Shown piece by piece: positions 1 through 36,904 of a DNA stretch of 36,904 nucleotides. Where the stretch lies: positions 682,001 through 718,904 of the forward strand of contig RSEE01000030.1 of the NCBI GenBank assembly GCA_003971905.1. The letters run 5' to 3'. The position numbers were made by a program, and so were the translations under genes. Origin of the DNA: Moniliella sp. 'wahieum' (Eukaryota). The notes beneath the pieces are model-generated. The model ran no database searches. It was not told the origin of the DNA and saw only the letters and a program-made list of their open reading frames with translations. The first letter of the stretch is position 1. Every line of letters starts with the position of its first letter.

Positions 1-408
1 TTGTAGCCAACGGGGAATCGCGATCGGCGAACGTGGAACGGGGGGATAGAACCGGAATATAGGAGCGGGCACACTATGCGCGCGAGCTCCTAATGAACGC
101 GAGCGTGTCGCGCGTCCGAGGGAAGCAGGCACACAGCGTGCACGGACCGCGTAGTGGTGAATGTCGCGGTGAACGGTGAGCTGGCAGCCCTGTGGCCTGA
201 AACGCCCAGACGTGCAACCTGCCGCAGGGCATGCACCGCCCTTGACGCGAACTTACGCCGTCGGGGACGTGCGCTCCTGTAGAGAGTGTGTCTGTGCATT
301 GGCCACCCCGACGTTCCAGGGCTCTCTCTCCTTCCCGTCCATCGTCATCGTCCAAGGCATTTTGTCCTTGCCATTGCCACCGTCCCATCCCCAGGAAACC
401 CTCTGCGG

Positions 409-415
409 TATATAA
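409..415 (+). promoter_or_regulatory. TATA box upstream of GCL-like gene
   Basis: TATATAA about 60 nt upstream of the ATG at 473, followed by a pyrimidine-rich leader. Confidence 0.55.
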
Positions 416-472
416 GTGCACCCTCGGCCCAACCCATCATTCGCCCTCACTCCACCTCATCGGTCGTCCACC

Positions 473-2538
473 ATGACCCCATCTACGCACGATCGTGTCC
501 CCCTTGGGTGGTCCGAAGTCCAGGCGTTGGGAGATATGGCGCGGGGCCGGGCTGTGTCGGAGCTGCTGGCCCATTGGCCTTGCTGGACCCAGCGGAGCGG
601 CGATCCACCGCTGTGGGGCGACGAGGTGGAGCAAATGGTGGTCCTTCTGGATGCTGACAGGCGAAGGGCCCCACTCAGTATGGCCCAGGACCGGGTATTG
701 ACAGCCCTCGCCACCCAATCCAACTCACCCACTGCCGGCATTGACTTTCCCAGTTTCCAACCCGAGTATGCCCGGTACATGATCGAGTCGTGCCCAGGTC
801 AACCTTACGACGCATCTCCTGCCGGCCTGTGCCAAGTGGAGGCCAGCATGCAAGGCCGCAGGAAGCTGATCCAATCCTGCCTGGGCCCCAGGGAGAAGAC
901 TATGACGCTCGCCACCTACCCTCTCCTGGGCATGTTGGGTTCTCACCGCGACGGCCAGCACGCGAACATGTCGCATTCGCTGGGCTGGAAGGCGCGTCTC
1001 TTTTTGGTCCTATTTTGGAGAGCTCTCTTCTTCCCGATGAGATTATCAGCCCCTTTCACCGCTACCGCACTTTGACGGCCAATGGACGCAAACTCAAGGG
1101 CAGCAAGCCCGCCATCCATATCCCGCTTTCAAGGACAAAAGGACGCGTGCCAGCTGGCGTCCCCATCCGGACGAAAACGGGACCATCCTGCATATGGGAG
1201 ACAGATTTACATGGACGCATTGCCCTTTGGCACAGGATGCTGTGGCCTGCAGGCAACCATCCAAGCTGAATCCCTCTCCCAAGCACGCCAGATCCACGAC
1301 CTCCTCGTCCCGCTTTCTCCCATTTTGCTCGCTCTCACAGCCGCGTCCCCCGCATTTAGGGGCGCTTTGGCCGATGTGGATTCCCATTGGATGGTATTGG
1401 CTCAGGCATTGGATGATCGTACCGAGGAGAACAACGGAACACACTTTTCTTCCAGTCTGATGGATGAAGGAGGCCGGGAGCGTCACTCAACGACACGGAG
1501 AAGAGCCGGTGGGACTTCCGAGTATGTACCTGGCTCTGCCTCCGCACTTGGCGGCCACCCCGGGTATGAGGATCCCCCGACGCTTCGCATTCACCAACGA
1601 TCGTATGAGACGTTGGTGCAAAATGGGATGGAGTCGGTTTTGGCACGTCACTTTGCCAGCATTTTCCACCACGATCCCCTGCTGTTGTACCCCCCGACGA
1701 CGAACCAAACGGAAGAAGGGGCACAGCAAGATGGCCCGACAGAGTATCTCGATCTCTTTCTAACTTCTATTTGGCCCGCCGTACGACTCAAGCCGCCCCT
1801 TTCGCATGATGGGCCCGGGTGGCGAGTGGAGATGCGGTCGATGGAAATCCAGCTGACGGATTTTGAAAACGCAGCGTTTACTACTTTTGCTGTGCTCCTC
1901 GTCCAGGCTCTGTTGGAGTTGGGGCTGTCGTTGCACATGCCTCTTTCGTCGTTGACTCCAACATGACCTGCGCTCAACAGCGCGGAGCCGGAAGCTCGAT
2001 GCGCTACTTGTTCTCGACCGGCTTTGCTCAAGCTTGGTGCACCTCCTTCGGACGACACGTCGAGTGATGGCCTTCGTTATTTAGCTTGCATGAGTTGATC
2101 AATGGTCAGGTATGTGATGTTGTGTTTGTTGCATCCTGTTTCCTTCGTTACTACCACATCTTTTGACCACAGACAACTGGGTTTCAAGGACTGGTCCCTA
2201 TGGTGCGCTCGTACCTCGCCCACCAACCAATGGAGGCGAGTCACGCGCGGCAACTGAATGAGTACTTGGACTTTATCAGCGACAGAGCCCGAGGGAAGTA
2301 TGTCACTCTGGCCTCGTATGTCCGCAACTACATCCTCCGCCACCCGGCTTACCGGTTGGACAGCCAGATCAGCCCCGAACTCGGATACGACTTGCTGGTG
2401 CACTTGGACCAGGTGGAGCAAGGTGTAGTCGCTGCTCCTACCCTACTGCCGCGCTCCTACGCCCCCCTCGTGCTCGCCCGGCACGCGGCGAGCGTGCCAA
2501 CGGTACAAGTAAAACAGGACTCGGATGCGAAGCTTTGA
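473..2538 (+). CDS. Glutamate-cysteine ligase catalytic subunit-like protein (GCS family), divergent; several probable sequencing frameshifts; one intron at 2110-2172
   Basis: Family motifs appear in the expected order across ORFs 416-1075, 790-1269, 1082-1966 and 2200-2538: PLGW, WGDEVE, FQPEYARYMIESCPGQPY, RTLTAN, IYMD..FG.GCC.LQ, ALTAASP.FRG.LADVD, LARHFA...DPL, W..VRLKPP, GWRVEMRSMEIQLTDFENAAF, then ELINGQ|TTGFQGLVPMVRSYL across the GTATGT..CAG intron, YLDFISDRARG, and RNYILRHPAY. Confidence 0.9.
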
Positions 2539-3107
2539 TCTAAGTGTACCCCTCTTATTGGACGGTGGTCTGTGTGGCCTTTTAGTGCCTCAGTCCTTAC
2601 CTCCCTACTTGTAATCCTCTTTTGTCTTCTATTTCTGTACTACCCCTAGATATTCTTTCGCCGTTTCCATGGCTGTATACGCTGTGCAGACGGCCCTCTT
2701 GACTGAGATGTGACTGTACTACTATTACTTTTTGTTACTACGTACCCCTATTCCTCCTACTACTATATTATTTCTCGGCGAGATGGAGTGAGTATCGGTT
2801 TCTAGAGTCCTGGCAGTGGATGAGAGGAGAGGTGGGGGCATCTGGTCGATGGGGATAGGGGTGCATAGCTGGTAGTAGGAGGCGACTACCTTGTTTCTGT
2901 GAGGCCAACGAAGCCCGAGGAAATGAGATCTCCCTTATATATACGGCGGGTGTGGTACAGGTGTCGTCTGAGTCATTCGAGTCACTCCAACCCGCGAGAC
3001 AAGGACTAATATATGCTACAGCAACAACACAGAGGCACATGGATCATTCGGGTCATTGACCAGATACGCGATTGCAATATTCGGGCAAAGCTGCGTGTTG
3101 CTCGTGC

Positions 3108-4472
3108 ATGTCCATATCGCCGCCACGTCCCACCACCACCGTAACCATCGCCTGCCAACCCTGCCTGCCCATCGCTCTTAGGGGGCATTGGCTTCCTACC
3201 GATGGATATCCTGATTCATCATCCCTTCCCCCATCCTCGCTTGTGCCGGACGTTGTGCTGGCCGCCTTTGGTCTCAGCCACCCGCCCGCCAATACCACCC
3301 GGACTGTCGTCCCGCTCAATGGCGGACAAGGCACGAGTGTGCTGCTCGATGGCACGACCGTACTGAAGCCCCTCGGCCAGCAAGACAACAAGGCGCTGGA
3401 TCAGGCCGAGTCGGAGCTGATTGCCCAGCTATGCGCAGCTATGGCCTCGCGCGCCGAGCAGAGCAACAACACCTATCGAGTTGTCCGGCCCATCGCTCGC
3501 GTCCGTCCCGTCAAAGGGGAGATGCAGTACGTTGCGCATGGATGGACTGCCACCACGTTCTCCCCCACCTCGACGGGGGATATCTATGACTTCTCGTCCC
3601 CCTTGGGTGCCCCATTGGACATGGAAGAGCAAGTACGAGGACGACTCACAGAGATCGTACAAGCCTCTCGGGCCTTCCATGCCGATGTCCACAATGGGTC
3701 GCATCCCACCCCCCCATTCCTTCCCCCGCTGGTGGTGCACCCGTTCCTTTCCCCCACCTCGCTCGCTTCATCTTTGATGCCCGCGAACATGTCTGGGCTC
3801 AACCGATCGGTTCATCTGGGGAGAGTACAATGCTCACTACAATCTCCTACCCCAGCACGAACAACAGCGACTCAAGACGAAAGGCATAGCTGCAGCCGAA
3901 GCCCCGCCTGGCGTTGGCATTGGCGTTGGCCGTGGATTACCAACAGACAGCCATAACCCCCATTTAGGTTTGGCTGCGTCGCCGCTGAAGCACTTCGGGT
4001 GCGGGTCGATTCCTCGCTTCAACCTGCCTATGACACATACTCGCTCCAGCGCCCGCTTGACCCTCGTTCGGTTGAGCAACGTTCTCAGCTCATTCATGGC
4101 GATTTGGCGGGAAACGTGTGTTTTCTTCAGGGTCAAGCCACGTCGCTCCAATCACCATGCCGCCTCGCCAACTAGGTGCTGACGTCTCGCCCTTATGGCG
4201 CCCGCGTGAAGCAGCTGAGGGCATACTTGCCGTGACTTTCTCGTGTACTTTGGCGCTGATGCATCCCACCTTTCTTCGGCGTTGAGCACCTCCTCCCCGA
4301 CCACCTGGATCCGTTTCAAGTCCAAATGATCATCAAGGGTCTCCTGTTTCGTTTGCTCTCCAATTCAGCCCTTCGACCCGATCCAGGACTGCATCAATAC
4401 TACACCCACGCTACCAACGTAGCTGCTTTCCTCCTGGGCAAAGCCGAGGCCTCCAATGGTAGCTCGAATTGA
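3108..4472 (+). CDS. Aminoglycoside-phosphotransferase-fold (APH) kinase resembling TIGR02569-type actinobacterial proteins; frameshifted; start uncertain
   Basis: N-terminal VPDVVLAAFGL...PLNGGQGTS....VLKP, YRVVRPI, YVAHGWTA and ASRAFHA. In later frames: catalytic-loop SQLIHGDLAGNV (HGD at 4095-4103), DVSPLWRP (4181-4204) and C-terminal QMIIKGLLFRL. Stop TGA at 4470-4472. Confidence 0.7.
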
Positions 4473-4930
4473 TCATACCTACCACCCCAACTTGTTCGAT
4501 CGTCCTGGTTTCTCCATCATTTGATCGCTCAAGCTTCAAGTCAAGACGCTCAAAGCGCTAAGGGTCGTGTTAATTGCTTTGCATTCAATGTCATACATCG
4601 TGGGTGGTCGTGCACCCGGTTTCATGCGGTTTTACTGAAGAAAAGTTGGCCCTGTCCTGTTTGTTCCCACTAGCCTCATTGCGCTCATTGCTGTTTCCTC
4701 AGGACTTAAATGAGGACACCTTGAGGCTAGTAAAATCCCACATTCATTTGTTGTAGAAGGAAGGCTTGCATCTGGTGTCCTGTCCAATCACCTTACATGT
4801 CCATCAGCGTTCGACTAAGTGGTGAGGGCAATCTCTACATCGACGTTGATCATCACCAGATGAGCTGCGTGCAGTGGGAAGGCAAGAGTTGGTGTTTGGT
4901 TTGGTATGCGATTGCTCGACGGGGATGGGG

Positions 4931-6203
4931 TTAGAGAGCTGTCCGGGAGAGCTTCTGGAGCTGGTTGAGGAGTACGTCACCATCCTTAATGATCTGGTTG
5001 TACTGTGCGTTTTTCGAATCGGGCCGACGCGTCTCGATGACGCCGTGCACCTTGTCAATTACTGCCGGTAGGCGACCCGACGAAATGAACCGCGACAGTT
5101 CCCTGTCGATAAACTCATCCGTGACCCCAAATGCATCTGCCATGGATCGCAGCGTGACAGACCGGTAGGACTCGAGAAGTTGCGCATACGCAATGATGCG
5201 CATCTCTCGCACGTAGTAGCGCGCATGGGCATTGAGCAGTCGTGAGGGAAGAAGATAAGTTTGCTTCTCGATCTGGGCCAACGCTTCAAAGAATGCCTTG
5301 TAGTTGCCATTGTACAGCGACTGAGTGTAGACCCTCAAATGCGGCAGCTCGTCAATCACCTGCAGCACCTCGGGCGCATTGAGAATCTTCTTCTTTAGCT
5401 CCGTCCGCGGCAAGGCGAGCATATTGGCAATCACTGCCAGTGATACAAACGAATGGTAATCCAGTAGTTCGGTTGCGGTAAACGTAGAGAGCGCCTCGAG
5501 AACAGCTCCCCACCTCGCTTAAAATCCCGAATAGAGAGGAGGTGGAGACCCTCGTATACCTTAAGCCGGTTGCGGCGGTCCCAGTCACCACCTTCCTCGA
5601 CCAACTTTTTCACCTCGGTAATTGATGATGTGACAAGGGAGGTGTTGCCAAAGAAGAAACCGATGCGGATGAGGCCGAGTGTCAAGTCGATCTTACTGCC
5701 TAACCCAGCACCCTTTTCGATCGCCTCCTTAGTAGCAGCGATCGCCTTGTCCTACGGAAAAAGAGGCGAAGTTAGCACAAGGCGGGGAGAAAAAGGAAAT
5801 GCACGCACTTGGTCCCCAATTTTGGCATAGTAGCTGGCTTTGTTCTTAAGCACTGCACTGATTTCCATCTCGCCCTCCTCCTCAGTAGCCTTGGTAAGCT
5901 GTTGGTCAAGCTTGGCGCTCCTCCTTGTTGCGCTCCTCAAGCCGGGCCAGAAGGTCTTGAGGTGTGGAGGCATGGTGGGTGCTGGTACTCCCAACAGGGG
6001 AGGGCAACTTCTTGCTGATGAGCGGGTCGGCAAGCAGGGCAGCGTAGTAAGGTGCCATCTCGTCGGCCTCAATGCAGCCAGCATCGCAGCAGCGGCGGCC
6101 GAAGGGGATGGTGTCGCCGCATACCCCCCGTGGACCACGGTAAAGAGGAGGTGCTGCCAGTGCAGGTTGGGGATGGTTGGATGCTCTCCTCGTCGGCAGA
6201 CAT
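4931..6203 (-). CDS. RPN7: 26S proteasome lid subunit Rpn7 (PSMD6); intron 5752-5808; frameshifts likely sequencing errors
   Basis: IEADEMAPYY, EEEGEMEI, YYAKIGDQ|DKA across a GTGCGT..GCTAAC..TAG intron, KIDL.L..IRIGFFF, VEEGGDWDRRNRLKVYEGLHLLSIRDF, RYYVREMRIIAYAQLLESYRSVTL.SMADAFGV, and IDKVHGVIETRRPDSKNAQY..IIKDGDVLLNQLQKLSR. Confidence 0.95.
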
Positions 6204-6451
6204 GGTGGTGGCGATGGGGCGCCGCCCATCGACTGGCATGCCCGCCATGCCATACCTCCGCTGGTCCGCAGCTAACACACGCGTCCTGGCCGCTGCCCCA
6301 GACCGCGCGGAATAGATGGCAGGCGGAACGGCAGGTACAGGCACCGCGCCAGTGTCGCACCCCGTGACGCGGCCACTCGTTAAGCGTACAACAGCTCGGC
6401 CAGAGCGCTCCTCGTGCGTTTCTTGCGGCCTAGGTCGTGATCCCCACCACC
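6204..6451. promoter_or_regulatory. Short bidirectional promoter shared by RPN7 and RPN6
   Basis: 248 nt separate the divergent start codons. Both ATGs are preceded by CCACCACC on their own strand, and CGTGACGCG lies at 6363-6371. Confidence 0.65.
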
Positions 6452-7810
6452 ATGGCAACGCCTACACCCACCGCTTCGCCCTCCGTCGCTGCCGCCGAGA
6501 CCGCGTTTGATGCTGGCGACCGTGCGGGCGGAGAGGCCCAGCTCAAGGCTGTGCTTGCCCAGCAGCCGCCCGCGGACAAGGCCGCTTCAGCCAAGGGTGA
6601 GGCCATCCTGCGCGAGCAGGAACTCGCTCTTCTTCGTCTCGGCCAGCTGTACCGCGACGAAGCCAACGTGGATGCCCTGGCAAGTGTCGTGCGCGACTCG
6701 CATGCTGTTCTTGCTCACTTGGCCAAGGCCAAGACGGCAAAGCTGATCCGCCAGCTGATTGACCTCTTTGGGGACGTACCGGGTGATGCAGCCCGCGCCG
6801 CCCAGATTCGCATTACCGAGGAGAATATTGAGTGGGCCAAGGAGGAAAAACGTATCTTCCTCAAACAAAGTCTTGAGACGAAGCTAATTGCCCTCTACTA
6901 TGAGGCGAAAAATTACCGCCAAGCCCTGCCCTGATAGAACAACTTCTCAAGGAACTCAAGAAGTTGGACGACAAGATGATCCTCACCGAGGTCCACCTGC
7001 TCGAATCCAAGGTAAACTTTGCGATTGCCAATTTGCCCAAGGCCAAGACAGCCTTACTTCTGCCCGTACCTCCGCCAACGCCATGTACACCCCGCCTTTG
7101 CTCCAGGCTCAACTGGACTTGCAGAGTGGTGTGCTACACGCCAAAGACAAGGATTACTCCACCGCTTACTCGTACTTTTTCGAAACGCTGGAGGGCTTCT
7201 CTGGTCAGGAGGATCCACGCGCAGGATTGGCACTCAAGTACATGTTGCTGTGTAAAATCATGCTCAACCTGCCGGAGGATGTGGCAGCAATTATTCAAGG
7301 CAAGACGGCGCTTGTGGCCGAATCCAAAGCGGCCAAGGGCTAAGGCATGGGGCGCCAAAGGCGCGCGGTAGAAAAGGCTACGGAGCGGGACGTGGAGGCC
7401 ATGTCTGCTGTTGCCAAGGCGCATGAAGAACGGTCATTGGAGGCATTCGAAAAGGCATTGAAGGACTACCAAACTGAATTGTCCAACGACCCCATTATTC
7501 GCAACCACTTGGCTGAGCTGTACGACACCTTGCTGGAACAAAACTTGCTGCGCGTGATTGAGCCTTACTCGCGAGTCGAGATTGCGTATGTGGCACAACG
7601 GGTGCGCCAACCCGAGCGGGAAGTGGAGCAAAAACTGTCGCAGATGATCCTGGACAAGACCTTCCATGGAATCTTGGACCAAGGCAATGGGTGTCTGGTT
7701 GTCTTCGATGAGCCTCCACAGGACAAGATGTACGAGGCTGCGTTGCAGACTATCAAGCACGTGGTGACGTGGTCGACTCGTTGGCTAAAAAGGCTAACAA
7801 GTTGGGGTGA
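6452..7810 (+). CDS. RPN6: 26S proteasome lid subunit Rpn6 (PSMD11); frameshifts likely sequencing errors
   Basis: [167 protein letters not shown]. Ends [13 protein letters not shown] then TGA at 7808-7810. Confidence 0.95.
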
Positions 7811-8126
7811 GCTTTGTTTCTGGCTCCTGGCTTACTCTTAGCTTGCGTGGGGAAGCGTGGGGGGGGGGGGCGATCTGCCCAAATGTAATCATTATACACG
7901 GTCATGCACACCCACTTTGAAGTGCGAAGGGAGGCAAGGTATCTGACATTAAGACAGGAGATTCGGGATGGGGCATCAGAACAGCAGGAGGTGCTTGGAA
8001 GGAGAGGCGATGTAGACGTGTGAGTTTAAGGTGGTCAGCGGGGCCAGGGCCCAGATAAAGCAAAAGTCCAAATGGAAGAGGGGGGTTGGTGCGGAGAGGT
8101 GGAACGAGAGGAACAGAGAGTTGAGA

Positions 8127-9758
8127 CTAGACGACGGCTGTCACGAGTGTCCTAGAAGAATCGACGATGCGAATGCGCGTGTACTGCCACGAGAGAGGTT
8201 GCCGGCTCTGCATGTACACCCTCTCCAGCGAAGTCCTGGCCAGGGCTCATGTCAAGCGTGCGTGACCGTGGAGGGCGGGCATTCGAAGGATTCAAACTGA
8301 AACCCGAGACATGCGATCGGGAAATGGAGGCTGCTCCGGCAGCACGGGAGTGGAGGTGGAAGAGGGTCCACGTGCCTCAGTCGAAGGGTGCTGGTCTAAC
8401 CCTTGACGCCTTGGTGGAAGGGATCGGCACTTGAGCGGATGGTCTGATTCGTCACAGAGACGGCGTGCATCTCCATCAAGGTGTCCAACAGGTTGATCAG
8501 ACGAAGGCGAGCGGGAAACTTGACCAACTGCACTTCCTCGTCCACATCAAGAGCACAGGGGGGCCTATTCCCCTCTTCGCGATGATCTGGGGACAAAAGG
8601 GCAGTATCCCCTGCACCAATGAACTGGTGCGCCCCAACCAAACAGCCGGTCCACCCCACGCGTGGTAGCATCAAGGATATGCGCACGGTCGAGGGGCCGG
8701 AGAGCAAGGTGGGCAAAGAACGAGAAGAAAAGGATAGCCATCCCAGCGCCCGCAATCAAGTCAACGGCAAAGTGATGATGGAAGTACATTGTGGACCAGC
8801 ACATGAGAGCAAATACACCACCATAAAGGCAGATCCTGCTGCCCCTCCGTACCGCGCAACAAATAGCGCACAACACGCTGCAGTTGCTGCGTGCAGGGAA
8901 GGAATCGCACCAAAGACACAGGCCCACGGCGGAATCCGTCAGTACAAATGGGTCCCAAGTACCTCGTCCACTCGTACCAGTCCAGCGGCGTTTCCGGGGA
9001 AGGCGTAGTTGGGGACTGTACCGGCGGGATAGACGTCATGGAACCACGGGGCAGCATGAGGGTTGAGAATGTGAAGGACCAGTCCCGACAAGTTTTGAAG
9101 ACCAAGGCACCAGCCAAACACGTTGGCGGCGCCTGGTGCACCAAAGAACCAAATCCACCACCCAGCCAAGAAGGGGGAGGCAAAGTGAAGCACACCATAA
9201 AAAATCCACGCGAGAACGTCCTGGAAAGGCGAAGGGTCGAGGCCAATGGCTAGATCGTTGAGAATGCGGAGGGTAGGTGGGAACATGATCAGGACAGTTG
9301 GGTAGAAGACGGCTTCATGGGGCTTTCGGCGTGCATAGCGGATCCATACGAGGAGTGCGAGCGGGGCCATGAGTACCATGGAGAGGAAGACACCCAAGGC
9401 GAAAGAAGAAAGGTCTCGAGCACGGGCAAGACAGTGGTGTGGATGGGGGGGCGGATGTGGTCGGGATGCGGCGGGCCTGCTTAAAGGCGAGCGTCCAGAC
9501 CAGCGGAGGCGCCATGCCAAAGAGGAGACCGGCCAGCCAGCGGAGGGGCTTGGAGTTGAGCAGCACGCGGCTGCAGTGTCGCACGAGGCGGCGGAGGGGT
9601 GGAACGCAGGTGCTGAGGAGCAGGATGGCGGCCAGCACGGCGGCGATGGGCAGCACAATGCGGCTCCAGATGGGCAGATCGGCGGCGGCGACACGCTCGA
9701 GCACGGCGCTGCGGTGCGTGGCGCGCAAGTGCGACAGCACCTCGCGTGGCGACGACAT
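8127..9758 (-). CDS. Inositol-phosphorylceramide synthase family (AUR1/IPT1, PAP2-like) membrane protein; frameshifted; ends approximate
   Basis: Multiple hydrophobic segments plus DVLAWIFYGVLHFASPF, PHAAPWF, PGNAAGLVRVDEVLGTHLY, FGAIPSLH (near 8893-8916) and WSTMYFHHHFAVDL, which supply the catalytic His/His/Asp of the family. Confidence 0.88.
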
Positions 9759-10499
9759 GGACGGTGGCGGTGGCGGTGGCGGTGGTGGTGGCGGCGGTGC
9801 GATGGTCGTCCTTGTGCCCAGAGTCGCTCCCGGCAAAGGGCGGGTCTGTGACCGGCGAGCTCCACCGCCCCGTCCTGGGCACGTGACGCGTGACGAGCAG
9901 CGACAAAGCGCCCAGGCTGAAATCTTAGTCGAAGATCTAAGATCTACGAAGCGTACCCGCTGGGGATGCGTGACGCGTGACGGCGGGGCAGATGTGTGAT
10001 GAATGATTGAGCTGCCCCCCGATGCACTTTCAAACGCAGCCCTCCGCTCTGTCCAATCCAGATGGCAAGCAAACTTCGCTGCTCTCTCCCCAACTAGCAA
10101 CTCCCACGACAGATCGCCATTGGCCATCCATTTCGCCCCGTCCCATCGTCCCCGCCATATTACAGCCCGGCTGGTCCCAGTTTTCCTCTGTACCCGCATT
10201 GTTGTCGAACCGGGGACCGCTCCCTGCCAGCGCAATGAGCCAGCGTGCCCCCTCCATCTCTCTATTCTGCATCCATAGTAGTATTATTGACAAAGCTTAC
10301 GGATGGCACAGAGAAACGCTACGCCTAAACCGACCGTTCATCTGCGTGTGCTTCTTGGTAGAGCCAACCCCGCTTAAGGAACCAAGAGGATCGCCAGGAG
10401 ATCAGGTCCCTCTGGTGCCCCCCATCCGTTCCCACACCCGAGGTGGCACGTGTGGATATTACAGATGAGCGTGGTAGACATCCGAGCGAGAAACCATTT

Positions 10500-12405
10500 C
10501 CATTGAGAGTCAGCAGTCAAGTCCTTCCAGTGCCCAAGCATCTTGCCCACTGCCTTCGTGCCGTAGCATCCTCGCGTCGTCAAAACCAGGGGGGAAACGG
10601 CTCTTGGGTGCGTCCCTGGTACTTGGCATTCTTGTCGCATTCTGCTTGCCCCAGCAGCCGAAGCAGCTCCTTCTCCCGGCGTTCCAAAGGCGTCGCGGTG
10701 CTCTCATGCACCACTCTCCTTTACGCGCTCTGCGCCTCCTGTGATCCCGTGTAGCGTAGCGTGTGGTCCACCTCCTTTCCTCCTAACCCTTCGATTGCTC
10801 TAGGCCCCACCACGCGGTAGTCGGTATGCTGGGCCCTCCGCCCGCGCCTCGTCTCATCCTCTTCCTCCACAGTAGGTTCGTTGTGGACGTGGGTGTCGTG
10901 GAGATGGAGCGCACGAGCTGGAGAATGGGCTCCCGTACTGCCTCATGCAACGCACCAAACTTGACCTGGGTGCGGGTGCAAGCCATGATGCACATGATGT
11001 GCATGATGGCTGACCGGGGCCGTAGGCCCGGTGGTCCTCTTAGTAGTATGTCATAGTCAACACAGAGGAGACAAACAATAAAACGCCGCTCTCGACGGAT
11101 ATACTGCCATGGCCGTATACTGAGCTCATATATGATGCCACGCAAATCTATAACCGACGGTGCGCGGATCGCTGAAAGGGAAGAAGCCACAGGACGCAGT
11201 CGAGGATCGATTTGACACAGCCGTCACTCGGCCTGCTCAAATCCTCTCTCCTATCTTCAACACATGATCTGCAGTCAATGCTTCCCTCTTGACAATGGCG
11301 AATGCCGATAAGTCCGTACTTCGGCTCCTGATAGAATTTTCTCCAGTTTCTTTGATTCCAAGGGTCAGTGTGCCTTTTCACATGCTACCTTTTACTCCCC
11401 CCCCTCTCCATCCTCGGAAGAGAGGTTATTCGTGTCATCATATCTGAGTACTGAGTCCCGATCACGGTCGCCATTGGACTCCCAGAACCACAGTATCATC
11501 GACTTTTGTTGGCATTAGTCTCTCCCATCGTCCAAACGTGCTTCTACAGAAAATGCGCATATTTGGCCTCAAAAAGGCGTTTAGTCCTATCTTAGTTTCC
11601 CGGCGTATGTCTGTAGGCGCGAGATAATAGAGGCTATCTTGTGGCCCTTCCACTTCAAGCTCTTCATCCCCCCCTCCCCATTGAGACCGTCAGCTGCTTT
11701 CTCTTCAGCTGCTCGCACCCCTTCGCAGCGCCTTTTCCCTGTGGAGGAGCACCCTAAACAGTATGTCAACGTGAAAGGGGGATCACACGTAACGTACCAC
11801 GGTGTACGGACCAGGATACCGAGGGATGGGACATTGATGGAACCCGCAGCTTTATTATATAGGATCACAGGAAGGACAGAAGTGGACCACACCTTGCGGC
11901 TTTCGGGCACAAAAACATCCGGGCGCAAAGGAGTGAGGCGATGATTATGTACGGAAGAAAATGTGGTACCCAAGATAACGATAACTGCCACACATTGGGA
12001 TCATTATGAGAAGGAGCTGCCATGAGAAGGAGCCGCTTCGACCGTTGGAACAAGCAGAGGAATGTGAATAGAACACCAGAAGTACCAAAGGGACGCACTC
12101 AAGATTCTTTCTTACTGCAACGGACTCGCGAGGCGGACATGAGCCGCGTCCGGTAGCAACTCGCCGCCACCACGCAAGCGCCCGAGGTGTGCAGAAGGCG
12201 ATGGACGTTTTTATCGACACGTCAGCCAAAGCCTTACGACACTATAATGTTACAGGTGCTTTTGTGCCCTTGGTCTTTACCACAGGCGGCTACGCCCACG
12301 GGGAAGCCAAAAGGTGCTTTGGTGCACTGGAAGGAGAATGCGAGCGCCGGTTCCTACCGCACGTTCACTGTCCTCTTTCTTTTCGTCCTGGCTCTTGCGC
12401 TGTGA
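10500..12405 (+). mobile_element. Heavily decayed non-LTR retrotransposon, probably RLE-encoding CRE/Cnl1-like clade
   Basis: No intact ORF. AKALRHY....FVPLVFTTGG (ORF 12189-12506) resembles the C-terminal restriction-like endonuclease of CRE-clade elements. It is preceded by a Cys/His patch (RKCGTQDNDNCH, about 11955-11990) and faint RT-like remnants in the right order (DGARIAE ~11155, IFNT ~11255, QG ~11360). Composition differs from the flanking host genes. Confidence 0.45.
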
Positions 12406-14346
12406 GGTGTTCATTGAAGAAGGCATGTGACTCTCCTCCTCCAACCTTGCCACCCCGATGGATGGCGTGGAGGGGGCGATGTTGGTGTGAAGACCCCTCG
12501 GCATAAGCGCTAAGCTTAGCGCTAAGTCCAGATGGCGTACACCTCATCCATCGTAGTGCTCCCTTCTGAGTCTTTCTTCCACTTGTGGTCATATTCATAT
12601 ATGACAGTGGCATGCGGATGATTTCGATGATTAATACCGTAACGATTAGCCCGGTGTTCACTTTTGACCCCATAGCAGCAACAGCGTGAGAGGCCTACCA
12701 GCCCCCCCAATGGGAGGCGAGGCGTCAGGCCCTGAGTTGCTAGTTATGAGTGTACCAGGTTGCAACGGACAAACGGTCTAGTCGATGTCGTCCTCCTCGA
12801 CTGCATGATGCTTGAGCTGGAGGCCCGCCTGAGTGCCATGAGCATCATGATGGGCCTGATATACCTGATGGGCTTCCCAGCGCCCAAAGCCATAAGGCTG
12901 TCGCCGAAACCTCATTACAGTGGCCTTACGCTCTGTCACACGTCACGCGTCACGCGCCCGTGTCAATGTCATGCATCATGAACCAGGCTAAGCGCTAAGC
13001 CTAAGCGCTAATGCGCTAATCGATAATGAATCAGGCACCGTGTATCACATGCTGTCACACATTACATCGTACAAGCCGCGGCTATCACATCGATATCACA
13101 ACACGCCGTCCCATGGCCCAGCAGACGGAATGCGCTGTGGCCAGCGGCGATTCCAGGTACCTGGGCTGCTTCCCCACATCCTGCAGTCGATCACCTTCTT
13201 ATTCCGGCCTGCCGCCAGCGTTCCTGGCCCGCAAGCCTCCTGGATCCTGCCTGCCTTGCCACTCATTACACTCGTACTGTGGCCGGCTGAGGCCTTGCCG
13301 GTGCGTGTGACCATGTGACCCCCGTTCGAGTGATATTGATATCCCAAGAATGGTGGCTTCAGCATGCAAAAAGCGGGGCTAGTACGATGGCCACAAGTCT
13401 TCTATAGCCGCAACGCAACAATGGCCGCTCTTGCCGAGAGGGAGCCAACGATTCAAGAGCCTCGGCCAGCGCTGAGCACGCTGAGCGCAGCGCTAACACG
13501 TATATCTCTCTCCTGCGAATCTCAGATCTCACACACTTCCTAACTAAACTGACAGGCTGAGGTGCGCTGCGCCGCGCGGCTCAAAGCTCAAAATCGAGAG
13601 CCGCGAAGTGTGGCCAGCAGTATATACGCGGGGGATCGCACTCACGGTCACATCGCAGATCGTACTACAAGCAGCGAACGATTTCTTCCAGTTATACAGA
13701 TAGAGGCGACTGTGGTAGTGACACGTAGTAATGCCTAATGAAATGGCCCTTTCTCTTTCTCCATGGTGCATGGATCCCCTTTCTCCACTGTGCCTGGATT
13801 CTTCCATCAATATATTAGCAAGGGATTACTATTAGCTGGCTGTTTCCTCAGAAACCAGTGCTTCTTACCAAGAAACCCTGTTGTCGCACTTGACGCTCTA
13901 TTTCGTTGAGCCGGCCGGCACATTATATAGATGCAGATCTCGGGCATGAGAGCGGTCTTGCTTTTTGCACAACTGTGCGAGCCCGAACGGCCGAGCTTCT
14001 CCGGCAGTCGATCATCAGGGATTCTGGGCTGCGAAAAAGGAGAAGCAGGATGGCGCATGGAATTATGTAGGTACACAGACAGTAGCTGCATAGTGGATCC
14101 ACAACACACCATACGGCTTTTGTCAACAAAGGTACACAAGCGTAACTGAGCAGCTCGCGCTCACTAACGCTCTGGTATCATAGATCACTAGTGCCGACCC
14201 CTGATGCCGATACCGCCGCAATTGGGTCACATGCCGGCCGAAGGCACCTACTGCCCTTCTGCCATCGTGTGCCGTGAAGAAAGATTTGGGATTTCACACC
14301 TTCATGACTGTACCTCTCCTAGTTCTGTCCCAACGAGCATACCCTC

Positions 14347-14354
14347 TATATAAA
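14347..14354 (+). promoter_or_regulatory. TATA box of lipase gene
   Basis: TATATAAA about 130 nt upstream of the ATG at 14479, followed by a CT-rich leader. Confidence 0.6.
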
Positions 14355-14478
14355 TATCAATGAAGCAGGCATGCGGTCAGCCAGCAACCACCCTTCCTTT
14401 TCCCTCCCCTCTCTCTTGCTACTGTCCCACCATCCATCCACACACTCTTTTTTCTACACGCTCTCTCTCTCTCTCGGC

Positions 14479-16111
14479 ATGAAGTTTACCTTCTCCCTGT
14501 CCCTGGTAGGGGCAGCAGCGATCTTGGCGACCTTGACGGGCAACGGCGTTGAGGCTGCCTCGAACCGCCATGGGCTGTCTCGTCAACACCGTCAGCTCTT
14601 CTCTCGGGACTTCCCCCCTCCCTTCAAGACCCGTTCTACTGCACCCCACAACTTGTCCAAGTACAGCCTGGTGAGGTGATCGAGATGCGCAAAATTACGC
14701 CTGGCATGAAAGGTCTTTACAATGTGGGAGAAAGTTACCAGATCCACTTCCGTACAACCAATGCTGAGGGCCATGCTTCTTCGTCTGTCACCACTGTCAT
14801 CCAGCCGGTCTACGGCGGTAAGCAGAAGATGCTTTCCTACCACTTGTGGGAAGATGCGACCCAACGCAACTGCGCACCTTCGTACACCGTTTTGGAGGGC
14901 GCCAATGCTCCCAACGTGATGGTTGTTGGTACGTGTGACTTGCTTACTACTGGTGATGAACCGAGAACGCTCAATGGGCTACAACTGACTTGAATCAATA
15001 AAACAGGTGAGGATGTGCCCATCTGGTTTAACTTTTTGCTTATGAACGGGATCAGCGTGGTGGTTCCTGATTACGAGGGGCCTAAGTCCGCACTCTTCGC
15101 TGGTTTCACTGCCGGCTACATCATTCTCGACTCGGCGCGCGCTGTCCGGAACGCTCTCCAGTGGGGCGATGACGCGGAAGTTGCCATGACTGGATACTCT
15201 GAGGGTGCGCATGTAACTGCTTGGGCTGCCAACCTGTCGCCCAGTTATGCACCGGACCTCAACATTGTTGGTGTGACTCATGGTGGCACCCCCATCGACA
15301 TGGAGCTCACCCTCAAGCACTTTGACGGTACCTCTTTCTCCGGATTCACCATTGGTGGTATCCACGGTATGAACGTGGCCTACAAGTCCTTCAAGGAGGC
15401 GATCGAACAGTACGGTGGTGACGAGATCCGTTCCGACTTGAAGATTATCACCAAGCCGCCTACTTGCCACTCCGTCCTCCGTGGTCCTGACTTTGCCGGC
15501 AAGTCCTACTTGAGCATGATTAAACCCCCTGGCAACATCAGTGTCTTCGACTGGGAGCCGTTCCGCTACGTCCTGGACCGCGAGACGCTCTGGAACAACA
15601 AGTCCTCCGTCGGAGTCGGTTACCCCAAGTTCCCTCGCATGATCTACCAGGGATCGCACGACGATGTAATCAGCTACGCTGCTGTCGACGCCTACGTCAA
15701 GCAACAGTGTGCCCACGGTGCCGACATTCAGTTTAATGTGTACACAGCCTACGCCCACACCGCTCCCGAAGTTGTCATTGGCGGCGACCTCAACGCAATG
15801 CGCTTTGTCCTGGAGGTCTTTAACCTGAACGGTCATACCCTTCTCAAGCTTCCGTGCGGCGAGCCCACGCCCTCTCTCCTCAACATCGGTACCTGGACGG
15901 TGGATACCATTTGGGCCCCAACATTACTGACTCGTTCCAGCAACTGTTTGACCAGGTTGGCTCCTTTGCAACATTGGTTTCGGTCCCCATGTCAACAAGA
16001 CCAACCGTGTTTAAGTGCATTTTCTCTCTGGCGGTTCCAGCGCGGCAGGCCCGCTTGAAAGTTATGATTCGCCAGTTTTTGCTGCATATGGACATGGCCT
16101 GTAACTCCTAG
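14479..16111 (+). CDS. Secreted lipase, LIP family (Candida antarctica lipase A-like); intron 14929-15006; 3' end uncertain
   Basis: Signal peptide MKFTFSLSLVGAAAILATLTGNGVEA; DPFY after a frameshift; SYQIHFRTTN; LSYHLWEDA..NCAPSY; a GTACGT..CTGAC..CAG intron joining VVG|EDVPIW; VVVPDYEGPKS; nucleophile elbow GYSEG; YAPDLNIVG..HGGTP; PKFPRMIY...HDDVI; CAHGADIQF...AH. Confidence 0.9.
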
Positions 16112-18486
16112 GTTTTCAGATAGACAAACGTTACTCTCCTATACACCAAGTCTTTGCTTTTTGCCCTAGTCTCGCCGATAACCTGTGGGAGCCTTAAACC
16201 TGAAGGAAACCTCTGAGCCACTCAGATTTTGGCGCGACACCCTGGCACCGAAGAAGAGACCCACTCTGTCACGAGCGAAGACGAACTGGTAAGCCCGGCG
16301 GAGCCTATGCGCGCCTTTCGCTTTCCTAACCCCATACCCAGGTTGGTCATGGGGTCACATTCGATCTGTCCCGATATCAGGCTCAGCCCTGAGGCCCTGA
16401 GGCCTGTCCGCTCTACCCAACAATAGAGCATGCTCCCAGATTCAACTCTCTTAGATGCTCCTCCAGCTCCCGGACTCAGTTCTCAGCAGTTCCTCAACAG
16501 CCCACCACCCCATCCACGTGTGCCTCCCACGTGCCACGTCGAAGTCCAACTCGGTTCAGCCGCGTGTGATCCCTCCTACAACCACACAGCCCCCCCCATT
16601 CCAGCCCCAGTCCAGCAGCGTGGGGCCTCCGCTGCCTCCTCCCTTCCCTGAACCACTAAGGCTTCAGACACGCTATTGCCGCCCAAGCCGGTGCTACGAA
16701 GCCTTGTCACACTTACAGTCGCCTCTTCCATATATGCGAAGAGGCCTCTCCTTGTCCCTATTCCCGCTCAGACCCGCCAATCAGCCAAGCGCGTAACTCC
16801 CATGAGTCGACCTTAAAACCTCCAAGGCATTGTACCCCCAAACCCACCGGCGGGCCCACCACTAGCGGTGCCCGCCCGTGACAATATCTCATTATCGCAG
16901 AATCGCACCGGTACCGACAGACTAGTATTTACGCCGCGGATGGCGCGATGCACAACCGAGCAATCTGTGAATTCTACGTGTTGACAGTTGTAATATAAGG
17001 AGTACGACTGGTTCTGGTTCTCGGTGTGGCTAGCTTGTCTTCTGTAGATCGATGTCGCTCGCTGGCCGCTGGCCCACCCCGTGGTTACGTAGCGCGTCAC
17101 TTTGACACTGGCATGTGACTGACATCCGGTTATTATGACACAGGAACATGTCCCCGTTTGCTTTTCCCCGGATCTTCCCCCCCCCCCGTCTTTACTGCGC
17201 GCTTCACGAAGTCGGGAAGGATGGAAAGGGAAGATAGGATGCATCCGTGGAGAGCACTGCACAGGTGCGCGATGTCCAACGACAAGATGCTTCCATCGCG
17301 TCATCGATTATCCATTGAGGGGGTCTTCTTTGGAGCAAACGACCGTTGCCAGTGGTTACCAAGAAGCTGGACCGAAAATCCTGCATCGATTACTCTGATC
17401 ACAATTATGTGGTCAATGATCGTTGTGTGGCCCCCGGGCTTTCGCCATGCCTTCAATGTAGTCTCGCCGGCTGGGGCCGAAAAGTTGGTGGCGAGGTAGT
17501 GACGCATGGTTTTGAGATATGGTGAAGCGTCCATGGCAGGGCGCGTTAATGTTACCGGTCAGCTGGTAACTCGTAATGGGAATCTCGAGTGCGCCCTTTA
17601 GGCCTTACGAGATATAGATGTCGCCTTTGAGACCACCGCGACCAGAACGACCAGATTGATCATGGATGCAGAAGCTCTTGAGCTTGCTTGAAGTTGCGCT
17701 TGATCTTGACCTTTGGAGGCTTGGAACTTAACGTTTTTTTTTGCTGCCAAAATGTTGAAGCTTGAATATCGAATGTCCATTCGGCACCTGAGCGGCCCGA
17801 GCAGCCTCATCAGAAGACCCCCCCATATGGTATGCATGATATATGTATCAGTGTTAAGGCATGTGTTCACAGTACGTTTAGTTTAAGCCGAACTGTGATC
17901 GATGATCATAACAACAGTAGCTCTCCTTAAGAGTATAGTGTGAATATATACTTTTCTCTTCCCCAGAAGAAAAAAAGCATGATGAGGATGACACATCTGA
18001 ACGAATCGAAACACCCTATAAAGGTCCCGGGTAGTCCCAAAGAGAGAAACTCTCCACTCGGAGCACTGAGGACTGTGTACCTCTATGCCAGTCGCGCCTC
18101 ACGCGGCGCCAGGGCCCAAACCCCTGTTTTGCATGTAACCCCGCAGGAGGGAAGGGGGTCTATCCTAAGGCCTAAGGCCTAATGCGTAATGCGTAACGTA
18201 ATGCGTAACGCGTAACGCGTAATGGCTCTTCCGGTGTGGAAGACAGATAGCAGAAAGAGTGCGGCCTGGTACAGCGCGTATAAGCCCGATATCGGAGAGC
18301 AGGAACACCGAGAGGCTGTCTCATGGATTAAACTGTGCGTCGTTAGGTGATTTTGTCGAGAGCCATTTAACCTTTTAACACCGCACCTAGTTTTGCTGGC
18401 GTAAGAGCTGGGAATGCACAGGTGTCACATATACCAAGCTTCAAGCTTCAAGCTCTTAAGCTTCAAAACTTGAAGACCACACTCAT

Positions 18487-18515
18487 ACTCAGTACTCAAC
18501 CGTTGAGTACTGAGT
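18487..18515. repeat. Perfect 29-bp palindrome (14-bp arms, 1-nt centre)
   Basis: ACTCAGTACTCAAC-C-GTTGAGTACTGAGT; the right arm is the exact reverse complement of the left. Confidence 0.9.
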
Positions 18516-19391
18516 GTTCAGTGTTCAGTAAGTTCAACCGAGTCTGAGTACATTGAGTACTGAGTCTGAGCACTGAATTTCACACACTTATATATATGCA
18601 CGCCACAGCTCATCCAAAGACACAGTAAGGCTGCATAATCTGGACATCGGGGCCAGCCGGAAGCCATAGTACTGGTATAGAGAGTAGGCGATGATGACGC
18701 ACATCGTCATCCCCTTCGGCTTTGTTGATTATGATTTCCCCAAGTGTTTCGTTAGTGGCAGCGCTGGACTTGGAGACAGGGTTTGAAATGCTGACAGGGG
18801 TGTGGACTGGGGCTTTTGGCCGAGAACGCCATGAAAGACACCAGACCAATCCAACGGCCAGCTCTGAGATGCGACACCCCCCCTCTCCTCTTGTTTTCTT
18901 CCCATGTGGAGGCACCATTCTTCAACGGCTGGGAACGGTGAATGTGGTGTGGGATTGGTTCTCTGGTACTAGGCACTGGTGCTGGCGGCGAGTGGTTGTG
19001 GTTGCTAGGGCGTGGGATCTGGGAAGCGCGCGTGCGCGGTGGCACGCACCCGCGTGACACGCCCCCGGCCGAGGTGTTGTTCTCGTGTGTCTCGGCGCGC
19101 CAAAATTCAGGGGAGCGGAATGCAGCGCCGTGCCCTCCCCCCTTCCGCTCGCCTCGATCACTCGCGGCCGTCCACACCCGCCTGCCCAGACGTTCGCCAG
19201 GCTCCGCACGCCGCTCGCTGGCCTCTCGACGCCATAGGCACTATGCATGCATGCCACCCGATGCTTCCCTCACGCTCACGCCGTAGGTCCTCCTCCCCTC
19301 CTCCTCCTCCTCCTCCCTCCACCACCCCCACCACCCCCACCACCTGCTCCCCCCGCCCGCTTTTACCTCCATACCCCATACCCCGCACCCA

Positions 19392-22300
19392 ATGGGCATC
19401 ATCTCCCGCATTTGGCACCGCGCCACCGCCAGCCAATCGTCCGGCCCCGCCCCGTCCGAGGCCGCCGCCCCGACCGACGCCCTACCTGCGTCTGTCACCA
19501 ACGCCCGCACCCCCACCGTCCGAGTCCGCATACGAAGAAGCCCGCACTGGCTCGTCCGATGTGCCCTCCGACCCCCCGCCGCTGCTTCGATCCGTACCAA
19601 TCCGTCGCGTCGAGCGTGCGCGGCCAGGACGGGCCGAACCAGTCAGGTTCTGAAGCAGCCGCAGAACCGACGGGAAAGAAACGTGGCCATGCAGCCACGA
19701 GCAGCATCAGTCGTCTGATGCACCGTGCTTTGGCTCCGTCCAAGGCCAAGGAAACCACCCTCACTTCGGCGGCGGCTGTCGTGCCGGAGGACACAGAACA
19801 GGCTCACTCGTCGGAAGACAGTCCGATCAAACGTCATGAGAGTGCACACGACGACCTTGCCCGCCTCTTGGCCCAGTACGTACCTTCTTCCCTACCCCCT
19901 GTCCCGGGAGACGATGACAAACGAATTAACGTTGAACACCCCTGGTGCAGAGACCATGCGCACCCGTCCACCTCGACCGAGGCCGAGGCAGCAGAACCTG
20001 ATCCGGCCAACTCGGAAACCAACAACGAACAAAACGAAGAGGAAGCCAAGCCGCTCGAGGCTGTGCCCTCCCAGCCAACCCAAGGAGTAGAGCCGACGAA
20101 GGAGCCTACCCCCGTTGAACCCGAGATTAAGATGGCGGCCCCCGCCGAGACTACCACCGAGGAGCCTACCCCGGCGAGCCCACCACCGAGGAGCCTACCC
20201 CGGCTGAGCCTGCAGCCGAAAAGCCCAGCCCCGCTGAGACCACGGTCGTGGAGCCCACTCCCGCCGAGCCTGCCGCTGAGGACCCGCCGGTGTCGAGCCG
20301 CTGAGGAGGCGCCGGTTACTGCCTTGGAGCCCACTGCCGCCGAGCCAGCTGCCGAAGAGGAGCCTACCCCCGCTGAGCTTGCCGCCAAGGAGCCCACTCC
20401 CGCTGACCTGGCCTGAGGTGAAGGAGGCCGCCCACTGAGCCTGAGGTGAAGGAGGCCGCTCCCGCCGAGCCCGCGGTTGAGGAACCCACTCCGCTGAGCC
20501 TGCCGCCGAGGAGCCTACTCCCGCTGAGCCCACGGTTGAGGAACCCATTCCGGCTGCCCCTGTCGCCGAGGAGCCCACTCCGGCTGAGCCTGGGTGAAGG
20601 AGGCCGCTCCCGCTGAGCCTGAGTGTAAGGAGGCCGCTCCACTGAGCCTGAGGTGAAGGAGGCCTCTCCGCCGAGCCCGCGGTTGAGGAACCCACTCCCG
20701 CTGAGCCTGCCGCCGAGGGCCTACTCCCCTGAGCCTGCCGTGAGGACCCGACTCCCGCTGAGCCCACGGTTGAGGAACCACTCCGGCTGCCCTGTCGCCG
20801 AGGACCCAATCCCGCTGAGCCTGAGGTGATGAAGGAGGCCGCTCCGCTGAGCCTGCCGCCGAGGAGCCTATTCCCGCTGAGCCCACGGTTGAGGAACCCA
20901 CTCCTGCTGGCCTGTCGCCGAGGAGCCCACTCCGCTGAGCCTGAGGTGAAGGGAGGGCCGCTCCCGCTGAGCCTGAGGTGAAGGAGGCCGCCTCCCGCTG
21001 AGCCTGCCGCCGAGCCGGGTGCCTCCTCCCGCTGAGCCCACGGTTGAGGAAACCACTCCTGCTGAGCCTGCCGCTGAGGGGAGCCCACTCCCGCTGAGCC
21101 TGAGGTGAAGGAGGCTGCTCCGCCGAGCCCGCTGTGAGGAACCCTCCCGCTGAGCCTGCCGCCGAGGAGCCTACTCCGCTGAGCCCACGTTGAGGAACCC
21201 ATTCCAGCTGCCCCTGTGGCCGAGGCGCCCACTCGGCTGAGCCTGAGGTGAAGGAGGCCGCTCCCGCTGAGCCTGAGGTGAAGGAGGCCGCTCCCGCTGA
21301 GCCTGCCGCCGAGGAGCCTACTCCCGCTGAGCCTGCCGCTGAGGACCCGACTCCCGCTGAGCCCACGGTTGAGGAACCCACTCCGGCTGCCCCTGTCGCG
21401 AGGAGCCCAATCCCGCTGAGCCTGAGGTGAAGGAGGCCGCTCCCGCTGAGCCTGCCGCCGAGGAGCCTATTCCCGCTGAGCCCACGGTTGAGGAACCCAC
21501 TCCTGCTGGGCCTGTCGCCGAGGAGCCCACTCCCGCTGAGCCTGAGGTGAAGGAGGCCGCTCCCGCTGAGCCTGCCGCCGAGGTGCCTCCTCCCGCTGAG
21601 CCCACGGTTGAGGAAACCACTCCTGCTGAGCCTGCCGCTGAGGAGCCCACTCCCGCTGAGCCTGAGGTGAAGGAGGCTGCTCCCGCCGAGCCCGCTGTTG
21701 AGGAACCCACTCCCGCTGAGCCTGCCGCCGAGGAGCCTACTCCCGCTGAGCCCACGGTTGAGGAACCCATTCCAGCTGCCCCTGTGGCCGAGGCGCCCAC
21801 TCCGGCTGAGCCTGAGGTGAAGGAGGCCGCTCCCGCTGAGCCTGAGGTGAAGGAGGCCGCTCCCGCTGAGCCTGCCGCCGAGGTGCCTCCTCCCGCTGAG
21901 CCCACGGTTGAGGAACCCACTCCTGCTGCCCCTGTCGCCGAGGAGCCCACTCCCGCTGAGCCTGAGGTGAAGGAGGCCGCTCCCACTGAGCCTGAGGTGA
22001 AGGAGGCTGCTCCCCGAGCCCGCGGTTGAGGAACCCACTCCCGCTGAGCCTGCCGCCGAGGAGCCTACTCCCGCTGAGCCCACGGTTGAGGAACGCACTC
22101 CTGCTGCCCCTGTCGCCGAGGAGCCCACTCCCGCTGAGCCTGAGGTGAAGGAGGCTGCTCCCGCTGAGCCTGAGGTGAAGGAGGCCGCTCCCACTGAGCC
22201 TGAGGTGAAGGAGGCCTCTCCCGCCGAGCCCGCGGTTGAGGAACCCACTCCCGCTGAGCCTGCCGCCGAGGAGCCTACTCCCGCTGAGCCTGCCGCTGAG

Positions 22301-25300
22301 GACCCGACTCCCGCTGAGCCCACGGTTGAGGAACCCACTCCGGCTGCCCCTGTCGCCGAGGAGCCCACTCCCCTGAGCCTGAGGTGAAGGAGGCCGCTCC
22401 CGCTGAGCCTGCCGCCGAGGTGCCTCCTCCCGCTGAGCCCACGGTTGAGGAAACACTCCTGCTGAGCCTGCCGCTGAGGAGCCCACTCCGCTGAGCCTGA
22501 GGTGAAGGAGGCTGCTCCCGCCGAGCCCGCTGTTGAGGAACCCACTCCCGCTGAGCCTGCCGCCGAGGAGCCTACTCCCGCTGAGCCCACGGTTGAGGAA
22601 CCCATTCCAGCTGCCCCTGTGGCCGAGGCGCCCACTCCGGCTGAGCCTGAGGTGAAGGAGGCCGCTCCCACTGAGCCTGAGGTGAAGGAGGCCTCTCCCG
22701 CCGAGCCCGCGGTTGAGGAACCCACTCCCGCTGAGCCTGCCGCCGAGGAGCCTACTCCCGCTGAGCCTGCCGCTGAGGACCCGACTCCCGCTGAGCCCAC
22801 GGTTGAGGAACCCACTCCGGCTGCCCCTGTCGCCGAGGAGCCCACTCCCCCTGAGCCTGAGGTGAAGGAGGCCGCTCCCGCTGAGCCTGAGGTGAAGGAG
22901 GCCGCTCCCGCTGAGCCTGCCGCCGAGGTGCCTCCTCCCGCTGAGCCCACGGTTGAGGAAACCACTCCTGCTGAGCCTGCCGCTGAGGAGCCCACTCCCG
23001 CTGAGCCTGAGGTGACGGAGGCCTCTCCCGCCGAGCCCGCGGTTGAGGAACCCACTCGCGCTGAACCTGCCGCCGAGGAGCCTACTCCCGCTGAGCCTGC
23101 GCTGAGGACCGACTCCCGCTGAGCCCACGGTTGAGGAACCCACTCCGGCTGCCCCTGTCGCCGAGGAGCCCAATCCCGCTGAGCCTGAGGTGAAGGAGGC
23201 CGCTCCCGCTGAGCTGCCGCCGAGGAGCCTATTCCCGCTGAGCCCACGGTTGAGGAACCCACTCCTGCTGGGCCTGTCGCCGAGGAGCCCACTCCCGCTG
23301 AGCCTGAGGTGAAGGAGGCCGCTCCCGCTGAGCCTGAGGTGAAGGAGGCTGCTCCCGCCGAGCCCGCTGTTGAGGAACCCACTCCGCTGAGCCTGCCGCC
23401 GAGGAGCCTACTCCGCTGAGCCCACGGTTGAGGAACCCATTCCGGCTGCCCCTGTGGCCGAGGCGCCCACTCCGGCTGAGCCTGAGGTGAAGGAGGCCGC
23501 TCCGCTGAGCCTGAGGTGAAGGAGGCCGCTCCCGGAGCCTGCCGCTGAGGAGCGCTTCCGTCGCGCCGACCGTGGAGGAGCCGGTTGCTGCTGTGGAGCC
23601 CCTGCTGCCGAGCCTGCCGCTGAGGAGCCCACTCCCGAACCTGAGGTGAAGGAGGCCGCTCCCGCTGAGCCTGAGGTGAAGGAGGCCGCTCCCGCTGAGC
23701 CTGAGGTGAAGGAGGCCGCTCCCGCTGAGCCTGCCGCCGAGGAGCCTACTACCGCTGAGCCTGCCGCCGAGGAGCCTACTCCCGCTGAGCCCACGGTTGA
23801 GGAACCCACTCCGGCTGCCCCTGTCGCCGAGGAGCCCACTCCCGCTGAGCCTGCCGCCGAGGAGCCTACTCCCGCTGAGCCTGCCGCCGAGGAGCCTATT
23901 CCCGCTGAGCCCACGGTTGAGGAACCCACTCCTGCTGGGCCTGTCGCCGAGGAGCCCACTCCCGCTGAGCCTGAGGTGAAGGAGGCCGCTCCCGCTGAGC
24001 CTGAGGTGAAGGAGGCCGCTCCCGCTGAGCCTGTGGTGAAGGAGGCCGCTCCCGCTGAGCCTGAGGTGAAGGTGGCCGTTCCCGCCGAGCCTGTCGCGAG
24101 GAGCCCGCTTCCGTCGCGCCCGACCGTGGAGGAGCCGGTTGCTGCTGTGGAGCCCCCTGCTGCCGCGCCTGCCGCTGAGGAGCCCACTCCCGCTGAACCT
24201 GAGGTGAAGGAGGCCGCTCCCGCTGAGCCTGAGGTGAAGGAGGCCGCTCCCGCTGAGCCTGCCGCCGAGGAGCCTACTCCCGCTGAGCCTGCCGCCGAGG
24301 AGCCTACTCCCGCTGAGCCTGCCGCCGAGGAGCCTATTCCCGCTGAGCCCACGGTTGAGGAACCCACTCCTGCTGGGCCTGTCGCCGAGGAGCCCACTCC
24401 CGCTGAGCCTGAGGTGAAGGAGGCCGCTCCGCTGAGCCTGAGGTGAAGGAGGCCGCTCCCGCTGAGCCTGTGGTGAAGGAGGCCGCTCCCGCTGAGCCTG
24501 AGGTGAAGGTGGCCGTTCCCGCCGAGCCTGTCGCCGAGGAGCCCGCTTCCGTCGCGCCGACCGTGGAGGAGCCGGTTGCTGCTGTGGAGCCCCCTGCTGC
24601 CGCGCCTGCCGCTGAGGAGCCCACTCCCGCTGAACCTGAGGTGAAGGAGGCCGCTCCCGCTGAGCCTGAGGTGAAGGAGGCCGCTCCGCTGAGCCTGCCG
24701 CCGAGGAGCCTACTCCCGCTGAGCCTGCCGCCGAGGAGCCTACTCCCGCTGAGCCTGCCGCCGAGGAGCCTACTCCCGCTGAGCCTGCCGCCGAGGAGCC
24801 TACTCCCGCTGAGCCCGCGGTTGAGGAACCCACTCCTGCTGGGCCTGTCGCCGAGGAGCCCTCCCGCTGAACCTGAGGTGAAGGAGGCCGCTCCCGCTGA
24901 GCCTGAGGTGACGGAGGCCGCTCCCTGCGCCTGCCGCCGAGGAGCCTACTCCCGCTGAGCCTGCCGCCGAGGAGCCTACTCTCGCTGAGCCTGCCGCCGA
25001 GGAGCCTATTCCCGCTGAGCCCGGTTGAGGAACCCACTCCTGCTGGGCCTGTCGCCGAGGAGCCCACTCCCGCTGAGCCTGAGGTGAAGGAGGCCGCTCC
25101 CGCTGAGCCTGAGGTGAAGGAGGCCGCTCCCGCTGAGCCTGTGGTGAAGGAGGCCGCTCCGCTGAGCCTGAGGTGAAGGTGGCCGTTCCCGCCGAGCCTG
25201 TCGCGAGGAGCCCGCTTCCGTCGCGCCGACCGTGGAGGAGCCGGTTGCTGCTGTGGAGCCCCCTGCTGCCGCGCCTGCCGCTGAGGAGCCCACTCCCGCT

Positions 25301-25646
25301 GAACCTGAGGTGAAGGAGGCCGCTCCCGCTGAGCCTGAGGTGAAGGAGGCCGCCCGCTGAGCCTGCCGCCGAGGAGCCTACTCCCGCTGAGCCTGCCGCC
25401 GAGGAGCCTACTCCGCTGAGCCTGCCGCCGAGGAGCCCACTCCCGCTGAACCTGAGGTGAAGGAGGCGGCTCCCACTGATCCTGCCGCGAGGAGCCGACT
25501 CCGCTGAGCCCACGTTGAGGAAACCCACTCCTGTTGTGCCTGTCGCCGCGGCGCCCGCTGCCGCTGAGCCCGAGGTCCTGGAGACGGCCCCCGCCAGTGG
25601 TGCGGTTGACGCCTCGGAGCCCGAGCCCACTGCCCCCCATCATTAG
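19392..25646 (+). CDS. Very large Pro/Glu/Ala-rich low-complexity repeat protein (about 2,000 aa if frameshifts are errors), no signal peptide
   Basis: ATG at 19392 (MGIISRIWHR) follows a CT-rich leader and leads into a unique N-terminal region. Decapeptide repeats (AEPEVKEAAP, AEPAAEEPTP, AEPTVEEPTP, AAPVAEEPTP) are read in ORFs 21427-22029, 22502-23122 and 23646-24446. Unique tail EPEVLETAPASGAVDASEPEPTAPHH, stop TAG at 25644-25646. Confidence 0.7.
20090..25560 (+). repeat. Coding minisatellite, 30-bp unit, roughly 180 copies, with higher-order structure
   Basis: Units such as GCTGAGCCTGAGGTGAAGGAGGCCGCTCCC, GCTGAGCCTGCCGCCGAGGAGCCTACTCCC and GCTGAGCCCACGGTTGAGGAACCCACTCCT repeat in tandem over about 5.5 kb. 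Confidence 0.95.
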
Positions 25647-25856
25647 ATGAGTGCATGGGTGTTATGCATGGCCATGGAGCCGCTGGACAAGCTACCGTTT
25701 GCTCTGATTTACTTCCCCCACCCCCCATGCCTGAATGTTGAACGCTAAGCCTAGGCTTCCGCCTTTGCTACGACCATCCCCCCTACGCCCTGATCTCTGT
25801 CCTAGAGACGGTGGATCTACTTCCCCCTTCCCCTTTCTCCTTCTGATACCTATCAC

Positions 25857-25915
25857 GATGCCTGATGCCCGTTGCCTGATGCCCGACGCCTGATGCCCGA
25901 TGCCTGATGCCCGAT
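25857..25915 (+). repeat. 7/14-bp tandem repeat (GATGCCT-GATGCCC)n downstream of the repeat gene
   Basis: gatgcctgatgcccgttgcctgatgcccgacgcctgatgcccgatgcctgatgcccgat. Confidence 0.85.
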
Positions 25916-26433
25916 ATTTTCGTTTGACGTTTGATGCCCAAACGCTTCTTTCTTGGTTTCTGCCTTCCCCTTCTTCCCCTTCCTGCTTTCCGACGTTTAA
26001 TGTCCGCCTGCCTGTGGGCTACGATTTGGTTTTGTTTTGCCGCTTGGCCCTTGCCCTTTGTCCGTGCCCTCTCTTCTTGCCTTTGGGCGGCAAAGGTAAT
26101 ACCTACACCACTTGAACTAACTGGTCGGATAGCAGAGAGGATGGGACCTCAGGAAAGAAAGAAACTTCGGTTGGGAGGATCAATGAGAGTGCAGTGGTAC
26201 AGCCGATGGGGGATGGGATGGGATGGGATGGAATGGGATGGGGCAGGATCGGCGGCGTGCCACAGCCGATCGAAATCTAGAATACAGGTGGGAAGGGAGG
26301 GCGGGAGGAGACAAGAGGAGCAGAAGGTGCAAATTGCAAGCACAACAAATGAGGGAGGGTATGGTATGCAGAAAAACGGAGAGGAGAAAAAAAAAGTGCT
26401 GGGGGGAGGGAAGGGGAGGAATTAGTAGAAGCA

Positions 26434-27879
26434 TCAGAAGCCTCCTAAAGCACCTTCGCCATCGTCCCCCAAGCGAGAAGAGGAGTTGGGGCAGATGCAC
26501 GACGTTTGGGCTTGGTCCGTTTGGACCGCTTCGGCGCCCGCGGGAGTCGGAGACAAAGGTCGAGTGCAGTGAGCCCCGGTCGAGAGCCGACGGACGTGCA
26601 GGTGGATGTGGAGGTGGGAAGAGGAGGGGAGTGGGGGGGAAGCAGGGTGGATGATGGGTGTGACTACTAGGACGGTTGCCTCGTCCATCACTTTCACCTT
26701 GGGGAGAGCAGTGGTGAGGGTCAGACGTGCTCGCTCCAACGGTGCCAAGCGACGTCTCAGAAGAACGGGGGAAAAGAAAGAGATGCTGGGAGGGCTGGAA
26801 CTGCGGGAGGAAGTTACCGATTCTCCTGTGGCAGAAGGCGCCAACGGAACAAGATGTTCTTTCTCACTCGCGCAGGAACGTAAAGGGAGACACGATGATG
26901 TGAAGTAGCCCCTGACAGGCTGGATTGCACAGGGGGAGAGGGAACGGGCGTGACTTCCTCCCCACCAAGGGGGGGCAATTTGGATTGCCCTAGTCCCGGC
27001 GTGGTCAGGGCACCCACAGAGCGGATAACCGGCACACCCCACCCTGTCGGTGCAGACCCCCCGAGCAGAGAGGTGAGGAGGGGCGAGTGCATCCTACTGT
27101 GCAGCCCCGGTGCCCCAGAGACAGAGTGGAGACGGGACGACGTATCGAACCCAACCACATGGCCAGCCTGGAGGCGAGTGCACCAGGAGGTGCCAAAGTA
27201 ATCCGATTGGGCACCGGCCTTGGCTATACGGATGGCCAGCGGGGAATGGAAACATTGATCCTCCTCGTCCGCATCCATCTCGACCTCCTCCCCTTCCTCA
27301 CCAAGACGGAGAGAATGGCACCTGTGCATGCTGAGGTCCAGCGATGAGCCTCGTCCCTGGGTCGATTGGATGGGGGTACGGTCATAGTCAGCAGAAGAGT
27401 GGGTGAAAGCCTGTTGGGCAGGGCCGGGGGAGAAGCTGACGCCGTCCGGGCGGCGACGGACAACATTGGACTGGTTGGGATAGTAGTGGAACCGAGGAGG
27501 GAAGGGAAGGTGGGCCACTTGCGCAGTGTGGCTCAGGATCAGGTGGCTCGCCTCGCCACGAACTCGGCATTTTTTCAGGCAGGACGCACGCGGCAAAAGA
27601 GTACGGTGCTGCGGGATAGCAGGCGCGGGAGGCAAGGTCGTCTGATACAACTCGTCCGACTGGGGTTGGTCGCAGACGGCGATTTCTCCCGCCTCTTCGA
27701 GCGTGTGTGCCGCAGTGGGTGGAAGCGGCCAGGTGAGGACCATCAGTCTCAGGAGGGGAGGGGGGAAGGTCAGGGGTCACTACGTCTGTAGACAGATTGC
27801 CGGTTAGCCTGCTGCGATGAGGCGCAACGAAAGGCGCGGAGAACGGGATGAGGAGGGAGGGGGCATGCGTACTGGGCAT
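26434..27879 (-). CDS. Hypothetical disordered protein with VSF...THS..DYDRTPI motif; 7-nt first exon, intron 27786-27872
   Basis: ATGCCCA|GTACGC...GCTAAC...CAG|ACGTAGTG gives MPNVVTPDLPPSPPETDG. ORF 26814-27743 holds SCLKK and VSFSPGPAQQAFTHSSADYDRTPI. C-terminus LGDDGEGALGGF* (ORF 26434-27042). Confidence 0.65.
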
Positions 27880-30800
27880 CGTGGGTGGGGGGATGGAGTG
27901 GTGGTGTTAGGACAGGCAGCACGACGGAGCTGGGCGGGACGGGCAGAGCCTGGGCGGAAGCCAGCAAGGCCAGTAAAGTACAGGGTCCACGCGGCAGGGT
28001 GTCAGTGTGGGAAGGACAGGGGGGGCGGGGGAAAGCAGCGGATGGCAGGGCTGGGTGGAGCGTTCAACGGTGAAGGTGAACGGTGAGAATATTGAGTTGG
28101 ACGATAGCGGGTGGAGGGTGGCGCGGAGGCCTGAGGAGGTGAGGAGGTTATATCCGTTTGCGCTGGCAGCGGTGGTGGTGGGGTCGTGGGAGGTTGGCCT
28201 GGTGTTGATGGTGGCGCCACCGGCGGAAGGGGGGGGAGGGGGGTGGCCTGAGGCCTGGGGCCGGAGGATGATGCCGACGCGCGAGGGAGGGTCGGTGGGG
28301 GCGAGGGAGTTGACGTTGGGTTTTGACGAGCGGCGTGACTATCAATGGGCTAGTGATTAATGATTAGTGATTAAAGTGATTGCTGTTGTCATTAATCATT
28401 CGCCAGCTGGGCGCGCAGGCAGGCGTCGCGCATCCAGCACAGCGCCTGCTCCCGCCGCACTGGCCCAGTGTACACTTGGGGTGGGATGGCCACATGCCGC
28501 CATGCCATGCCATGCCGCGGCCGGCATGCAGTCCAGGCGACCTCCCACCGCGCACGGGGGCAGCCGGGGGCAGCTGCGGGCACGGGGGCTGCTGGCCCGT
28601 AAAGCGGTGCGGGCAGCAGCTCGCGTGGGGAAGCGCGGGGAAGCCGGGGCGGCACGCGCTGCCCACCCAGAGCCGCGCACAGCGCCAGTGTGATGTGAGT
28701 GGCTGAGACGGCGGACCCGCGTATTACCTGCTCGGCGTTACGTCACCCGCGCCGCCCCGCGCTCTTTGCCCAGACGCGTCTGGCTCAGGCGCTTAGGCTT
28801 AGGCCTTAGGCGCGTTGGGCTGGCTGGGCCCTGATCGAATCAGCATCCATGGCACTGCCTCATGACGTCACAACCCTAGGATTGCACCGCCTACCCCAGG
28901 CGCAGTGGTGGGGGCATGCATGCCACCTGTCACGGCTACCTGTTGTCAAGTTTCAAGTGTCAACATGACATGTGACATGTGACAACGCATCAGCTCAACG
29001 TCGTCAGTACGACTTGGGCGCGTCAGCGCGTCGCCTCTTCCCACCCCCGCGGGGCCCTCACGGCCTCACCGTCGACGCCCAACCAACTCAACCACTCTCA
29101 GATCTTAACCGTCGAGCTCACCTTTGGTACTGATGCACTGAACGTACTGATGGTGCACATACGCATGACTATAGGACTTGAGATCAAAAGGGGGGCGCAG
29201 TGGACGTGACTAGTGAGTCGTACTATAACACACTATGAAGCTTGAACCACGTGATGATGCATTAGTCCGTAGCCCCCCGCACCGCCACAGACGTTTTTTT
29301 TTTTTCGTGTGAAGCAGGTACTCCACGGAGCAATGGACTGGCCAAATTGACCAATCACTAGTCACTCGTCTCCATACTATAGTCACTAGTCACGAGTCAT
29401 GGACAGGGACTCAGGGACTCTGCTCCTGGGGCCTGAGGCCTGAGGCCCTGAGGGCCTCAGGGTACGCAGTACTCGTACTCAGTATACTCGTTGTGATCTC
29501 ATCACTCATGATATTGACAAGAACAAGGGCAACTGTGGGCCGAGCGACTGGTCACGTTCATCACGTATGAGCTGATGAGATTGAGATCTATCGAGAGGAT
29601 CTGAGATCTCAAAGCCCAGGCCTCACGTGACGCGTGAAGCTTGAAGAGCTTGGAGCTCTTGGAGCTAGCTTGAAGCTTGGAAGTTCAATAAGTTCAAGCG
29701 TCAGCGTCACGGCGGTCGCGCCTTCGCTACTTGAGTGGGTGCGTAAAGGGCGCACTGGTACGCATCATCTTTAAGCGCATTATCAACAGACCTTGGACGC
29801 TGGGCCTTAGGCCTTAAAGCTTAGCGCTTAGAAAGAGCTTAGACTTTATATTCGACCTTGGACCTTGGACCTTGTAGACCAAACTTTTGCTACTTTCGCC
29901 CATCGATTCCCACTCTCTCGCCATTCACTCAATCACGAATAATTAATACTCGTAGTAATTAATCACGACCGTCACCCAGCTCTGCCTTTACCCAAAGAGG
30001 AATGTACTCGTCATTCGTTACGCGTTACGCGTTAAGCGCTAAGCTTTAAGCTTTAACTTTGACTGCCAGCGGTGACGGTGAAGAGAGGTATGGAACGACC
30101 ATCTGTCACGCAAACTTAGGATTCCTTTCTAAGTGCGTTCGTGTTCCTACATCTACACGCTAGTCTCTCTCTGCTCGTTCCACGATGGACTAGGACATCT
30201 CCACTGGGAGCGGCACTACATCACGCAAGAGCAACACCGCCTCTACCTTTGGGGTCCTAGCGTTTGACATCTGGGTCGCGTTCGGCCAGCATGGAAGAAG
30301 AAAAGAACAGCACCCAGGAACCAAGAACCGGGGAACAGGAAACAGGGGATCCTCGCGTAGCCGGTAACCCGGCATCCGGCACGCGACTCGAACGGGAAGA
30401 AGCGGTGCGCACGAGAAAAAGATCGGTGCCAGGTAAAAGGAGTAGAGCTAGAGCATAGGGCAGGGAGTACATTGAGTACGCCGTATGAGGCCAATGAACG
30501 TATGAACGTTGAACGTTTGAACGCTGAACCGCTGAACGGGTGAAAATGCGCGTGTAAACGGACGTCCTCGAGCGTTTCAAGCTTCAAGGAGGAAGGGATG
30601 GGACAGGGCGTACCGCTCACAGCTTATAAAAGGAAAGAGAACCAAGTACCAAGATCCAAGACCCAAGACCAAAGATCAAAGATCAAAAAACAAAATAAAG
30701 AACAGGAGTGTATGTGCGTGGGGGGTCGAAGGAGGGGTGGTGGGTAGTGTTGAGACGTGCAAGGTTACCAATGGGGAACGTTTGCCACTCAACAAGGCGA

Positions 30801-31010
30801 GCACGAGGACGGTGGCGTAGACGCAGACGCAGACGCAGAGTCCAACCGAGCGCACGGGCGGAGGAAGCGTACACGTTGGGGGGAGGGAGTCAGCGTTCAG
30901 CTTTTTGCGCTGTGGGTGCGAAATGGGGACAAGTAACTCCCATCCTCGCCTCTGCCATCAACACGGATTCATCATGGCGTCATCACACCATCCACACCAT
31001 CCGCACCACT

Positions 31011-32929
31011 CTACGGGCCCAACCCCGCATCGGTCTCGTTCAGGGCGGGTTGACTGCGAGGTTGAGCAAGTTGAGTAGGGTGTGTAGGGGGAGTGAGTTC
31101 AGGAGCGGATGGGTGGTCGGATTGCTTGCGTCGTTGCTGTGCCGCCGCAAGGCGAGGGTACCGATGAGACTGGGCACTGGCACCTTGACTCCCTCCCCCC
31201 GAGGCCGACGGGGCGGAGCTCAAGGCCGTACCCGATTCGCGCACCGAGGAACCAGAGAGAGAGCCACTGGCATGAGAAGCAGGGTGGCTATGGTGGTGGT
31301 AGCAAGGTCCGAGGAACGCGTTGTCCGTGACTCGCTTCCCCCCGCGGAAGGAATTAGGTACTTTCCCTTCTCGAAGAGGAGGAGGAACCGCCCATGGCAC
31401 GGTACCGTTCTTTGGGTGCTGAACTGAAGCCCAGTCCGGCCAGGTCGCCTTCATCGTCCATTGTTGCGCCAGGAAGCTCGGTAGCAGGGGGCTCGGCAGC
31501 ACGCGGGGGCACAGGCAAGGGCGGATTGGTCAGGGGGGGAAGAACTCCAATCTGCTCATAGTCAATGCCAATGTCGGGGAGATGGGAAAGGTTGTCCTCC
31601 TCCTCTTCGTACGTCGCACCAGCGTCATTGGTGTAGTCGTACTCGTACTCGTACTCTTCGGGAGGCGCGGCGTAATAGTGATGGTGGTGATGAACTTGCT
31701 GGTCCAAGGACGCAGGGGAAATAACGGGAGGTTGACCACGGAGCCAAGCCTGTTCTCGTTGCGCCAGCTCCATCTCGCGCAAATCCACTTGCGCCTCGTA
31801 CTCGGTATGGGCACGCTCCAAGTCGGCTCGCGTAAACCCAAACTCGTCCCGCTCTTCCTCAGGGACAGGCAAACTCATCAAACCAAACCCACCCGCTGCA
31901 GCTTCGGCCTCGGCCTCGGTAAGGAAGCGCGGTGGTGGTAAAGGAGAGAACTTGCCTCGAACATCCTTGTCCTTCTTCTTGCGCCCCGAGGAGGCTTTGC
32001 TCCGCGCCTTGCGCGAACGACTGGATTTGCTGCCCTGCTGCGACGAGGGGCGAGAGGAGGTAGACGTTGGCGAGCTAGAACGAACGAGCGGATCCAGGGA
32101 AGGTACCATGGGAGGCGGGGTACTTCGTTCCTGTTGTGGTTCCTGTTGTGGTTCCTGTTGTGCTTCCGATGGTTCCCGTAGCTTGCCGTTTGGGGGAGTC
32201 ATGCGTCGTGGTGGAATCCGCTCGTGGGGTAGAAGAGGCGTGCTGGAATTTACGTTGGTGGGAGGCGGGAGTGGTCGCCTTTGGCGGGCGAGAGGATGGA
32301 GTAGTGTACGCTGACTTGGCATCAAGCGTGACGGAGTGCGCATCGAGGTGCAAGGTCGGGGTGAGGGTGAGGCCCTGCTGCGCCAGACTGGCAAGGTCGA
32401 CTGGGACGTAGTCGGAGCTCAGGGGGTCGGAAAGTGTGACTTCCGTGTCCGCTTCGCCCTGAGGCGCAGGGCTTACGAGGGGCGGGTTTTGAGGGGGAGA
32501 ATGGTCCAAGGGTATGAGGGGCGGCGGCGGCGGTGAAGGAAGCGAAGGCGCAGGTGGCGAGGGCGGTGTGGGGGTGGGGGTGGACGGAGATGCAGGGGAT
32601 GGGGTCTGCTGAGCCAAACGCCAGTTCAAACGCGCGATAGTCGCATCATCAAACACCTCTGCATCCTCGTTTGAGTCGGAGGAGTGGGGAAGGGTCGTGT
32701 CCAGCAACGGCGCGTCGTCCTCCGAGTCGGAGAGGTAGATGCGCCGCCCAAAGAGGCCACAGGTCAGGTAGTGGGACCAGGCAGAGGCCGCGTGGGGCGT
32801 CGTCGCTGTGCTGCCCGTCGTCGGGGAGGCGGAGCGGGCGCAGACTGCACTTTCTGCGCCGCGACCGACGACGCCGTTGGCGAGCAGAGTGGGAAACGAG
32901 GGAGATGGCGTCGGCGTCGGCGTCGGCAT
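31011..32929 (-). CDS. Hypothetical low-complexity protein (Pro/Ser-rich with acidic tracts); start uncertain (could be 33062)
   Basis: Overlapping long minus-strand ORFs (32075-33268, 31354-32394, 31011-31502) give coherent protein-like text: WSHYLTCGLFGRRIYLSDSEDD, SEDAEVFDDATI-like acidic patch, EERDEFGFT, DDEGDLAGLGF. No recognisable domain. Confidence 0.55.
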
Positions 32930-33410
32930 GGGTGGGCGGATGGATGCGCGGCACGCGGAGTGGAGCCGAGGGCGGCGGCGGCATTCTGCGGGCGTGGCGG
33001 CTGCCGGGTGCGGTTGCATCGGCGACGGCGCTGGCGGCGCGGTGCACGGCGGCGCGGAGCATGGGCAGGAGGGCAGGGGGAGGCGGTGGCGGCGGCGGCG
33101 GAGGAGGCAGGAGATGGGGCGTGTGGGGGTGGGGTTGGTTGGGTTGGTTGGGCCGATCGTATGCTCGGCGCTCGGCGCTCGGGCATGTGCCTGGCAAGTT
33201 TCAACTCGATCGCAGATCTGCCTGTCGCTCGTTATGTTCGGTTGAATCGCATCCCCGCTGCCTTTCATGGCCGCGCATCGCCACGTGCCTGCGGCCGCAG
33301 CACCGCTCGTCCCGCCCTTGTGCGCCCCATCCGCGCCTCTGTCCGACAGCTATGGTTGGCAGTCGTAGAGCATTCAATATTCAATGCTGAATATCATCAA
33401 CAACATCATC

Positions 33411-35068
<1,658 letters not shown>

Positions 35069-36904
35069 TTCAGATAGGTGGACGGGCGGGGGGAGGGGTT
35101 GGCTAGTGGGGAAAACACAAAAAATTGTCCTTGCGCTTGCTTGATTTTTGGGCATTGCGATCTCTGGGCCCTGGATTTGGTGGCCATGCATTATGCATTA
35201 CGTCACCGCCACCCATGTCACCTCCCGATGTCACATGTGTGTCACAGGTGATGTCACCGGCCAGAAACAGGGTCTCCGTCGGCCGTGAAAAAAATAAATA
35301 GCACGTCGCTCTCTCCATATATGTCTGTCCATCGCATACACGTATTCCCGTCGGCATGGGGTCCTCCCCGTATGAAGTCATCATGGGGTGACAAAGAGAG
35401 GCAATGCTGTGACTGATCCAAGGCGGACACCGGCCGAGGAAGATAGGCCGACCATTCGTACCCGAGCACAGTGCAGAGCCCCGTGCACGCTACAACCCCT
35501 CCCCCGCCCCCCTTCACACAAACACACACCTCCAGACCCCGCGTGACGCGTGGATCCGACGAAGCTGCAACGAGCTCAGTGGAAAGCTGGGAACGACAAT
35601 TAGGAACAAAGATGGCTTGGTGTGGAAACCGCCTTATATGCTTGACCTAGATCGTGGAGGATGGGAGCCTCTCGCTGAAAGGCTGTGGTCTTGGTAGCGT
35701 ACAGCACTGCTAGTAGATTGAAGCTATTTATTGGCAAATCCATCCCTGACGATTGTGACGGTTCTTTCTGTTCCTTCCGTTCCCAGAATCTTATACGACT
35801 ATAGAGCAAATGGGAGTCGATGTGTGCTCACGGAAACATAGTGCGTAGAAACGTTTTTCCTGTGAGCAATACATAGGAAGTGCATGAAGCCCGCTCAAGC
35901 AAAGGGAGATAGAACAACTATTAGACAGCTAAGACGGGAAACACATGTCCATCTGCATCACTATCAAATCAAGGACAGAGCCTGAACCAGAATTTAGGGG
36001 TGAAGCCCTTGGAGGTGTGGAATCAGATAGTTACACACGGTATGTGCGCGGCTTTTCATATCCTAATAGTTGATCCGAGCGCAAGTAGAGGCAAGGGATA
36101 GACTCTTAGTTGGGTGTCTGCCTGCATTCAAAGACCATTGCAGCTCAGTCCTCCGAAGTAGGAGCAGTGGACGTAGGTTGTAAGACCCTCCGTTGAAGAG
36201 GTCCAACTACTCCAGGGAAACGTGGGTCACTGGTCGTTACCACTCTCGACACGCTGTAGTATGAGGAACCAAACGGTGCTCTAATGAGACGAGCAAGCTC
36301 TATTTATTTAAGTAAACTGAGGTTTACAGAGTGATGCATGCGTCGCAAATTCTTATTCTTAGCGTAAGGTGAAGGAATCAAGGGTGAAGACTAAAGGTGA
36401 CAAAAGGGAAGGGAGGACGGAAGAGTTCAGCGGGTGAGGATCACCGCCAGCAATCCTCAGCAGAAGGGTTGTTTAAATACCGTATACTGGCAGAACAAGG
36501 CTAATAACAAGAAGAAAGGGGTCTACAGTAGTCTGGAAGACACGTGTGGCCTGTTCTGTCATATCAAGACCGCGGTCCGGTGGGCCGCAACAGAAAAAGT
36601 TCAGCCAAGATTGAGCGAGCAGTTACAAAGCTTCGTACTGCTACTTCCGCTATTGGCTCTCCGCGGAAAGTATCAGCGGCATGTGTTGTAAGTTGCCCAT
36701 GCTGACTCTCGCTCACTATGGTAGTCTCGTGGAGTCGCTCAACTCTGGCCTCCTTGCTTTCGCCATATCGGATATCTCGCCTGCAATCCCTTTGGCTGGA
36801 CCCAATCTCGACGTATCTTCTCTTTTTTCTCTTTGTTTCCTCGCTGCTTGTGGTCAATGCCCCTCTTCTGTCCACAATATGAAAGTTGATTATGAATTGA
36901 TGGC

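Follow-up and report, generated by a model that had tools for sequence, protein, structure and literature searches.

A divergent glutamate-cysteine ligase homologue with a remodelled substrate site in a Ustilaginomycotina-like basidiomycete

Does the glutamate-cysteine ligase-like gene in the 36.9-kb stretch of DNA analysed here (the window) encode an ordinary but fast-evolving enzyme, a decaying copy, or a ligase whose substrates have changed? The gene belongs to a Ustilaginomycotina-like basidiomycete. From its sequence, we favour an enzyme of the eukaryotic glutamate-cysteine ligase (GCL) family that is intact and probably active, with a remodelled pocket, an altered acid and/or amine preference and perhaps a peroxisomal location, and we give this reading a probability of about 0.5.

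Family membership and catalytic core

The plus-strand gene at positions 473-2538 is a homologue of the eukaryote-type GCL (Pfam GCS, PF03074; Table 1). Two stretches match the Pfam profile, 1076-1966 (E = 1.5e-67) and 2167-2538 (E = 4.6e-21), with scores of 228.9 and 76 bits against a curated cut-off of 25, and family membership was confirmed with the ESM Atlas. Yeast Gsh1 (3ig5) matches the central piece with E = 1.2e-34 and the N-terminal piece with E = 3.4e-17. The sole close relative among the matches listed is an 855-aa protein (P0001) on a 15.5-kb Logan contig, which is 50-55% identical to the window gene and itself scores 367.4 bits against Pfam GCS; the next matches reach at most 43% in one search and 41% in another. 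Residues 1-855 of P0001 are all covered by the window gene in tblastn and frameshift-aware alignments, with the gene start pairing with M1 and the gene end with the C-terminal AKL of P0001. The two differ in that P0001 is encoded in one open frame and carries long extra loops at residues of about 157-204 and 255-315.

The adjoining genes are housekeeping genes and form no biosynthetic cluster. Neighbouring open reading frames (ORFs) at 3060-4285 gave no Pfam match, even at E values up to 1, and the 36.9-kb window holds no second GCS match.

Table 1 Features of the GCL-like gene and its surroundings in the window.
Feature	Position	Strand	Remarks
TATA-like element TATATAAG	409..416	+	57 bases upstream of the start codon; from sequence reading only
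GCL-like (Pfam GCS) gene	473..2538	+	ATG at 473 to TGA at 2536-2538; assembled frames 2 / 1 / 3 / 2 / 1
WGDEVE	614..631	+	Aligns with yeast W47-E52; contains D49, E50 and E52 of the metal and ATP site (alignment to 3ig5)
PEYARYMIE	761..787	+	Aligns with yeast P95-E103; contains E96 and E103 (3ig5 alignment and family conservation)
Frame break 2 to 1	975..985	+	Loss of a single base; GGG run at 979-981
Frame break 1 to 3	1126..1130	+	In CTTTC (IPL / FKDKRT)
Frame break 3 to 2	1173..1204	+	Variable loop; place approximate
MDALPFGTGCCGLQ	1211..1252	+	Canonical MDAM[AG]FGMGCCCLQ; M258L, G/A259P, M262T and C266G, all common to P0001
DSHW	1379..1390	+	Arg of DxRW (yeast R313) to His, window gene only; no alternative-frame rescue
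Probable hidden triple excursion (2 to 1 to 3 to 2)	1468..1534	+	Second and third breaks at G runs (CGGTGGGAC, CCTGGC)
RRRA as assembled	1496..1507	+	Frame 1 alternative: EKSRW at 1498-1512
SIFHHDP	1658..1678	+	Canonical HLFIRDP; QILLRDP in P0001; Arg to His in the window gene only
YLDLFLTSIWPAVRLKPP	1745..1798	+	Canonical HFENIQSTNWQTVRFKPP; W445 and K451 kept; flanks changed, likewise in P0001
GWRVEMR	1817..1837	+	R468, E470 and R472 kept; F471 to Met (Ala in P0001)
Frame break 2 to 1	1946..1950	+	MPLS / VDSNM
Variable loop	2014..2076	+	Either in-frame TGA at 2065-2067 or a shift pair (+1 near 2017, -1 near 2076)
Intron, 63 nt, GTATGT...CAG	2110..2172	+	In P0001, the corresponding position holds a read-through segment without a match
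Ala-Lys-Leu and TGA, PTS1-like	2527..2538	+	P0001 also ends in AKL

The gene belongs to the same fold family as the Saccharomyces cerevisiae GCL catalytic subunit Gsh1 (3ig5, 3ig8, 3lvv, 3lvw) over its whole length: the two have in common WGDEVE and PEY..MIE at the N-terminus, the central domain, and a helix region with YL..ISDRA.G at the C-terminus. In the 3ig5 and family alignments it keeps yeast D49, E50, E52, E96, E103, Q268, W445, K451, R468, E470 and R472; the metal-ligand glutamates E50, E52, E96, E103 and E470 are thus all present, together with Q268, K451 and R472. The roles of these residues, E50 and E52 among them, are taken from Table 3 of PMC5613772. An earlier, sequence-only reading of this DNA had proposed an intact catalytic core, and this is borne out: every motif that it listed is present where it was placed, with WGDEVE and PEYARYMIE lying in the upstream piece, and all aligned residues that contact metal, ATP or acyl phosphate are retained. 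With ATP and Mg, the encoded enzyme would still turn a carboxylate into an acyl phosphate and join it to an amine.

Frame breaks and decay

As assembled, the gene is interrupted by at least six frame breaks, and at least six frame corrections are needed against P0001; five of the six shifts obtained from the alignment are one-base deletions. If these shifts and the in-frame TGA were real mutations, the locus would be a pseudogene in which the R313H replacement and the other changes peculiar to the window gene reflect decay. Consistent with decay, where columns reach a conservation of 95% or more, the window gene alone differs at six and P0001 alone at one, and R313H is unique among the 276 aligned rows. 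The breaks are not specific to this gene, however. The adjacent essential gene RPN6 carries three one-base frame shifts relative to an 88-97% identical relative, two of them contractions of G/C runs and the third ambiguous, and RPN7 falls into two adjoining pieces, read in different frames and meeting at PSMD6 residue 191. Because one-base breaks also occur in these essential neighbours, we read those of the GCL gene as assembly errors rather than pseudogenisation, and we infer from the same neighbours that they are homopolymer deletions. One sequencing run was listed for the locus (word share 0.07), and none of RNA. Four contigs of that run align to the locus, one of 212 nt identical to 2192-2403 and three whose match is confined to some 35 bases at the WRVE motif; none of the four covers a frame break.

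Other evidence also speaks against decay. No catalytic residue has been lost, and the gene has kept its start codon, both intron borders and its terminal AKL. Of 103 columns with a conservation of 90% or more, both proteins keep 76 and both have changed 12 (to the same residue in 7), with a further 9 changed in the window gene only and 6 in P0001 only. The 12 changes common to P0001 point to replacements that are fixed and conserved, in agreement with the earlier view that the gene is not decaying, and a pseudogene seems very unlikely.

The same kind of error bears on one of the motifs. The sequence-only reading placed all the motif replacements in an uninterrupted ORF of 294 aa. That length is correct when counted from the ATG at 1082 (296 aa from stop to stop, 1076-1966), but the frame very likely conceals three single-base deletions, at about 1468-1534, that together restore it. 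The letters RRRA do stand in the assembly in place of KSRY; an alternative path through frame 1 (EKSRW), frame 3 ((G)LPSMYL) and then frame 2 fits both QSRWGTCTTYLGS of P0001 and the consensus KSRY. The family hidden Markov model (HMM) gives the KSRW reading 288.6-289.6 bits versus 279.6 for the assembled sequence, with the gain put at 10-13.3 bits, and a gain above 1.5 bits is confined, among 2,818 trial excursions, to start points at 1480-1507. The third-position GC content (GC3) points mildly to frame 1 at 1486-1515 but is too weak an indicator of frame in this gene, with coding-frame values of 0.60-0.73. RRRA is thus most likely a frameshift artefact masking KSRW, and the argument that indel errors could not produce the observed pattern is contradicted by the frame corrections that the alignment to P0001 requires. 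Three errors in about 60 bases would be many against the average rate here, which weighs against the artefact. Essential genes are broken by one-base deletions in this assembly, where such deletions can also hide within an open frame, and motif 'substitutions' drawn from it need read-level confirmation ahead of functional claims.

The remodelled substrate site

Departures from strongly conserved pocket residues, which had been reported from the sequence, proved real in an alignment with 274 other GCLs (276 rows including the window gene and P0001). Among these 274, the family residue is found at M262 in 233, at C266 in 250, at R313 in 271, at Y362 in 243 and at N444 in 253; the Arg of HLFIRDP is Arg in 261 and His in 6. 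Relative to Gsh1, the window gene carries M258L, G259P, M262T, C266G, Y362W, Q446P and F471M, has HFENIQSTN replaced and ends in AKL; unlike P0001, it also has His for Arg at R313 and in IRDP, where P0001 has DARW and LLRDP in place of DSHW and FHHDP. Shared by the two proteins are LPFGTGCCG (with MDALPFGTGCCGLQATIQA identical in both), R-W for R-Y (SRW in both), xLDxFLTxxWP for HFENIQSTNWQ and the loss of Phe in WRVEFR. Alternative frames rescue none of DSHW, SIFHHDP or LDLFLTSIW: among 2,913 two-shift excursions, not one gains 5 bits or more.

At positions M262, R313, Y362 and C266, the residues are T, H, W and G in the window gene and T, R, W and G in P0001, such that neither shows the canonical glutamate site. 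It had been suggested that the pocket for the glutamate alpha-carboxylate (DxRW, KSRY, CxC) is lost and that a different acid is activated. The His, Trp and Gly of the window gene at R313, Y362 and C266 are in line with this suggestion, as is the bond between the Y362 hydroxyl and the glutamate carboxylate given in Table 3 of PMC5613772. On the other side, RRRA is best read as KSRW, P0001 retains both R313 and R361 (the Arg of KSRY), and the C266G change need not abolish glutamate use, since the active Leishmania donovani Gcs described in PMC5613772 carries Ala at this position. What is left is R313H, which occurs in the window gene alone. This replacement depends on a single base of an error-prone assembly. 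A lost alpha-carboxylate pocket is therefore improbable; of the earlier proposal, the remodelling of the substrate site on a conserved core stands, by virtue of the shared motif changes, and the specific loss of that pocket is not supported.

The cysteine side is changed as well. E96 and W445 are kept, the latter a cysteine contact according to Table 3 of PMC5613772, and eight of the nine flanking positions of the HFENIQSTNWQ motif are altered in both proteins. Since this change flanks W445, the amine site appears to be affected at least as much as the acid site. HFENIQSTNWQ is also the most striking of the changes that the two proteins share.

With the glutamate subsite (M262, Y362, C266) and the surroundings of W445 remodelled, the preferred acid and/or amine would differ from glutamate and cysteine, and the altered preference would more likely lie on the amine side than on the acid side. 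It is plausible that the gene encodes a divergent ligase whose pocket has changed. At the same time, gamma-glutamylcysteine may still be made, because most of the residues that PMC5613772 names as contacts for glutamate and cysteine are retained (E52, E96, R472 and W445, and R313 in P0001).

Relatives, origin and possible function

The window gene and P0001 would form a very small, fast-evolving lineage. A search among proteins of 162-518 aa yielded no third member (best match 42%; 36 matches at E of 1e-20 or below), and LPFGTGCC occurs in none of 16 metagenome loci. Apart from P0001, the window gene is only about 40% identical to any other GCL, whereas its neighbour RPN6 shows 74-80% identity to named Ustilaginomycotina in its C-terminal piece. 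Among the matches listed, which were clustered at 50%, there is no canonical GCL from a named Ustilaginomycotina, a result that says nothing on whether one exists. Counted over sites with a conservation of 90% or more, the window gene departs at 21 of 103 and P0001 at 18 of 104, against 0-5 departures in six named GCLs with canonical motifs (fungi, a tardigrade and Cyanophora) and 13-26 in six named divergent fungal copies (18 in Aspergillus niger An08g01270). The window gene and P0001 thus diverge about as far as the Aspergillus-type candidates for second copies. Over all rows the counts form a continuum, and second copies are not the only proteins with high values.

The PTS1 tripeptide consensus for peroxisomal import is [SAC][KRH][LM]. 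Both the window gene (codons 2527-2535) and P0001 end in AKL, and such an end is present in only 4 of 333 database GCLs, P0001 included. The preceding residues are acidic (DSDAKL and PSEAKL), and acidic residues before AKL are unfavourable for PTS1 function. The window enzyme may act in peroxisomes.

Divergent GCS proteins also occur in Pezizomycetes, including A. niger An08g01270 and copies from Coniosporium, Patellaria, Coleophoma, Cladophialophora and others, whose only annotation is 'glutamate--cysteine ligase'; we found no description of their function in the literature. They resemble the window gene in their 13-26 departures, in the variation of the same four motifs and in their retained catalytic residues. 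They differ from it in sequence (33-38% identity) and in their placement within Pezizomycotina in the PMSF tree, and the full-length copies listed have no PTS1-like end (a 391-aa fragment, P0441, ends in SKL). The best PMSF tree places the window lineage with Basidiomycota (support 60.8) on a stem branch of 1.18, and a union of the lineage with the divergent ascomycete copies is not rejected by the AU test (p-AU = 0.52). A grouping with ascomycete paralogues in FastTree (0.946) was not reproduced in the site-heterogeneous tree, though the AU test does not reject it.

These data bear on the possibility that the gene is the GSH1 orthologue, and hence the sole GCL, of its organism, evolving fast and still making gamma-glutamylcysteine. 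The basidiomycete placement is consistent with such an orthologue, as are the lack of a second GCS match in the window, the housekeeping neighbours, the retained catalytic and substrate-contact residues (with R313 and the Arg of KSRY in P0001) and the activity of the L. donovani enzyme with Ala at C266. The many departures at conserved sites, the long stem, the low identity next to that of RPN6 and the rarity of a PTS1-like end argue against it, and we regard an ordinary GSH1 orthologue as possible but doubtful. Our preferred reading remains the intact ligase with an altered preference.

A combination of G266, W362 and P446 is found in 6 of the 276 rows, namely the window gene, P0001 and the copies from Coleophoma, Coniosporium, Patellaria and Cladophialophora. 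Tentatively, these six could represent an uncharacterised fungal subfamily of GCL-derived ligases that joins an acid (glutamate or another) to an amine other than cysteine and, in view of the terminal AKL, is peroxisomal in its basidiomycete members. We found no description in the literature of a eukaryote-type GCL that makes an amide other than the glutathione precursor. If the new specificity is true, a eukaryote-type GCL would have been recruited to produce such a gamma-glutamyl (or related) amide, and possible targeting to the peroxisome would add to the interest of this enzyme.

A divergent ligase gene with broken frames

The gene at 473-2538 (+) of the window is a homologue of the catalytic subunit of eukaryotic glutamate-cysteine ligase (GCL). 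Its sole relatives with a solved structure are entries of yeast Gsh1 (3ig5 plus three others), which match the central piece at E 1.2e-34 (Gsh1 residues 252-501) and the N-terminal piece at 473-943 at E 3.4e-17 (residues 8-131). The motifs named in the sequence-only reading were all recovered at its positions or a few bases off, and the central frame spans 296 aa from stop to stop, or 294 aa counted from the ATG at 1082.

Features of the window and their coordinates
Feature	Position	Strand	Detail
ORF of the GCL-like gene	1076-1966	+	Pfam GCS (PF03074), E 1.5e-67, profile positions 1-235 of 372
Intron, 63 nt, GTATGT...CAG	2110-2172	+	unmatched stretch at the equivalent place in P0001, which is a single read-through ORF
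ORF of the GCL-like gene	2167-2538	+	Pfam GCS (PF03074), E 4.6e-21, profile positions 293-371
Downstream gene	3180-4180	+	
RPN7	about 4934-6271	-	housekeeping neighbour
RPN6	6452-7810	+	housekeeping neighbour
Secretory lipase	14994-16058	+	unbroken 354-aa ORF, Pfam LIP, E 2.4e-43
G+C-rich stretch	19000-26000	mainly -	65-72% G+C, very long overlapping ORFs
Long ORF, 1076 aa	20515-23745	-	in the G+C-rich stretch
Long ORF, 810 aa	23229-25661	-	in the G+C-rich stretch
Protein kinase fragments	33406-35197	-	two ORFs, weak matches, E 2.8e-05 and 8.9e-04

The closest relative is P0001, an 855-aa protein encoded on a 15.5-kb Logan contig, with 50-55% identity to the window protein over all parts. The next-best identities are at most 43% among proteins of 519-2000 aa (best 120 of 220 matches, from 8000 scored candidates), at most 42% among proteins of 162-518 aa (36 matches at E<=1e-20) and 41% among 1.84 billion cluster representatives, the nearest of which are GCLs of Cyanophora, Puccinia, a chytrid, a stramenopile, a red alga and a mite. 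Patterns drawn from the window protein and P0001 recovered 16 loci in JGI metagenome contigs, all 16 with canonical MDAM.FG.GCCCLQ and none with LPFGTGCC. The one sequencing run with matching sequence yields a single identical contig, of 212 nt at window 2192-2403.

Frameshift-aware alignment from the first to the last residue of P0001 places one-base deletions in the window gene at about 981, 1130, 1204, 1950 and 2076; the sole insertion lies near 2017. RPN7 and RPN6, which encode 26S proteasome lid subunits and are arranged head to head, are likewise frame-shifted by single bases. Alignment of RPN6 to the Logan protein P0122 (88-97% identical in each segment) takes its reading frame from 2 to 1 to 3 and back to 2, the shifts lying at about 6931, 7047 and 7763 and costing no residue; one extra C in a run (CCC at 6929-6931) would restore the first break and one extra G the last (GTGGT for GTGGGT at 7751-7755), and one base is missing at 7047, possibly in a run and possibly not. 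In RPN7, the pieces 5434-5751 and 4934-5518 (-) lie in different frames of overlapping DNA and match human PSMD6 residues 109-191 and 191-375, meeting at one residue; a shift falls at about 5498-5500, and probably another near 5910-5930. For one-base deletions in two essential single-copy genes, assembly error is far more likely than biology. Because the shift density is of the same order in RPN6 (3 in 1.4 kb) as in the GCL-like gene (6 in about 2 kb), we read the breaks of the latter, with high confidence, as assembly artefacts in a gene that is probably intact in the organism.

Other parts of the window vary in their state. The secretory lipase frame shows that visible breakage is not universal, and it and the kinase fragments are further neighbours of the GCL-like gene; the fragments probably belong to a single kinase gene split by an intron or frame error. 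Within RPN6, a stop-containing stretch at 7314-7371, missing from the Tilletiaria and Thecaphora proteins and read through in P0122, is an intron or insert. Directly after the GCL-like gene comes a gene whose frame gives ...VVPLNGGQGTSVLLDGTTVLKP... and, past a stop codon, ...LIHGDLAGNV...; we take it to resemble an aminoglycoside or choline kinase-type phosphotransferase. Pfam finds nothing in it up to E 1, for which frame errors may be the reason. The ORFs of the G+C-rich stretch, none with a Pfam match, may be pieces of a single large gene of low complexity whose frame is disrupted by an error.

The substrate pocket

The sequence-only reading took RRRA as an apparent replacement of the KSRY motif. 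In frame 1, bases 1498-1512 encode EKSRW, followed by (G)LPSMYL in frame 3 and (G)SASALGG in frame 2 again, the second and third switches falling at G runs (CGGTGGGAC, CCTGGC). The joined reading EKSRW.LPSMYL.S compares with HQSRWGTCTTYLGS in P0001 and with the family consensus PKSRY....Y[IL]. A profile of 274 other members of the family gives the unchanged ORF 279.6 bits and the excursion, with X at all three joints, 288.6-289.6 bits. Among 2818 control excursions of the same type over 1184-1948 (at least 235 start positions, 12 length combinations; median -27 bits, maximum +13.3), 69 gained at all, and those gaining more than 1.5 bits all began within 1480-1507. No two-shift excursion, of 2913 scored, reached a gain of 5 bits; the handful with a small gain (at most 2.7) likewise lay at 1480-1498, and the same scans yielded no frame-based rescue of DSHW, SIFHHDP, LDLFLTSIW or LPFGTGCCG. 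RRRA is thus quite likely a frame artefact hiding KSRW, although this calls for three errors within some 60 bases, a high number.

A 276-row alignment has 103 columns in which 90% or more of 256 reference GCLs carry one residue. The consensus is retained by the window protein and P0001 alike at 76 of these and lost from the two of them at 12 (H to F; I to G or T; M262T; C266G; Y362W; H to Y or F; F to L; E to D; Q to L; S to T; N444 to I or T; F471 to M or A; numbering from alignments to yeast 3ig5). The replacement residue is identical in seven of the 12, which were therefore fixed before the two lineages split and kept since. Nine departures occur in the window protein only and six in P0001 only, with no clear surplus on the window side; at a 95% threshold the counts are 6 and 1, a noteworthy but small difference.

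The catalytic core that the sequence-only reading had described as intact is so in the alignments, with D49, E50, E52, E96, E103, Q268, W445, K451, R468, E470 and R472 all kept. Its companion claim, loss of the pocket for the glutamate alpha-carboxylate, is not borne out by the lineage. Residue roles follow the portions of PMC5613772 that tabulate contacts in yeast structures, where M262 (as LdGcs Met322) is among the glutamate-pocket residues, the Y362 hydroxyl is bonded to the glutamate carboxylate and W445 contacts the cysteine carboxylate. M262T, C266G and Y362W (Trp362 in the window by the EKSRW reading) are common to both proteins. The DSHW change is confined to the window: P0001 retains R313, as do 271 of the 274 other rows, and the apparent His of the window depends on a single base. 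At the Arg of IRDP, the window shares His with six other rows. L. donovani Gcs, characterised as active, has Asn and Ala at the C264 and C266 positions according to the same portions of that source, so C266G need not matter for glutamate. Since R313H is found in the window only and C266 is replaceable in L. donovani Gcs, the lineage does not carry the proposed loss. Beside the retained W445, the preceding HFENIQSTN and the following Gln are replaced in both proteins, and the comparison shows as the apparent lineage feature a remodelled pocket that would touch both subsites, most conspicuously next to this cysteine contact. The earlier observation is confirmed in part and its interpretation supported in part: the divergent ligase is real, RRRA is very likely an artefact, and loss of glutamate binding is unsupported.

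Host lineage and gene phylogeny

The C-terminal piece of RPN6 is 74-80% identical to proteins of Tilletiaria, Thecaphora, Violaceomyces and other Ustilaginomycotina, and 84% to P0122, so the window comes from a basidiomycete in or near that subphylum. Its top-scoring match is P0121, a protein of 566 aa recorded as Camellia sinensis (58% identity, E 1e-80), which oddly ranks above fungal proteins with 84% identity.

In a FastTree phylogeny (275 rows, 587 columns), the window protein and P0001 pair with support 1.0 beside Dacryopinax, within 17 tips of divergent fungal copies that group together at 0.946. A site-heterogeneous IQ-TREE run on 40 rows chosen for having names (624 columns; 236 rows left out) recovers the pair at 100 on a stem of 1.18, joins it to Dacryopinax at 90, and puts the window lineage at an unresolved Dikarya node with the ascomycete divergent copies nested in Pezizomycotina; a branch with support 60.8 separates all basidiomycete rows, the window among them, from the rest. 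The two trees differ on the grouping with divergent ascomycete copies. Constraining the pair to join the divergent ascomycete clade gives a tree that the AU test does not reject (log-likelihood 0.78 higher, p-AU 0.52), and both proteins were flagged for unusual composition.

Divergent copies in fungi

The window protein ends in ...KQDSDAKL and P0001 in ...GPSEAKL, after poorly conserved tails. The peroxisomal PTS1 signal has the C-terminal consensus [SAC][KRH][LM], and to our knowledge the GCL family is otherwise cytosolic. Four of 333 database GCL-family proteins end in this pattern: P0001, two Tulasnella proteins (ARL) and a 391-aa fragment (SKL) close to Aspergillus-type copies. The conserved AKL may be a peroxisomal targeting signal of the lineage, which we offer as a lead only. 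Full-text searches, covering few subscription journals, found no published function for eukaryote-type GCL paralogues in fungi, no paper on a peroxisomal GCL and none mentioning A. niger An08g01270.

At conserved columns, the window protein has 21 departures and P0001 has 18. Six named proteins of canonical motif type have 0-5 (Naematelia 0, Puccinia 0, Pleurotus 1, Colletotrichum 1, Cyanophora 1, a tardigrade 5), and six divergent fungal GCS proteins have 13-26 (A. niger An08g01270 18, A. brunneoviolaceus 17, A. bertholletiae 26, Patellaria 22, Cladophialophora 20, Dacryopinax 13). As in the window protein, variation in the divergent fungal proteins falls in the same four motifs, and the same catalytic residues are retained. 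Gly266, Trp362 and Pro446 each occur in 9-11 of the 274 other rows and together in six of 276 (window, P0001, Coleophoma, Coniosporium, Patellaria and Cladophialophora), a combination that points to either common descent or convergence on the same pocket.

Vezdaea acicularis encodes both a canonical copy (P0055, 1/127 departures) and a divergent one (P0379/P0417, 17/117). Over all 276 rows the departure counts are continuous, not bimodal, so a high count alone is no proof of a second copy. That the window gene is a paralogue with a new specificity is the reading we prefer, at a probability of about 0.5; less likely, it would be the fast-evolving sole GCL of its organism. Divergent GCS proteins are also nested within Basidiomycota, in Cryptococcus amylolentus, Tulasnella sp. 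and Punctularia strigosozonata (P0289, P0414 and P0373; 15-21 departures at 127 conserved columns), the Tulasnella protein ending in ARL. In fungi, divergent copies of GCL may thus have more than one origin. The window gene is a real, probably intact, highly divergent GCL-family ligase with one known relative and an active site that is remodelled yet conserved.
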